Positions 1 through 64,000 of a stretch of DNA of 64,000 nucleotides are shown here, in pieces (position 1 is the stretch's first letter; every line of letters starts with the position of its first letter). This stretch comes from a bacterium (GTDB lineage Bacteria > Patescibacteriota > Patescibacteriia > UBA10025), in the NCBI GenBank assembly GCA_021815445.1, contig JAKAGM010000002.1:95511-159510 (forward strand). The letters run 5' to 3'. The notes beneath the pieces are model-generated. The model saw only the letters and a list, made by a program, of their open reading frames with translations. It had not been told where the DNA came from and ran no database searches. The position numbers and the translations under genes are program-made.

Positions 1-178
1 GCCTCGATGAGGTGGTCGGGGAAGACAAGCTGAGGAAATTACCTCCCGGCATGTTTGATTATAAAAAACTCCGCGTGACGCAGAAATTTTTCGATTATAT
101 GGAGCCGGCCCTCGGGAAATACGCGCCGCCTGATTCTGACTATCATCGCCTCCTGACGCTGGTGAGAAAGGGAAAATA
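1..178 (+). CDS. 3' end of an unknown protein-coding gene (partial, runs off window start)
   Basis: Open frame from window edge to TAA at 176-178; followed by GC hairpin terminator. No recognisable motif. Confidence 0.3.
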
Positions 179-194
179 ATCAGCATAAAGAAAA

Positions 195-226
195 GGGGAC
201 GCACGTTGTACGTCCCCATCGTTTTA
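195..226. terminator. Bidirectional intrinsic terminator hairpin between convergent genes
   Basis: ggggacg-cacgttgta-cgtcccc perfect 7-bp stem followed by T-run (plus) and A-run (minus). Confidence 0.45.
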
Positions 227-244
227 CAGACTTCTGAATCTTCT

Positions 245-1306
245 TCACTTAGGCGCGATGACTTTTCTAATGCGCTGGGTGAGGAAGTCGCGAAGCTCTT
301 GGATCTTGGCATCCGTGAGTGCTTCATGCTGAAAGTGCGAGAGGGAAAAGAATGATTCCAGCTCGCTTTGCACCATGACGCCGCGGTAGGCCAGCTCGCA
401 TGCTCCCGCACGGAGCTTGTAGATATCCTGGAATGTCCATGTTTGGATATCTCTCAGGTAATCGTCGAGGTCCATCTTCTGGAACTCGTCGATGTAGTCC
501 GATACGCCCAGCTGTACATCTCTCAGTAGCCGGTTTTCCGAGAGCATGGCGAGCATTGTCGCTTCAAATGCCCGCTTTAACTCGGGGCGCAGTCGGCAGA
601 GCTGGATCAGGAAGACCCAGAGAATGCCGACTTTGTGGTAATGCCGCCAGCATCCGATGTCATATGTGACTTTATCTTTCGGATGGATGGCCTCCAGGTT
701 GAACATCCCGGTGGTTGTTTGGTAAAGCTTGGGGAAGAAGAAGTCAATGTACTTCATTCGCCTTCCGTCGGCGCACAGATTCCTGGGGATCGGATCGATC
801 CCCACTTCAAGAAATTCACCGACCTGTGATGCCAAGAACATCGGCCTGAAGCAACGAATCATCCGTCTCGTGTGCTCGCAGGCCTCTGTTACCAGCTGAG
901 CTTGCGACAGCAGCGTTTGAGCAGACGGCCCGCTAAATGGGGCTATCTCGACGAGATGGACCATCCCCTCTGTGACCTTAATGGTAAGGCCGAAACGAAC
1001 TTGGTCCGGATCGGGCACATCGACGCCAAGTTTTGCCAATTCCTTCACGTAGTCACGCAGCTGTCTGCAGAGGTCGCGTGCAACCTCCTCCTCGAGCGGC
1101 CTCTGAGATGCTTTGTAGATGAAGTGCTCACCTGGTGGGGTCTGGATGTGGAACACGTCATTGTAGGAACCTTCGTCGCGGCCGTGTACTCTGCATTCTC
1201 CCAGACCTGGAAGAACTATCGTGTGCCCAGTGGCGACATCGGGAGCGAGTATCGGAAAGTCAATCCTTGATGGCATTATGAACTCCTTCGCGTTGTGAAA
1301 GAACAC
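245..1306 (-). CDS. hypothetical protein (353 aa)
   Basis: Long ORF with protein-like composition; no motif I can assign. Confidence 0.5.
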   Translation of the reverse strand: MFFHNAKEFIMPSRIDFPILAPDVATGHTIVLPGLGECRVHGRDEGSYNDVFHIQTPPGEHFIYKASQRPLEEEVARDLCRQLRDYVKELAKLGVDVPDPDQVRFGLTIKVTEGMVHLVEIAPFSGPSAQTLLSQAQLVTEACEHTRRMIRCFRPMFLASQVGEFLEVGIDPIPRNLCADGRRMKYIDFFFPKLYQTTTGMFNLEAIHPKDKVTYDIGCWRHYHKVGILWVFLIQLCRLRPELKRAFEATMLAMLSENRLLRDVQLGVSDYIDEFQKMDLDDYLRDIQTWTFQDIYKLRAGACELAYRGVMVQSELESFFSLSHFQHEALTDAKIQELRDFLTQRIRKVIAPK

Positions 1307-1486
1307 TCTCTCAGGCTAGGCCTTTTTTGAGTGCTTTCGGTCCAAGAACATTGTTGTTTTATCGGGGGAACCTTACACAAATTATCATGTTTTGTCAAGG
1401 GGTAAGCATGAAAAATATTCTTGCGTTTTTTATAAAAAACTTCCGTGTTGACGGAAGTATTTTATAAATCAAAAACAGTCTCAGGA

Positions 1487-1603
1487 CCCCGGCGATGGCC
1501 TACTTTCCCAACGAGCTAAGCTCGAAGTATCATCGGCGCTGGCAGGCTTAACGACCGAGTTCGGAATGGGATCGGGTGTGGCTCTGCCGCTTATATCACC
1601 AGG
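1487..1603 (-). rRNA. rrf: 5S ribosomal RNA
   Basis: Reverse complement aligns along its length with bacterial 5S (e.g. ...CCGAACTCGGTCGTTAAGCC..., ...CCTGGTGATATAAGCGGCAGAGCCACACCCGATCCCATTCCGAAC...). Confidence 0.85.
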
Positions 1604-1942
1604 GTTCTGAGACTGTTTACAGGAATGTAAAGGTAATGTGTTTGTGAAGAGCGTATCTTCTGTGAATACGGTTAAATACTCACGCTCTATTAGTACTCCT
1701 CCGCTTCACTCCTTACGGAGCTTCCACGTAGAGCCTATCAACCCAATAATCTCTTGGGGAGCTTACTGAAATGTAATCTTGAAGGAGGTTTCACGCTTAT
1801 ATGCTTTCAGCGTTTATCCTTGCCGAACGTCGCTACCGAGCAATGCCCCTGGTGGGACAACTCGTCGACGAGAGGTTCGTTCTTCCCGGTCCTCTCGTAC
1901 TAGGGAAGAGTCTTCTCACATTTCTACGCCCGCGACAGATAG

Positions 1943-1994
<52 letters not shown>

Positions 1995-2007
1995 TGGCGA
2001 ACAGCCA

Positions 2008-2038
<31 letters not shown>

Positions 2039-2225
2039 CGATGGGCCGACATCGAGGTGCCAAACCCCCTCGTCGATGTGGACTCTTGGAGGGGATCAGC
2101 CTGTTATCCCCGGAGTAGCTTTTATCCGATGAGCTTCCGCCGTCCTATTTCGTGGACATACTACCTGCTATCCCTTTTGCAAGGAACAACAAGTAATACG
2201 CCGCGTACGGTCGGATCACTAAGTT

Positions 2226-2256
<31 letters not shown>

Positions 2257-2852
2257 TGCAGTAAAGCTGGCTTGTGGCTTTGCCCTATCTCTCGCATTTC
2301 CATCGCGAGATAGCCAACCTTTGTAAACGCCTCCGTTACATTTTGGGAGGCGACCGCCCCAGTCAAACTACCCACCAGACACTGTCCGTTCCCCGGATTC
2401 ACGGGTGAACGTTAGTCATAAAACCATCTCAGCGTGGTATTCCATATTGCGACTCCACCCCATCCAAAGACAGGGTTTCATAGTCTCCCACGTATGCTCG
2501 GCAGAGAAAACTCTATGACAATGCCAAGTTGTAGTAAAGCTTCACGGGGTCTTTTCGTCTAGCCGCGGGTAACGAGCATCTTCACTCGTCTTGCAATTTC
2601 GCCGAGTCCCTCGTTGAGAGAGTTTTCAAGTCGTTATGCCATTCGTGCAGGTCGTAACTTACACGACAAGGAATTTCGCTACCTTAGGACGGTTATAGTT
2701 ACCGCCGGCGTTCGTCAGCGCTTCAGCTCGGAGCTTGCACCCCTCACCTTAACGTTCTGACACTGGCCAGGCATCAGCCCCTATACATCACCTTTCGGTT
2801 TAGCAGGGACCTGTGTTTTTGATAAACAGTCGCTTGAAATCGTTTGCTGTGT

Positions 2853-3156
2853 CCAGCACCACTTTCAGTTGCCAAGCGAATGTTGTATACGTCGATACAA
2901 TTCTTGCTTAGCTCTGCCATGTTGTTTCAATCTACGTTCCCGAAGTATGGCGTCTTGTTTATTGCCATACTGTTCGCAATAGACAAGCTGCCACGCGCCT
3001 GATTGACGGTTCGTTGACGTTTGATTGCCGCTGTTATGTTCCTGCAATCGTCGGTCAAGATTGTGTGTCAGGCCTATATATAACTCCTTACTTACTGAGT
3101 GTCTAATGACGTAGATGTTCCACATAGTATTTGCTCCTTAAACTGAAAGTGGTGCT
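2853..3156 (-). mobile_element. Insertion within 23S (helix 63 variable region): 18-bp inverted repeat stem enclosing a GIY-YIG ORF
   Basis: ccagcaccactttcagtt (2853-2870) and aactgaaagtggtgctgg (3139-3156) are perfect inverted repeats. Flanking sequence aligns to E. coli 23S about 1690 and about 1770, so the insert replaces a variable helix. Confidence 0.55.
2865..3125 (-). CDS. stand-alone GIY-YIG nuclease domain protein (86 aa, YhbQ/Slx1-URI-like) encoded inside 23S insertion
   Basis: N-terminus YVIRHSVSKELYIGLTHNLDRRLQEHNSG matches the GIY-(x10)-YIG...R...E...N signature. The ORF exactly fills the loop of the 18-bp stem. Confidence 0.6.
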   Translation of the reverse strand: MWNIYVIRHSVSKELYIGLTHNLDRRLQEHNSGNQTSTNRQSGAWQLVYCEQYGNKQDAILRERRLKQHGRAKQELYRRIQHSLGN

Positions 3157-4385
3157 GGAGGGCCATGTACCGAAGGTACGGCCGTTGTTTTGCCGAGTTC
3201 CTAAACGAGGGTTCTCTCGTACACCTTAGGCTTCTCGCCTCACCCACCTGTGTCGGTTTCCGGTACGGGTACTACACTGATAATGTCTTCAATCTTTTTC
3301 TAGGCACCACATTTTCGCAAATTGGTATTGCCTTGCGACGCCACCTTTTGCCATCCCCAGCTTTCGCTGAAAACAGCAACGCGCATAACCAGAACACGCC
3401 CGCAATAGCTTGATGCGTCAGAAAGAAGACTCAATGCAGTAGTGCTGGAATATTAACCAGCTGTCCATCGGCTACGCATGTTAAGCCTCACCTTAGGACC
3501 GACTAACCCTGGGTCGATTTGCGTTGCCCAGGAAACCTTGGGTTTTCGGTGGACGGGGTTCTCACCCGTCTTTTTGCTACTTATGCCAACATTCTCACTT
3601 CGAAGCGCTCCACCGCCTCTTGTCGAGACGACTTCATGGCACTTCGAACGCTCCTCTACCACTATCTCGATTCCGAAGAACCGAGATAATTCCCACGATC
3701 GGTACGAAACTTAGCCCCGGTACATTTTTGGTGCACAGAAGCTTGACTAGTGAGCTGTTACGCTTTCTTTAAAGGATGGCTGCTTCTAAGCCAACCTCCT
3801 AGTTGTCAGGACTTCTACACTGCCTTTTACACTTAGTTTCGATTTAGGGACCTTACGTTGGGATCTGGGCTGTTTCCCTTTTGACCGGTGAAGCTTTGAC
3901 CCCACGGTCTGACTCCCCAGATAGTCTGCATCGGCATTCGGAGTTTGGTTTAGTAAAGTAGGCTTACGCCATCTTCACCAATTCAGTGCTCTACCACCGA
4001 TGCGTAGTTACTGGAGGCTAGCCCTCAAGCTATTTCGAGGAGAACCAGCTATCGCCGAGCTCGATTGGAATTTCTCCGCTATCCACGGGTCATCCCCGCG
4101 TGTTGTACGGCGCGTGGGTTCGGACCTCCCCCGCCTTTTACGGCGGGTTCATCCTGCCCATGGATAGGTCGCACGGCTTCGGGTCTTGTCGACAGAATCA
4201 AGGCGCGCTATTAACGCTCGCTTTCACTGTGGCTATTCCCTTCTCGGGCTTCACCAAACTCTGTCGAACAAACTCGTTGGCTCATTCTTCAATAGGCACG
4301 CCGTCACCCGGCTTGCGCCGAGCTCCGACTCCTTGTAAGTATATGGTTTCAGATACTTTTCATCCCCCTCACCGGGGTGCTTTTT

Positions 4386-4416
<31 letters not shown>

Positions 4417-5317
4417 ATCACAAAACGTATTTAGCCTTGGGACGATAGTCGTCCCTGCTTCCCATAAAATTTCACGTGTTTCATGGTACTCGAGAGAAAT
4501 CATCGTAGCTCCCAATCCGTTTCGCTTACGGGACTGTCACCCTCTGTGGTAGAGCTTTCCAGCTCCTTCTGCTACGGACTGAAGAGTGCCTTCACCACCC
4601 CAGCTTGCGCCGGGACGGATAAGGAACTCCCTCTAGGTCTGCTACCTCGAATCTACAGGATTCGAACATAATTTCCTCATCAACGCCCTCTTTCATTGGG
4701 CCTGCACCCATATCCTGCATTGCTGCAGGAAGAGAAGAGAGTTTTGGCTGTTCCCCTTTCGCTCGCCACTACTTAGGGAATGGGCCAAATCACACATTGA
4801 TACCCTGTCTTTCGACAGGAGATCAAACGTGCAATCTGACATTTGTTTCTTTTCCTCTGGCTACTAAGATGTTTCAATTCACCAGGTAGTCTTCACTGTG
4901 CCTATGAATTCAGCACAGGATGGCTGGCTCTTCGCCAGTCGGGTTTCCCCATTCGGACATCTCCGGATCAAAGGTTGGTTGCCACCTCCCCGAAGCTTAT
5001 CGCAGGCTCCTACGTCCTTCATCGTCGTTTTGTGTCAAGGCATCCACCATATACCCTTAAACGAGTATTTAACCGTAATCGCAAATGATACGGTTCTTAC
5101 TATTTGATGCTCATCACTTATGTTACCTCTACTACTACATATTCAGTTGTTAACGTTCATTCCTTGAGCAGAAGTAGAAAGATGAAACTGTTTTCATGCT
5201 TCTATTTCGGTTCTAGGGTTGGAAAGGGCACTCCTTTACCTACAGGACCCTTCGACTTCGCCCCGTGTGACTGTGGGGCTCCGCTCAGGGCAACTCGCTG
5301 ACGCTCGTTGAGTATGA

Positions 5318-5348
5318 AAAATCCCGCTTCCGCGGGACTAAACCAGCC
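5318..5348 (-). terminator. candidate intrinsic terminator (minus strand) upstream of the rRNA operon
   Basis: Minus strand reads tcccgcggaagcggga followed by ttttt. Confidence 0.3.
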
Positions 5349-5522
5349 GATAAAAGCAGTGGCGATTTAGCCTCGCATTTTTGCTGAAGTTAGAGAATTT
5401 TGCGTCATACTGTGGATGATCCGTGGATTATTCCAGCCCTTTTTCAGGGCAGATACGATTATACGCTGATTTGGAGGTGGTGTCAACAGGCGAGTTTTGA
5501 GGGTTAAAAAAGGCTTAGGCTC

Positions 5523-5592
5523 GCGCACCCAGAGCCGGGTGCGCTCGGGGTAATAACCAAACCGAGAGCGGGTCTCCGCGCCCGCGATCGGG
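5523..5592 (+). repeat. Left boundary module of ORF cassette: hairpin gcgcacc(8 nt)ggtgcgc plus repeat aaaccgagagcggg-hairpin-cccgcga
   Basis: Direct repeat partner at 6496-6565 in mirrored order; inner hairpin stem conserved, loop differs (tctccgcg vs ggcct). Confidence 0.5.
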
Positions 5593-5747
5593 AGTTTGAC
5601 ATATTATTGAGTCGGACGTAAAGTTGCATCGTTCGAAATACGTCGTTCGTTACCAATTCACCGTCTGGCTACGCCAGACAAACCAATGACCATTTCACTG
5701 ACTGCGCAGGTTCTCGAAATCCTGAGTGCAGAGTGAAGGAGGAAACA

Positions 5748-6386
5748 ATGGATCTCAATCAGGCAGTCGTCATCCCGGTCGCGCCAACAGATGACTGGCA
5801 GCTGCAAAGAAACGAGTGCGTCATCAGTTTGGGCAGGCACTGGCCATTGCAGTCCATCAAAGATCAGCAGTTTGACGGCTTCGCCGACCCACAGCAGTGC
5901 AGCGGCAGCCTGTATATTTACTTCAGCGGTGGTTTCACCAGCGGCCAGATGTCCGCGATTGAGCTTCGATGCGATAAGTGCCACCTTAACATCAACGCCA
6001 AAACGCACCAGTGCCGTATTCCCGCCTGGGATGTAAAACAGCTAAAGCTCGCCTTGGCCAGGCTGATGCTCGTTTGCGCCCGGGGGAATACGACCTTTCC
6101 GATCAGTTATCCTGGCTCCCATTATCTAGATGGGAAAACTGACCTCGCCACATACATTCCTGTCTGGGATACTGGTTTTTTAACCCCGAACGCTCAGCCG
6201 ATCTGCATTGGACTGTTCCTACCACACAAGATTGGCAGTTGGACCGATGCTGAGCATGAACATGGCGAGCCAGTTTCCAGACGTGCGTTTACCAACCTTA
6301 CCGAATCCAGTGTCCTCATCATCACTGATTTGCTGCATAACAGCCAGATGTTTGAACAGAGGAACAAGCGCACCATTGGCCAGTGA
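5748..6386 (+). CDS. hypothetical protein (212 aa) in a compositionally distinct, repeat-bracketed cassette
   Basis: ATG preceded by AGGAGG (aggaggaaacaATG). ORF lies between direct repeats 5557-5592 and 6496-6529; codon usage and GC differ from flanking genes. Confidence 0.5.
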   Translation: MDLNQAVVIPVAPTDDWQLQRNECVISLGRHWPLQSIKDQQFDGFADPQQCSGSLYIYFSGGFTSGQMSAIELRCDKCHLNINAKTHQCRIPAWDVKQLKLALARLMLVCARGNTTFPISYPGSHYLDGKTDLATYIPVWDTGFLTPNAQPICIGLFLPHKIGSWTDAEHEHGEPVSRRAFTNLTESSVLIITDLLHNSQMFEQRNKRTIGQ

Positions 6387-6495
6387 GCTTCACTTGCTCT
6401 CTTGGGATCTGAACTTTGCACATACCACCCGCTCTCCATCGAGCTCAGCTCGATCGGACGGCGGTTTTTTTATTGAGTAAAAAGCTATATTATTA

Positions 6496-6565
6496 ACAAA
6501 CCGAGAGCGGGCGGCCTGCCCGCGAACGGAGATTATCAAGCCAGCGCACCTTGGAGAAGGTGCGC
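6496..6565 (+). repeat. Right boundary module of ORF cassette (repeat aaaccgagagcggg-hairpin plus gcgcacc(8 nt)ggtgcgc hairpin)
   Basis: See 5523-5592. Confidence 0.5.
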
Positions 6566-6613
6566 TGTGCCTTATTAAACTGAGAGCACACTCTCAAGTG
6601 TGCGATAGTTTTT

Positions 6614-7180
6614 TTATGGAAAAAGCAATTTCTTCAACCGCCGCATCCTTTTCGGGTCGGTTTTTGCTTCGAGGAACTCCAGTTTCATATCTCTTCCGAA
6701 TTTGCCTCTTAAAACCATTACAGAGAATTGCCGAAAGGAAAGCATGTATACCCGGATTTTCTCGCCTTCATCCAAGGTCTGGGGATGAGTCTTTTTGCAA
6801 TCGTAGGCGATGTAGGTATAAATATCCCAGTCAATCTTTGACGTGGCGCGTTTCGACTTCCATTGCTTCCATGAGCGGGATGTATACCCGGTCTCTTCCC
6901 GGAGTTCCCGTTTTGCCGCGGCGAACGGGGTTTCGCCATCGTCAACGCGCCCACCGGGGAGTGAATCAAACACTTTCCCTGGGTGGGGCTGGCTTTGTCG
7001 CTGGGCGATGATTTTCTTATCCGGAGTGATGGCCAACACAACAACCGTATCAGCTCGTGCAAGCATTTCGTATCTTTGGAAGCTTCCGTCGTATACTTTT
7101 TGTTTCCACTGGTAGACGTCAAAAATCTCTCCGTGGAAAACCCGTTTTGCGCCTTTCGGAAGTTTTGGCTTTGTTCTCAT
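6614..7180 (-). CDS. NUDIX hydrolase
   Basis: Nudix box GGRVDDGETPFAAAKRELREETG (GX5EX7REUXEEXGU). Confidence 0.85.
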   Translation of the reverse strand: MRTKPKLPKGAKRVFHGEIFDVYQWKQKVYDGSFQRYEMLARADTVVVLAITPDKKIIAQRQSQPHPGKVFDSLPGGRVDDGETPFAAAKRELREETGYTSRSWKQWKSKRATSKIDWDIYTYIAYDCKKTHPQTLDEGEKIRVYMLSFRQFSVMVLRGKFGRDMKLEFLEAKTDPKRMRRLKKLLFP

Positions 7181-7231
7181 AATGATAGTTTAGCATATTT
7201 AGAAAGAAGGTAAGAGGTTGTAGAAGCGATG

Positions 7232-7376
7232 CCCTCCGGGCGGGCTCCACTTTTCTTTGCTCGTCCAAAGAAAAGTGGAGAGAAAAGAAAAGACGTCGCA
7301 GCGCAAACTCGGCCGTTTGGCCTATATCATTGTTCTATCGCCGGCCTCAGGCAGTGCGCCGCGCAAGGGGAAAATT
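7232..7376 (+). repeat. Structured intergenic repeat family, copy A (about 145 nt; candidate sRNA or MITE-like element)
   Basis: Near-identical to 22456-22589 and 36803-36958. Contains 13-bp hairpin ccacttttctttg/caaagaaaagtgg and a long-range helix with compensatory changes between copies. Confidence 0.6.
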
Positions 7377-7492
7377 TATTAAAGTATTTTTGCAAACTTA
7401 CTTTTTCCACGGTAGCCAGAATTATTCTCGTTCTACATTACACTTGGATTTAGACTGTGGAAGGTTTGATAGCCAGCTGGTAGGATATAGTC

Positions 7493-8143
7493 ATGGGCTA
7501 CTTTTCATCCAAGACAGGCAAACCGAGCGCAGCAGCAATCAAAACGCTGCAAAGTCGAGACCCGGTGATGCGCAAGCTCATACACCGCGTGGGCATTTTT
7601 GAAATACCGCGTTCGGCAAGAACATTCCGGACGCTGGCTGAGTCGATTATGTACCAGCAGCTGTCAGGCAAAGCTGCCGCGACGATTATATCCCGTTGGA
7701 GAAAATTGTGGCCAAAGACTTCATTCCCGTCACCACAGCAGGTTTTGCACATGCGGGCTTCGCGCATGAAGAAGGTCGGGGTTTCCCGGCAGAAAATCAG
7801 TTACCTTAAAGATCTTTCACGGAAGACATTGTCCGGCTACGTTGCTATAAAAACACTCAGCAGTCTCAATGACGAGGCGGTGATCCAGCACCTTGTTGCC
7901 GTAAAGGGGATTGGCCGGTGGACGGCGGAAATGTTCCTTATGTTCGCGCTGGGCCGCCATGACGTGTTTCCTGTCGATGACATGGGTATTCAGAAAGCAA
8001 TTGTCCGTGCCTACGGCCTGCGTTCCAAACCCAGCAAAGATAGGATGCAAAAGATGGCCGAGCGATGGCGGCCGTATCGGACGCTTGCCAGCTTATATCT
8101 TTGGAGAAGCGTGGATCAAACCCCGTTAGAAAAAGTAGAGTAA
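7493..8143 (+). CDS. HhH-GPD family DNA glycosylase (AlkA / endonuclease III-like)
   Basis: Helix-hairpin-helix plus Gly/Pro-Asp motif: LVAVKGIGRWTAEMFLMFALGRHDVFPVDD. Confidence 0.75.
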   Translation: MGYFSSKTGKPSAAAIKTLQSRDPVMRKLIHRVGIFEIPRSARTFRTLAESIMYQQLSGKAAATIISRWRKLWPKTSFPSPQQVLHMRASRMKKVGVSRQKISYLKDLSRKTLSGYVAIKTLSSLNDEAVIQHLVAVKGIGRWTAEMFLMFALGRHDVFPVDDMGIQKAIVRAYGLRSKPSKDRMQKMAERWRPYRTLASLYLWRSVDQTPLEKVE

Positions 8144-8239
8144 TCTGGCAAGGAATGCATGATGCACTGAACCAGAATCTTGAATTGCTGCAGCAACCTT
8201 TACGCTTTTTCTCACGGGAGGATCTCCCCGACTGCGTAT

Positions 8240-8268
8240 TGACATTATATGCATTTATTGTTAACCTG
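8240..8268 (+). promoter_or_regulatory. candidate sigma-70 promoter for the small zinc-ribbon ORF
   Basis: TTGACA, 17-nt spacer, weak -10 TTAACC/TAACCT; about 60 nt upstream of ATG with GGGAGG RBS. Confidence 0.25.
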
Positions 8269-8328
8269 TAGCGAAACAAACACAGATACATTTGATCGTT
8301 AACGCTTTTCCTTGTCGGGAGGCAGGAA

Positions 8329-8544
8329 ATGTCAATAACAACGGTAGTGGCCTGTACTTCCACGAATCGGAATCATACCAGCCGCGGTCCCTTTTGCGGA
8401 TTCTGCGGGATCAAAAAAGAAGGGGAGCCTGATTCTGAGATCACATGCGATCCATTGAATCACGAACGCCTGCCGCGGGTATTCGAATTTTGCCCGCGAT
8501 GCGGACTCCCCAAATCCAGACTCACCTTTGCGCCGGTTAGGTAA
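8329..8544 (+). CDS. small zinc-ribbon protein (71 aa)
   Basis: CGFCG ... CPRCG two CxxC pairs; GGGAGG RBS; followed directly by an intrinsic terminator. Confidence 0.45.
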   Translation: MSITTVVACTSTNRNHTSRGPFCGFCGIKKEGEPDSEITCDPLNHERLPRVFEFCPRCGLPKSRLTFAPVR

Positions 8545-8546
8545 AC

Positions 8547-8576
8547 TCGACAAGTAAAGTCGAGTTTTTTTCTTGT
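8547..8576 (+). terminator. intrinsic terminator
   Basis: ctcgac-aagtaaa-gtcgag followed by ttttttt. Confidence 0.6.
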
Positions 8577-8718
8577 CTCTTACAAAAAGAAGCTCATTGC
8601 TGACCTGCAGAATTTGACCAGTTGACCAAAACAGCTCCACTTGCTAAGGTAATTCAATTCGGTAACGGTGATAAACAGGAAAACACAGAACACACATCCA
8701 AATAAAGGGAGGTGCACT

Positions 8719-10239
8719 TTGGGTGCAGAAAAGCTCTTTACCAAGTTGGAGGCATTAATTCGGCCCTCGGCAGCCGACAGTTATGCCGCCAGTATCACAG
8801 AGTGGTTCGACAAGACTTATGGCGCCACCTGTGAAGCCGCGTCAGCTGAACGCGGTGAAATCGCCGGGCATTTGCGGGCACGATCGCACGACGGCTTCAT
8901 TACGGAAGAGGTCGGCTCATGCCTTGACGCGTTGATGGAGGTCATTGACGATCTGCCTCCGGATCGCGCTGCGTGGGTGCGCAAGCTGGTGGACACCTAC
9001 AAAAGAGAGCGCGCGTTGACCGGTGAATTCATCCAGCGCAAAACGGGAGTAACGACTGCCGCACGTCGCGCATGGGCTGCTGCACGTGCGGAGTCAAACT
9101 TCTCACTCTTTGCCTCCTCCCTGCGGGAGGCGGTCAGCATCATGCGCGAGGAAGCTCAAATGCGCGGTGCCGGCGATCGCAGAGACGACATATACGGCGT
9201 ACTCGTCAATCTATGGGAACCCGGCTTTCCGATGGATCGTCTCGCGGTAATTTTTGACGGAATGCGGGACTTCACTGTACCGCTGCTCCAGCGGATCCGT
9301 GACACTGGAATCAAACCGAACACGTCGTTTCTCGACGGTCGTTTCGATCCGCGTGATCTTCTGCCACTCTCCCTGACGTTGATGCGCACCTTGGGCTTTG
9401 ACATGTCACGGGGGGGTCTCGACGAAACAACGCACCCATTCTGTTCCCGCGTGACACCGTCGGACGTTCGCTCTATGACGCGGTTTACCGAGGGTTTCCG
9501 AAGTTGGTTCTTCGGCATCGTCCATGAGATAGGGCACGCGCTCTATGAGCAGGGTGCGTGCGGTGTCAGTGACTGGATGTCGCCGGACGGTGTGCAGGTG
9601 TCACTCAGTATTCACGAATCTCAGTCACGCACGTGGGAAAACTTCGTCGGCCGCGGATCGTCCTTTTGGGAGTATTTCTACCCGATTCTGTGCAGCCATC
9701 TGCCGCAGTTTGTGGATGTGCCGCTCGACGAGTTTCTCCGGGCAACCAATGCTGTGACGCCGGGCTGTATCCGTACGAATGCCGACGAGGTGACGTACAA
9801 CCTCCACATCATCATTCGCTTCGAACTTGAACGGGCACTCTTCAACGGGGATATCAGCGTCGACGATCTGCCCTCTGAGTTCAATGATCGTATGGATCGA
9901 TACCTCGGCATCAGGCCGCCCAACGCGGCCCAGGGAATCCTCCAGGACATCCAGTGGTCAATCGGCTACTTCGGGTATTTCCCGACGTATACCCTGGGCA
10001 ATCTGTTCATGGCGCAGGTGGCCGAACGTTTCGCCGCGGAAAATCGCTACTATGTCAATGAGTTCCGCACTGGGAACTTCGGCATCCTCCTCGAATATCT
10101 TCGGGAAATGGTCCACAAGACCGGCTACACCGACGACATCGACGGGGCGCTCAGGCGGATTACCGGATCTCCGCTTGATCCGGGATACTGGCGCCGCTAT
10201 ATCATGTCGCGCGTCGGGCCGGTGTACGGGCTCAGCTGA
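8719..10239 (+). CDS. M32 family carboxypeptidase (carboxypeptidase Taq-like zinc metallopeptidase)
   Basis: HEIGHALYE (HEXXH), IHESQSRTWEN and GYFPTYTLGNLFMAQ motifs typical of peptidase M32. Probable TTG start 7 nt after AAGGGAGG. Confidence 0.8.
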   Translation: MGAEKLFTKLEALIRPSAADSYAASITEWFDKTYGATCEAASAERGEIAGHLRARSHDGFITEEVGSCLDALMEVIDDLPPDRAAWVRKLVDTYKRERALTGEFIQRKTGVTTAARRAWAAARAESNFSLFASSLREAVSIMREEAQMRGAGDRRDDIYGVLVNLWEPGFPMDRLAVIFDGMRDFTVPLLQRIRDTGIKPNTSFLDGRFDPRDLLPLSLTLMRTLGFDMSRGGLDETTHPFCSRVTPSDVRSMTRFTEGFRSWFFGIVHEIGHALYEQGACGVSDWMSPDGVQVSLSIHESQSRTWENFVGRGSSFWEYFYPILCSHLPQFVDVPLDEFLRATNAVTPGCIRTNADEVTYNLHIIIRFELERALFNGDISVDDLPSEFNDRMDRYLGIRPPNAAQGILQDIQWSIGYFGYFPTYTLGNLFMAQVAERFAAENRYYVNEFRTGNFGILLEYLREMVHKTGYTDDIDGALRRITGSPLDPGYWRRYIMSRVGPVYGLS

Positions 10240-10393
10240 TCCGCAACATCAACTTGATCTTTCCCCACGCAAGTCTCTCTACGACTTGGGTGGGTTTTTT
10301 CTCATTGACATAGTAACGCCAAACGTCTACAGTGCAGGCAAGTTCAAAGACTTCCGAGGAGTGAAAAGCGAACCCTAACGACTGGAGGAATTT

Positions 10394-10618
10394 ATGGGCG
10401 GACAAATGCCGGATGATGGCGTAAGACCGGCGGAAGAAGTCCCCGCAGAGTGCCCCAATTCTCCCACCAAGCAACATACGAAATGCGGGAGATATTGCGC
10501 CTACAGCGGAGAGGTGGTCAATTCCGGCAACGCTGTGATTCCAGGCTGTGGCCAACGACATTCCGCCAGCAAGGCACACGGCCACATCTACTGCATGGAT
10601 TGCGGCAAGAAGTTGTAA
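10394..10618 (+). CDS. small Cys-rich protein (74 aa), possible zinc finger
   Basis: Strong RBS ggaggaatttATG; Cys spacing C-x9-C-x3-C ... C-x2-C; terminator-like structure about 180 nt downstream (10790-10830). Confidence 0.35.
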   Translation: MGGQMPDDGVRPAEEVPAECPNSPTKQHTKCGRYCAYSGEVVNSGNAVIPGCGQRHSASKAHGHIYCMDCGKKL

Positions 10619-10924
10619 AATCTTACTACATTGGCCGTCTGTGTGTCGTATCGTCTGTACCGTAACATGAAATTGTAACCCACAAGCCGCCAGCTGCTGA
10701 CAATGCAACTCACCATTACTTGGCGTCGGACAGTTTGCGGCACGTCGCCGGGAGCCCTCCCGGTTGAGAGGTCCCTCCGACACTTATGTCCCCTTGTTTC
10801 TCAAGGTCCAGGCACGGTGCTGGAGGGTTTTTTTGTTAAAAAGAAAGGGGTATGACGGGGTAAGAGGGGGCCATAAGAGCAGGTGATTGATTTTTTTGCT
10901 ACCCAAGAGTATTGTGGATACGCT

Positions 10925-11284
10925 ATGTCCACACCGTTGACGGCAAAAAGATGTGTTCCCTGTGAGGGTGGCATTCCACCCCTCACCGACGCGGAAATCG
11001 CGAAACTTTTGCCGCAAGTCCCCGGCTGGCGAGTCGTTGCTATGGAAAAGACTTCACGGGTCATGAACACGCTTCAAAAGACTTTCCAATTCAAAGACTT
11101 CCGCGAGGCTATGGCATTCTTGAGAAAGGTAGGAGACCTCGCCGAATCAGAGGGGCATCACCCGGACTTTTACGTCCACTATAGCCGCGTTGATTTTACC
11201 ATCTGGACGCACGCAATCGGCGGACTGCACGAGAATGATTTTATCCTTGCCGCTAAAATAGATAAGATTATCAAAGGAGGTTGA
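10925..11284 (+). CDS. pterin-4a-carbinolamine dehydratase (PCD/DCoH)
   Basis: Signature E-x3-HHP: AESEGHHPDFYVHYSRVDFTIWTH. Start chosen at MSTPLTAKR. Confidence 0.8.
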   Translation: MSTPLTAKRCVPCEGGIPPLTDAEIAKLLPQVPGWRVVAMEKTSRVMNTLQKTFQFKDFREAMAFLRKVGDLAESEGHHPDFYVHYSRVDFTIWTHAIGGLHENDFILAAKIDKIIKGG

Positions 11285-11811
11285 CATTATATTGCCGGCA
11301 GCTTGTGGTCACCGTTCTTCTGACTCCTGCAGGGGAGGACGCCCCCTCCCCACTCGAGGACTGCAGGCTGCCGCATGCTTTTCCCCTTTTGCGAACCCGG
11401 TATGGTAATCTCGAGCAAAGGATAGACGCCTTCCGTCCTTAATGCTCAGAAAACCATCCTGTAGTTTTACAGGAGGGGTTTTTCTAATACAAAAGCATAT
11501 TCAAGGATGAACGAGAATACATCTAGGGGAGGAGATAGAAAAAAATATTCCAAAAGCACAATCACCTGCATTACTGGTGGGTTGAGCTTTATAACATTTG
11601 ACCGTCTCTACGCTCTGGTGTAAGGTAACGGAAGTTTTGATCGTCGAAACTACGGCGCAGCGCACTCTGCGCCTGTAGCGCCCCCTTACGTTTTTTTGCT
11701 GCAGTGGTATGGGTTCCCCCCATTCCCCACGCCAAGCGTATCGGGGTTTTTTATTTTATCCAAAAAAATAAAAGAATATTTTGGTACTCTAAAATCCACA
11801 ATGTGCCGCCT

Positions 11812-12534
11812 TTAAAGGCCGGTAAATTTTTCTACAATAACCTGCTCCTTGGGAAGCTGAAGATTTTTTAGCAGCGCTACCATGGCATCAACCATCGCCG
11901 GCGGACCGACGATCATATACGTGGGCCGCATGATATCGGGAATCTGGCGACGAAGCAATGCTTCATCGATTAACGTTCTTTCCCCGGTCCATGTGGCCTC
12001 AACGCGTTCCCCTCCCGTTAATGTCGGTACGAAGCGGAAAAAGGTATTTTTCTTTTCCCACGCCTCCAGGTCGGTATAGTAGGCGCATCCTTCCAGGCAA
12101 AAGTTGCTATAGAACAGAGTAATGTGATAGGGAAGCTGCCTGTCAGTAATATATTTGACCATGCTGCGGAACGGGGTAATACCGATGCCGCCGGCAAGGA
12201 AGACTAATTCCTTTGCCGTGTCTTGCGGAAGCACGAATTTTCCCGCAGGCCCGATGGCTAAAAACTCAGTGCCCACGGGGGCTTTAAGGAGACTCTGTTT
12301 ATATGCCGAATCACTCATCCGCATCGCAATCACGAGGTCGGGCTCTGTCGGTGATGAGGCAAACGACATGCTTCTCCGGTTTCCTTTTTTGTCCATTACG
12401 GGCTGGTTCAGGTAAATCCAGTTCATAAACTGCCCGGGCTGGTAATCAAACCCGTCCGGCTTGCTGAACGTGAACTCCATCGTGTTGTGCGCTATCTCGC
12501 GCTTGCCTTTGAGGAAGACGTGAAACTCTGGCAT
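11812..12534 (-). CDS. FAD/NAD(P)-binding oxidoreductase, ferredoxin-NADP reductase-like
   Basis: RSMSFAS (RxYS FAD motif) and LAGGIGITP (NAD(P) GxGxxP) motifs. Confidence 0.7.
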   Translation of the reverse strand: MPEFHVFLKGKREIAHNTMEFTFSKPDGFDYQPGQFMNWIYLNQPVMDKKGNRRSMSFASSPTEPDLVIAMRMSDSAYKQSLLKAPVGTEFLAIGPAGKFVLPQDTAKELVFLAGGIGITPFRSMVKYITDRQLPYHITLFYSNFCLEGCAYYTDLEAWEKKNTFFRFVPTLTGGERVEATWTGERTLIDEALLRRQIPDIMRPTYMIVGPPAMVDAMVALLKNLQLPKEQVIVEKFTGL

Positions 12535-12537
12535 GTT

Positions 12538-13548
12538 TTAGAAATTAATAATTGTTTTTATTCTATTCTCGGTGTAGCTACTTGCATCAATGAATGCCTG
12601 CGCGCCATCCTGAGCTTTGAAGCGGTGGGTGATCAAGCTTTTCAGGTCGACTTTCTCTCTCGCAACAAGCTCTATCGCCTCGGGAAACGTGTTGGCGCAG
12701 GTCCACGAGCCGAACACTCGAAGCTCTTTCTTCACGATGTTCATCATGTTGATCCGTGCGGGGGATGAAAAGACGCCGAGGAGGTACACGCTGCCGTTGC
12801 GCCGCGCTATCTCGAAGCTTGTCTCAGCGGTTGCTTCAGTACCGACTACTTCGTAGACGATGTCATACTTGTCGGGCGTGATTTCCCGGACTCGCTTTTC
12901 CACGTTGTCTTTCTTGGCGTCGATAACGTGCCGGATCCATCCTTTTTTCTTTGCGAAGGCGAGCGTATTATCACGGACGTCGATGCCGGTAACGAGCGCT
13001 CCTGCAGCTGAAAGTATCTGGTCGACGAGCAGGCCTATCGGCCCCTGGCCGACTACCGCTGCCCGCTTGTTCAGTAAAAATCCTGCCTCCTTCACTGCGT
13101 AGACGGCGATTGACAAAGGTTCTATCAGCGCAGCTTCGTCAAAAGAAATCGTCTTTGGAAATCGATAGACAAGGTCTGCGGGGATGGCAAGATATTCCGC
13201 GAGTGCGCCTGGTCTGTGCAGGCCTATTACTTCGGCCTTTGCGCACAGCTCGGGCTTGCCGGTGAGGCAGTAGAAACATTTGTCGCAGGTGACTACATGT
13301 TCGCCGACAACGTGCTCGCCGACCCGGACGTTGGTCACGTTTTTTCCTACAGCTGCGACGATGCCGGAAAACTCGTGGCCGATGATCGCATTACGCGGGA
13401 CTTTCATTCCGCCTTTGTAGATGTGCAGGTCAGTGCCGCAAATACCGACACTCTTGATTTTCATCAAGACCTCTTGTGTGCCTATCTTAGGCTTCGGTGC
13501 GTTTTCGTAACTTATTTTTTCCTTACCGTGAAAGACGAGGGCTTTCAT
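12538..13548 (-). CDS. zinc-dependent alcohol dehydrogenase (MDR superfamily)
   Basis: GICGTDLHIYKG...GHEFSGIVAAVG zinc-ADH signature; start set at MKALVFHGK (six-frame ORF extends further upstream without support). Confidence 0.85.
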   Translation of the reverse strand: MKALVFHGKEKISYENAPKPKIGTQEVLMKIKSVGICGTDLHIYKGGMKVPRNAIIGHEFSGIVAAVGKNVTNVRVGEHVVGEHVVTCDKCFYCLTGKPELCAKAEVIGLHRPGALAEYLAIPADLVYRFPKTISFDEAALIEPLSIAVYAVKEAGFLLNKRAAVVGQGPIGLLVDQILSAAGALVTGIDVRDNTLAFAKKKGWIRHVIDAKKDNVEKRVREITPDKYDIVYEVVGTEATAETSFEIARRNGSVYLLGVFSSPARINMMNIVKKELRVFGSWTCANTFPEAIELVAREKVDLKSLITHRFKAQDGAQAFIDASSYTENRIKTIINF

Positions 13549-13725
13549 GCGTATTCCAAATGTGGGAAATAGTACAAAAAGAAATCGGAAGTAAACTGAT
13601 TCTAACATAAAATGCCCAAAAAGGGGAGTTTGACACCAATCTTGTTGTCGAGGTACGATAATTATCCTCTGTAACAAAGAAAAAGATCGTACACTAGACA
13701 TATCAACCAGAAAGGAAGGTTTACC

Positions 13726-14859
13726 ATGGGACCCTACGGCGATATCGCGGTGTGTGGGGGAAGGTCACATCCCAAGCTCGTGCGTGGCATTTGTAGGCAT
13801 CTTTCTATCAATTCTACTCCCATCGAGTTTGTCGACTTCAGTAACGGTAATCGCAAGGTGAAGATCGGCGGCGATGTACGCAACAGAGATGTATTTGTAC
13901 TCCAAACCGGGGCCCGCGGAGGCGTTGATAATCGGTTCTTCACAAAGATCGCACCGCTTCGCCGAAGAGAAATCTTCGATCGCTGGCGTACCTCGAATGG
14001 CCTCAATGAAGAAGAGGCAGGTTTTGCAAACGCTTTCCTGGACGTTGCGGAGGGATTTCCCGACCTATCAGGCCTTCTCTGTAACGCCGACCTTGTGGAG
14101 CTGTTGATTATCATCAGTGCTTTGCATGACGCATCCGCAGGTCGAATCACTGTGGTCATGCCGTACATGTTCTACGTCCGATCCGACAAGAAAGATGAAG
14201 GACGCATCGCAGTGACGGCAAAACTTGTCGCGGAACTCGTGCAATTGGCCGGCGCCGACCGCGTACTCCTCATGGATCTGCACAAACCCCACATCATGCA
14301 CTACTTCGGTACCCAAGCAGACCAGCTGCTTGCCCAGTCACTCTTTATCGGCCACTTTCGCGCACGCGGCTACAAAGATCTCGTCGTCGTGAGCGGTGAC
14401 GAGGGCGACGGGAAATCAGCGCGCAAGTTTGCCCAAGAAGCCGGCGGTCTCTCTTTTGCGATTATCAGCAAAGATCGTCCAGATGACACAGAAAATGCCA
14501 AGGTCCTGGGTATGATTGGGTCTGTCAGGGGCAAGAACTGTATCATCCATGATGATGAGTTGCTCACAGGCCGTTCTGTAGAACCCACAATTCGACTTTT
14601 GGAACGGGAAGGCGCGGCAAGTATTCATGCATGTATGACGCACTTTATCGCTTCCAATGGCGCCATTCAGCGTCTCGAAAGTCTCCCCATCACCGAGCTG
14701 GTGACGACGAACACAATCCCGATACAGGGAGACCTGCCAGAGAAGATTGTTATTCTCGATACCGCCCCCATCTTTGCCGGCGCGATCCAGCGGGTTCATG
14801 ACGGCCGGTCGGTCAGTGAGCTTATCGAGTTTCTGAGAAAAGAGGCTCTGGGACTCTGA
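13726..14859 (+). CDS. prs: ribose-phosphate pyrophosphokinase (PRPP synthetase), divergent with about 60-aa N-terminal-domain insertion
   Basis: PRPP synthetase-like blocks: VFVLQTG, RITVVMPYMFYVRSDKK, GADRVLLMDLH, IHDDELLTG, VTTNTIP; AAGGAAGG RBS. Confidence 0.75.
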   Translation: MGPYGDIAVCGGRSHPKLVRGICRHLSINSTPIEFVDFSNGNRKVKIGGDVRNRDVFVLQTGARGGVDNRFFTKIAPLRRREIFDRWRTSNGLNEEEAGFANAFLDVAEGFPDLSGLLCNADLVELLIIISALHDASAGRITVVMPYMFYVRSDKKDEGRIAVTAKLVAELVQLAGADRVLLMDLHKPHIMHYFGTQADQLLAQSLFIGHFRARGYKDLVVVSGDEGDGKSARKFAQEAGGLSFAIISKDRPDDTENAKVLGMIGSVRGKNCIIHDDELLTGRSVEPTIRLLEREGAASIHACMTHFIASNGAIQRLESLPITELVTTNTIPIQGDLPEKIVILDTAPIFAGAIQRVHDGRSVSELIEFLRKEALGL

Positions 14860-15049
14860 GGACCATATTACTATCTCATTTTCGGGTTTCCTGGCTCTGC
14901 CACGGGAGCCCTTTTTTTATTATAGGGTAAAAAAATACCCCCGAGAACTGTTTCCGGGGGAAAGACTGATTGCACTGGCTAGGCGTTTACTAAACCTCGG
15001 TTAAGGAGAAGGTCAAAGAAACACCGAATCTTTTTGCCTTCTCTGGATA

Positions 15050-15601
15050 TCAGCGCGAGCCGGGTAGAGAAATTTCGGAGGTCTCTACGAATGGGTCTGC
15101 GCCGAGATCTTGGAGTACTACGACTGCACAGTATGCAGTCTTAAGGTCCCCTTGGTACCAGCTCAGGGGGCCGAAGACCCTTTTCAGAGTCTCATGCCGA
15201 AGTTTGATGCTGGGATCATCCTGTCTGACAGGACATTCCTCGAGACCCGTGCGTTCGGCGAAGCTGACGACGATCCTCCTCATCTCCTCAAGGTGATCCT
15301 GGTATCGGGGATCGTCTGCACACCACGAGTCGAGTCTTTCCATCACGTCAACCATGACGAGCCTTCGCTGTCCGTCGAGGAAAATGATGACATCCATATT
15401 CCCGACTTTCCATCTCACCATGGTATTCCCGTCAATGACGATCCAGCCGGATGTCTCAGTGCCTCCGAGTTCTTCCGGTGTAAGCTGGTAGTCTGGGAAC
15501 TCATTGAGCCTCTTGAGCCGATTCATCGCGTCGTTGATGAGCTCAAAATGCGCGAAGAGCACTTGGACACGACAGCTCCGAGTAACAATTACCTTTGCCA
15601 T
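15050..15601 (-). CDS. hypothetical protein (183 aa)
   Basis: Protein-like composition; the antisense ORF 15110-15676 is rich in P/H/C and judged spurious. Confidence 0.4.
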   Translation of the reverse strand: MAKVIVTRSCRVQVLFAHFELINDAMNRLKRLNEFPDYQLTPEELGGTETSGWIVIDGNTMVRWKVGNMDVIIFLDGQRRLVMVDVMERLDSWCADDPRYQDHLEEMRRIVVSFAERTGLEECPVRQDDPSIKLRHETLKRVFGPLSWYQGDLKTAYCAVVVLQDLGADPFVETSEISLPGSR

Positions 15602-15710
15602 GGGTGTCTCCTTATTCCGAGGGTTGAGAGTACGTTTTTTATGTTTCAGCTTACTCTATCCCTTGGCAAGTACTAATGTCAAGAGCTTGCATTTTTTTGT
15701 CATGAGCAGG

Positions 15711-15727
15711 CCGGATTCTGAATCCGG
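15711..15727. repeat. REP-like palindrome CCGGATTCTGAATCCGG (solo copy)
   Basis: Identical unit occurs in doublets at 46833-46882 and 49026-49073 near RAYT-type transposase genes. Confidence 0.5.
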
Positions 15728-15745
15728 TTTAATAATAAAAAAGCC

Positions 15746-16096
15746 CTAGGCGGATGCGCTAGGGGTGGAAGCCGTGCTGTTTGCTGCTACTTGACGCCTG
15801 AATTCTGCGACGACGGGAAGCAACTCATCGAGCGTAAGGCGATCATCGCCTGTTACTTGTTCCGGGTCCCCGAAGCTTGCAAGTGCAGTCTCTATCAGAT
15901 TCGCTAGGTCCTGCATCTTCGGTACGCTGCGGCGGGAGAAGAAGAAAGCTGTTCGGGCGAGTTCGTTACCCGCATCTCTGATAATGATCGTAGTGCAAAC
16001 CCTGTCCATGTGCTCTTGCCCTGGCGCGATGCGAGCAATGTTTGTTGCGGCATTGGAGTAAAGCTTAAGCCAACGTTCCCAAGTCATTTCTTCCAT
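15746..16096 (-). CDS. hypothetical protein
   Basis: Start MEEMTWERW preceded by GGAGGGG. Confidence 0.4.
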   Translation of the reverse strand: MEEMTWERWLKLYSNAATNIARIAPGQEHMDRVCTTIIIRDAGNELARTAFFFSRRSVPKMQDLANLIETALASFGDPEQVTGDDRLTLDELLPVVAEFRRQVAANSTASTPSASA

Positions 16097-16222
16097 TGAC
16101 CCCTCCTTGCACAATTACGTGGAAGTCCAGAAATACATGACTTCAATAGATTATCTGCTATAACGTACTTTGTCAAAGCAAATAAAGCCCAAGGAACCCG
16201 AATCCCGCCATTGCGGGACTCC

Positions 16223-16786
16223 TCAGGATGACAAGCTATTGGCTACCTGTTCTTTCTGCGCTATCTTATCCAACTTCGCCTCAAGCGCGCGCAGTGTCGT
16301 ATTATTCTCGATGCGGTAATCTGCCAGTTTCATGCACTCAAAGAGTCTTTGAATATGACTACCGCTATTTTCACGTTCCTCGTTTCGTATCATTTCCTCG
16401 ACAGTTTTCGCTTCGCCAAGCCTGCCCCTTGCCTGAGCGCGGTCAAAGCGAACGTCCGGTTTCGCATCGACAGCAACAAGAATTAAGCGGGCGTATCTTT
16501 TCAGGTACCTAATTTGTCCAAGTTGACGCATGCCTGAAATGATTCCAACACGAGTAATTTTCCTTAACAACACTTTTACCAGGTAATCATCTCCAAAATC
16601 TTCAGCGACTTTCGTACCGAATTCAACAAGACTCTCGCGGGTGAGATCAACTTTACCCTCTCGGGCAAGTTCTTTGAGCGCACCGCTGATTTCGTATACC
16701 GGCGCCTGAAGTTTCCGGCCCAAGTATCTGGCCGCGTAGTCTTTGCCGCTCGCAATCGTGCCGATGATGCCGATGACCGTTTTCAT
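16223..16786 (-). CDS. P-loop nucleotide kinase (dephospho-CoA kinase / AAA-type small kinase-like)
   Basis: Walker A GIIGTIASGKD at N-terminus; about 187 aa. Confidence 0.55.
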   Translation of the reverse strand: MKTVIGIIGTIASGKDYAARYLGRKLQAPVYEISGALKELAREGKVDLTRESLVEFGTKVAEDFGDDYLVKVLLRKITRVGIISGMRQLGQIRYLKRYARLILVAVDAKPDVRFDRAQARGRLGEAKTVEEMIRNEERENSGSHIQRLFECMKLADYRIENNTTLRALEAKLDKIAQKEQVANSLSS

Positions 16787-16790
16787 GTCG

Positions 16791-17093
16791 CTAAAAGTTA
16801 TTCATTGAATTTTTGCGGCGTGTTTGAAGTCTAGAGGTGATGAGCGCAATAAGCCAGATACCTATCACCGGCACGAGCATCACGATTCCCAGCACCGATG
16901 CGTTTTGTATCATGCCGCCCGTTGTAGATTCAAAAAATGGACCGCCTTTGTACCCCAACACATGATCAACAGCAATCATAATCGTGGCGCCCCAGAGCAT
17001 CAAACTCAGTAACCCGAGTTTATGTTTTTTGTGCAGCAAAAACCACAACAAGGTTGCCATAAGAGCTGCAACCAGCGTTGTAAGCAGCCACAT
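16791..17093 (-). CDS. small integral membrane protein (paralog of next gene)
   Basis: Hydrophobic segments; shared motif LxxMxWGxxxMxAVxHxxxG..FF with ORF 17098-17436. Confidence 0.45.
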   Translation of the reverse strand: MWLLTTLVAALMATLLWFLLHKKHKLGLLSLMLWGATIMIAVDHVLGYKGGPFFESTTGGMIQNASVLGIVMLVPVIGIWLIALITSRLQTRRKNSMNNF

Positions 17094-17097
17094 ACTT

Positions 17098-17436
17098 CTA
17101 TACGGCTACTACGCGAGCTTTCTTTGCGCGGATGCTCGCAACAGCGTTCGCAACGGCTACCACAACACCCCAGGCGGCGACGATAGCGAGAGTTATACCT
17201 CCGCCGACAATTGCGATTTCTTTCAGCATGATATTGATATCTGCCGGGCTTTTCATTGCCGTCAGGAACGGGGGGAAAAAGACAACCTCGCCATGGGCTA
17301 TGTGCTCTACTGCAAGCATCACCACGCCGCCCCAGAACATCGTGTTTAACCACTCGAGGTGGTATTTCGCGGGGATCTTTTTCCTCATACCCGAGGTGAT
17401 AATTGCCGCAGTCGTCGGCGCTAGAAAGCAAGCCAT
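17098..17436 (-). CDS. small integral membrane protein (tandem paralog)
   Basis: See 16791-17093. Confidence 0.45.
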   Translation of the reverse strand: MACFLAPTTAAIITSGMRKKIPAKYHLEWLNTMFWGGVVMLAVEHIAHGEVVFFPPFLTAMKSPADINIMLKEIAIVGGGITLAIVAAWGVVVAVANAVASIRAKKARVVAV

Positions 17437-17492
17437 AGTTTGTCCTCTTTATTTATTTTAAGCGAGTATTAATCTTCTCATGCATCAGATAT

Positions 17493-19265
17493 CTATTGGA
17501 TTGCAATACTATAGAGTCCTTTATTTGTTCCAATGAAAAGTGTCTGAGAAGCATCGTGAAAAGAAATACCACTTATCACATCATTAGATCCAAGTTTCAC
17601 GGGTAAATTAATTTTATTCCAACTATCGCTGCTGTTTTTTGATACATACACATTATTGTCGAAATCCGTCGCGAAGATCATGCTTTCATTCGATCGACTC
17701 GCCGTTATTTGATATACATGGAATCCGGTATTTTTTATCACCCACGTCTTTCCCATATCTGCACTCCTAAAGAACCGATCAATCCCTGAAGCCGGGTTAA
17801 CTCCATACAGTAGGCCATTGGTCACAATCAAATCCGTCGGGACATACTGCTTTTTAGAGTCATCGCCTTGCAAGATAACATCCCATGTTTTCCCCCCATC
17901 AAGGGATTTATTCAAGTTATTACATACGGCATAAACAATATCTGGGTTCTTTTGGTCCACAACGATATTTGAATAAGAACATTGGTTCGCCTTATTATTA
18001 GCCGCTCCGAGGGATTCATAGACTTTATTCCAATTTTTGCCGCCATCTTGAGACTGGTACAGGTAATAATCAGTTTTTACACCATCATATCCACTGCCGG
18101 ATTTTTTCCAAGTTTCAAATTTTGTCGTCGCGTATGCTACTTTTCCAGTGCTACCCAAACTCAAATTTGTCGTTTGCAGTCCATCTATAATCACCGGCTG
18201 CCAATTTACCCCTCCATCCACACTTTCGATGATTGTATTAATATCCCACTCGCCAGAATCCTTTGGGGGTGTAAACATCCCCCCTACCGCGTAAAGATGG
18301 TCTGAATTATCGGGATCAATCACGAGGTTGTCAAAAGATAAATTCACTGGAACGTTATTAACATTTACTCTTTTCCAGTTCGCTCCGCTGTCGGTGCTTT
18401 TGTAGAGGCAATGGCCCTCTCGTATGCCGGCGTACATCAAAGCCGGCTTTACACGAGTAGTAAAAACAGACTGAGCACTCTCTCCTTCAAATGCGACAGT
18501 TGTCATTGAGACGCTCTCCGGGATGTCGCTACAGGTAGCAATGTCGGAAGCAACTTTCTCAAGCTGGTCAAGGTACACTAGAACATCTTCTTGAGAACTT
18601 ATGCTTTTCCAGGTAGCACCACTATCAGTAGTTCTATACAAACATCCATCGCCAAAGCCAGTCTGGGCGTACATCTCAGTTTGGGCTTTATCAACAGCTA
18701 GGACTGGGCCCAATTGGAAGTTGGCAGGTAACTGAGCGCTATTCAGCTGACTGCTATTAACCAAGGTAGGTAATCCACTGCATGTCGCGATCAGATTTTG
18801 CACTTCTAGAGTAGTCTCTTCTCTCATCTTAGCTGCAAAATCTGCCAATTCAGTTTCAGTGGCGTCCGGCTTGGTAAGCTTATATTTTTGAACATTTGCT
18901 GCAACATACTCCTCCAAAGTTATTTGTCCACTTTGAGTATTAACCGCCGGTGAGTTCGATATACTATTCTTTATACTATACGGAGTACTTTTTTTTGTGC
19001 CATTCCACCACCAGTAGAATCCTCCACCAGCCAAAATCAAAACTAACAATCCACAACCTAAGATTAATTTGTAATTATATTTCTTAACCTGGTTCTCCTG
19101 AAACATACCCAGAGCTGCATCAATTTCACCCATCTGCCAGCCGACTTGGGCTAAGGTTTTTCGTATCTCATCCTTGCCCACTCCTTGTTCCAAGGAGTTT
19201 TTAATGTAGCCTACTAGCTCTTGATTTGGCATAAAATAACGAGTTAATTTGTGAATGAATTTCAT
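17493..19265 (-). CDS. membrane-anchored BNR/Asp-box repeat (sialidase-like beta-propeller) protein
   Basis: At least six SxDxGxTW Asp-box repeats (TTDSGATWKS, STDSGANWKR, SVDGGVNWQP, SQDGGKNWNK, SLDGGKTWDV, SADMGKTWVI); N-terminal soluble domain followed by a TM helix. Confidence 0.75.
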   Translation of the reverse strand: MKFIHKLTRYFMPNQELVGYIKNSLEQGVGKDEIRKTLAQVGWQMGEIDAALGMFQENQVKKYNYKLILGCGLLVLILAGGGFYWWWNGTKKSTPYSIKNSISNSPAVNTQSGQITLEEYVAANVQKYKLTKPDATETELADFAAKMREETTLEVQNLIATCSGLPTLVNSSQLNSAQLPANFQLGPVLAVDKAQTEMYAQTGFGDGCLYRTTDSGATWKSISSQEDVLVYLDQLEKVASDIATCSDIPESVSMTTVAFEGESAQSVFTTRVKPALMYAGIREGHCLYKSTDSGANWKRVNVNNVPVNLSFDNLVIDPDNSDHLYAVGGMFTPPKDSGEWDINTIIESVDGGVNWQPVIIDGLQTTNLSLGSTGKVAYATTKFETWKKSGSGYDGVKTDYYLYQSQDGGKNWNKVYESLGAANNKANQCSYSNIVVDQKNPDIVYAVCNNLNKSLDGGKTWDVILQGDDSKKQYVPTDLIVTNGLLYGVNPASGIDRFFRSADMGKTWVIKNTGFHVYQITASRSNESMIFATDFDNNVYVSKNSSDSWNKINLPVKLGSNDVISGISFHDASQTLFIGTNKGLYSIAIQ

Positions 19266-19266
19266 A

Positions 19267-19338
19267 TGCCCTCGACAGGAATCGAACCTGTATCCCAGGC
19301 TTCGGAGGCCTGTGCACTATCCTTTGTGCTACGAGGAC
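19267..19338 (-). tRNA. tRNA-Arg (anticodon CCG)
   Basis: Manual cloverleaf fold: acceptor GTCCTCG/CGAGGGC, D stem GCAC/GTGC, anticodon stem CAGGC/GCCTG with loop CTCCGAA, T arm ACAGG-TTCGATT-CCTGT; no encoded CCA. Confidence 0.75.
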
Positions 19339-19595
19339 ATGCTAGATGGGTTGTCTACATACTGTCTAATAAATTCCTTCTTTACGGAGGAACTGCGCTT
19401 AATCTGATACTCTCGCCATCGTGCCTTTTCCCGTGTTGGATACTCTTCGAATCCAATCAGTTTCCATGGAACTTTCCGTTGTGTTGTCTGGACGTGCCCT
19501 TCATTGTGCCGGACTAACCTTGCCCGAATATTTCCCGTCTGCCCAATGTAGAAAGTGTTATCTTTCTGACTCTGAAGTAGGTATACGTAGTACAT
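19329..19595 (-). CDS. stand-alone GIY-YIG nuclease domain protein (88 aa) overlapping the 5' end of tRNA-Arg
   Basis: YYVYLLQSQKDNTFYIGQTGNIRARLVRHNEG = GIY-YIG signature; stop codon TAG lies inside the tRNA acceptor/D region (GTCCTCGTAGCAC). Confidence 0.65.
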   Translation of the reverse strand: MYYVYLLQSQKDNTFYIGQTGNIRARLVRHNEGHVQTTQRKVPWKLIGFEEYPTREKARWREYQIKRSSSVKKEFIRQYVDNPSSMSS

Positions 19596-19603
19596 AAACT
19601 TTC

Positions 19604-19679
19604 GGCTTCGGCCTCCGGCCCAGAGGGCCGTACGGCCCGGAGGGAGGCCTGTGCACTATCCTTTGTGCTACGAGGACAG
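19604..19679 (-). repeat. Partial duplicate of tRNA-Arg 5' half (positions 1 to about 43) interrupted by a 33-nt GC-rich palindromic insert in the anticodon loop
   Basis: 35-nt exact repeat of 19305-19339 (ggaggcctgtgcactatcctttgtgctacgaggaca) plus ggcttc beyond a 33-nt insert containing the perfect palindrome GGGCCGTACGGCCC. Confidence 0.6.
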
Positions 19680-19687
19680 GTTGGCTA

Positions 19688-20416
19688 TCATTGTTGACAC
19701 TGCTCCGTTTTTAACAATTCGGCCATTCTTTCAACATCTTCCGGCTTGCCAAAATCCATCCAACTGTCTTTGATGTGTTCAACGCGCACCTTGCCCCGCT
19801 GAGCGAGCGCGGAAAGCGCGTCGGTAATCTCATATTCGCCGCGCGGGGACAATCCGACGTTATGGATTGCCGTGAAAATGTCCGGTGTAAATTTATACAA
19901 GCTTGAGTTGATTACGTTGCCGACATGCTCCTGCGATTTCTCCGCTATCCGTTCCAAAATATTCTCTTTATTCACAACGAGAACGCCGTGCTGTTCGGGA
20001 TGGTCGTGGCGCAAACCCCCGACGTAGCAGAGCTCGTCGTTATGAGCCATCATTACCCGCAGATCGCTTTGCGCATAGTAATTATCTCCCGCAATGGAGA
20101 TAAACTGTTTGTCCGAGAGATACTCTTCGGCGCATATCAAGGGGCATGCAGTTCCGTATTTATCAGGTAAAGCGCCGAATTGGTCGATAAGGGTGATAGG
20201 GTATTCCGGGTGCTGGGCGGCAAACCGCTCTATGTTCTCCTTCTTATACCCGACGACCAAGTAGATTTTTTTAAAACCGGCTTTCATTACATTATCAAGC
20301 AGGTAATGCAAAAAAGGCCTGCCCTGCACGTCAATCATGTGCTTGGGCATATTCTGGCTGAGATGCTTCATCCGCGTGCCTTTGCCGCCTGCGGAAATAA
20401 GAATGTCAGTAATCAT
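19688..20416 (-). CDS. sugar-phosphate nucleotidyltransferase (NTP-sugar pyrophosphorylase family)
   Basis: N-terminal ISAGGKGTRM (GGxGTR nucleotide-binding motif). Confidence 0.75.
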   Translation of the reverse strand: MITDILISAGGKGTRMKHLSQNMPKHMIDVQGRPFLHYLLDNVMKAGFKKIYLVVGYKKENIERFAAQHPEYPITLIDQFGALPDKYGTACPLICAEEYLSDKQFISIAGDNYYAQSDLRVMMAHNDELCYVGGLRHDHPEQHGVLVVNKENILERIAEKSQEHVGNVINSSLYKFTPDIFTAIHNVGLSPRGEYEITDALSALAQRGKVRVEHIKDSWMDFGKPEDVERMAELLKTEQCQQ

Positions 20417-20454
20417 GAACGTAGTGTAATGAAAAACAGCTTTTTGGTAAAATG

Positions 20455-21456
20455 CTATGTCAGTTTGCGGATAAACGTATATGCGCCGTACATTGCGGAC
20501 TTTAGCGGATAGTCATAGGTGCCGGCATAATGAACCTGCGTACCGCCGAAACCTTTTTTGAATCTTGTAATTCCAGCCCAGGAGTGGGTTTCAGCGCTCG
20601 ACTCGGGCGCTATGCCCCAAAAGTCATACCACCGGAACCCGGCTTTTTTCGCGTCGAGAATCTGCTGCCACTGAAGTAGATGTGGCGCCATGACGTTGCG
20701 CGAAACATTCGATGACGCACCGTGGACATACGTTGCCGTGTCTCCGTAATGCATAACGATGTTTGCCGCTATCACCTGTCCTTCGTATTCAGCGCAGTAG
20801 AGATATGCCATATCCCGTGGAAGTGTGCCCAACATCTTTTCATAATACGAGAGACCATGGGACTGGAATTTGTCGCGCGTTACTGTCTCCATGTTTATTC
20901 TCCAGAAGTGCCTGAGGTCGTCAGACGTTCCGCGTCTTACCGTCACTCCTTTTTTCTGAGCGAGACGGATATTATACCTAGTTTTTTCATGCATGCTGCT
21001 AAGCAGATTCGCTTCATCGAGGGAAAGATCGAGGTGCAATGTGTCAGCGGGTTGCTGCGGTTTAGTTTGTTTGAAGCCGTGGAGACTTTCTCCCATATCC
21101 GCAAATGTAAATGGCGGCTCAACTCTGACAAACAACGCTTCCGCTTCCCGCGCCCTTTCCACGATTTTGGCTAGGGCTTCACTTAACATCTTTATTTTTT
21201 CATTCTTATCCTTTATCTCATCAACCACCGGTCCTCTTGGTACGTACCAGTATGACTGTCCGAGGGGCATGCGGTGGATGAAAACCGTTGCCAAACCAGC
21301 CATCCGTCCGCCAATGAAAAAACCAAGCCGTAGTACGGAACGACCTGCGGCTTTTTGGAATTCTCCCCACGCCCATGATTGTAAAAACTGGCTTCGCAGC
21401 TGCGAGCTGACAAGCTTATCAATTTCACCCTCCTCTTTAAGCAGCTGTACGTCCAT
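20455..21456 (-). CDS. FemAB-family aminoacyl-tRNA-dependent peptidoglycan peptidyltransferase
   Basis: Acyltransferase of about 330 aa with FLQSWAWGEFQ-type N-terminal region characteristic of the Fem/MurM family; start set at MDVQLL. Confidence 0.65.
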   Translation of the reverse strand: MDVQLLKEEGEIDKLVSSQLRSQFLQSWAWGEFQKAAGRSVLRLGFFIGGRMAGLATVFIHRMPLGQSYWYVPRGPVVDEIKDKNEKIKMLSEALAKIVERAREAEALFVRVEPPFTFADMGESLHGFKQTKPQQPADTLHLDLSLDEANLLSSMHEKTRYNIRLAQKKGVTVRRGTSDDLRHFWRINMETVTRDKFQSHGLSYYEKMLGTLPRDMAYLYCAEYEGQVIAANIVMHYGDTATYVHGASSNVSRNVMAPHLLQWQQILDAKKAGFRWYDFWGIAPESSAETHSWAGITRFKKGFGGTQVHYAGTYDYPLKSAMYGAYTFIRKLT

Positions 21457-21472
21457 ATTGCAAACTGTGCGG

Positions 21473-22030
21473 TTAGCTCCCGAGAACTTTGAGAGCGGCG
21501 CGGACGCGTTCCTCTGCATTTTTCAATTTCTTCGGCACCTGTTCAAGGGCATTCCTGGCTTCGCCAGATGAATATCCGAGATTTACCAGCGTCTCAAGCT
21601 CGTCGGCGCCGGCAGATCCGCTTTTTTTCGCATTTGGAAATGTATGCTTGAGTTCAAGCACAAGGCGTTCCGCAGTTTTTTTCCCGATGCCTGGGTATTG
21701 CTCGAATGCCTTAGGGTCTCCGCGGGAAATTTTCGCTTGCAATTCTGTAATTGGCGCGATCGCCATAATCCCGAGAGCGGTTTTGGGTCCGATACTTTTT
21801 ACCTTCAGCAACGTTTTAAAGAAATTCAGCTCGTCAGTTGTTCTAAAACCGTAGAGTTCCATGAGGTTCTCGCGGACAACAAGATGGGTAAAGAGTTCAA
21901 TTGTCTCGCCGACTGCCGTAAGCTCAGCAAGCGGTTTCGCCACCCCGACAGCATACCCGACGCCGTGAGTTTCGACGATGAGATGCTTGTCACTTTTATA
22001 TCGGATTGTTCCTGAAAGATATGCAATCAT
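21473..22030 (-). CDS. ruvA: Holliday junction branch-migration protein RuvA
   Basis: MIAYLSGTI... OB domain, two HhH motifs (SIGPKTALGIM, YPGIGKKTAERLVLEL), C-terminal domain III. Confidence 0.85.
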   Translation of the reverse strand: MIAYLSGTIRYKSDKHLIVETHGVGYAVGVAKPLAELTAVGETIELFTHLVVRENLMELYGFRTTDELNFFKTLLKVKSIGPKTALGIMAIAPITELQAKISRGDPKAFEQYPGIGKKTAERLVLELKHTFPNAKKSGSAGADELETLVNLGYSSGEARNALEQVPKKLKNAEERVRAALKVLGS

Positions 22031-22097
22031 ATATGCCAGTATAGCAGATAATCGTCTTCCTCAGGAGCCGAAAAAAGAAAATGCCGCGTTACATATT

Positions 22098-22334
22098 TTA
22101 TTGCGTACGCGGCACCGCTATTCTCCGTTTTTTCCATGAACCCAGCGACTCGAGTGAAACAAATTGCTCTTCAGGTGCGTCAGGTTGCAGCGCGTGGTTA
22201 TGTTCGTAAACCTTTAGACGCATTCTTTCTAAGGCTTCGCGGGCGCCTGACCCTGTCACAATTCGGTCAAATGGGTTAATGAGTGCGCGAGTCTTGGGAT
22301 CACGATGATATATTCTGGCGACGAATTTCGCCAT
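22098..22334 (-). CDS. hypothetical small protein (78 aa)
   Basis: GGGAGG RBS 5 nt upstream of ATG. Confidence 0.4.
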   Translation of the reverse strand: MAKFVARIYHRDPKTRALINPFDRIVTGSGAREALERMRLKVYEHNHALQPDAPEEQFVSLESLGSWKKRRIAVPRTQ

Positions 22335-22455
22335 GATACCTCCCTAGTCAAAAGGGCAAAAGAGATATTTGACCTTATCAAGAGATGCGGCGTTCGTCAA
22401 GTTATCAATAATTGAATGGCTCAGTGGTTCAGCACAAAATTATATCGAAACCGTG

Positions 22456-22589
22456 CCCTCCGGGCGGGCTCCACTTTTCTTTGCTCGTCCAAAGAAAAGT
22501 GGAGAGAAAAGAAAAGACGTCGCAGCGCAAACTCACCCTGCACCATCAGATGGTGCAGGGCTCAAACATGCGCAGCGCGAGGGGGAATT
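22456..22589 (+). repeat. Structured intergenic repeat family, copy B
   Basis: First about 80 nt identical to copy A; middle hairpin replaced by ccctgcacca-tcaga-tggtgcaggg; 3' conserved block gcgcagcgcgagggg. Confidence 0.6.
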
Positions 22590-22673
22590 CTAGAAATTTA
22601 CAAGCTTGCCGCTTAAGAAATGCCAAACGACTGCCGGGAAGATACAGAGCGGTGGGCCGTTGAAATTTTTCAA

Positions 22674-23057
22674 TTACATAAAACGCCTCTGGGATATTTC
22701 GCCGAGTTCCAATTTTACGGCTTGACGGTAGAAGTACACATAGAGAGCGAGTACCACCACGCTGACGCCAAAGGTGAATAAGCTCGTGAGGAACGCAAGA
22801 ATAGTGTAGACCCCGAGGTACCATTGTGCCCATGAACGGACTCGAAACACGCCGATGCAGTTAACGAGGCCGATGACGATCTGGAGGCCGAGAGAAACAA
22901 CATAAACGACGGTTGAGAAGGTGCTTTTGCCAAAATCACTCACTACCTGCATGAAGTTTAGTACTCCAAAAACGACGCTCAGGATCACCCAGAGCAATAA
23001 GACAAACCAAATCAAGAGGAGGACGGGTTGCTGTTTGAGGGTGGAAAAAGTATCCAT
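22674..23057 (-). CDS. hypothetical integral membrane protein
   Basis: Three to four predicted TM helices; start chosen at MDTFST downstream of the candidate promoter. Confidence 0.45.
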   Translation of the reverse strand: MDTFSTLKQQPVLLLIWFVLLLWVILSVVFGVLNFMQVVSDFGKSTFSTVVYVVSLGLQIVIGLVNCIGVFRVRSWAQWYLGVYTILAFLTSLFTFGVSVVVLALYVYFYRQAVKLELGEISQRRFM

Positions 23058-23087
23058 CTTGATTTCTGGAAGTAAGTGCATGCATTA

Positions 23088-23116
23088 TAGCATTTTTTTC
23101 AGGAAAAAGCAACATA
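23088..23116 (-). promoter_or_regulatory. candidate sigma-70 promoter (TTGCTT-17-TATAAT)
   Basis: Minus strand: ttgctt tttcctgaaaaaaatgc tataat about 25 nt upstream of ATG. Confidence 0.4.
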
Positions 23117-23152
23117 TATAGTAATAACTGCAACTCCTTCAAGTATTATTAT

Positions 23153-23258
23153 CTCCCCAAGTCGGGCTAAAGGAGAGAGTCATCGGGTAATATCGCAAAA
23201 GCGAAACTGCCTGATGTATTTAGCCCGGCTTGTGGAGACAAATCCCTTTTTCACATCA
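23153..23258 (-). repeat. Structured about 105-nt element, copy 1 (paralog of 26430-26537)
   Basis: Minus strand: GAAAAAGGGATTTGTCTCC...CCGACTTGGGGAG with closing helix TCTCC/GGAGA, CAAG/CTTG and inner stem GCCGGGCTA/TAGCCCG. Copy 2 has the inner stem replaced by GCCGGACCAG/CTGGTCCG (covariation). Confidence 0.55.
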
Positions 23259-23272
23259 TCAAATAGTTCGAT

Positions 23273-23316
23273 GGGGTGGAAAAGAGAGAGGAGGCCTTGG
23301 TTGTGCGAACCAAGGC
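23273..23316 (-). terminator. Terminator-like hairpin with conserved loop GTTCGCACAA followed by CCTCTCTCTTTTCC (family member i)
   Basis: Minus strand ccttgg-ttcgcacaa-ccaagg then pyrimidine/T tract; immediately 3' of the radical-SAM gene. Confidence 0.5.
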
Positions 23317-23373
23317 TTTTTATCCGGCATGCGCCAGATAATGGGCCCTCCTCTGATTGACCTGGAAAAAGAA

Positions 23374-24615
23374 CTACTCAATCACCCTTTCCCAACCGTC
23401 CGGAAGAGAAAGCAGGTGATTCGTTGCATAGAATCGTAGGTCGCCCAAGGTCGGAGCAAGGCGATGGTTATTGAACAGTACAGAAGTTTGAAACTCCGTA
23501 CCCACCGTCATGGCCACATCCTCCGTGGCCACCTCCTCTGCCGGGAGCTGGACGAAATATCCATCCGCAGTCTCCCGGACACCGAGGGGATGAAAGCCCA
23601 GCCAGCGAAGATATTTGCCGATTTTTTCAGGATCGGCTTTCCCCCACTGGCCGAGCTCGTCTGTGCGCGGTCGGTTGTTCCGGTTGTACGGGACGGGCAT
23701 ACCAAATTCGTCTCGATACAAAGTGCCAGTGTGGCGATGCACACGGACACCACATTCCGCCGCGGTGGCCAGAATTGCCCTCTCAACCTCGGGAGCGAGC
23801 CAGTTTTTCATCCGGTAGTACGAATGCCCTGCCGGGTGTGCTTTCTCGTCTTGGCCGCCGTCGAGAAAACCTAACCTGCGAAGCTGGTCGTCTTCGGGCG
23901 CCACGCCGAAGTTTCCAACCGAACAGCCCCGATAGGTCAAGAACTGAATCCCGAGCTCGGCGAGCTCACGGATCAGCCGAACCCCCGCTTCGATGTTATT
24001 CGAGTTGAGAGGACCAAGCATCACCGAGATCCGACCGGCGGGGATACCAGCAGAGAACACCCGTTTTAGGCCAGCCATTTGCGCGGGCGGCTTAACGGGA
24101 CTCCCTTCGAACTCGGGGCAGGAGGGGGTAATCGTCGTGCAGAAAATCGCGCGGCGATCCGGCCCCCACTCCTTTATTTGGCGCCAGCCGAACGGCGCCC
24201 GGTGCAGGATAAACACTGGATTTCCATGCGGAAAAATCCGCAGGAACTCGGTGATCTCCGGCACCTGCATGGAGCCGTCGCTCCGGGCGCAGAGCATGAC
24301 GATGTCACGCTCCGGCTTGAACAGGCGACTCTGGTCCAGCCATTGGATCATCTCCTCCGGGGTGCAAATCCGGCGCAAGCCCTTCTGCCCTGTGCCGATG
24401 GTATCAACAGAATTGTTGATCCACCGGTAGTAGCAGAAGGAGCACCCGATCGTGCATCCCATAACGAGATCACCGTCCCAGGTGTAACGCCGCTTGTAAA
24501 ACGGTGCCGGGGCTACCGGGACGCTCTTCCAGCCGGGCGGCGTGCCACCAAGCAGAAGGTGTTCTCCATTAACAATTGCCGCATCTCGGGCGGCGGAAAG
24601 TTCATCAAAACCCAT
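23374..24615 (-). CDS. radical SAM enzyme (CxxxCxFC cluster motif; SplB/COG1533-like or ThiH/MqnC-like)
   Basis: GCTIGCSFCYY = C-x3-C-x2-C with aromatic residues, about 60 aa from N-terminus; 413 aa; high-GC codon usage. Confidence 0.65.
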   Translation of the reverse strand: MGFDELSAARDAAIVNGEHLLLGGTPPGWKSVPVAPAPFYKRRYTWDGDLVMGCTIGCSFCYYRWINNSVDTIGTGQKGLRRICTPEEMIQWLDQSRLFKPERDIVMLCARSDGSMQVPEITEFLRIFPHGNPVFILHRAPFGWRQIKEWGPDRRAIFCTTITPSCPEFEGSPVKPPAQMAGLKRVFSAGIPAGRISVMLGPLNSNNIEAGVRLIRELAELGIQFLTYRGCSVGNFGVAPEDDQLRRLGFLDGGQDEKAHPAGHSYYRMKNWLAPEVERAILATAAECGVRVHRHTGTLYRDEFGMPVPYNRNNRPRTDELGQWGKADPEKIGKYLRWLGFHPLGVRETADGYFVQLPAEEVATEDVAMTVGTEFQTSVLFNNHRLAPTLGDLRFYATNHLLSLPDGWERVIE

Positions 24616-25346
24616 TATACCTCCTTCCGCCCTAAAATGGGGGCGATTTTGGTCTTAAGTTCACGGCCTCGGCGAATTGCCTCTTCAGCGGATACGCCAT
24701 ACGCTCGCATGTAAGTCAGCCGGTCGAGTTTCTCGTCAGAGTTCTCGACACGGCCATCCTTGCCATGCAGAGCAGAAAGGCCGTCATCCAACATCTGGGC
24801 GGCTATGCCGTCCAGCCGTGCCGCCTCGCAAACTTGAGGCGGACAGCCAAGTGCCGCGGCAATAAACAGCCGAAAGGCGCTTTCTTTTTGCACTACACGC
24901 CACCAAGTTATTGTCGGCTCGAGTAGCGCATAGCCGGGATTTTCCAGCTCAACCTCCAAACGCGCGCCCTCAATTACCTCACGCAAGCGCTGTTCAAAGA
25001 GGAGTAGGATTTCCAACCGTGCGGCGATCTGGCGGGCTTGGGCAATATCCCATGCCGCCTGCTCAATCGCCGCCGCTCCGCTCCGAGTGAACCAGAAAGC
25101 CGGTGATCCGTCACGGACGGTATCCTCGTCAATGAGGTCGTCCATGACTTTAAACGCCCGGCGCAGGTGCTCCACCTGGCTGCACAAGAGGTCAACCTCT
25201 GTGGCAGTACGCGTGCCAAGCCGAGCCAAAGCCCGAACTTTTTTCGCATAACTGCCGGAGGTGACAACTTTTTCTATAAATCGCGGCGTCTGGAAACTAC
25301 GCTGATAAAACTGTTCCAGTGCCGCGAGTTTTTCACGCCAGTTCAT
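24615..25346 (-). CDS. isoprenyl diphosphate synthase-like protein (class I terpenoid synthase fold; short, divergent second Asp motif)
   Basis: VMDDLIDEDTVRDGSPA matches first aspartate-rich motif DDxxD-x4-RRG-xP of trans-prenyltransferases; stop overlaps start of radical-SAM gene. Confidence 0.5.
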   Translation of the reverse strand: MNWREKLAALEQFYQRSFQTPRFIEKVVTSGSYAKKVRALARLGTRTATEVDLLCSQVEHLRRAFKVMDDLIDEDTVRDGSPAFWFTRSGAAAIEQAAWDIAQARQIAARLEILLLFEQRLREVIEGARLEVELENPGYALLEPTITWWRVVQKESAFRLFIAAALGCPPQVCEAARLDGIAAQMLDDGLSALHGKDGRVENSDEKLDRLTYMRAYGVSAEEAIRRGRELKTKIAPILGRKEV

Positions 25347-26394
25347 CGAGCACCTCCGTTTGGAAGCCTATCGATTCACTGATGTACCGACACTGCCCAC
25401 TAACCATCTCCCGCGTCTGCTCCAGCGAACTGGAAACAAACAGCCAGGAGAAAAGCTCGTGAATGCCGGCGATGAAGTCCATACCGAAGTTAACTCGGCA
25501 TGTATGAGCCAGTCCGTCATAAACAACGCTGTTACCCGTGGTTTTCACCACAAAGTCAGCGAAGTCCATGACATCTAGGGCGCCCATGTCGCGCAGCAGC
25601 TCCTGTCGCCTGGCATCTTGCCAGTCATCAAAGTCGCCGCGCTTAAGACATTCCGCCTGTCGTTCGGTTTCATCCCTCTCCACCCGAACGACAATCGCGG
25701 GTCGGCGAGTGGCGTAGGAAGCATAAATGATTTGCTCCCGCCGCTTGATCCCGTCAACCACAGCAAATGTGGCCGGGTCCTGGCGGATTCCTGATTGCTC
25801 AAGAAACCGCCGTGCCACCGCTATCCGGTCCCTCGACTCCACCTCATTGGTGAATCGCTGAACCAGACTCCAGCTGTTTTCCGAAGTCATCGAGCCAAAA
25901 TTCGACTCGATTATCCCCTGGGCATACTCTCCCCACTTATAGCAAGAGAAATACGGAAGACTAGAAAATATCTTCCGCAACATCGTCTTGCCGCTGGCAG
26001 GGAGCCCCACCAGGCACACCATATACTTATTCAAAGTATATGGCTCACTGGGGAGATCGGGACGAGTTTTTGTAAACAACCCCTCCCTTCCCAGTAAATA
26101 GTGCTGGTGAAGATACGCCAATCGTGTCATGGTATTTCCGGCGTAATGAACCGGCCCCTCGACCCCCATGCCCTGCAACGCCAGCTCAACTTTGCGTTGA
26201 GTGAGCGCCGTGGTGACATTTTGGTCAAGGATCACAATCTCGTCGTACCGACGCCGGTGCGGGAGATTCCAAAACTCCACTCCGCGCTGGTCCAACCGCG
26301 AATGGTCGCTGATGACCACCTCCCACTCGCGTGGAAGAAGGTCAAGCAGTGCCACTCCTGATTTGGCTATAAGAATAGCCAAAATATTTTTCAC
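25333..26394 (-). CDS. two-domain P-loop kinase (N-terminal unknown domain plus polynucleotide-kinase/AAA_33-like kinase domain)
   Basis: Walker A CLVGLPASGKT; probable GTG start (VKNILAIL) 6 nt after AAAGGAGG; overlaps next gene by 14 nt. Confidence 0.55.
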   Translation of the reverse strand: MKNILAILIAKSGVALLDLLPREWEVVISDHSRLDQRGVEFWNLPHRRRYDEIVILDQNVTTALTQRKVELALQGMGVEGPVHYAGNTMTRLAYLHQHYLLGREGLFTKTRPDLPSEPYTLNKYMVCLVGLPASGKTMLRKIFSSLPYFSCYKWGEYAQGIIESNFGSMTSENSWSLVQRFTNEVESRDRIAVARRFLEQSGIRQDPATFAVVDGIKRREQIIYASYATRRPAIVVRVERDETERQAECLKRGDFDDWQDARRQELLRDMGALDVMDFADFVVKTTGNSVVYDGLAHTCRVNFGMDFIAGIHELFSWLFVSSSLEQTREMVSGQCRYISESIGFQTEVLDELA

Positions 26395-26429
26395 GCATTC
26401 CTCCTTTTTGCTTTTTGTCTTTGTCTTTT

Positions 26430-26537
26430 CTCTCCCCAAGTCGGACCAGTGGAGAGAGTGCTTCGTCTGACATTTAGTAATATCAGAAGAAGCGTCTGGT
26501 CCGGCTTTGGAAGACAAATCCCTTTTTCAACAATAAA
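26430..26537 (-). repeat. Structured about 105-nt element, copy 2 (immediately upstream of kinase gene RBS)
   Basis: See 23153-23258. Confidence 0.55.
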
Positions 26538-26587
26538 TAAACATGTGGGTAGTCGAGGCTTTTATGCCTTGGCAGTTATTTAATGTT

Positions 26588-26636
26588 AGAAAAGAGAGGG
26601 AAGCCGCCGCGATTGTGCGAACCACAGCGGCTTCCC
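26588..26636 (-). terminator. Hairpin family member ii (loop GTTCGCACAA, tail CCTCTCTTTTCT)
   Basis: Minus strand ggaagccgctgtg-gttcgcacaa-tcgcggcggcttcc. Confidence 0.5.
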
Positions 26637-26657
26637 GGAAAGTGCAGTCAAGTAGAC

Positions 26658-27002
26658 TTACGCCTCCTTGACCTCCGCGGCGGAGATCACATCTCCGACC
26701 GCGTAGTCACCACCGTGCGAGGAGGCGACGATGTAGGCCACCATCTTCGGATCGAAGACGGCGACCATTCCGAACCGGTGGACCAAGTGATGCGTCAGCA
26801 CCGCAACCACCGGCAGGGTGGCGGGCCCGTTGACCAGCGCCAGCTGGCCACCGAGCTCGCCCGCTTCGAGCTCGACCATCCGGGACTCCGCGTCCTGGAC
26901 GATCGCATTGTTCTTGGCCGGGTCGCCAAACCCGACCGTGAACAATGTAACAGGTTTCCCTGCGACGGAAACCTGTGATGTTTCAATCTTGTAAGTCGCC
27001 AT
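26658..27002 (-). CDS. hypothetical protein (114 aa)
   Basis: Start MATYKIETSQ after GAAGGGAGGG RBS; no motif assigned. Confidence 0.45.
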   Translation of the reverse strand: MATYKIETSQVSVAGKPVTLFTVGFGDPAKNNAIVQDAESRMVELEAGELGGQLALVNGPATLPVVAVLTHHLVHRFGMVAVFDPKMVAYIVASSHGGDYAVGDVISAAEVKEA

Positions 27003-27138
27003 TTTCCCTCCCTTCGAGAGGTAGCCCTTCTCACCAGCCAAAGCATGGCTACTTTAGCAAGGGCGGCCTTATTTTTCAGGCCTGGTTTGAATTTGAACCA
27101 ACCGCACCGGTGAGGCACGCGGTCAGTATGTTATTTAT

Positions 27139-27726
27139 TTACTTTTTTTCCTCGAGAGCAACTTGTTCCACGAGGAATTGGGCGAGTGCGGCCACGCATG
27201 GCCGCTGAGAAACATCCTCACCTCTTTCGAGGTAGTGAACGCTCCCCTTAAAGACTCCATCCTCGCCTACGCCTTGGACGGAGTCCTCCTGACCGTGGTA
27301 GTCCGAGAAAATCTCGGCTACCACTTTTATCCCAAGCTCTGTGCAAAACGCGCGCCACTCGGAAACCCGGCTCAAGTCGCCCGCCAGAATGACGGCGTGA
27401 GTCGCGGCGGCGCAAATCTTTTTATTCTCTGCACTGGGAATACCGCCAATATCCACCAGCGTCATGGGGAGTGTGCAGCTGGCGACCGAGTCGGCCACCC
27501 TCTCCACAAACAGTGGCGTGAACTTGGTCTTATAGGCCGCCTTGCACGCCGCCGCCAAGGCAGGATCTGCCTCAACGGTCTCCTGGAACCATGCGCCCTC
27601 CCCATCCGGACACGCGGTGATCACATATGGATACGGCGATCCAGGAATGCGCCGCACCGCCCGCTTGAGTCCTTCCCTCAAACAGGATTTGCCGGACCGT
27701 GGTGGTCCGCAGAGCACGATTTTCAT
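27139..27726 (-). CDS. small P-loop NTPase (195 aa; CobU/MobB-like architecture)
   Basis: Walker A LCGPPRSGKS at residues 6-15; Walker B-like hhhD (TLVDIGG). Confidence 0.5.
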   Translation of the reverse strand: MKIVLCGPPRSGKSCLREGLKRAVRRIPGSPYPYVITACPDGEGAWFQETVEADPALAAACKAAYKTKFTPLFVERVADSVASCTLPMTLVDIGGIPSAENKKICAAATHAVILAGDLSRVSEWRAFCTELGIKVVAEIFSDYHGQEDSVQGVGEDGVFKGSVHYLERGEDVSQRPCVAALAQFLVEQVALEEKK

Positions 27727-27799
27727 CGCCACTCCTTTCCTGCTTGGGAACGCCCAAGCTTGTTTTCTCCGCATCCAACTCACAAACCATTTGCGAGCT

Positions 27800-27848
27800 G
27801 GAAAAGAGAGGGAAGGTTCATAAGTTGTGCAAACTTATCATCCTTCCC
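27800..27848 (-). terminator. Hairpin family member iii (loop GTTTGCACAA, tail CCTCTCTTTTCC)
   Basis: Minus strand ggaaggatgataag-tttgcacaa-cttatgaaccttcc. Confidence 0.5.
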
Positions 27849-27995
27849 TTAAGTGCAAGCATTATGGGCTCAGACCACCCTTATAAGATGCCGGCCATCC
27901 GGACATCCACTTAAGGTAGCTTTCCCATTCAGGCATCTGCCAATGCCGCCCGATATTTCCCTCGATGCCAGGTTTTAGGGGAGAAGTCAGCAGTC

Positions 27996-28421
27996 CTAGG
28001 ACTGCTGAAAAATCTTGATCTCCACCCGCATGTATGTGACATACACGCGAAACTGACGAAATTTTTCCGCCAGTTTGGAGGCAAGATCTTCCACCATCAG
28101 CTTCCACTCCTCGTCGGATTCGCCCGAATACAATGGGCTTTTGTCCGCGAAGAGGGTCAGCGACGGCTCATCCTCGGCGTGCACGCCACCTTTACTCGGG
28201 TAAGCGTACACCAGCACCGTCTCCTGAATCCCGACCGGAATGTAATTCCGTCCGGCTTTAAGAGCGGCCCGGTATTCCTCCTTAAGAAAAGCGACTACCG
28301 CCGCCTTCTCTTGGAGAAATCCTTCGTAGCCCTGCTTCAGGCCAAGATTGATCTCGGCCCGCAGGGTGGAGGATGCCTCTCCTTTACGATCGCCCTCTTG
28401 GGCAATCGCATACTTTGCCAT
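27996..28421 (-). CDS. hypothetical protein (141 aa)
   Basis: GGAAGGAGG RBS; no motif assigned. Confidence 0.45.
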   Translation of the reverse strand: MAKYAIAQEGDRKGEASSTLRAEINLGLKQGYEGFLQEKAAVVAFLKEEYRAALKAGRNYIPVGIQETVLVYAYPSKGGVHAEDEPSLTLFADKSPLYSGESDEEWKLMVEDLASKLAEKFRQFRVYVTYMRVEIKIFQQS

Positions 28422-28527
28422 AATTTCACCTCCTTCCGGCTGGTTTATGGCTCGACCGTCGCACCGCGTCGTCCGGTTTGTGGGTATTTTCCACTTTCAG
28501 CTAGCAAATTATTTCTACGGGCTGAAA

Positions 28528-28566
28528 AAAACTAGGAACCGACGAAAAGCAAAACTGCCGGTTCCC
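28528..28566 (-). terminator. intrinsic terminator after exonuclease gene
   Basis: Minus strand ggaaccg-gcagttttgcttttcgt-cggttcc followed by tagttttttt. Confidence 0.5.
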
Positions 28567-28573
28567 AAAAAAG

Positions 28574-29128
28574 CTACATTTGTCCGAGTTGCTTGAGCGC
28601 TTTGATCGCGCACAAGCCGCTCACCCACGCATCATAGCGCGGGTCATGCTTCCGGCGCTGATCCGCTGGAATGTTTACCCAGTCCTCACCGTGAATCTGG
28701 TGAGGGACCAGGCCGCACGCCAGCTGTAAGCTGGCGCAGTCTATTAGCGGGAACGGGCCTTTGAACTCCCGTTCCTTGAAGTCATCCCGCTGGCAAGCCA
28801 GCAGGAAACCCGCTTCAACTGGATAGCCGTTGTCGGCTATCACGATCAGGCGGCCTTCCTTCTCGGCCGCCTTGTCCCTCTGGGTCTGAAGCCAAGCCCA
28901 GAAGGTGTCACGGAGTTCCCGGCCGTTGCCGAAATTCTCCGTGATCTGCATCCCTGGCAGCACGTTCTGTGCAACCCAGGGATCAACCGGGCCCTCAATC
29001 GGGCACCGGCCGACGAATTCAGAGAGCACATTGCCCTCCGAATCCATTGTAATAGCTCCCACGGCAAACGCAGCGCCGAGGAGCGAGTTGGTCTCGCAGT
29101 CAAACACAATAATGTTTTCTACCTTCAT
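28574..29128 (-). CDS. DEDD-family 3'-5' exonuclease (DnaQ/RNase T-like)
   Basis: Exo I motif IIVFDCETNSL; size and later acidic/His residues consistent with DEDDh. Confidence 0.65.
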   Translation of the reverse strand: MKVENIIVFDCETNSLLGAAFAVGAITMDSEGNVLSEFVGRCPIEGPVDPWVAQNVLPGMQITENFGNGRELRDTFWAWLQTQRDKAAEKEGRLIVIADNGYPVEAGFLLACQRDDFKEREFKGPFPLIDCASLQLACGLVPHQIHGEDWVNIPADQRRKHDPRYDAWVSGLCAIKALKQLGQM

Positions 29129-29417
29129 TACAACCTCCCTTTCCAAGTGTATGTCTTGTGATTAGAATCATTTCACCAACTGCAACCCCCACCTTAGTTA
29201 CAAGATGAGGGAGCGCACTTGGTGCTAGTGATCGCCGTCTCGTTACATCGCCTCGAAAAAAATCGAAGCTTTTAGATTCCTGATAGCGGCTAGCGAAGTT
29301 GATGCGAACTCACCGGACCATCTCTCTCCAAACCAACTGTTCCGGTCAGGTGATCTCGCATACATACCTATAAAGAACAAATGAAAGAACGATACTGCAA
29401 AAGAACAAACTCCTTCT

Positions 29418-29565
29418 CTCCGAAAGAGCGTAGAGAAGAGACAGATGCGACCTTTCAATTGAATATGATTATGAGGTCGTCTGCTTCTCTCTCCTCTCTA
29501 CGCGCTTTAGGTGATACCAATAAAAAGGGACTCTGCTCGTTAACTGCGAGAGAGTCCCTTTTATT
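29418..29565. repeat. Long imperfect inverted repeat (about 30-bp arms) plus adjacent perfect 12-bp palindrome aaaagggactct/agagtccctttt in an 850-nt AT-rich intergenic region
   Basis: gagcgtagagaagagacagatgcgacct ... aggtcgtctgcttctctctcctctctacgcgct; palindrome 29523-29565. Confidence 0.4.
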
Positions 29566-29992
29566 GATCCAAGGTCATATCGTGAATAATTACTATAGCT
29601 CTTCGGCAGTTTTCACCGCCGCGTTCACCGTTCCCACTGTTTGAGCGGGGGAAGGTGCTCTCTCCATGCCCGCCCCGATTGCTATGAAGGGCGGCGCATA
29701 TCATTGATTCAATTTTCAAAGTTCGCTCGCTTCTCAGGTAACCATTTCTAGCGTAACGAGAGATTATATACCTAAAACAGAAACATGTCAATGCTTTTCG
29801 TCAAAAAATTACCAATATTATCAAAGTATAATGACTCCAACTATATTTTTATATGTCTGCTAAACTATGTTTGTCACTTTACGTTGACAAAGCTTACTAC
29901 CTATGATATACTTGATGTGGAAACAGATGTTTTGAGACGATCCAGAAAGTACAAGTGATAAATAGGTTATCCACAGGGTATAGACAATAAAA

Positions 29993-30760
29993 ATGGCGGA
30001 AAAAACGTCGGTAACAATAAAGACACTTGCCCAAGTAGGTCTCTCAGAAAAGGAGGCAACGATTTACGAGGCGCTCCTTCAGCTTGGTAAAGCTGGCATG
30101 GGTCAGCTCCTTGCCCGTGTCCCCTACAAACGAGGCAACGCCTATGACCTTGTTTACGAGCTTATGAGAAAAGGGCTTATTTCCGAAACGGAGGAACGGG
30201 GAAAAAAGGTATTTGCCATTGAGCCGCCGTCAGCATTAAAGGTACTCCTTGAAAACAGAGAGCAAGAGCTGAGACGCCAGCAGCAAACCTTGAGCGCAAG
30301 TCTCGATCAATTGCAATCAGCCTATCGATTGGCAATGAATAAGCCCGGCGTCAGATACTACGAAGGAAAAGAAGGGATAATAAAAATCTACGAGGAACTG
30401 CTCGAGAATAACCAGCCAATAGATAGCATTGAGGAAAAAGGCGATCTCCTTACCTACATTCCCGACTATGCGCCTCAGTACGTGAAAAAGCGCGTACAAA
30501 AAAAACTTTTTAATCGTGTCATTTCTCCAGATACCAACACACTCAACAAAACTGATAAAAACAAATTCATCGAGGCGCACCGCCTACCAGCCGATCAGTT
30601 TCCTTTCCGTATGGACATCAAAATCAGTGGAAACAAAATTTCCCTGATCACGTTCCAAAAAGAAAATGCCGTCGGCGTGCTGATGGATAATCCGGAGATT
30701 GCCGATAACTTCAAAATACTTTTTGAGTTTCTCTGGAGAAAAACAGCACCGTCAACCTAA
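29993..30760 (+). CDS. TrmB-family transcriptional regulator
   Basis: N-terminal winged HTH (LSEKEATIYEALLQLGKAGMGQL) plus C-terminal domain, about 255 aa. Confidence 0.65.
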   Translation: MAEKTSVTIKTLAQVGLSEKEATIYEALLQLGKAGMGQLLARVPYKRGNAYDLVYELMRKGLISETEERGKKVFAIEPPSALKVLLENREQELRRQQQTLSASLDQLQSAYRLAMNKPGVRYYEGKEGIIKIYEELLENNQPIDSIEEKGDLLTYIPDYAPQYVKKRVQKKLFNRVISPDTNTLNKTDKNKFIEAHRLPADQFPFRMDIKISGNKISLITFQKENAVGVLMDNPEIADNFKILFEFLWRKTAPST

Positions 30761-33750
30761 GCGGCCTTGTCGTGCTGGACGCTTTGCTCCACTCCGCCTT
30801 CCGCATCGAGACTACGAAGGTAATTTTTGTTGAGCAGGACATCATCGAGCGGAACTATCCGGCAACCTGGTTGGAGATTGGAGGTGATGGCATCCATCGG
30901 AGCCGTACCTCGGGCGATGACGACTGAAAGTGGAGCATCCTCTTGTTTGTAATCCTCCCCCTCTATGCCTTTACCGATAATGATAAATATTGAGATATCG
31001 AAATCGATGGCTCGATCCTGACGAAGCCGCTGTAAATCTTTTTCTACCTGTTGAAGTTCGGTGAATCGGTAATACCTCCCGAAATTCTCCCGGACGTTGT
31101 CATCGATATAGATACCGCCGTCTTTTAACTTTGCACAAACGTCCTGGATAAATTGGCCGTAGCGTTTTCGTTCCACATACACGGTCGAACGAACGCCGAG
31201 AGCGACATCTATCTGTTCGTCCTTCAGCCTAGCAACTTCATTAAATTCACCGAGGATAATGCCTGCAGGGTGGGCATTCAAGTGATCATAAAGATCAATG
31301 CCATCAAGGTTGTTTTTCGTGTATGCTTTCATATCTTGAGTCAGCAGTTCTCGCGCCCGCTGAACAGCCGGTGAAAGTTGCTGGATTGTTCGTTTTTTTA
31401 AATATCTCGGACCATCGGGAGTCTCTACTGCGTCGGAAGTTGGGATAGTTTCGGCGTCAGAAATCTTAGCTCCCATCTCAGCCATAATCTGTTTAAACGC
31501 ATTCGGATTCTGTTCCAGCCTCTGCCGGGTGTTTTCATCATAGGTGAGGGTATCATCTCCGGTCTTGCCTTGCTCGATGGCCATCACGGTCTTGAGGTAC
31601 TCAACGAGCTCACGCCGCTCATCGTGGGTAAGCGAGGTTCCAAGAGCTTTTTCCATCTTTTCATAATCAAGGAGGGCGTCCATAGGTACACTCGGATCGT
31701 AATACACCGCGTCACTCATTGCGAAATCTGCGTATTCATGACCTGTTCTATTGGCAATTCGCTGGTGTTTGGCTACGCCGCTCCCTGGGCCGAACTCTAC
31801 AAGAGTTTTGTCGCCTGGCCGAGATCGTCCGACGTCAGCCAAAAACTTCGTCGTATCGATGCCCAATCGGCGGTCATAGTCCTGAACACGACGGTCAACA
31901 CGCCAAAAAAGTTCTGGCATAGGCCTGAGTTTTCCCATAGCGGAGAGTGCACGGAGATACAGTCCCTCACTGCTCCACTGGGGATGCTCTGGCGTTGACT
32001 GAAGGCTTTCAAGGATGAGCTCCTGTCTCTGTCTGTAGCTGTTCAGGTCAACGTGATCTCCGCCGAGCGTTTCGGCAATTTTAATGAATTGCACCCTGAG
32101 CATCTCCTGCAGGGCATTCTCTTTTTTAAGTTCTACCAGCACTTCATCGATATCCGCCGGCCCCTTGTCCAGCTGATGGCGTACCTCTGTTAATAGGGAC
32201 TTGGCACGCAACATGAGACTCTCATACATTTCCTGCTCGGAGAATTTGAATTGCGGAAACATCGGCGCAAAATCGGTATGGATCCACTCCGCTTTTGCAC
32301 GCGCATCTTGAGACATCGTGGCGTACCGTGAAAAGAGTTTTTTTGCGTCTGCATCGTCGAGTCGCTCTGCTATGGCGAGCACCGTGTTGCCCATCGCGGA
32401 ATCTTGTTCAATGGATAAAAATGACTGTGCAATTTCATTCTTTGCGGCTGGGTGAGAGGCCAAGGCGTCTTTCATTCGTGAAAAACCTTCATGCTTACTC
32501 CCCGCAAGGTATTTTAAGAAATATACCTGTGAACGCAGCGGGAGCTCTGAGAAAGAGATCCTGACGTTTTGTTCTATCTTTTGCCTTAATGCAGGACGAT
32601 GAAGATGTTGCAGTAACAGTGAGGCCTCCTCTTCGCGCGTTTCGGCAAATGGATTGAGCTCCGTATCAGTCTCCAAAGACTCGGCCGGTTGGACATGCAC
32701 AGTTTGCGGATGTTTTTCCGAAAAGACACCTGGGTCGACTTTTCCCCAAAAACGAAGGATGTCGCTATGGTCAAAAACCCCAATTGCATTTTGCGCGATG
32801 CGCTGAACGCGTCCTTGGTGTCCCGTTGGCGCATCTGTTTCCAACTGCTGAGTGAGGTCTGGGTATGCCTCGCCACCGGCCTGGAGTGAATCAACAATCC
32901 TGCCCTCTCGCCGATCCCCGTGGTACTTTAACAAGCCTACTGATGGATTCTCTGCCTCATCGCGTACGCGCTCGAGAGCCAGCTCCGCCGTGTACCCAAG
33001 TATAGGGGAGTCATTGCGACGCTCAAGCTCTTGAATAATTTTCGAGACCCGCTGGTAGGCCCCCTCAGCCCAGTCTCCGTTGGCAACAGCTTGAGCTGCC
33101 ACAGTTTGCAGCTGATGGATTACATCGAGCTTGAGGGGCAGTGGTTGTTCGTCGACACGGTCGATGAGTTTCTTGATTGCGCCCTCGCCAGAAAAGCGAA
33201 GCCCGTACACAACCTCTCCGATCATGGCCTGTCCGAACCATCCTTGAACCTCAGGGACACGGGTCGCCTCAGCAGCCGCCAAAAGCTGATTGTCCAATGA
33301 AAGATGATTTGTGATATTAGGCGAGTACGAGAAAAGAAGCCCCTGTACTGAATCGAGGAAGTTGAGCAACTGTTCCCGCTTTTCCGGGTCTCCTGACCGC
33401 TGATTAACAAATTGTGTTAACTCATGAAAAAAAATTGCTACTCCATTGCTGTAGCGGGGAGTAAGTACACCCTGTTGGTATTCCGCACTGTCGCCGGTGA
33501 GGCGGGCAATTGAATCACCGACGATATCCGTTCCTATCATATCTCTGCCATGCCGATCTGACGAATTCGTGTAGAGTTCATCTAACCACTGGCGCGACCA
33601 AGAGCTGACACGCTCTTGAGCTTCACCGTCGAGCTCTGGTGACGAAGTGGTGTCTTTCTCCTTTTTCTCTTCCTTATCTAAGGAATCTCCATGAGTTTCT
33701 TGAGGTTGTTCCGGAAAGCCTATGTTTCTCATTGCTTCGTGGTGATCCAT
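30757..33750 (-). CDS. large (997 aa) protein with C-terminal class I SAM-dependent methyltransferase-like domain
   Basis: LVEFGPGSGVAK (motif I, E/DxGxGxG) and LKDGGIYIDD (motif IV-like) near C-terminus; N-terminal 600 aa helical, unassigned. Confidence 0.55.
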   Translation of the reverse strand: MDHHEAMRNIGFPEQPQETHGDSLDKEEKKEKDTTSSPELDGEAQERVSSWSRQWLDELYTNSSDRHGRDMIGTDIVGDSIARLTGDSAEYQQGVLTPRYSNGVAIFFHELTQFVNQRSGDPEKREQLLNFLDSVQGLLFSYSPNITNHLSLDNQLLAAAEATRVPEVQGWFGQAMIGEVVYGLRFSGEGAIKKLIDRVDEQPLPLKLDVIHQLQTVAAQAVANGDWAEGAYQRVSKIIQELERRNDSPILGYTAELALERVRDEAENPSVGLLKYHGDRREGRIVDSLQAGGEAYPDLTQQLETDAPTGHQGRVQRIAQNAIGVFDHSDILRFWGKVDPGVFSEKHPQTVHVQPAESLETDTELNPFAETREEEASLLLQHLHRPALRQKIEQNVRISFSELPLRSQVYFLKYLAGSKHEGFSRMKDALASHPAAKNEIAQSFLSIEQDSAMGNTVLAIAERLDDADAKKLFSRYATMSQDARAKAEWIHTDFAPMFPQFKFSEQEMYESLMLRAKSLLTEVRHQLDKGPADIDEVLVELKKENALQEMLRVQFIKIAETLGGDHVDLNSYRQRQELILESLQSTPEHPQWSSEGLYLRALSAMGKLRPMPELFWRVDRRVQDYDRRLGIDTTKFLADVGRSRPGDKTLVEFGPGSGVAKHQRIANRTGHEYADFAMSDAVYYDPSVPMDALLDYEKMEKALGTSLTHDERRELVEYLKTVMAIEQGKTGDDTLTYDENTRQRLEQNPNAFKQIMAEMGAKISDAETIPTSDAVETPDGPRYLKKRTIQQLSPAVQRARELLTQDMKAYTKNNLDGIDLYDHLNAHPAGIILGEFNEVARLKDEQIDVALGVRSTVYVERKRYGQFIQDVCAKLKDGGIYIDDNVRENFGRYYRFTELQQVEKDLQRLRQDRAIDFDISIFIIIGKGIEGEDYKQEDAPLSVVIARGTAPMDAITSNLQPGCRIVPLDDVLLNKNYLRSLDAEGGVEQSVQHDKAA

Positions 33751-33911
33751 GAATGCATTTTACTATTAATAAACAAATAAGAATACTGCAAAATTGGAAA
33801 AAAGTCAAGGTACCGCGCAAAAGGTTGACATCATTCATTCCCCCTGATACTATGCACCATCGATCTTTTTTCAAATTATCCTCCGGCAGAATAGGCAGAA
33901 AGGAGCGGTCA

Positions 33912-34274
33912 GTGATACATATTTGTCAATCTAACGCGGCCTGGACTGTAAAGCAGGGGTACAGCAAAAAAGTCCTGCTCACGGGTGACCAGATAGGCGT
34001 TCCCGGCGTATTGGTGCAGATGGTACGAGTCCGCCCCGGTGAAAAGGCTGAGATCCACTATCACAAGGGCTGTACGGAGATCTTTTTCTTTCCCGCCGGG
34101 ACCGGTGAATGGACCGTCAACGGCAAGAAAATCGAAATCTGGCCCGGTGATTTCCTGGTTATCCAGCCTGGTGACCGCCATTGCGTTCACAATCCGAACG
34201 CCCACGACTTGGTTTACACCGCCTTCAAAGTCAACGTGTCGCCGGAGAACGACTACTTCGAAGATAAGCCATGA
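33912..34274 (+). CDS. cupin-domain protein
   Basis: HYHKGCTEIFFFPAGTGEW...GDFLVIQPGDRHCVHN cupin motifs; GTG start after AAAGGAG. Confidence 0.6.
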   Translation: MIHICQSNAAWTVKQGYSKKVLLTGDQIGVPGVLVQMVRVRPGEKAEIHYHKGCTEIFFFPAGTGEWTVNGKKIEIWPGDFLVIQPGDRHCVHNPNAHDLVYTAFKVNVSPENDYFEDKP

Positions 34275-34400
34275 CGCTATCTTTGATTGGGCATACACGC
34301 TTCCTTAAGCACGGGGAGCGTTTTTTTTACCGGAGAATGTCCCATTTTTTGGATCCAACTAGAAAAAAATCAAGATTAGCGGTACAGTGGGTATTACCCT

Positions 34401-36410
34401 ATGAAATTCCAGCTTACCTCAACCTTTAAACCCACAGGTGACCAGCCCCGAGCAATTGCCAAGCTTTCAGCAGGTCTGAAAAAAGGTTTTAAAGAACAAA
34501 CACTTCTCGGAGTTACCGGTTCCGGCAAGACATTCACTATGGCAAATGTCATCCAGAACCTTCAGCGGCCCACGCTGATTATTTCTCATAACAAAACACT
34601 CGCCGCCCAGCTCGCGAGCGAGTTCCAGGATTTTTTCCCAAAAAACGCTGTAAACTATTTCGTGTCGTACTACGATTACTATCAGCCTGAGGCGTATATT
34701 CCACGGACTGATACGTATATAGAGAAAGAGACGAGCATCAACGAGGAAATCGACAGGCTCCGCCACGCATCGACGCAAGCGCTTCTCTCGCGTCGCGATG
34801 TCATCATCGTTGCGTCAGTCTCATGTATTTACGGCTTAGGCTCGCCGGCGGAGTATAAGCGCGGGGCGGTCACCCTGCAGAAAGGCAAAAGTTTTTCCCG
34901 CCAAGCGCTCCTTGAACAGCTTGTCCGCATGCAGTTCGAACGGAACCAGATCGACCTGTGGCGGGGCAGGTTCCGCGTGACAGGGGAGACTGTCGACATT
35001 TTTCCGGCTCTCGCGGAGGACAGTTATTACCGGCTCAGCTTTTTCGGCGACAAACTCGATTCGATTGAAGAAGTGGACGCAATTACCGGAAAAACGCGCT
35101 CCTCGCTCCCCGCTGTCGACATTTACCCTGCAACGCACTATTTAGCTCCGACGGACAATCTGGACAAAACTTTTAAAAAAATACGCGAAGACCTCGATAC
35201 CCAGGTAAAAAAATTCACGAAAGAAAATAAGCCCCTCGAGGCGGAACGGCTCCAGCAGCGGGTGAACTTTGATCTCGATATGATCAAACAGACCGGCTTC
35301 TGCAGCGGCATCGAGAACTACTCTCGGTACTTTGACGGGAGGAAGCCGGGGACGCCGCCCTACACGCTGATGGACTTTTTTCCCAAAGACTACCTGCTTT
35401 TTATAGACGAGTCGCACATGACTGTCCCGCAAATCAGGGGTATGTACGCGGGTGACAGGGCGCGTAAGCAGACTTTGGTTGATTACGGTTTCAGGCTCCC
35501 GGCAGCGTATGATAACCGGCCGCTGAATTATCCCGAGTTTAGCAAACATATCCACCAGGTAGTGTACGTATCGGCAACGCCCGATGAGTATGAAAAAAGG
35601 CGGTCCCAGCAAATTGTGGAGCAGATTATCAGGCCGACGGGTTTGATTGATCCGACTATTGAGATACGGCCGACCAAACACCAGATTGATGATTTGATAG
35701 ATGAAATTCGGAAAAATACCAAGAAAGGACAACGGGTATTGGTCACAACATTGACGAAACGGATGGCCGAGGATCTCGCCGACTACCTCGAGGAATTAAA
35801 TATCAAGGTTCACTATCTCCATTCTGAGATAGATACGTTCGAACGGCTCGAGATCCTGCGTGACCTGAGGCTCGGGGTCTACGACGTCGTTGTCGGGATT
35901 AACCTGCTCAGAGAAGGACTCGACCTGCCTGAAGTGTCATTAATAGCGATTCTGGATGCCGATAAAGAGGGATATTTACGGTCGACAACGGCGCTCATGC
36001 AGGTGATGGGCAGAGCCGCACGGCACCTCGAGGGCAGGATCATTATGTACGCCGACACGATCACAGGATCAATGAAGCGAGCTATCACCGAGACCGAAAG
36101 ACGGCGAAAGATCCAGGAGCAGTATAATACGAAACACCACATTACGCCGGTATCCATCCGCAAGGCGATCAAAGAATCGCGGCTCGCGGGAAAGAAAACT
36201 GAGTCTGCACACGTTGTCGATGTTAAAGCGGTGCCCAAAGAGGAGCTTCCGCATATTCTCAAGGATCTCCAAAGCCAGATGGACATTGCTGCCAGAAATT
36301 TGGAATTCGAAAAAGCGGCTGAAATCAGGGATGAAATCGCCGCCTTGAAAGAAGTTCTCGGCGCAGGCCACAAAAAGTCAACACTTGCCAAACGTCGAAG
36401 TACGCAGTAA
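34401..36410 (+). CDS. uvrB: excinuclease ABC subunit B
   Basis: [11 protein letters not shown]..., GVTGSGKT Walker A, DESH box, helicase motifs and C-terminal UVR domain ([12 protein letters not shown]). Confidence 0.95.
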
Positions 36411-36802
36411 ACTCATTTTCATCCGTTCTTTGGTAAGTTTGCTAGCATAAAAAAACAGGTGTCCTCTTTGCGGACGCCTTCTTGGCTCTACTCCGTTCCA
36501 GGCAAGCGGAGCGAGCTTCTTGGCCCTCGCCGATCGCGCGTGCGAAATTTCCAGGTTTCTCCTGAGCCCTGCATAGCAGGGGCGTTGACGGAGATAATTC
36601 TCTAGTTATCTGCTTACCATACTGGGAATAACCCCTGGAGCTCGCATCTATGACCGGCGAGTTTTTTTGTTACCTGTAAAGGTCAGCCCGCTTAGCCAGG
36701 TGTGTTTTTTAGAATACCTAGTGTGCGCTGCAATTACCAATCAATTTATTGAAAAAAAAGAAGATTATTACCGCATAACTTATTGAAGTATTTTCATCTT
36801 TC

Positions 36803-36958
36803 CCCTCCGGGGTGGGCTCCACTTTTCTTTGCTTGTCCAAAGAAAAGTGGAGAGAAAAGAAAGGACAGCACGGCGCAAACTCGGCCGTTTGGAAAATATC
36901 TCCCTTTTTTCGCCGGCCTCAGACAGTGCGCCGTGCGAGGGAAAAATCCTTTTCTGGC
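36803..36958 (+). repeat. Structured intergenic repeat family, copy C
   Basis: Aligns to copy A over 150 nt with compensatory substitutions (gtcgcagcgc/gcgccgcgc vs agcacggcgc/gcgccgtgc). Confidence 0.6.
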
Positions 36959-37089
36959 ATTTACAAACCAGTCGTTTTCAAGACGGCAAGATAGAGAGCA
37001 CCAGTGAGAGCTGATGGTAGTTAATTTTTTGCCGATTAGTTTGAAAATAAAAAAAAGACCGTCTTTTTCCTCCTGGGAAAGACGGTTGA

Positions 37090-38439
37090 CTACACAAGGT
37101 ACGGTCGAAGATTTTTCGATCTGCTGTTGTGGCGAAGGCGTCTGATAGCCTTCTCCTTGATCTGGCGAATCCGTTCGCGGGTAAGGTTGAATCGTACGCC
37201 GATCTCTTCAAGCGTCAACGACTTCTCGTGGGAGAGCCCGAAATAGAGATCAATGACCTCAGCCTCCCGAGGCGTAAGAGTCTCCATCGATCTCTCGATC
37301 TCTACGCGAAGTGATTTCTTGAGAAGATCGTCTTCCGGTGACGGAGCGTTCTCATCCGGGAGCACATCGATGAGTGAATTGTCCTCGGAGGTGGAGAAGG
37401 GTGTATCCAAAGACAGGTGCGTGTTGGAAATTTTCATCGTGTCGGACACTTCAGACTCCGAAATCTCCATTTCCTTGGCGATTTCTTCCGGCGTCGGTTC
37501 GCGTCCGAGTTCCTGTTCGAGAGCCGAAGATGTTTTGCCGATTTTGTGAAGAGTGCCTACTCGATTTAAGGGGAGACGCACGATGCGCGAGTGCTCGGCG
37601 AGCGACTGAAGGATCGCCTGGCGGATCCACCAAACAGCGTAACTGATGAACTTGAAACCGCGAGTTTCATCAAAGCGTTTCGCGGCCTTTATGAGTCCGA
37701 TGTTGCCATCATTGATGAGGTCGGCCAAAGACAAACCCTGTTTTTGATACTGTTTAGCGACTGATACGACAAACCGCAGATTCGCTTTTGTCATCCGTTC
37801 GAGTGCAGTTCGGTCACCCTGGTGGATGCGTTTTGCCAATGAGACTTCCTCTGCGGCTGTCAGTAACGGGGTGTCTCCAATTTCTTTCAGGTAGATATCA
37901 AGCGAGCGGTCCTCATCTTTGTAGCGTCTGCTAACCCGTATCGATACTGATGTCGTTGGTTCACTTGAATGTCCACGACCGGATCGAGAACTCCCGACAC
38001 TGGATTGTACGGGCATCGGTGCGAGGCGAGCCCGAACTACTTTTTTCGCGAGGATGACAACGGTCACCTGTGCATGTTCTTGGGCATTCCGCATCCAGAC
38101 ATAGAGCTTTGCGACTTTTAAGAAAAGCTTGTCGCTCAGCTCTTCATGATAGTCGGGCGGGAGGGCCGCGTAGATTTCATCCCAGTCGATTTGCCGGTGA
38201 TCTCCGTTTTGGGGCAGAAGCGCCAGGAGCCAGGCATGTTTACCCACCAATCCCCAGAACTCGTCCGGACCGATCTGTTGAAAGATGACGAACAGACGGT
38301 CTTCGTGTCGGCTTACAAAGGGTTCGAGGGGCTCGAGATCCTCCCGGCTTCCGTAAAAGCCGCGAAAGGCGGACATGGATATCCCGTCCATTCCCTTCAG
38401 CATTTCTCGAAGCAATTCAGCTCCCGTCATGTTCATCAC
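37090..38439 (-). CDS. rpoD: RNA polymerase sigma-70 factor with an unusual about 170-aa non-acidic N-terminal extension
   Basis: Regions 1.2-4.2 present (DIYLKEIG..., [38 protein letters not shown]); start uncertain. Confidence 0.8.
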
Positions 38440-38572
38440 CTCCTTATGAACGGGAAAAAACGAGGGTTTAAGAATACAAATAATGTGAAAGACCTGTTTT
38501 CAGCACTACTGTACCATATGGCAAAAAAAATAAAAACCCCGTCTCTCGTATATTCCGAGAGCGGGGCGGGTA

Positions 38573-39445
38573 TTACAAGTCATCCTCAGCGGCCGCTACA
38601 GCTTCTTTCTGTACCGGCAGTGTGCCGCCTGAATAGTGCTGGATGAGCAGAAGGTACACGTTTGTGCCAATACCGAGTTTTCTCGCAGTTGCATAGGCCT
38701 TTTCAGGATCGAATTCGGCAAACAGTTCCGGCTCCGTGCATCCTTTTGCCCGGCATGCCGCGGCGATCATCCTCTCAGCATCCCGTGACAGAATGATTCC
38801 CGGGGGTCTCTGGTCCCGTGTTAGCACATCGCAATCCGTGTTGACAGGATCGGGCAGATTATTCGGCTGGTCTGCCGACGGCTCCGCCGGCTGAGGTGCG
38901 GAAGGATGGAGAAAACCATTCAGTTCGACGCTAGGAATCAATGTCTGGGAAAGCTGTTCGAGATGAGCAAGCATCCACTCGCGGAGCTCATCCACTGGAG
39001 CGTTGACCGCTTCAGCGACATTATCCCATAGCTTTGTTTTCTGCCACGCATTCGCGATTGCTTGAATGATAGTTCCCAGTGCGCTGGTGGTCAGCCGGAC
39101 TTGTGATCCGGGCTTCGGCGGTGCGGGAGGAGTCGGTTGCCTCCTCCCGCTCTTTCCTTGCCCGCGTTGGCGCTTGCGAGCCGCCGGCTGGGCAAGTTCG
39201 GCGATACCATACCAGGTCATCCATCGGCGAAGACGGTCAGCATCAATGTCCCAACTCGATGCAAGCGCATCGGCTGGAACCCGTTGGTCGTGAAGTCGCT
39301 GGCGAAGAAGATCCGCCATGTTGCCGGGACAGCCGAAGAAATCTTCGAAACGTCGGATTGCCTCCAAATCTTCCCGGGACGGAATACCCCCCAACGCGCG
39401 CCAGGACCCTCCCGGACTGCGTGCGTTTGTGAAAAACACGATCAC
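38573..39445 (-). CDS. hypothetical protein (GC-rich, Pro/Ala-rich middle)
   Basis: High-GC ORF pair 38573-40128 contrasts with flanks. Confidence 0.4.
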   Translation of the reverse strand: MIVFFTNARSPGGSWRALGGIPSREDLEAIRRFEDFFGCPGNMADLLRQRLHDQRVPADALASSWDIDADRLRRWMTWYGIAELAQPAARKRQRGQGKSGRRQPTPPAPPKPGSQVRLTTSALGTIIQAIANAWQKTKLWDNVAEAVNAPVDELREWMLAHLEQLSQTLIPSVELNGFLHPSAPQPAEPSADQPNNLPDPVNTDCDVLTRDQRPPGIILSRDAERMIAAACRAKGCTEPELFAEFDPEKAYATARKLGIGTNVYLLLIQHYSGGTLPVQKEAVAAAEDDL

Positions 39446-40128
39446 CTCCCGCGCTTCGGTTTCTCGATGGCTTCCCTCAGAGCTCTCATGATGTACGTCA
39501 GGTTGCCTGGGGTTACGGCAATTCCATACTTTGTCTTGACCGCCCTTGCAAGCTCTTGGATTGATCCGACATCAGGATCGCTCTTGACTTCAGAAAGAAC
39601 TTCAAGGGCCAGCTGCTTGTCCCCCTTCCCTGTGGCCTCGATGATCCGTGAAGCAATAGATCCTTTGCGCCGTCCGTCCGTCTGGTCACCTGTGGTAGCA
39701 CTTTTCTTTGGGCGGCCGCCACGGCGCTTTGTGTTTGTGGCAGGTGTCGCGTCCGTGTCCGTCGATGGCGGGTGCTGGTCGGTCGAATCGGTGTCCGAAC
39801 TGTAGTCGATAGGCACACCCCACTGCGATGCCTGGTTTTCCAAGAAACGGAAGACGCTCATCGCGGCTGCAATTCCTTCATTGCCGGTCAGACCAGCCAT
39901 CACCGGAAGGTGATGGATGACTGTGGGCAGGGTGATTTTCCCGTCGCGACCGCTGGCCGAGGCAAGCTGCAGGAGCTCGCCGGGGTTTTGACTGAAGAAC
40001 CCAGCATTGTCGAACGTTGTACCACCAGCCGCAAACAGCGCTCGCAGTGTTGATACGAACGTTGTTTCGGCCACCGGTTGCTTTTTCTTCCCTCGTGGCA
40101 TGTAAACAAACCTCCTCTCCCTAGCCAA
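39442..40128 (-). CDS. hypothetical protein with AT-hook-like KRRGGRPKK segment
   Basis: Stop/start overlap with previous gene; possible C-terminal HTH. Confidence 0.4.
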   Translation of the reverse strand: MARERRFVYMPRGKKKQPVAETTFVSTLRALFAAGGTTFDNAGFFSQNPGELLQLASASGRDGKITLPTVIHHLPVMAGLTGNEGIAAAMSVFRFLENQASQWGVPIDYSSDTDSTDQHPPSTDTDATPATNTKRRGGRPKKSATTGDQTDGRRKGSIASRIIEATGKGDKQLALEVLSEVKSDPDVGSIQELARAVKTKYGIAVTPGNLTYIMRALREAIEKPKRGR

Positions 40129-40380
40129 GCTAGGATGAATTGTGAAGTGAACGGTTATTCCCTTGTGTTTTTGATGTTGACCCCCGTTGGATAGTTTCTT
40201 ACGAGAGCGGACGATTACCTTACTAAAAAGAGGGGCTTAAGTCAATAATGCGCGCATTTGTCTTCTGTCGTCAGGCATGTTCGGTGTCGCAAATCCACAG
40301 AAAAAACTAGTTGCCGTGCCGACGGACACGTTCGTCGCGTTACCCCAACAAGTTGCCGTCAAACTGCTATACTATAGCCA

Positions 40381-41312
40381 TGAAAACAGTTCTCATCACC
40401 GGAACGTTCGATTTTTTACACCCGGGGCATCTGTGGTTTTTTAGGCAGGCCAGACGTTATGGAGACCGTCTTGCCGTCATTGTCGCAAAGGATATAACAG
40501 TCAAAAGAGTCAAAGGCCGTATGCCATTTCATAAAGAGCGGGAGCGGCTCGCCATGGTCAAGAACGTCGGCTTCGTCGACGACGCCGTACTCGGGAGAGC
40601 GGGCGACAAGTACACTATTGTGGAAAAAATTAATCCCGATGTCATTTGCCTGGGATATGACCAGCTGGCATTTACTCAAAATCTTGCCAAGGAGTTTAAA
40701 GAACGCGGACTCACTGTTCGGGTCGTCCGGTTGAAGGCATATAAACCACAACAGTACAAAAGCTCAATTTTCCGTGCCGCGAACTTGATTGATGTCCACA
40801 CGTTAGACCCGACATTACACATCGACCTGCCCTATGCCACGACGCGGAATTTTACGAAAAGAAAACTTTACTTTCACGCGCGGGCATTTCTCCGGTACGA
40901 TGTCGCTAAGCGACTCCTCCGCGTTCACAAGCTTCTCAAACGCCGCGGGTACCATATAAAAATCTGGGACGCGTACCGGCCGCTTGCAGTGCAAAAAATC
41001 CTGTGGAAGGTGAAGCCTGACGCCCGGTATGTCATACCCCCCCGGATTGGTTCGCCTCACAATAGGGGTGCGGCGATAGACTGCACGCTTATCGACCGAC
41101 GGGGCAAGGAGCTTGATATGCCTACCGGGTACGACGAGTTCAGCACCCGTGCCCACCGGATGTCGACACACATGACAAAGATTCAGCATACAAACATGTT
41201 GATACTCGAACGGGCCATGCGAAGCTCAGGCTTTATTCCTCTACCCACAGAGTGGTGGCACTTTTCAGCTCCCGGCTGGAAAGAATTGCCGCTCTTGGAT
41301 ATCCCGTTGTAG
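40381..41312 (+). CDS. fusion protein: N-terminal cytidylyltransferase-like (HxGH) domain plus C-terminal VanX-like D-Ala-D-Ala dipeptidase (peptidase M15D)
   Basis: GTFDFLHPGH nucleotidyltransferase motif; SPHNRGAAIDCTL and EWWHF zinc-binding motifs of VanX/M15. Confidence 0.65.
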
Positions 41313-41371
41313 CCCTGTTAGCCGTACCCCTTGCCATGATTCAAAGCTTTTGCTAGACTGCACCCAACACT

Positions 41372-41632
41372 ATGCCAACAACCAAATCTTCAGCGAAACA
41401 CTTGCGGCAGACCAAATGGAGGACCGCTCACAACCAAAAGATTCTCAATGAGATCAAATCGTTGCTCAAAAAGAGCCGTCTCCTCATCGTGGCAAAGAAA
41501 AAAGACGAAGCACAGGCAAACACCGCGCTCCTGATTAAAGCCGTCGACAGAGCGAGCCGGAAAAACGTCATCACCAAAAACAAAGCAGCCCGTATCAAGT
41601 CTCGGATCATACTCCAGCTCAATAAGCTCTAG
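41372..41632 (+). CDS. rpsT: 30S ribosomal protein S20
   Basis: Basic 86-aa protein, KSAKK...IKNKAARIKSR pattern typical of S20. Confidence 0.85.
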   Translation: MPTTKSSAKHLRQTKWRTAHNQKILNEIKSLLKKSRLLIVAKKKDEAQANTALLIKAVDRASRKNVITKNKAARIKSRIILQLNKL

Positions 41633-42663
41633 ACGCAGACGCTTGCGGCAAAAAGATCGAAGAGGAGCCCGGGGTTCCCCTGCGATGTTTTCAGTTTCCG
41701 GTCCAAAATGACCAGCTGTTGAAATACTTCTCTGAGCTCATCAGAGGTAAATTTTTTCGCTTGCCTCATGAGCTGCTGCGCGATAAACGGCGGGAGTCTC
41801 AACCGCGCGGCAACCGTCGCGGGATGAGGTTCCTGCTCAATAATGTTATGCGTCTGAACCAAAAGCCTGCATTGCCGTATAAGCATGGTGAGGATATAGA
41901 GTTCATTGAGTCCGTTAGCCAACAGCTCGCCAAAAAGACGAAGCGTTTCCCGAAGGTTCCGGTCTGCCAAAGCATCCGTGAGGTGGAAGATATTGTCATC
42001 GAACGACGTGAGGACAAGCTTGCGGACGTCATCAGTCGTGGCCGGCTTAGGGTAGCTGTACGCGACGAGCTTGGCGACTTCATGCGTGATCTGCCACGTG
42101 TCCGAACCGGCACGGTTAATAAGCTCATCCACGGCTGCTTCCTGCAGGGATCCGTGCAACTCTCGCGCTCTGTCGCGGATGAACTTCTTAAGCTCTCCGC
42201 CGGTCAATAAGGCAAAAGACTCCGCATGCTCACCTTCACCCAGCATCTTAAGGAGGGGTTTGGGCGACTTTTTCTCAGCAGTTTTTTTCTTTGCAGGTTT
42301 ACGGAGCCGCTTCCGTGATTCGCTTAGCACATCAGCCTCCCAAAAAATAAGGATGTTATTGTCCTTCCAGTCTTTGCTTCCCAGGTAGTCGACTATTTCC
42401 TGCTGGATGTCTTTTCGCTTGTTTTTGCCGATTATCTGCTCGACGACAATCATCCGTTTGGGCGCCAGGAAACCGGAGGCTCCGACAGCTCTGCGAAACT
42501 CTTCAAACGACAGCTTTTCACCGTCGAGCACGAGGGTATTCATGTTCGAAGGGTCAAACTTTGTATGGTACGCTTCCTTGAGCTGATGGAGGCGTTCCCG
42601 GGATCGGTAGGTGTCCGGGCCGTAAAGAAAGATGATCATAAGAGGATTGACAACATACATCAT
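41629..42663 (-). CDS. holA: DNA polymerase III delta subunit
   Basis: IFLYGPDTYRSRE N-terminal signature and length (about 340 aa). Confidence 0.7.
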   Translation of the reverse strand: MMYVVNPLMIIFLYGPDTYRSRERLHQLKEAYHTKFDPSNMNTLVLDGEKLSFEEFRRAVGASGFLAPKRMIVVEQIIGKNKRKDIQQEIVDYLGSKDWKDNNILIFWEADVLSESRKRLRKPAKKKTAEKKSPKPLLKMLGEGEHAESFALLTGGELKKFIRDRARELHGSLQEAAVDELINRAGSDTWQITHEVAKLVAYSYPKPATTDDVRKLVLTSFDDNIFHLTDALADRNLRETLRLFGELLANGLNELYILTMLIRQCRLLVQTHNIIEQEPHPATVAARLRLPPFIAQQLMRQAKKFTSDELREVFQQLVILDRKLKTSQGNPGLLFDLFAASVCV

Positions 42664-42740
42664 AGCATGTACATTGCAGTATCAAAACAACGATAAAGAT
42701 TGTTCACCACAACCTGCGCATATGCGCGTAAAAGGAGGCA

Positions 42741-43473
42741 AATGCCCGAGACACAGTCGCTCATTATAAGGACTATCAGCCAGTTACTGGCCGAGAAGCC
42801 ATGGGTTCGTGCAAGTCTTGTAGAACCCATGCCTCTTGAAGTGCGGATCAAGGGGATCCTGATCCTTGAAAATATCACCTTGACCCATCTCCGTATTGTG
42901 GCCTCAGTCTGGCTGTTTGAACACCTTGGGGAAAGGCATCCAACCGCGGCTGACATTGTTGACCTCTTGTCAGATATCGACGAATTCAGATGGCCGAGCG
43001 AGCGGACTGAACACATCACTGAGCTCCAGACGCGCATCGAGATCATGACAACCAAAAGACACACTCTGGAGCAATCAGGAAACGGCGGCCTGATGCTGAA
43101 CCATTACATCAGGAACGCAGTTGACCGGACACCTGATCAGATCAGGGAGGTGCTCAATAAGTTTAACAGGGGCACATTGCCGGATCAGCCTTTGAGTCCC
43201 GGCAAAGCGATCACCCGCGTGCGAGAAATCCTTGAATCACTCCCTCATATGACCGAGAGAGTACAGATCGGCGTGGCAGCGTGGCTGTACAGGCAAGTGA
43301 GCGGCATGTGGCCGACACGTGAACCGCTTCTGGACATCTTTGCCGTCGGGAAAGGTAAGATTTCTATACGTGCCAAGACGGTGGATGATCTCCTTGAATT
43401 CGGCACGCTGCGTATGCGCAATATTAACCAAATTGCGCTTTCTCGCGCGATTGATCCGACTCGTGAGCCATAA
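42741..43473 (+). CDS. hypothetical protein (244 aa)
   Basis: AAGGAGG RBS 5 nt before ATG; the overlapping minus ORF 42660-43064 is judged spurious. Confidence 0.45.
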
Positions 43474-43499
43474 GTTATTTCCACGAGTCTTTTTTTATT

Positions 43500-46311
43500 C
43501 TATTTCATTTCTTCCATCTCTCCCCAGTTTTTTCCTACAGCTACTTCAGTTTCAATAGGAACCTTCAGTTTATACACCGTATCCATAGTCTCCGCGACAA
43601 ACCGGGCGACTTTTTTCGCATCAGCATCGGGGACTTCGAGGACAAGCTCGTCGTGCACCTGGAGAAGCAAGCGACTTTTTGGGCTGACGTTCGACAGTTT
43701 ATGAAATACCTCCATCATCGCCAGCTTCATAATATCCGCGGCCGTTCCCTGCACGGGCATGTTGATCGCCATGCGCTCAGCCTGCGCGCGTACCTGCGGC
43801 ATTGAAGAGTTGATTTCCGGCAAATATCTCCGGCGCCCCAGCAACGTTTCCACATACCCGATCTTATGCGCCAGCGCTTTTGTCGAATCGACGTATTCTT
43901 TTATCCAATGGTGGACGGCGAAATACTTGTCGATAAACTCCCGCGCGTGTTCTCGGGTAATGCCCTTCCGCGAAGCCAGGCCTATGACGCCCATGCCGTA
44001 GAGCACGCCGAAGTTCACTTCCTTCGCCGCGTACCGTTGTTCCTTGGTCACTTCGTCGAGCGGTATCTCGTACACGTCAGCGGCGGTACGTTTATGAATG
44101 TCTTCGCCTTTTTGGAAAGACTCGATCATTTTCTCGTCGTTTGCCAGGCTGGCGACAATACGCAGTTCAATCTGGGAATAATCGGCGGAGATAAGCGTAA
44201 AGCCACGTTCAGCGATAAACGCTTTTCTGATTTCGTTTCCCAGCTCGGTTCTGATAGGAATGTTTTGGAGGTTAGGGTCGGACGAGGAAAGCCTGCCCGT
44301 AGCCGCCACAGTCTGGTTGAACGACGTGTGGACGCGGTCGGTCTTTTTGTTCACCAGCTTCGGTAACGCCTCGGCGTAGGTCGATTGCAGTTTAGAAAGT
44401 TCCCGATACTCCATGAGCGGTTCGATAATAGGATGCTGGCCGGCAAGCTTTTCAAGTTCGCTTGCAGCCGTCGAAAGTCCTGTCTTTGTCCGCTTGATTT
44501 TCATGTCAACGCCCACTTGCAAATCTTCAAAGAGCACCTCCTTGAGCTGGAGAGGGGAGTTGATGTTAAATTCTTTTCCCGCGTGTTTGTAAATCTCCGC
44601 TGTCAGCTTTGTGAGCCGCTCCGCAAGTTTTTTCTTTAATACATCGAGAAATGGCACGTCAATTTTTATGCCCGCTAATTCCATGTCGGTGAGCACAGGC
44701 ACGAGCGGCATTTCAATCTTCTCAAAAAGCCCGGCCATGTTGTTTTTCACCAGCATTTTCGACAGTTTTTCGTAAATGCGGTAGGTGTAATCGGCGTCCT
44801 CGCAGGAATACCACGAAAGCTTGTCTTGGGGCACTCTGTCCATCGTAATCTGTTTTTTCCCCACGCCGATCAGCGCCGTCGTCGGAATCATCTGATGGCC
44901 GAATTCCTGGAAAGCCAGCGAATCGAGATTGTGTTGTCGCGTGCCGGGGTTGAGCACGTAAGAGGCGATCATGGTGTCGAAAGAAATAGGGTTCACTTCA
45001 ATTCCGGCAAGTTTCAAAATCTGCACGTCATACTTCAAATTGTGTCCGATCTTTTTCACCCCCTGGTCTTCAAGCACCTGTCTGATCTTAGCAAACGTTT
45101 TTTTGTCATCAATGACGGGTAGTCCTACGTACCAAGCCTGTTCACCTCTCCATGAAAAGCTGATCCCAAGCAATCGAGCGTCGTGCGGCTCCAAGCTGGT
45201 CGTCTCAGTATCGATGACTATTTCTTTCTGCTTTTTTAACTCTTTGTAAAAAGTGTCAAACTTCTCATCGGTATCAACAAGCGTGTATTCAACATCCTCA
45301 TCCTGAGGTATCTCGAATTTCGGCAAGGGTTTCCTCGCGGTAATCTTCTCGTATACCGGTTCGTCTGTCGGTGCGTCTGTTGAACTGGTTTGGGAATCCT
45401 CTTTGGTGAAGATAGTGCTCTGTTGGGAAGGCAGCCGGCTTAGGAGTGTCTTGAACTCAAGTTTTTGGAAAAGGGAGAACACCTTATCATGATCATACGG
45501 CTGTGCCGCTGTATCTTCGAGAGCAAAGTTCACCGGCGCATCAAACACGATAGTCGCCAGCTTCTTGCTCATGAATGCATTTTTCTTGTCCTTTGAAAGT
45601 TTTTCCTTCACCCCGCTCTTCAGCTTTTCAGCTCTTGGGCTATTCCGCTCTAATTCCTCATACAGCGTTTCAATATCGCCAAACTCTTTAAGTAATTCAG
45701 TGGCCGTCTTTTCACCGACGCCCTTGACGCCCGGAATGTTGTCAGATGCGTCGCCGGCAAGCGCTTTGTAATCGATAATTTGTTTCGGGGTAAGCCCGTA
45801 GCGTTCTTTAACAGCTGCGGAATCATATACCACAGTATCACTCATACCTTTTCGCAGTGTGAACACTTTAATGTGGTCGTCTATGAGTTGGAGCGCATCC
45901 ATGTCTCCTGTTGCTATAATCACGTTCGCTTTATCCTCGGTCTGTTTTGCCATCGTGCCGATCACGTCGTCAGCCTCATACCCGTCTTTTTCAAAAACAG
46001 GTATACGAAAGGCATCGAGCACATCGTGCGCGAGCGGTATCTGGTCGTAAAATTCCTGCGGCGCTTTGACTCGCGTCGCCTTGTATTCCTTGTACTGTTC
46101 GTGCCGGAATGTCGGGCCTTTCTTGTCAAATGCGACTGCCACATAGCTGGGCTTGAATTCTTTCAACGCCTTAAGAAGCGTCGTGATGAATCCATATACG
46201 GCGTTGACCAGCGTTCCGTCTTTCGTCTGCAACGGCGGCAGAGCGTGGAACGACCGGTGCAGAATCGCATTCGCATCGAGTATCAGGAATGTTTTGTTCT
46301 TTTGTGGCATA
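43500..46311 (-). CDS. polA: DNA polymerase I
   Basis: 5' nuclease (FLILDANAILHRSFHA), 3'-5' exo and polymerase motifs (DYSQIELRI, QVHDELVLE); start set at MPQKNKTF. Confidence 0.9.
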
Positions 46312-46440
46312 GGGCACAGGGTATTGTAACATGGGCAGCAGTACAGTAGAAGCTTGACAAGAAGATGTATAAGTATGTATTCTATCCTATCAAAACAAAC
46401 CCAGTTGTCTCGAAAACCCCGTTTCATGAGGAGGTAACGA

Positions 46441-46737
46441 ATGATCGCAATCATTGACCCGTCGACAGGTAAGCCAACGAGACTACGTCCGGGTGACGTG
46501 ATTGAAGTCCGTCAAGGCGGTGGGACTGTCTCAATCAAGCGTGGCGGCGTTCCCTTACACTTCAAGCCGTCTCGCGGGAGTGCTGTCAAGGGCATCGCTC
46601 CCACAGAGATTGCTATCTCATTGTCGGGGTACTTGATGGAGCATGGTCTTATCGAGCTGATTGCCTGTCTCACAGGCAAGCCTGGCGAAGGTCGAGTCAG
46701 AGAATGCACGCGTACCTATCGGGCTACCGTTGGTTGA
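46441..46737 (+). CDS. hypothetical small protein (98 aa)
   Basis: Strong RBS tgaggaggtaacgaATG. Confidence 0.45.
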   Translation: MIAIIDPSTGKPTRLRPGDVIEVRQGGGTVSIKRGGVPLHFKPSRGSAVKGIAPTEIAISLSGYLMEHGLIELIACLTGKPGEGRVRECTRTYRATVG

Positions 46738-46832
46738 TCTCAGCACGTTTTACCTAGTTCCGAAGCCGGACATATCACGTTCGGCCTCGTTTTCTTTTTG
46801 GTTGAAACTTTGCTTTCCCCACGCCGAGCAGG

Positions 46833-46882
46833 TGGGATTCTGAATCCCGCTGCGATTTCATTTACCGGATTCTGAATCCGGC
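46833..46882 (+). repeat. REP-like palindromic doublet A: GGGATTCTGAATCCC - 17 nt - CCGGATTCTGAATCCGG
   Basis: Same architecture as doublet B at 49026-49073; solo unit at 15711. Confidence 0.6.
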
Positions 46883-46940
46883 CTCAGCGGTTTGGTTTGA
46901 TATTTAGAGGGTAAGTAGATAAGATAGTAAAGCCATAACT

Positions 46941-47684
46941 ATGAAACTTAAGGAAACCTTCAGAACCATCCCTCAGCACTACGACAGGTCGCGGATCGGG
47001 TATCCACTTGCTGTATTCAGTGATGTCATCTCCTATGCATGGTTACAAAAGACCGATCCGATCCTCGAAGTAGGCGCCGGCACCGGAATTGCCACGGTTC
47101 CATTTGCCCGCACGGGCAACCCGCTCATTGTCAACGACCTGAGCCGGTCATTACTCAGTGTCGCAAAGAAAAAATTAAAACACTACCACAACGTGCAATA
47201 CGCCGTCGGACAATATGAGGACGCTCGGCTTCCAAAGAATTATTTCGCGCTCATCACCTCGGCTCAAGCATTTCACTGGATAAAACCAAGCATACGATTT
47301 ACGAGAACCCTTCAGCTGCTCAAAAAAGGCGGGGTAGTAGCATTGTTTTGGAACTTTAGCTATTACAATAAAGGCGTGGGAAGGATGGCCATGCGACTCC
47401 ACAAGAAATATGCCCGTTCGCAAGACGGCAAAGCAAACATCATCATCGACCAGCTGAAACGGAATCGCCATTTTACCGGCGCTGTCCTGAAAATATATCG
47501 CCGGAACCTGCACATGACAAAGCAAGAATACATCAACATGCAGACGTCGTTCTCCTGGTATTTAGCGTTATCCGAAACACGAAAACGGCAAGCGCTTGCG
47601 GAACTGAAAGACGGGCTCAAAAGATTTCCTGATCGAATGCCGATGCCCATCAAAACCAAACTTATTCTCGCGAGGAAAAAATGA
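46941..47684 (+). CDS. class I SAM-dependent methyltransferase
   Basis: ILEVGAGTGIATVPFA motif I. Confidence 0.7.
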   Translation: MKLKETFRTIPQHYDRSRIGYPLAVFSDVISYAWLQKTDPILEVGAGTGIATVPFARTGNPLIVNDLSRSLLSVAKKKLKHYHNVQYAVGQYEDARLPKNYFALITSAQAFHWIKPSIRFTRTLQLLKKGGVVALFWNFSYYNKGVGRMAMRLHKKYARSQDGKANIIIDQLKRNRHFTGAVLKIYRRNLHMTKQEYINMQTSFSWYLALSETRKRQALAELKDGLKRFPDRMPMPIKTKLILARKK

Positions 47685-47729
47685 CCACACCAACTATCGA
47701 GTCACTCCAAAAAGCAATAATTTCTTTTG

Positions 47730-47810
47730 GATAAGAAAAAGCCCCACTCCAGAATTGCTTGGAGAGGGCCCGGCTGGCTATTTGATTCGCCGCGTATCTC
47801 AAGCCGGTTT
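47730..47810 (-). repeat. about 80-nt repeated 3'-UTR/terminator module (copy 1) behind membrane-protein gene
   Basis: About 85% identical to 48270-48350; hairpin ctcca..tggag then gggctttttc on minus strand. Confidence 0.5.
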
Positions 47811-48269
47811 TGTGCGACTTCTCTGGTACTCGATGCCAAGGCGATGGGCCGATTCCGCAATCATCAGACACCCGGCGGTAGCCCGCAGATGGTCGGTCCC
47901 TCTGCGGAAGTTTTCTGCGGCCATCACCAGTACGACGGCGACCAAGATGACTGTCACGCCGAAGGTGATCATGAATGGAAACGCGAAGGCATCCCAGTCG
48001 ACACCGAATGACCTCAGCCAGAATGCCGATACGTCCTGTTTCAGTCCGGTCGTTTCAACCATGAGTAGCGAGATAAGCATCGACGCGCATGTCACCACAA
48101 ACCCAATCGAGATGCGATTGATACGCCGAGACCAACGCTCATTGAACGCCAACCGATCTTCGAGCTTCAGTACATCTGCACTTTTTTGCATATCCATCCT
48201 CCTATGGGTTAGAATGTCACGAACGATTTTCACAGCTACCTTACCTGAGGACAAGTTTGGTGTCAACAA
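47799..48269 (-). CDS. hypothetical membrane protein
   Basis: TM helices; ends inside repeat copy 1. Confidence 0.4.
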   Translation of the reverse strand: MLTPNLSSGKVAVKIVRDILTHRRMDMQKSADVLKLEDRLAFNERWSRRINRISIGFVVTCASMLISLLMVETTGLKQDVSAFWLRSFGVDWDAFAFPFMITFGVTVILVAVVLVMAAENFRRGTDHLRATAGCLMIAESAHRLGIEYQRSRTKPA

Positions 48270-48350
48270 GATAAGAAAAAAGCCCCACTCCAGAATGGCT
48301 TGGAGAGGGCATGGCCGGCTACTTGATCTACCGTGTATTCAGCCGGCAAC
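48270..48350 (-). repeat. repeated 3'-UTR/terminator module (copy 2)
   Basis: See 47730-47810. Confidence 0.5.
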
Positions 48351-48737
48351 TTCGCAGGTCTGTCTTTTGCGCTTGAGGTCGTTCCAGCGATCCGTGATAC
48401 CGTAGTACAAAGCTCCCATTGGGCAGACAACCACGAAGAAGATGAGGGCCCCGACCATGAATGCCGGACTGGCAAGGATAAAAACGACGTCCGTGAGATG
48501 GACGAGCCATGCCCAGCAATTCCGTGGGAGAAACTTCATGCGGATCACCCCGAGATAGCCAGTTGCGATGCAAGACGGGAAATCGCTCGACTCCTCACCT
48601 TCCATGTTGCGCTCCGCTCTCCAGCCAGGCGCGGTAAATTTCGCGAAAAAGGCTGCGACGTAGTGGGCGAGCAGTAGCAGGCCCAGCATGAACAGCAACG
48701 CTATCGTTTGCTGATGAACATACTTACAGCAATCCAT
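48339..48737 (-). CDS. hypothetical membrane protein
   Basis: TM helices; ends inside repeat copy 2. Confidence 0.4.
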   Translation of the reverse strand: MDCCKYVHQQTIALLFMLGLLLLAHYVAAFFAKFTAPGWRAERNMEGEESSDFPSCIATGYLGVIRMKFLPRNCWAWLVHLTDVVFILASPAFMVGALIFFVVVCPMGALYYGITDRWNDLKRKRQTCEVAG

Positions 48738-48804
48738 TGAAAACCTCGCTTGTTGAAGGGTGCAGTGTTACCTCCGTTGTATGTTTTGCGTTACTATGGC
48801 GGGT

Positions 48805-49371
48805 TTATAGGAAACTGTCAAACGCTGACGAATATGGAAAATCCTCCGGGTTGATTACAAAGCCGGCCCGAACTGGGTTGTCGTGGATGTAGTTGAGCTT
48901 TTGCTCGAGGAAACGCTCAGAGTAAATATTTTCAACCCAGTTGTTCGGTTGCCAAACTCTGAACTCTTGTTTTGATGAGTTGAGATAAAATGTATTGAGC
49001 ATAGTTTTTGTCCATTCTGAAGAGGCGGGATTCGGAATCCCGCGGGGTAATTGGTATGCCGGATTCTGAATCCGGCCTTCTCGTTTATCGTATTTTAACT
49101 GCTCGATGATTTGTTTGGCAGTATGTTTTTTGAAATCCCGGAGAATATTCGAGATGAAGTATTTACTCTCAGGCCAGATGATGTAGTGAAGATGGTTTGG
49201 CATTATTACATAGCCAATTACATCAAACTTTTTGCTTTTGGAATAGAAACGCAGATTGTCTAGGATTATTCGACAATATGCATCACTAACAAATATCGGC
49301 ATGTCATGCCAAACCTTCGTTGTCACGAAATACGTATGACCATGAACATTAATTGTCCGCAATCGGGACAT
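48805..49371 (-). mobile_element. RAYT/IS200-like HUH tyrosine transposase gene (copy 1) carrying an in-frame REP-doublet-containing insertion
   Basis: HUH motif VIMPNHLHYII, RVWQ, catalytic-Tyr helix NYIHDNPVRAG, PEDFPYSS. About 38 extra aa relative to copy 2 coincide with palindromes at 49026-49073 that encode GRIQNPA/RGIPNPA. Confidence 0.65.
49026..49073 (+). repeat. REP-like palindromic doublet B (inside RAYT copy 1 coding sequence)
   Basis: GCGGGATTCGGAATCCCGC - 12 nt - CCGGATTCTGAATCCGG. Confidence 0.6.
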
Positions 49372-51379
49372 TGCGCGATTTTGCCCTACTTTTCTTGTAC
49401 TTTGTCCACGCCACTGCGCCGCACGCACTTATTATTGCCGTTGCGCCTATCGCATACCACACTGGGTTGTCATTCTTTTTCCTGGTCTCAATCGGGATAA
49501 CTTCTGGAGCATTCTCGACAGCTTGACCGAGAACCTCGGGTTTGACTAAATCTCCGTCTTCACGGGGGACAAGCCGGGCTGCGCCGCTTACTATTTCGAC
49601 GATGCCCGTGACTATTACTTTATCGCCTTCTTTCCAGTCCGGCTTTTTTATATTTGTTGTCCGTTTGAAGAACACATCTGCTATGAAACCATCATCGCCT
49701 GTTATTGAGAATTTTAATGGCCCTGTAGCCGAGATGCTCCCCTGGATTCTGACAAACTGGGCCGGGTAATCTGCCATCTTGCCAACCGCGATGTCTTTTG
49801 GTGATAACCCCTGTGATCCTGCAACAGTTACATCATCTCTGTTTTTGACATTGATCTTCGGCTGGCCTTGTTCTGTCCCTATAGTGCCGTGGATGGTGAC
49901 GGTATCTCCGGCGGAAATCTCCGGAAAGCCGGCCGAGGAAACTACTTTGATTCCGGCGGTATTGTCCTGAATATATAGAATCCCACTTCCCAAAAGATCC
50001 GGCTCAGCAAGAGCTACGCCCGAGATTTCAACTGACACGCCGTGTTCGGCCCGACGAGCTTCGGCGATTGTCATATTTTTTATTTCCGCATCAACGCTTT
50101 TCTTCTTCTCCTCCTGAGCAGGCGCGGCAGGCAGTGTCGAAGAACCGGCATTTTCGACCAGACTGTTTTCACTGTTCGGCGAAGGTTCGGTCCATTTCCA
50201 CCCGCCATTTGTAAAGAAAGCAAAAGCCCTGTCTTTCGGAGCTTTTTCGTATTTGACTCCCTGTACCACCTTGTCAAGCGGATTGATGAGATAAATCGCG
50301 TCTCCTTCGTTATTAAGCGTGATTTTAGTTTTTGATTTTGGGAAAGCGATAACGTCGTCCACTTCCAAGGCGAGCTGGCTCTGGATGATGAATGTTTTTT
50401 TAGTATCAGTCAGCCGCCAGCCGCGCAGCTGGATTGTTTTTGATGATATATTCATCAGTTCAATGTATTCTTCCTGCGTCGCGTCGCCCGGCGCGGGTAA
50501 AAGTTCATTGAGGCGTATCCCGCTGGTATCAGGTGATGATGGCAGAGGCGGAGGAGTCGGTGCAGGCGTATTCACCGTTGGAGTTGGTACGGGTTGCACG
50601 GTGCTTGGTGTCGTCGATGAAGGGGAAGACGGAGCAGATGGAGAGATTGCCGGCGACTCGGCAACTGTTGGAACGGGGGACAGAGGCGTTACTTTCGGAT
50701 TATTCATAGTTACGAATTCAGCTTCACTCCGCGAGTTTTGTGGTTCAGGAATGTTACGTGTGACGAAATCAGCGCCGTTATGGTCAGTATCTTCGCTGTT
50801 TCCCTTAAAGTAATCTTCGCCTCCGTCCAGCATGGCCTCTGACGTTGAGCTTGTGACTGCTTTACGCTCAATACTTTTGTTCGAAGCGGGATTTGCTACA
50901 GCTTCACCTTCATATACCGTTGAGGTTCCAAAACCTACTACGTCAACCACTGTTCCCATTTGATCATAGAGAATGACCGTGTTGTTTGTGGCGATAGAAT
51001 TTGCCGTAGAATACACTGCATCAGGCACTATCGATCCCGTATACCCCGAAGGATGCGCGATAAGGAAAAAACTTCCGGGCGGAAGTGTTCGTTCCCCAAT
51101 GGCGGTTACCAGATCGTATTCGTTTCCCGAAGCGGTTTTCTTTGTCAGGCGGTACCCAGCGATTGATACATCAACAGCCGTCGGGTTATACAGTTCGACG
51201 AATTCGTCGGTCGATTGGCCGGTGCCGCCGCCGACTTTTATCTCGCTGATCACAAGATGACTGCTTTGAGCTGCGCGGACTGACATCTGGCAGCATGTAA
51301 GAATCAACACCGAGGATAAAATGAAAATAAAAAAGAGTCTCATAATGTTATTGTGATATAGACAACGCAGAGTTTTCAC
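49349..51379 (-). CDS. secreted/cell-surface protein with two lamin-tail domains, Pro/Ser/Thr-rich linker and C-terminal membrane anchor
   Basis: Two EF(V/I)ELYNP LTD signatures (DEFVELYNPT, EEYIELMNIS), about 60-aa PT-rich linker, C-terminal TM helix then KYKKSRAKSR. Confidence 0.65.
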   Translation of the reverse strand: MKTLRCLYHNNIMRLFFIFILSSVLILTCCQMSVRAAQSSHLVISEIKVGGGTGQSTDEFVELYNPTAVDVSIAGYRLTKKTASGNEYDLVTAIGERTLPPGSFFLIAHPSGYTGSIVPDAVYSTANSIATNNTVILYDQMGTVVDVVGFGTSTVYEGEAVANPASNKSIERKAVTSSTSEAMLDGGEDYFKGNSEDTDHNGADFVTRNIPEPQNSRSEAEFVTMNNPKVTPLSPVPTVAESPAISPSAPSSPSSTTPSTVQPVPTPTVNTPAPTPPPLPSSPDTSGIRLNELLPAPGDATQEEYIELMNISSKTIQLRGWRLTDTKKTFIIQSQLALEVDDVIAFPKSKTKITLNNEGDAIYLINPLDKVVQGVKYEKAPKDRAFAFFTNGGWKWTEPSPNSENSLVENAGSSTLPAAPAQEEKKKSVDAEIKNMTIAEARRAEHGVSVEISGVALAEPDLLGSGILYIQDNTAGIKVVSSAGFPEISAGDTVTIHGTIGTEQGQPKINVKNRDDVTVAGSQGLSPKDIAVGKMADYPAQFVRIQGSISATGPLKFSITGDDGFIADVFFKRTTNIKKPDWKEGDKVIVTGIVEIVSGAARLVPREDGDLVKPEVLGQAVENAPEVIPIETRKKNDNPVWYAIGATAIISACGAVAWTKYKKSRAKSRNVPIADN

Positions 51380-51441
51380 TCTGCTAAGCCCAAGACTGAT
51401 CCACGGGGGCTAAGCGAAGCGTATGCCTCGCGACGCTAGTA

Positions 51442-51966
51442 TTAATTAGTTTTAAAATAATCAATGATAGGATAATACTCGAAGTAAGAATCAAGCAATT
51501 CCTGTCCGTAAGTTTTTTGAAAATGGAGGTAACTAGAAAAGGGATATGACTCCATCCGCTCTGCGACGCCATGTTTAATACAGTTATGATGGATATAGTT
51601 AACTCGTTTCCAAAAATCTGTTTCAGTCCGCACGCATGTGTCCCAGTATTGGTAAAAAACTCTCCTATTTTTCTTATGATCTATCACGTTGAGAGCCAAC
51701 GCAACCTTACTGTGGAATGTCCGGACAAATCGCGGCAGGGATTCAGCCGCGGACACTCTTATTAAAAGATGGTAGTGCGTACTCATGATAACCCATGCAT
51801 AGAGGCATATGTTGTTCCGAGCTGCAACCGAAAAAAGTGTTGCAAGTATCAATCTTTTTTTAAAATCTGTTTCCATGAAGAAATAATGCCGAAATGTCGT
51901 ACCGGTAATAAAATATACCTGATTATCAAGGTAGAGATGCGGCGGCCGGTGAATTTCCATCCTCAT
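51442..51966 (-). mobile_element. RAYT/IS200-like HUH tyrosine transposase gene (copy 2)
   Basis: VIMSTHYHLLI (HUH), LPRFVR, NYIHHNCIKHGV. Confidence 0.65.
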
Positions 51967-52079
51967 ACCGGAGTATTGATTACGCGAAGCTTATGCTTCG
52001 CTAAGCCTAGGACTGATTTGCGTGGCTTAGCCAAGCGTACGCTTGGTGATGTTAGTAGTTTGTTATATATTCCGAATCC

Positions 52080-52298
52080 CTAATACACCTTCAAAACCTT
52101 CGTTTCCACTACTCGCGAAGGCGTCTGGATTTCAATAATATCACCCTCCTCATGCCCGAGTAATGCCTTGCCGACAGGCGAGCCAAACGAGATGCGGCCC
52201 GTTTCGGGGTCGCCGCGCGACTCAACTATCGAAAATTTCTGCCGCCGCTCCGAAAGTAGTAGTTCGACCTCGGAGCCGATGAAAATGCTTTTTGACAT
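52080..52298 (-). CDS. GreA/GreB C-terminal (FKBP-like) domain-only protein, 72 aa
   Basis: ISFGSPVGKALLGHEEGDIIEIQTPSRVVETKVLKV matches Gre-factor C-terminal domain; no N-terminal coiled coil in any frame. Confidence 0.55.
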   Translation of the reverse strand: MSKSIFIGSEVELLLSERRQKFSIVESRGDPETGRISFGSPVGKALLGHEEGDIIEIQTPSRVVETKVLKVY

Positions 52299-52398
52299 AG
52301 TATATTAGACAGATTTCCCTGTTAGTAACTTGATCCATCACGTCGAATGAAAACAGTCGAGAGTGACAGATCAAGATCATTACCAGAGAAACGTGACG

Positions 52399-52821
52399 TT
52401 ACGCTTCCGATTCAATCGGAATCTTCGCGACTGTCACATCCTCGGGAGCAACTTCTGTGTTCACCTTATCGCTCTTGTCCGCTTTGCCGCTCTTGCCGCC
52501 GAGCATGATAAGCTGGTTGGCGACAATCTCGGTGCGGTATCGCTTGGCTCCGTGCTTGTCCTCCCAGTTTCTGGTGTTGAGACGGCCTTCAATATAGACG
52601 CGGTCACCTTTCTTGAGGTATTTCGCGACGATATTTCCGAGGCGTCCCCACGCAACTACAGGGTGGAATTCGGTTGCCTGCTGCCGCTCCTTCGACTCGG
52701 CGTCTTTCCACGTATAGTTTGTAGCGACGGTAAACGTGGTCAACGACGCGCCGGACGGAAGCGCCCGTACTGCGGGATCCTGCGTCAGGTTGCCGATCAA
52801 CGACACTTTGTTGAGGTTCAT
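52399..52821 (-). CDS. ssb: single-stranded DNA-binding protein
   Basis: MNLNKVSLIGNLTQDP...OB fold...C-terminal acidic tail; start set at MNLNKV. Confidence 0.8.
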   Translation of the reverse strand: MNLNKVSLIGNLTQDPAVRALPSGASLTTFTVATNYTWKDAESKERQQATEFHPVVAWGRLGNIVAKYLKKGDRVYIEGRLNTRNWEDKHGAKRYRTEIVANQLIMLGGKSGKADKSDKVNTEVAPEDVTVAKIPIESEA

Positions 52822-53043
52822 ACGCTTGATTTTCTCCCTCCAAAAATTAATGATTAAAGCTGTTTCGACCTTGTATTGACAAAAATAAATTGATCTGCAT
52901 AATACAAAGCAGGTGCATGAAACCATTTACGCTGCTTAAAAACAGCAGTAGTGTGGATTCACCAATTGCAGCAAGTGCACACTGCGGTTGACCTCAAACC
53001 TCCAAAGGACGACCGGCCCGCAAAAGCTAAGGTCGTTTTTTGG

Positions 53044-53307
53044 TTATCTGCTGCGGAACTTTTTTAACAGAAAATTGTATATCAACACTGTCGGAAGAAA
53101 TATCGCCAAAATCGCCAGATTCCAGCTTGGCGACAGCGAGTCACGGTAAATGTACTGAAGCATAACAAATGTTTCTATCATTACACCTATGCCAAGTACG
53201 AGAAATGCTGCCCTGTTTTTTTGAAATTTTGCATAACTTCGTAGTACAAAAAACATTACGATCATGTAGGCCGTACTTGTTAAGTATACGAAGACGCTGT
53301 CGCTCAT
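53044..53307 (-). CDS. small hydrophobic membrane protein
   Basis: Three predicted TM helices. Confidence 0.35.
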   Translation of the reverse strand: MSDSVFVYLTSTAYMIVMFFVLRSYAKFQKNRAAFLVLGIGVMIETFVMLQYIYRDSLSPSWNLAILAIFLPTVLIYNFLLKKFRSR

Positions 53308-53401
53308 AGTAGTAAGTTATTAAGGGTTAATATTACCTGATAGATGTTAAAAAATCTGGGAGGAAATCTTGATCAACACAGATCTCCTCCCTATCCGATT
53401 C

Positions 53402-53956
53402 TCAGGATGCCGAAATCCACATGCCGCCGACCCATGTGTGGTAGATGCAAAACTGGCCATAGTGGTAGTAATAGTACTTGGCCCACACGTATGCTGGGTA
53501 TCCGTACACACTCACCTGCGCCAAATCAAGCATATACTCGGCGGAGAGCTGGGAGTAACACTCCTTGTATCCCCACCAGTACCATTGGAACCAAATCTTT
53601 GCTGCTCCGCCGGACGGCACAGATTCTTTGACCTTCGCATTCACGACCGGGATGCACTTCTGCAGGCCGGTGACAACGATACGGTCGGAGTCGGCCAGTC
53701 TGCCATACATATCGGCGAATGCAGCTTCATTGAACATGTACGTTCCGTCGGCGTTCTGTGTTACATACGGATCCATCCTGGCGATCCAAGCTTCGTAGAG
53801 CCGGGCCTGAGCTTCCTGGGCCTCCGTATCCGTGATCGGTTGTTGAACAGCCTCAAGTGTTACCGGGGCATTGACCGGTGTTTTTTCGCCGCAACCCGCA
53901 GATATCAGAGCGCCGATGAAGCACACCAGCATCAAAATAACAACTTGTTTCTTCAT
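53402..53956 (-). CDS. lipoprotein (signal peptide plus lipobox LISAGC), aromatic-rich C-terminus
   Basis: MKKQVVILMLVCFIGALISAGCG lipoprotein signal. Confidence 0.5.
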   Translation of the reverse strand: MKKQVVILMLVCFIGALISAGCGEKTPVNAPVTLEAVQQPITDTEAQEAQARLYEAWIARMDPYVTQNADGTYMFNEAAFADMYGRLADSDRIVVTGLQKCIPVVNAKVKESVPSGGAAKIWFQWYWWGYKECYSQLSAEYMLDLAQVSVYGYPAYVWAKYYYYHYGQFCIYHTWVGGMWISAS

Positions 53957-54640
53957 GACTCCACTCCTTTCACGTTTTGACTTGCATCAGAAGAAGAAGA
54001 TGTTTGTTGTTGGAAACCTCGCGCTTGGGGAGAGACCCACGTATCTTCCAAGCGTTTTAGTGGGATACTTCTGCAGAGCATTGGGGCATACTGCCTCCTT
54101 TCAAAGAGCGTTTTCCGGGTTTGCTCACCACTTTTTCTGACGGCTGAATTCTGCGACGGCTGGTTGTCTTTCTCTTCACTCGCCAGCAAGAAACTTGAGG
54201 ATTTTTTTGTGGAGAATTTATTTCATATCGCCGTCGCTTGTAAAGAACATCACCTCGATTTCTACACTAAGTATAGCAAAAAAATGGACTCTTTGCATCC
54301 TAAAAAAATCACAAAATTTCTCCGCATCAATCACTTCTTATTCAAAAAACCGCCGCGCATTTGTTTGGAATGCGGACGGATTATTGCGGCGGCCATTCGG
54401 GTGAAGGATGTGCTGTAGCGGATGCAGAATTTCCGCCTGCCTCAGAAGGCAGTATCTCCTCCCCGGGCATTTTGTGAGCCCCCACCAGGCCGCCAGATAT
54501 CGGGATCCTCTGGTACCATATGCGCACAGTCTGTGGTTTCCCGCCGACAGAGCGTGTCCACACATATGGGACGTACGAGTTGTCCCCCATGGCTTCCTCC
54601 CTGATGCCGGAAAATGTTTAACGAATACGAAATTGTAAAA

Positions 54641-55138
54641 TTATGGCGCTGCTACCCCCTCGGGTGTTGCTGAATGCTGTCCGGGCCCTACGCCTTCTGC
54701 TCCAAGTTCCAAAACATAGCTCAGGTCGTAGAAAGTATACGGGGACGTGCCGATTGGGGTATAGGTATACGTTATTCCACCGGGAGCAGGGTTGCCCGGG
54801 AGTCCGGAAATATATTTAGGCACGAGGTCGATCAGCTGAGTCGGATACGCGCCGCTATTATCCGCCTTGTACTTTTCAAGCGCGGCTTGTAATTTCCGCA
54901 TATCACTGAGTCTTTTACTGTCACGGACTTCAATTTGCTGGCGCTCTGCCTGGCTCAAGTTGGCATTTACGAGAGGATCCACTGGGACATTTTCTGCCGT
55001 ATTTATGTTGCTGTCGTCCGTCGTAAGGAGGGTATTGTCGTTTTTAGTCGAACTTTTTTGCCCGGAAAGAAAAACATATGAAAAAATACCCAGCGTGATG
55101 ACTAAGGCGATGAACAGAAGAATGTAGTTGCGTTTCAT
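54641..55138 (-). CDS. pilin/pseudopilin-like protein lacking canonical prepilin GFxxxE motif
   Basis: N-terminal TM helix then RDSKRLSDMRKLQAALEKYKADNGAYP resembling the GspG/type IV pilin alpha-beta core. Confidence 0.45.
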   Translation of the reverse strand: MKRNYILLFIALVITLGIFSYVFLSGQKSSTKNDNTLLTTDDSNINTAENVPVDPLVNANLSQAERQQIEVRDSKRLSDMRKLQAALEKYKADNSGAYPTQLIDLVPKYISGLPGNPAPGGITYTYTPIGTSPYTFYDLSYVLELGAEGVGPGQHSATPEGVAAP

Positions 55139-55311
55139 ATGCAGATATAGTATACAAAATGTTCCCCCATGTGTCACGGTGGATACTTGCTTATCTATTA
55201 TGTACTCTCGTATACTTTAATTGCATATATAACATAAGCACTGTGACTGGTAGACGCGGATCGAATGTGCAAAAACTTAGTCACAAATGAAAAGAAGGCA
55301 GTTAATGATAT

Positions 55312-55395
55312 GCTGGAGTGGCGGAATTGGCATACGCGCTAGCCTTAGGAGCTAGTGGGAGCAATCCCTTGAGAGTTCGAGTCTCTCCTCCAGCA
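55312..55395 (+). tRNA. tRNA-Leu (anticodon TAG), long variable arm
   Basis: Acceptor GCTGGAG/CTCCAGC+A, anticodon arm CTAGC-CTTAGGA-GCTAG, variable arm GGGAGCAATCCC, T arm GAGAG-TTCGAGT-CTCTC. Confidence 0.8.
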
Positions 55396-55495
55396 ATTAA
55401 TAAACAGTTTGGTGCCTCCTGCCAAAAGGGGATGGCGAGAAGCGAATGGGCAACTTCGTGTGTAAACGAAAAAAATTTATAAACGAACAAAAACT

Positions 55496-55864
55496 ATGGG
55501 AAGCATGATTGAAATCAACGACACCTTACAGCTTACGAAAGAGCAGGGCTTTCCTTTCGAGCTCGACCTTGAGCATCATTTAAAAACCCCATACGTAGCA
55601 GAGGATTTTGATGGCAAGATTTTTGAATTTAGGAATAAACCAAAAATCAGAATATACCACGTGCCGCCAATAAGGAATTTTTTGGTCGAGAATAAGGCCG
55701 GCAAATGGATTTACTGGGGATTGGTCCATATACTCGAAGTGCACCATGACTATACAGCTCAAACAACCGGCGGCAAATTTACAATTTTATACATCTATTC
55801 ACCTGATGAAATGAAAAAGGCTCAGGAACTGGTAGACAGAAACAAAGAGACTAAATTTTTTTAA
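55496..55864 (+). CDS. hypothetical protein (122 aa)
   Basis: ORF with protein-like composition. Confidence 0.4.
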   Translation: MGSMIEINDTLQLTKEQGFPFELDLEHHLKTPYVAEDFDGKIFEFRNKPKIRIYHVPPIRNFLVENKAGKWIYWGLVHILEVHHDYTAQTTGGKFTILYIYSPDEMKKAQELVDRNKETKFF

Positions 55865-55974
55865 CCAGAGCACCGGCGTATTGCGCCAGGAGTCTTTTTT
55901 GATTTTACGAAAAAATTCTGGTATATTGCCATCAATATATCGCTCACTCACAATTCAATGATGGAGGTGTAGTC

Positions 55975-56625
55975 ATGAGTAAAAGTATCGATGTGCACCC
56001 TGGCACCTTACAATGGCGATTCTATTGCTTACGCTTTACTCTCGACGGACTGGAAGTCGAATCGCCCAGAAATCTCTGCCGCTATTTCTGGATATCAGTC
56101 CATGGCTTCGGCATGTGGCTCAGCCGGGAAGCCAAGCTCCTTATGCTTTGGCTTGTTGCAATGGCGGCTACAGCGTTGCTGTTAGCTGTAGTGCGGGTTC
56201 TTCCTAAGAGCTATGTCCTGACCCAGGCGGTATTCTGGGTTATTACGCCACTCTGGTATCTCGTGCTCCTGGTTGCTCTGTTTGCCACGGTGACTCGGGC
56301 GCAAAGGATCATTGATGCTCGGATACCATGGGCAAAAAATCTCATTGTCGGCAGCATCTTTTCCACCTTTGTCATATATGCTGTTTCACACGTCGGCTTA
56401 AGCACACTGCTGCGTCAGCTCTATGAGGAGGCGAAAGGAGCAATGAAGCTCGCTGCTATAATGGTTGCGGCCATGATTGTTCTCGGGATTATCCTGATTA
56501 TCGTCCCGCAAACGTGGTTGCAAAGGGTATCGTGTTTCTTTCGTGCGCTCAGCGCGCGGGCGAGTGCGGGTAAGCGCAGCGCCTGTCCCCAAGTGAACCC
56601 TCCCCCCGGATTCACAGAACAGTGA
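55975..56625 (+). CDS. hypothetical integral membrane protein
   Basis: Multiple TM helices. Confidence 0.45.
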   Translation: MSKSIDVHPGTLQWRFYCLRFTLDGLEVESPRNLCRYFWISVHGFGMWLSREAKLLMLWLVAMAATALLLAVVRVLPKSYVLTQAVFWVITPLWYLVLLVALFATVTRAQRIIDARIPWAKNLIVGSIFSTFVIYAVSHVGLSTLLRQLYEEAKGAMKLAAIMVAAMIVLGIILIIVPQTWLQRVSCFFRALSARASAGKRSACPQVNPPPGFTEQ

Positions 56626-56809
56626 CTCGTTATGGTTTGCCAGTTGGCCTCAACAACTGGTTTTTTTATTATGTATTCTAAAAGCGACAACGCAGAGTTG
56701 GGCAGATCTATGATCCTTCTTGACGTTCTTCCATTGAATCTGTAAGGTATCGTTGCAAAAGGAATAGGAAATAAAAAACGTTCACGCACTCTTACGCAGG
56801 AGAAGCTTC

Positions 56810-57199
56810 ATGTCACAAAAAGTGGTCCCAAAAGTGTACCAAGCTGAAGCAGCCACGAGACGCATCATGTCGGCGATGGAACAAACAGCCCTCGCGAAAA
56901 CTTCAATGCCTGATCCGCTCGAAACGCATATCGAGGTTCTCATCACTCTGGGGATGCTCGATGCGCCCGGATCTCGTGTAACGTTCGCCATTGATTCTAA
57001 AAAACCCGATGAATTGCAGGTGGTTGTTTGGGACGCGGCGGATATGCGAATCCTCGAATGTCTCGGGCGGTGGAGCTTCGGCTTCATAACACGCGGCACA
57101 CAGGCGTGGGCGTCTGTCCCGATGGATGACACCTTCGAATCGATGAGAATCTTCATCAGCACGTTCGCGGAATGCGTCGGGGAGCTGGCCGTAGCGTAG
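56810..57199 (+). CDS. hypothetical protein (129 aa)
   Basis: AGGAG RBS before ATG. Confidence 0.45.
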   Translation: MSQKVVPKVYQAEAATRRIMSAMEQTALAKTSMPDPLETHIEVLITLGMLDAPGSRVTFAIDSKKPDELQVVVWDAADMRILECLGRWSFGFITRGTQAWASVPMDDTFESMRIFISTFAECVGELAVA

Positions 57200-57317
57200 C
57201 CCATGTTCATGGACATGTAGCTGGCGCCAGGTAGCTAATACCGGCGCTTTTTCTTTTATTACCGTTGACATGAGTCTTATTCATGGTACGCTCATATAAC
57301 CATTCTCGAGGATTCAT

Positions 57318-58211
57318 ATGGAAGGCAAAAGTATTGACCGTGAACAGCCGCGCGATGCCCGTGAAATCACGGAAGGGCTTTTTGGGCGTTTACCGGAGAT
57401 TGCAAAACAACTGTCCGCCAAATATTTAGACCAAACGATTGAAACGAACCGGCGGCTGACGGAAAACCCGGATGACCCGGCGGAACATCAGCCGAATTGG
57501 CATCAATGGGGCATTATTACGCATTCGCAAAAGGTCGGCCAGTACTTTCGCGAGGATGTTCCCCAGTACCTCAAGCAGTGGGGCGTGGATGAGAAAGTGA
57601 CGGAACACATGGATGAAAGGATTGGTAATCGGACTAAATGGGAGCTGGTGGAAATCTCGGTTCCGCTCCATGATCTGGGCAAATTTGTCGAGCGGCAGGT
57701 GCGCGAGAAAAAGGGCAAGCAGGCTAAATGGAACTACGTGGGTCATGAAAAGAAATCGGGAGAAATAGTCCGTTGGCCCGCGTTTACCGATATGCTTCAA
57801 CGCGAGTATGGGTTGACGCGGGAGCAGATTGAATATGTCGCCCAGTGCGTCGAGCGGCATTACGAGCTCGCAAATATCCGGGATGCAGCTATACAGTCGA
57901 AAAAAGGATTTTCTCTTGAGTTTGTCGAAAGCGATGATTTTGCCCGGGCATCCGAGAAACTTGCAGGCAACTTTAAGGAATTCGAACCGGAGCTAGGCAT
58001 CTATTATCTCGCCGACTCTCTGGCAAAGACCGATGTTCGCATCACGGCAGAACGCGACGAAGACATTCCGCCGCAGGAGCCGATGATCCTCCAAACACTC
58101 AGTGAACGAGGATTAAGTCCGAAATTGGCAAACGCGGTTAAGCAAAATCCGGTTTCAATCGCATCTGCAAGAAAATTTTTGCAGACCTGGGCTGAATCAC
58201 AGGAGTCATAA
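57318..58211 (+). CDS. HD-domain phosphohydrolase
   Basis: H...HD motif: ITHSQKV ... VPLHDLGK. Confidence 0.6.
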   Translation: MEGKSIDREQPRDAREITEGLFGRLPEIAKQLSAKYLDQTIETNRRLTENPDDPAEHQPNWHQWGIITHSQKVGQYFREDVPQYLKQWGVDEKVTEHMDERIGNRTKWELVEISVPLHDLGKFVERQVREKKGKQAKWNYVGHEKKSGEIVRWPAFTDMLQREYGLTREQIEYVAQCVERHYELANIRDAAIQSKKGFSLEFVESDDFARASEKLAGNFKEFEPELGIYYLADSLAKTDVRITAERDEDIPPQEPMILQTLSERGLSPKLANAVKQNPVSIASARKFLQTWAESQES

Positions 58212-58341
58212 AATACATTTTCTCCAAGAAGCAAATTTCTGTAATGCCCGGCAAGTTTTGCGGGGTTATCGTGTAATAAAAAAACCATCCATACGCGGTA
58301 CGGATGGGAAAGATCGGAGAAGCTCTCAGAAAGCCGGGGAA

Positions 58342-58749
58342 CTAATCTATTCCTGAAGCCCCTCGACACTCACTCGGTGGATTCGGGATCAGGCACATAA
58401 AGAACCCATCACATGCTTCTCCCCGAGTCGGAATCATGTTCAGAATGCCGAAGACCATCATCTGGCACACAAACGCCGTAAGTGCCGTAGCCTGCCAGCT
58501 CCATACATGGTGAGGGGCATTGAGGACCGTTTCAGCGCCGATAACCCACGCTATTCCGCCGTAGATGATTACGGCGGCGACAACCTTTGAATCTTGGCTG
58601 GGGCAGAAAAAGGCCAAGAGCGCGATGAGCAGGGAGAATGTCCCATAGAATATCTCTGCCGATTTCCAGTGTCCGGTGAAGTGTCCCACTAGTAAGATAG
58701 CAAGGCATCCGACAACGATGAAAAGCATGCTTTTGCAAAGTGCATTCAT
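58342..58749 (-). CDS. hypothetical membrane protein
   Basis: TM helices; start set at MNALCKS. Confidence 0.4.
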   Translation of the reverse strand: MNALCKSMLFIVVGCLAILLVGHFTGHWKSAEIFYGTFSLLIALLAFFCPSQDSKVVAAVIIYGGIAWVIGAETVLNAPHHVWSWQATALTAFVCQMMVFGILNMIPTRGEACDGFFMCLIPNPPSECRGASGID

Positions 58750-58932
58750 GGTAGCTCCTTCCCGACAAAAGAGGTTTGTTTTTTTATTGGATTGGATTAT
58801 GGTACCAAACGGCAGAAGAGGATGCAAGCGAGCCGATCATCAAATGGATATTTGCGTATATCGGAGGTGTGTATGCCCTAGGTTTCCTACTGGGGAAGAT
58901 GAGAAAAATGTGATAAAGTAAGGGCATATCAT

Positions 58933-59895
58933 ATGAATTTCGGTCAAAACTTTATCGTCATTTTCGGGCTCATGCTGTTCGAGATCATCTCGAGTGTTGA
59001 TAACGCCGTGGTTAACGCGCACGTCCTCAGGACCATGCCCGAAAAGTACAGGAAAATTTTCCTTTTCTGGGGCATCCTTTTCGCCGTGTTTATCGTCCGG
59101 GGCGTGTTGCCCTTCATCATCGTCTGGATCGCCAACCCCTCATTGTCGCTGGGGGAGCTCCTATCTTTTGTATTTAAAAACGCGCCTGAAATCAGCACCT
59201 ACGTCGAACACTCCAAACCGCTCCTCCTGCTGGGCGGGGGCGTCTACCTGGTGATGGTTTTCTTGAGCTGGCTTTTTCTCGAGGAAAAGAAATACGCGTT
59301 CTTCGTTGAACACTTTATCCATCGTCGGGGATTTTGGTTTTATGCCATTTCCTCGCTTTTTCTCACCGTTACGATTTTTCTTTCACTCCGTCATAACCCA
59401 TTGCTTGCATTCTCGGCCTCCATCGGTGCGTCGGCATTTTTCATTACCGACGGGTTTAAAAAGAACGCCGAGGAAAAAGAAAAGAAACTCCTCGATCCGG
59501 CCTTAAGCGCATGGAGCAAGATTCTCTACTTAGAGATTCTTGATGCGTCATTCTCCATAGACGGTGTCATCGGCGCGTTCGCGTTTACTATCGCCATCCC
59601 GCTTATTCTCATCGGCAACGGTTTGGGCGCATTTGTGGTCCGGGAATTTACTGTGCGGGGGATTAATCTCATTTCAAAATTTGCCTATCTTAAAAATGGC
59701 GCCATGTATTCCATCGGCATGCTCGGCATTCTGATGGTCCTCGAAAGTTTCGGGCGCGAGTATCCTTTTTGGCTGGCACCGCTCAACACCTTCCTTCTCC
59801 TGGGCATTTTCTTTTACCTCTCATGGCGGGAGATAGAAAAAGCTAAAAGACTACCCGAGAACAGCGCATCGACGACGGCTGGTCCATCTGTCTAG
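58933..59895 (+). CDS. TerC/DUF475-like integral membrane protein
   Basis: EIISSVDNAVV motif typical of TerC-family first helix; eight or more predicted TM segments. Confidence 0.5.
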   Translation: MNFGQNFIVIFGLMLFEIISSVDNAVVNAHVLRTMPEKYRKIFLFWGILFAVFIVRGVLPFIIVWIANPSLSLGELLSFVFKNAPEISTYVEHSKPLLLLGGGVYLVMVFLSWLFLEEKKYAFFVEHFIHRRGFWFYAISSLFLTVTIFLSLRHNPLLAFSASIGASAFFITDGFKKNAEEKEKKLLDPALSAWSKILYLEILDASFSIDGVIGAFAFTIAIPLILIGNGLGAFVVREFTVRGINLISKFAYLKNGAMYSIGMLGILMVLESFGREYPFWLAPLNTFLLLGIFFYLSWREIEKAKRLPENSASTTAGPSV

Positions 59896-60165
59896 CTTGT
59901 CCGGAATTTGATTTTTGCTGCGATAGGCATATACTTACTTTAGTTAAGTACTTTGACTATCCGGGAGGGGGTTCACGGCCCTCTTAGTTGGTGAAGCGAG
60001 CGTTTAAAGGCTCTTTGTCCACGGTGACACCTCCAGCATTTTTGTTCGGATGGGGAACTTTAAGCGGCTCAGCGCAGGAATCACGGATGATTCCTGCGCT
60101 TTTTCTTATGGACCTTGACTGATTTTATCTACGTGGTATCATCTATCTATTACTTTTTCTTATAA

Positions 60166-60320
60166 GGAGCGGAGCGAGGGAATTGGCCCAAAGACCTCCC
60201 GGCAGCCTGTCCCACAAGGGATGTACGGTGCCACGTCCAACCTCTTCATCGGCAAGGGGAAGATAAGAAGAATGCAGAGTCTTCTTATCAACGATAAGAA
60301 TTCTTTTATATATTATTAAC
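60166..60320 (+). promoter_or_regulatory. SAM-I (S-box) riboswitch with terminator/antiterminator expression platform controlling metK
   Basis: TTCTTATAAGGAGCGGAGCGAGGGAATTGGCCCAAAGACCTCCCGGCAGCC ... GGTGCC ... GAAGATAAGAAG matches S-box consensus. Antiterminator GATAAGAAGA/TCTTCTTATC competes with P1 and with terminator TCTTATC-aac-GATAAGA then TTCTTTT. Confidence 0.75.
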
Positions 60321-60335
60321 GCATCAAGCACGACA

Positions 60336-61481
60336 ATGAGAAAGCACATATTTACCTCGGAATCAGTCACCGAAGGACATCCCGATAAAGTCTGTGACCA
60401 GATATCGGATGCCATCTATGACGCGATGCTTAAGCAGGATCCTAAGGCCCACGCGGGCATAGAATGTTTTGCCACGACCGGTTTAGTGATGGTAGGCGGA
60501 GAAGCCCGGACAAGGGCGTATGTCGATATCCAGGAGATTGTTCGAAATACATTAAAACGCATCGGCTATGACAAGCCTGAATATGGATTTTGTTATAAAG
60601 ACATCGGAGTTATCAGCACGCTCCACGAGCAATCGCCCGATATCGCCCAGGGCGTCGACGGTACGGGAGAATCCAAAGAGCAGGGTGCCGGCGACCAGGG
60701 TTTGATGTTCGGCTTTGCGTGCGACGAGACGCCTGAGCTCATGCCGCTCCCTATTTCTCTCGCCCACAAGCTTGCGAAGAGATTATCGGAGGTGCGGAAA
60801 GACGGAACGCTCGCATACCTGCGTCCTGACGGAAAGTCCCAAGTCAGCATTGAATATGTGGATGGGAAGCCGACGAGAGTCATGGCCGTCGTCATTGCCG
60901 CGCACCATTCCGAAAATGTCGAAATGAAAAAACTGAGAGCTGACATCACTAAGCATGTGATACAGCCCGTGCTTGGCAAATTGCTTACCGATGAGACGAA
61001 GATGTTCATCAACTCTACCGGCAAGTTCGTTATCGGCGGCCCGCCCGCAGACGCCGGTCTCACCGGGCGAAAAATAATCGTAGATACCTACGGCGGTTCA
61101 GCGCCCCATGGAGGCGGATGTTTCTCGGGGAAATGCGTCACCAAGGTTGATCGAAGCGCGGCATACGCCGCTCGGTACATGGCGAAACATGTGGTTGCCG
61201 CAGGACTCGCGAAGAAATGTCTTATCCAGCTCGCGTATTCTATCGGAGTTGCAAAGCCTGTCTCCATCATGGTGGACACCTATGGTACCGGTGTGAAGTC
61301 TGACGAGGAAATCGAACAGCTCGTCGAGAAGCATTTCCCGGTGAAGCCCGCTGACATCATTCGTGTTCTTGATCTCGAGCATCCCATCTATGAAAAAACA
61401 GCCGCATACGGGCACTTCGGCAGGACCGATGTAGAGTTCCCGTGGGAAAAGTTGGATAAAGTTGATTTGCTGAAGGGCTAA
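60336..61481 (+). CDS. metK: S-adenosylmethionine synthetase
   Basis: [36 protein letters not shown] signatures. Confidence 0.95.
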
Positions 61482-61666
61482 ACATTTCAAATAGAAAGCC
61501 TGCAAACGCTGTGGTATACTGGTGATACCGCAGGCTTTTTTATTCCCATGTATCATATGAAATATTCACGCCGTTCGCAGAGTCACGCGCGATATGCGAC
61601 GCAAACCTCGTATCACCGGGGCAAGATTCGGTCTATCCGGTCTAAAAAGTCCTCACAGCCAAGCAA

Positions 61667-62071
61667 ATGGGCAAAGTAAAATTTTTCATTATTCCCGCTT
61701 TACTTTTTGTCCTTACTGGGTGCAGTAAAACCGCTTCGAATACCAATAGCTCTCTTGCTAACGATATTACCGGCACCGTCGATGCGGCGACCGGGATCGG
61801 GGCGATAAAGATAAAAGAAAAGACCGACCGCGACCTTGCCATCGCACAGGCAAAAGAGCTATGGCGCGCCAGGTTCTTAAGCGGAACCGACCTGTCGAAC
61901 GGCCCATGTTTATCAAATGAAGCAATCCCCGGTTGGGTTGCGGATATTGCCCATAATCCGCGGACTGCCGTGGATGACGATCCGAGCAACCAATGTTCCG
62001 TATACCGCGGCGGCACGGCGAAGCACTTTGTCGAGCTTGACCCGAGCGGGAATCTTATCAGAGCGGAGTAG
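61667..62071 (+). CDS. lipoprotein (lipobox LTGC)
   Basis: MGKVKFFIIPALLFVLTGCSK signal. Confidence 0.5.
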   Translation: MGKVKFFIIPALLFVLTGCSKTASNTNSSLANDITGTVDAATGIGAIKIKEKTDRDLAIAQAKELWRARFLSGTDLSNGPCLSNEAIPGWVADIAHNPRTAVDDDPSNQCSVYRGGTAKHFVELDPSGNLIRAE

Positions 62072-62084
62072 TAAAAAATAAGAA

Positions 62085-62723
62085 GTGATGAGAATATACC
62101 CAAGCTATTATGATATAGCCATTGTACCGTCGGTGGAAATTCGCGACGTGTCAATTATGCTAAGTAAACGCGCAGCGTCAATTGCGAAAGTAAAATTTGT
62201 TCTGTCAGCACGACAGTGTAAACCGCATATTTCCCTTTTCCATGTTGCAGTCCCACGATCACAAATGCGGATGCTTCGCACGTTGTTGAGCAAAATCGTC
62301 AATTCCCGGAAGTTTGGTTCACTCTCTGTCCGGAGCGTTGAAAATCCTGGTAACGCCTTTTGGCTTACGTTTTCCAAACCAGTTTGGGTACGTAAGCTTC
62401 ATGAAGATATTGTCCAAGGAACCCAACATCTTCGAAGTCGTCGACGAAGTATGTCTGACCTCTGGGGCGAATCAAAAACAGCATTGCAGGGAAAGTATAT
62501 TGCACAATACGGGAGTCCGTATGTAAAAAAGCTTTTTTCGCCTCACATTACCATTACTTCTATAAACCGAACAACTGCGCATATGAAAGCAGACTTACGC
62601 ACTGCCCTTACTCAACGCCTTGCAATAAGTTCTTTCCAGCCATTACAGATAGCAGTGTATCAACTCGGGTCGTTTCACACCTGCCATCGAAAAGTATTCT
62701 CGGTCCAGAAAAGACATCAATAA
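62085..62723 (+). CDS. 2H phosphoesterase family protein (LigT / 2'-5' RNA ligase-like)
   Basis: Two H-x-S/T-x motifs (PHISLFH, PHITITS) spaced about 90 aa apart. Confidence 0.55.
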   Translation: MMRIYPSYYDIAIVPSVEIRDVSIMLSKRAASIAKVKFVLSARQCKPHISLFHVAVPRSQMRMLRTLLSKIVNSRKFGSLSVRSVENPGNAFWLTFSKPVWVRKLHEDIVQGTQHLRSRRRSMSDLWGESKTALQGKYIAQYGSPYVKKLFSPHITITSINRTTAHMKADLRTALTQRLAISSFQPLQIAVYQLGSFHTCHRKVFSVQKRHQ

Positions 62724-62729
62724 TGTTGT

Positions 62730-63359
62730 ATGGTACACTTGAATTTATCTATGAAACATAACAAAGTCATTACCGTTATTCGGTGCGGGTTTGCCGGGTG
62801 GATTATTTTTGAGCTTCTTAACTGGCTCACAATCCTCCACTTCACGCTCGATTTTTCATGGCTCGGGCTTGTCCTGACGGCGACATTTGTTTGGGTTTCC
62901 ATCGAGCTTATCTCCAAAAACCTGCGTAAGAAAACGGGAAGCGGTTTCCCATGGGTTGTGTACTTGGTAAGTTTCGCCGGCACGAGCTGGGACGCTCTCG
63001 GAGACGTAGGGCACCTGTATAGCCGGTTCTCGTGGTATGATCAGGCAGCCCATTTTGCCGGCGGCGCTTCACTCGGGCTCATATTTTTTATGTACCTTTG
63101 GCGCCTGCACTCGTCGCGCATCATTACGCTCACGCCGGGTTTGATGGGATTTTTGGCTTGGTCAGCAGCGAATATCATCGGCGTCTTTTATGAGCTGGAG
63201 GAATATACGGAAAGCGTGCTCGTGCATAACAACCGCCTTGGGGATGCTTTTGACACGCCGAATGATCTGATGTGGAATATTATCGGGAGTCTTATTGTGA
63301 TAGTAATCGCTTCCAGGTATGTTCGACGCCTTCAGGTATTCGCTAAAAAATCTAGTTAA
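62730..63359 (+). CDS. hypothetical integral membrane protein
   Basis: Five to six TM helices. Confidence 0.45.
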   Translation: MVHLNLSMKHNKVITVIRCGFAGWIIFELLNWLTILHFTLDFSWLGLVLTATFVWVSIELISKNLRKKTGSGFPWVVYLVSFAGTSWDALGDVGHLYSRFSWYDQAAHFAGGASLGLIFFMYLWRLHSSRIITLTPGLMGFLAWSAANIIGVFYELEEYTESVLVHNNRLGDAFDTPNDLMWNIIGSLIVIVIASRYVRRLQVFAKKSS

Positions 63360-64000
63360 AAAGATTCTCCCTCCGGGAATCTTGCCCTCGTACCACAGAG
63401 TTCTCGCCGTGCTTGCTGCCGCGTGGTACGGTTTCCCGTCGAAAAAAATGATCATCATCGGCGTGACGGGGACAAAGGGAAAAACGACAGTTGTCCATCT
63501 CATTGCTCACATACTCAGGTGTCATAGGAGCAAAGTCGGTTATACTTCTGGTCTTGAATTCTCCTGGCACGACGGTTCTTTGCCGAATCTGACTAAGATG
63601 ACTATGCCCGGACCTTTTATCCTCCAGCGGATGATGAGCAAGATGGTTCAGTCCGGATGCGCGTACGCCGTCATCGAGACAACTTCAGAGGGCATTGTCC
63701 AATCCCGGCATCTTGGAATTGATTATGATATTGTCGCTCTCACAAACCTGTCACCTGAGCATATTGAGTCCCACGGGTCGTTCGAAGCTTACCGTGCAGC
63801 GAAAGGCAAACTTCTCGCCTCGCTTGCCACGCGAAAAAAGAAATCTTCTTTCCCATTCTCGGTCAAGGTGCTCAACCGCGACGATGATTCATATGAATTT
63901 TTCTCCCAATTTTATTCCGACCGCACTGTTGCCGTAAGTCGAGATAGCACACGCAGGGGAACCGAAGATATGCTTGTAGCCGAGCATGTAGCCGTCACAG
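63319..64000 (+). CDS. Mur ligase (MurE-like), 5' portion; continues beyond window
   Basis: LAVLAAAWYGFPSKKMIIIGVTGTKGKTT (Mur ligase P-loop), VIETTSEG, LTNLSPEHIESHG; no stop before window end. Confidence 0.7.
   Translation, partial: MFDAFRYSLKNLVKKILPPGILPSYHRVLAVLAAAWYGFPSKKMIIIGVTGTKGKTTVVHLIAHILRCHRSKVGYTSGLEFSWHDGSLPNLTKMTMPGPFILQRMMSKMVQSGCAYAVIETTSEGIVQSRHLGIDYDIVALTNLSPEHIESHGSFEAYRAAKGKLLASLATRKKKSSFPFSVKVLNRDDDSYEFFSQFYSDRTVAVSRDSTRRGTEDMLVAEHVAVT

Follow-up and report, generated by a model that had tools for sequence, protein, structure and literature searches.

RAYT enzymes (REP-associated tyrosine transposases) mobilise small palindromic REP elements. According to Quentin et al. 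2018 (PMC6006769), subclass 2.6 of these enzymes is found in "mostly Bacteroidetes", and its REPs flank the gene. Its members have about 179 aa, the motifs NH[LIV]H, WQ and YIH[QN]NP, and additional sequence between alphaC and beta4. Table S1 of the same paper gives GGATT-N3-AATCC hairpins as the REPs of this subclass (entries CBK69331.1, ABQ05095.1 and AEI47904.1; species B. xylanisolvens, F. johnsoniae and Runella). In subclass 2.4 (Bertels Group 4) REPs were found in frame inside tnpA_REP (Fig. S10), a feature the authors regarded as unique to 2.4. The REPs of that subclass are long or double-foot ones with a GT[AG]G foot, the HUH motif is NH[IFV]H, and the insert separates beta3 from alphaC (PMC6006769).

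Here we describe a RAYT gene of a Patescibacteria genome, RAYT-1, which carries a REP unit within its own reading frame. In-gene REPs in RAYTs are already known from another branch of the family; the subclass, the loop and the host are different here. The analysis covers a stretch of 64 kb, below called the window. We consider it probable that RAYT-1 is a subclass-2.6-type RAYT whose cognate REP unit is kept in its own ORF as a hairpin and tracks the REPs of the genome. The features concerned are the following.

48805–49371, minus strand: RAYT-1, a REP-associated tyrosine transposase of presumed subclass-2.6 / Group-5 type, 188 aa, with NHLH (HUH), then WQ, then YIHDNP
49019–49082, minus strand: in-frame REP unit inside RAYT-1 (doublet B), 64 nt, about 21 aa, (R)EGRIQNPAYQLPRGIPNPASS
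49058–49076, minus strand: in-gene hairpin 1, GCCGGATT-cwg-AATCCGGC, stem of 8 bp
49025–49043, minus strand: in-gene hairpin 2, GCGGGATT-csg-AATCCCGC, stem of 8 bp
46826–46885, minus strand: intergenic REP unit (doublet A), upstream of a methyltransferase gene (46941–47684, plus strand)
15711–15727, no strand assigned: solo REP hairpin CCGGATTCTGAATCCGG, intergenic, followed by TTTAATAATAAAAAA

RAYT-1 is an HUH/Y1 enzyme and a predicted cutter of single-stranded DNA hairpins. The sequence-only reading had recognized it, together with a second minus-strand ORF (RAYT-2, see below), as an HUH/Y1 protein of the RAYT type, and both ORFs do match Pfam Y1_Tnp and NCBIfam NF047646 ("REP-associated tyrosine transposase") above the cut-offs. 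The scores of RAYT-1 are 28.2 bits (cut-off 23) and 110.7 bits (cut-off 80), respectively. The protein has the features of this family of class 2 Y1 HUH transposases, i.e., the Y1_Tnp fold, the HUH motif and the catalytic Tyr in Y---NP, and residues H60, H62, W140 and Y161 are unchanged across 18 aligned sequences. The top Foldseek match of its AF2 model (pLDDT 85.6) is 4ER8_A, E. coli TnpA_REP with a REP hairpin (E 2.2e-9). Motifs and REP type together suggest placing RAYT-1 in the subclass-2.6 type: NHLH and WQ fit, and YIHDNP departs from YIH[QN]NP at one position, which is N or Q in close orthologues (YIHNNP or YIHQNP). The 64-kb window contains RAYT-1 once, and as far as it shows the gene is single-copy. 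RAYT-1 is a presumably domesticated transposase of a Patescibacteria host with a tiny genome, and its cutting of hairpins is predicted.

Palindromes of the form (G/C)GGATTC-N-GAATCC(C/G) had been reported in the window, and they are indeed there: SGGATTCKGAATCCS occurs at five sites (15712, 46834, 46866, 49027 and 49060), each read on both strands, with 0.05 sites expected and none of 100 shuffles reaching five. They make up two doublets and one solo hairpin in 64 kb. That doublet B lies in frame within RAYT-1 was also read correctly; its codons give GRIQNPA...RGIPNPA. The layout of the in-gene unit is GAGAAGG, hairpin 1, a 14-nt spacer between the extended stems, hairpin 2 and CCTCTTC, and the unit folds as two hairpins (-17 kcal/mol, z -3.9). 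Doublet A overlaps no ORF, folds with -13.9 kcal/mol (z -2.95) and holds in its spacer GAAATCGCA, which is also present in the unit of an orthologous locus, L003. On the minus strand both doublets have an equal layout (a CCGG-type hairpin, 16–17 nt, a GGG-type hairpin), and the stem types GCCGG and GCGGG are found in the in-gene and the intergenic unit alike. The spacers of the two doublets are unlike each other. No REP directly flanking a RAYT-1-type gene was seen in Patescibacteria.

In the AF2 model the insert comes after alphaC (helix 73–98) and before beta4. Residues 99–117, approximately those encoded by the in-gene unit, form a low-confidence loop (pLDDT 57–64) between helix 73–98 and a helix at 118–127, which itself sits between alphaC and beta4. 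About 38 extra residues had been noted to coincide with the doublet. RAYT-1 does have an extra segment, but only about 21 aa of it are palindrome-derived: the distance from HUH to Tyr is 102 aa vs 81 aa in relatives without the insert (178–182 aa long), and the remainder of the extra residues is helix 118–127, which is present in the subfamily regardless of the insert.

A genome-wide scan for GGATT-N3-AATCC doublets yielded at least 120 loci (832 kb), mostly from Bacteroidota, which were picked by the hairpin pattern alone. Among the 120 loci listed, 11 have a full RAYT-1 homologue with hairpins within 500 nt. The hairpins lie on both sides of the homologue in nine of these 11 loci, on one side in two and inside the gene in none. 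This is the classic REP-RAYT arrangement, and the homologues concerned are from Bacteroidota, Planctomycetota and Chloroflexota. The hairpins of the three Table S1 entries named above match those found in our analysis and, as in subclass 2.6, the REPs are "atypical", without a GT[AG]G foot. The palindrome family is associated with the RAYT gene and is also found elsewhere in the genome, as is usual for RAYTs. The earlier suggestion that RAYT-1 has these palindromes as its cognate REPs is supported by the 11 listed loci with flanked homologues and by the subclass-2.6 REPs of Table S1; binding and cleavage of these REPs by RAYT-1 are predicted.

Five close orthologues of RAYT-1 from other Patescibacteria (L001, L003, L004, L133 and L156; 49–66% amino acid identity) all have perfect 7–10-bp hairpins in the loop between alphaC and beta4. 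In L001, L003 and L004, the three for which codons were listed, the reading frame of the unit equals that of the window. In the more distant orthologues L125 and L127–L132 this site is taken by hairpins of other families, and insert motif families recur among 1334 profile matches. A RAYT gene has from two to five in-gene hairpins. The insert families are clade-specific yet switch within clades (crude NJ tree). Nested or mixed families are found in L003, L132 and L156; in L156 a second, different hairpin element is nested at the end of the first one, with a flanking 12-nt duplication. The in-ORF hairpin unit is common to a wide Patescibacteria RAYT clade. Thus, of the proposal that a REP doublet had inserted into the transposase gene of this genome, the doublet in the ORF stands, and its being peculiar to this genome does not, since all close orthologues have it. 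Nor is such an insertion as unusual as was supposed: it has a precedent in subclass 2.4 (PMC6006769), although in another loop and another subclass. An extra segment without palindromic DNA in the homologues would have indicated a native loop; their extra segment does carry palindromic DNA, so that this objection falls away.

Dispersed intergenic hairpin copies were found in the window, L003, L127 and L142. In three genomes (the window, L003 and L127) the in-gene unit resembles nearby extragenic copies. The units of L127, flanks included, span about 70 nt and are roughly 85–90% alike by eye; the intergenic unit of L003 is the reverse complement of the in-gene one, with an 18-nt spacer stretch in common. 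A point against the reading we prefer is that the C-N-G hairpin subtype is rare in JGI metagenomes (22 matches, about five of them genuine).

Synonymous sites were assessed by third-position identity where the amino acids are identical. In pairwise counts, which are not independent phylogenetically, this identity is 66/85 (78%) in the hairpins of family A vs 419/915 (46%) elsewhere in the gene, 35/35 vs 52% in family C and 8/8 vs 38% in family B. Among 27 family-A hairpins, stem pair 4-20 is CG in 18, UA in seven, AU in one and UG in one, and pair 5-19 is GC in 14, CG in 11 and UA in two; neither is unpaired in any hairpin. Cells changed on both sides of the stem number 24 in these hairpins, vs 11.2 ± 2.2 in shuffles (0/500). 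The compensatory changes recode the peptide (GGC..GCC gives A, GGA..TCC gives S, GGT..ACC gives T, GAC..GTC gives D..V), and the loop codon is free to vary (Q/P/R/S/K/C/T/N). What is maintained in the in-gene unit is probably the DNA (or RNA) hairpin rather than the peptide.

These data leave very little room for a native loop, in which the G-I-x-N-P repeats are selected as peptide, palindromy arises incidentally and the intergenic copies are pieces of the gene. It is true that the motifs recur at the protein level in many homologues and that GRRKPSLSPYS..ASEGS.LP of family C is strikingly conserved. However, synonymous sites are conserved far more strongly in the hairpins than in other parts of the gene. 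Compensatory changes in the stem replace residues of the peptide (A/S/T/V), the loop codon varies freely, and pLDDT is low in the loop. Moreover, the identical hairpin type is non-coding and gene-flanking in other phyla, and intergenic copies occur in either orientation. It is also highly improbable that a REP doublet inserted once, recently and neutrally, into RAYT-1 of this genome. The in-gene and intergenic doublets of the window agree in hairpin types and order, which suits such an event, but their spacers differ, and orthologues at 49–66% identity with largely randomised synonymous sites bear the unit at the same site, L001, L003 and L004 in the same frame.

Unlikely, but with more in its favor, is the view that the in-ORF unit is a functional cis element rather than a tolerated passenger. 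It could be a master or template copy giving rise to the dispersed units, or an autoregulatory site where RAYT would bind the hairpins of its own gene, in ssDNA or mRNA. All orthologues examined have the unit, always at one site, and in families B and C its synonymous identity reaches 100%. The Patescibacteria genes lack the flanking REPs of the Bacteroidota homologues, the loop adjoins a region tied to REP recognition by Quentin et al. (PMC6006769), and within one genome the in-gene unit and the dispersed ones are almost identical along their full length. Besides, at five orthologue loci (L129–L133) no exact-core hairpin copy was found outside the gene within ±10 kb. Thus the in-gene hairpins may be nearly sole copies in some lineages, which a resident functional element would fit better than repeated insertion. 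On the other hand, the two to five hairpins with varied spacing and the nested or mixed families (L003, L132, L156) resemble insertion turnover, and the spacers of doublets A and B are unlike. We hold it doubtful that Patescibacteria have an inverted architecture, with the REP unit within its own transposase ORF selected as a functional cis element. If they did, the in-gene unit would be a master copy seeding the dispersed population or a self-recognition site by which the enzyme would sense or regulate its own gene, and hairpin and protein would co-evolve as one inseparable locus. Such co-evolution would explain why the site stays fixed although one hairpin family gives way to another along the RAYT tree.

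According to the reading we prefer, a subclass-2.6-type RAYT with its cognate REP unit kept in the ORF, the cognate REPs have an invariant apical GGATT-N3-AATCC and an outer stem free to covary, and come as two-hairpin units of about 60–75 nt with GAGAAGG/CCTTCTC-like ends. The units flank the RAYT in Bacteroidota, Planctomycetota and Chloroflexota, and in one Patescibacteria lineage a unit lies in frame inside the gene. There it sits in the surface loop between alphaC and beta4, is translated as G-[G/R]-I-x-N-P repeats and would follow the REP population of its own genome. As the likely cause we infer that a resident REP serves as a landing pad, where RAYT-mediated insertion, replacement or gene conversion would recur, and that selection would retain only in-frame, non-disruptive outcomes in the permissive loop. 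A REP copy would thereby also stay physically tied to its enzyme where genes are dense and ORFs overlap.

The neighborhood of RAYT-1 includes the following features.

49349–51379, minus strand: LTD-LTD-OB surface protein with a C-terminal membrane anchor, 676 aa, Pfam LTD
51442–51966, minus strand: RAYT-2, a second, unrelated RAYT, 174 aa, with THYH ... YIHHNC
51975–52060, minus strand: flanking repeat of RAYT-2, upstream copy, containing an inverted repeat with 21-nt arms (51987–52007 and 52024–52044)
51375–51441, minus strand: flanking repeat of RAYT-2, downstream copy, 77% identical to the upstream copy, in the same orientation

The protein between the RAYTs has the two LTD domains that had been noted in it (two stretches, 106.4 bits) and a weak OB match (Pfam). 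The stop of its gene overlaps the start of RAYT-1 by 23 nt. Overlapping LTD-RAYT ORFs recur beside SSB/GreA in L001, L004 and L125, all without RAYT-2, and the order SSB-(GreA)-LTD-RAYT-1 is kept in the syntenic loci L001 and L004. A second conserved context, GlmS-RAYT-ComEC, is found in L127, L130 and L133. The LTD gene is no cargo but a conserved operon partner of the ordinary kind. RAYT-2 (Y1_Tnp 25.1 bits, cut-off 23; NF047646 89.5 bits, cut-off 80) has Cys where Pro is usual in its tyrosine motif YIHHNC, and its sole match to RAYT-1 is a local one of 38 aa with 32% identity. Its 24 homologues are 32–47% identical, one being assigned by the source to Patescibacteria. L004 has no such gene between GreA and LTD. 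With flanking repeats of its own, RAYT-2 is a separate, independent REPtron. The idea that RAYT-1, the LTD gene and RAYT-2 form a composite or hitch-hiking mobile unit had to be given up, and we assign it almost no probability. A surface-protein gene does have a Y1 transposase gene on either side, all three on one strand, but the two transposase genes are not copies of one another, let alone near-identical ones; the LTD gene is syntenic with RAYT-1 in relatives that have no RAYT-2; the repeats differ, the RAYT-2 pair encloses RAYT-2 alone, and terminal repeats shared around the three genes were not seen.

Among the known systems, subclass 2.6 (= Bertels 2017 Group 5) resembles the locus in NHLH, WQ, Y---NP, the extra alphaC-beta4 helix, the absence of a GTAG foot, the GGATT-N3-AATCC apex and homologues flanked by such hairpins. 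The differences are the Patescibacteria host, the REP unit within the ORF with none directly flanking the gene, and YIHDNP. Subclass 2.4 shares the in-frame REPs between the HUH and Tyr motifs and an insert of variable length and sequence in a peripheral loop. However, its insert lies between beta3 and alphaC and its REPs also flank the gene, whereas RAYT-1 has the insert after alphaC, before beta4, no GTAG beside the hairpins, and NHLH. The orthologue conservation, synonymous-site constraint and switching of hairpin family shown here go beyond the subclass-2.4 account. The REPIN/BIME-RAYT systems of Pseudomonas and E. coli (Bertels & Rainey 2011; Nunvar 2010; 4ER8), which include the best structural match, 4ER8, are based on a single-copy, vertically inherited Y1 enzyme, as RAYT-1 may be, and, as here, on two-hairpin non-autonomous units dispersed intergenically. 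In our case the copy number appears low (about one unit per 20–30 kb in the DNA seen, vs hundreds), the hairpin apex is conserved rather than a 5' GTAG foot, and the ORF has a unit nested within it. Rickettsia palindromic elements, as well as other REPs inside ORFs (Ogata 2000; Di Nocera 2013, PMC3733652), are also in-frame palindromes that add a surface peptide to functional genes. The Rickettsia elements enter a variety of unrelated genes, and no cognate transposase is known for them, whereas the unit described here resides in the gene of its own cognate transposase, at a site that a whole clade has in common.

The window encodes two REP-associated tyrosine transposases (RAYTs), which mobilise small palindromic repeats called REPs, with a surface-protein gene (the LTD gene) between them:

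48805-49371, minus strand: RAYT-1, its ATG 23 nt upstream of the LTD stop (ORF list)
49019-49082, within RAYT-1: in-frame REP unit with two hairpins, 64 nt, ~21 codons
49349-51379, minus strand: LTD gene, 676 aa, two lamin-tail domains and a weak OB-fold match
51442-51966, minus strand: RAYT-2, co-directional with the LTD gene and RAYT-1 (ORF list)

The sequence-only reading took both transposases for HUH enzymes of the RAYT type, and the database matches bear this out. Both pass the Pfam Y1_Tnp threshold, and both match the NCBIfam equivalog "REP-associated tyrosine transposase" (110.7 bits for RAYT-1 and 89.5 bits for RAYT-2; cut-off 80). The best PDB match of the RAYT-1 AlphaFold model (pLDDT 85.6) is 4ER8_A, the E. 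coli TnpA_REP with a REP hairpin (E 2.2e-9). Residues H60, H62, W140 and Y161 are unvarying across an alignment of 18 sequences.

RAYT-1 has the motifs NHLH, WQ and YIHDNP, and its Bacteroidota homologues, one of them from Runella, are 180-183 aa long. Quentin et al. 2018 (PMC6006769) described RAYT subclass 2.6 (Group 5 of Bertels) as mostly Bacteroidetes proteins of ~179 aa with the motifs NH[LIV]H, WQ and YIH[QN]NP, an extra segment between alphaC and beta4, and genes "flanked by atypical secondary structures". This subclass appears to fit RAYT-1 and its Bacteroidota homologues best, with YIHDNP one residue off the published consensus; the fit was judged by motifs and REP type.

The palindrome SGGATTCKGAATCCS occurs in the window at 15712, 46834, 46866, 49027 and 49060, against a chance expectation of 0.05 sites. 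Four of these sites form two doublets, which had been noticed earlier and which we confirmed from the sequence. Doublet A (~46826-46885) is intergenic, and doublet B (49027/49060) lies in frame within RAYT-1, where it is translated as GRIQNPA...RGIPNPA. On the minus strand both have the same layout: a CCGG-type hairpin, 16-17 nt, and a GGG-type hairpin. Doublet A is situated in an unusually long divergent intergenic region (46455-46940) between polA (minus strand) and a methyltransferase gene (plus strand); its length, ~490-630 nt, hinges on where polA truly starts. The region also contains a 98-aa ORF (46441-46737) without a Pfam match.

We scanned one genome per species (185,579 species) for GGATT-N3-AATCC doublets, and at least 120 loci (832 kb) were listed. 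The listed matches are overwhelmingly from Bacteroidota, with some from Planctomycetota and Chloroflexota and none from Patescibacteria. Their hairpins have an unvarying apex (GGATT, a 3-nt loop, AATCC), while the outer stem varies between copies and stays complementary. Though nothing but the DNA pattern was used to fetch these loci, 11 of the 120 listed contain a full-length RAYT-1 homologue (30-37% identical). Hairpins lie less than 500 nt from this gene on both sides in nine of the 11 loci and on one side in two; none lies inside the gene. This is the classic layout of a REPtron, i.e., a RAYT gene with flanking REPs. Table S1 of Quentin et al. (PMC6006769) lists for subclass 2.6 the hairpins CAGCGGATTTATAATCCGCTG, CAATCGGATTTGCAATCCGATTG and GGATTTGTAATCC in B. 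xylanisolvens, GGATTGCAAATCC-type hairpins in F. johnsoniae and CGTTGGGATTACAAATCCCAACG in Runella. Together with the hairpin-flanked homologues, this table supports the earlier suggestion about the palindromes of the window, which we regard as the cognate REPs of the RAYT-1 lineage.

Rfam at the gathering threshold reported no family at the hairpins; its matches across the whole window were limited to 23S and 5S rRNA, two tRNAs and a SAM riboswitch. An origin of GGATTCGAATCC-like strings as tRNA T-arms was ruled out, since the hairpins lie outside tRNA genes and have a different stem-loop layout. A metagenome scan with a C-N-G doublet pattern gave 22 matches, ~5 of them true family members; the others are mostly unrelated coding tandem repeats, acidic or Ser-rich and of low complexity. 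Some loci, including those of a Pseudanabaena and a Cytophagales MAG, have regular tandem GGATT-N3-AATCC arrays rather than dispersed doublets (L035 2856-3090, L040 6322-7049, and L116; periods of 35, 137 and 38 nt).

The nearest RAYT-1 homologues in BLASTP (P0002-P0005 and P0145-P0150) are from Patescibacteria and are 54-61% identical. When aligned, they show between two and four repeats of G-[G/R]-I-x-N-P within one and the same loop, a stretch that the Bacteroidota homologues lack. The DNA of the loop forms perfect 7-10-bp hairpins in five orthologous loci (L001, L003, L004, L133 and L156), and codon listings of the first three place the hairpins in the frame that the window uses. The in-gene unit starts with GAGAAGG and finishes with CCTTCTC or CCTCTTC. 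Its length agrees with the distance between the HUH and Tyr motifs, 102 aa in RAYT-1 vs 81 aa in insert-free relatives. In the RAYT-1 model the REP-encoded residues (~99-117) form a low-confidence loop (pLDDT 57-64) after alphaC (73-98) and before a subclass-specific helix (118-127) and beta4. The alignment confirms an extra segment in RAYT-1, of which ~21 aa come from the palindromes, and the doublet is indeed in frame. It is not private to this genome: the five orthologues share the palindromic hairpins.

More distant relatives carry other hairpins at this site. We call the GGATT-N3-AATCC hairpins family A and the other in-gene families B-F.

In-frame hairpins in more distant relatives, with identity to RAYT-1
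L127 (P0007), 39%: GGCGAAAGC-cctc-GCTTTCGCC and ACTGCGAGC-gagg-GCTCGCAGT
L125 (P0006), 46%, and L132: GACAAGGTC-tcct-GACCTTGTC-type, with five hairpins in L132
L130, 38%: GGCGAGGTC-cctt-GACCTCGCC and GCCTGGGTC-aagg-GACCCAGGC
L131, 36%: GTCGAGGC-gtttct-GCCTCGAC

A profile search found 1334 relatives of RAYT-1, many with a long HUH-to-Tyr distance (88-186 aa). Their inserts sort into recurring motif families: G-I-x-N-P; REALAPRPEL / TRSPDLV; GRRKPSLSPYS..ASEGS.LP; GRRGPLTS..LGQGTQ; and GSRGVSAST. These motifs are translated hairpins. In a crude neighbour-joining tree of RAYTs, built with the insert columns removed, hairpin families are clade-specific, yet some clades contain switches: family A is paraphyletic with respect to B, family C has D, E and F nested within it, and an insert-free clade (178-182 aa) is sister to A+B. 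As far as such a tree can be read, the hairpin family at a fixed in-gene site has been replaced repeatedly. The number of hairpins per gene is 2 to 5 across orthologues, and in L156 the family-A unit inside the RAYT ORF has another, different hairpin element, GGTTGGATC-agga-GATCCAACC, nested at its end (3340-3480); both features point to turnover. A direct duplication of 12 nt, CCGACCTTCTCG, flanks the nested element; Y1 transposition is not expected to duplicate its target site.

One Patescibacteria contig (L128) contains three Y1_Tnp genes or fragments in 2.6 kb (9638-9994, 10001-10597 and 11855-12220); the third also has a family-C hairpin doublet (12154-12200).

Constraint on the hairpins was assessed by third-position agreement at codons for the same amino acid in two orthologues; the pairwise counts are not phylogenetically independent.

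Third-position agreement, hairpins vs rest of the gene
Family A: 66/85 (78%) vs 419/915 (46%)
Family B: 8/8 (100%) vs 38%
Family C: 35/35 (100%) vs 52%

Compensatory stem changes recode the peptide (GGC..GCC gives Gly..Ala, GGA..TCC Gly..Ser, GGT..ACC Gly..Thr, GAC..GTC Asp..Val), and the loop codon is free to vary (Q, P, R, S, K, C, T, N). Nine Patescibacteria loci supplied 27 family-A hairpins for an alignment. Five apical pairs are constant in all 27, and the next two pairs are never unpaired (CG18/UA7/AU1/UG1 and GC14/CG11/UA2). Cells with both sides changed number 24 vs 11.2 +/- 2.2 in shuffles, a value that 0 of 500 shuffles reached. Shifting the registers by 1-3 columns lowers the paired fraction to 22-58%. 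As ssDNA, the units fold much more stably than shuffled controls do (z -2.6 to -6.0). By these measures the in-gene hairpins are constrained as nucleic acid.

Copies of the units also occur outside the gene. In L127 an intergenic unit (~4700-4765) closely resembles the in-gene unit for ~70 nt, with an identity estimated by eye at roughly 85-90%; the likeness extends to the flanks GGGTGGG...TACCCG and includes one compensatory change from C-G to T-A. An intergenic unit of L003 (8650-8725) repeats the in-gene unit there in reverse complement, with an identical 18-nt spacer stretch, AAATCGCAAACCCAGGAG, and the stem subtypes GGCGGG and GGTCGG occur both within and outside the L003 gene. Likewise, GCCGG and GCGGG stems are found in both the in-gene and the intergenic doublets of the window, and GAAATCGCA is common to the spacer of doublet A and the L003 unit. 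All these dispersed copies are intergenic.

RAYTs bind and cut REP hairpins on ssDNA, as established for the E. coli TnpA_REP (4ER8). The invariance of the apex, together with the freedom of the outer stem, suggests that an enzyme of the RAYT-1 type recognises the apex. In the proposed history, an ancestral RAYT of Patescibacteria acquired a REP unit in its permissive loop between alphaC and beta4. The RAYT would since have used this resident REP as a landing pad, where units are again inserted, replaced or converted. Such a role would explain why the in-gene copy remains a perfect hairpin and tracks the REP population of its own genome. Survivors would be limited to in-frame products; stop codons are absent from all three frames of GGATTCAGAATCC. 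In gene-dense genomes with overlapping ORFs (LTD and RAYT overlap by 8-23 nt) nesting may also tie one REP to its enzyme without intergenic space.

The in-ORF unit could instead be functional in itself, as a master copy or an autoregulatory site. An exact-core search within 10 kb on either side of five orthologues (L129-L133) found no extragenic copies, and the loop adjoins the region that Quentin et al. (PMC6006769) tied to REP recognition; both points favour this reading, which we nevertheless consider unlikely. The landing-pad account as a whole is probably correct.

The sequence-only reading also proposed that the RAYT pair and the surface protein form a composite unit. This does not hold. 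The similarity of RAYT-1 to RAYT-2 is confined to a local match of 38 aa (32% identity). The order in the window is SSB (52399-52926), GreA (52080-52298), RAYT-2, LTD, RAYT-1; in relatives, with LTD and RAYT ORFs overlapping and RAYT-2 absent in each, it is as follows:

L004: SSB-GreA-LTD-RAYT
L001: SSB-LTD-RAYT
L125: LTD-RAYT

Since these three keep LTD-RAYT without it, RAYT-2 is an extra segment of ~700 nt. It is bracketed by its own hairpin-capable direct repeat of ~65 nt (51975-52060 and 51375-51441, minus strand, same orientation, 77% identical), which contains a GCTWAGCC...GGCTTAGC hairpin and has no further copies in the 64-kb window. RAYT-2 is a separate small REPtron, and the LTD gene is a conserved neighbour rather than cargo. 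In the Y---NP motif of RAYT-2, Cys replaces Pro (YIHHNC), and its HUH motif reads HYH.

Overlap of RAYT with the end of an LTD(-OB) surface-protein gene (the window, L001, L004, L125) is one of two contexts. In the other, seen in three Patescibacteria loci (L127 1642-3800, L130 10001-12048, L133 10001-11891), the RAYT orthologue directly precedes ComEC (DUF4131 + Competence), and GlmS lies farther upstream. Both contexts probably involve DNA-binding or DNA-uptake proteins, and a functional tie of an ssDNA-hairpin nuclease to DNA uptake is conceivable.

The window has a second, unrelated repeat family of ~85-90 nt, with three plus-strand copies (7232-7320, 22456-22535 and 36804-36890). Its core is a perfect hairpin with a 15-bp stem, CTCCACTTTTCTTTG-ctygtc-CAAAGAAAAGTGGAG (7245-7280, 22469-22504 and 36817-36852), with CCCTCCGGG(C/G)(G/T)GGG before it and AGAAAAGAAAAGAC..GCGCAAACTC after it. 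Candidate identities for this family are a MITE, a REP-like element and a small-RNA/terminator module. Its pairing with RAYT-2 was set aside once the flanking repeat of RAYT-2 was found. The RNA genes include 23S rRNA (1669-5073, minus strand), 5S rRNA (1487-1603, minus strand) and the SAM riboswitch (60157-60269, plus strand). The 23S match spans 3405 nt vs a model of 2925 positions, so this gene may have an insertion or intron; these are common in CPR rRNA genes.

Among domesticated transposases that coexist with non-autonomous elements of their own, REP-RAYT systems have been studied most, and almost all of that work concerns Proteobacteria. Systems of the subclass-2.6 type, with a GGATT-N3-AATCC apex rather than a GTAG foot, would now reach ultra-small Patescibacteria, where the REP unit lies inside the enzyme's frame and recodes a surface loop adjoining the presumed REP-recognition region. 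The result is a compact natural series of matched enzyme/hairpin pairs with the hairpin written within the gene. The series could be used to study changes of hairpin specificity in Y1 HUH enzymes, and whether REPs are kept up for the host, the enzyme or the REPs themselves. It is also a warning for annotation: "motifs" such as G-I-x-N-P and GRRKPSLSP should not be taken for protein domains, since they are repeats that have been translated.

Full-text searches of the literature yielded nothing relevant, either about these hairpin strings or about RAYTs of CPR/Patescibacteria. REPs and RPEs in other ORFs are already known, and GGATT hairpins are already in the supplementary table of Quentin et al. 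2018 (PMC6006769). The same authors called in-frame REPs within RAYT genes a "unique feature of subclass 2.4" and reported that some subclass-2.8 members carry an in-gene REP too. The insert of subclass 2.4 lies between beta3 and alphaC and has GTAG-type REPs (PMC6006769), whereas that of RAYT-1 lies in the alphaC/beta4 loop and has GGATT hairpins. What is new here is the presence of in-gene REPs in a Patescibacteria lineage of the subclass-2.6 type, with the insert in a different loop and no REPs immediately flanking the gene, as well as the quantitative evidence for nucleotide-level constraint and the repeated replacement of hairpin families at a fixed site.
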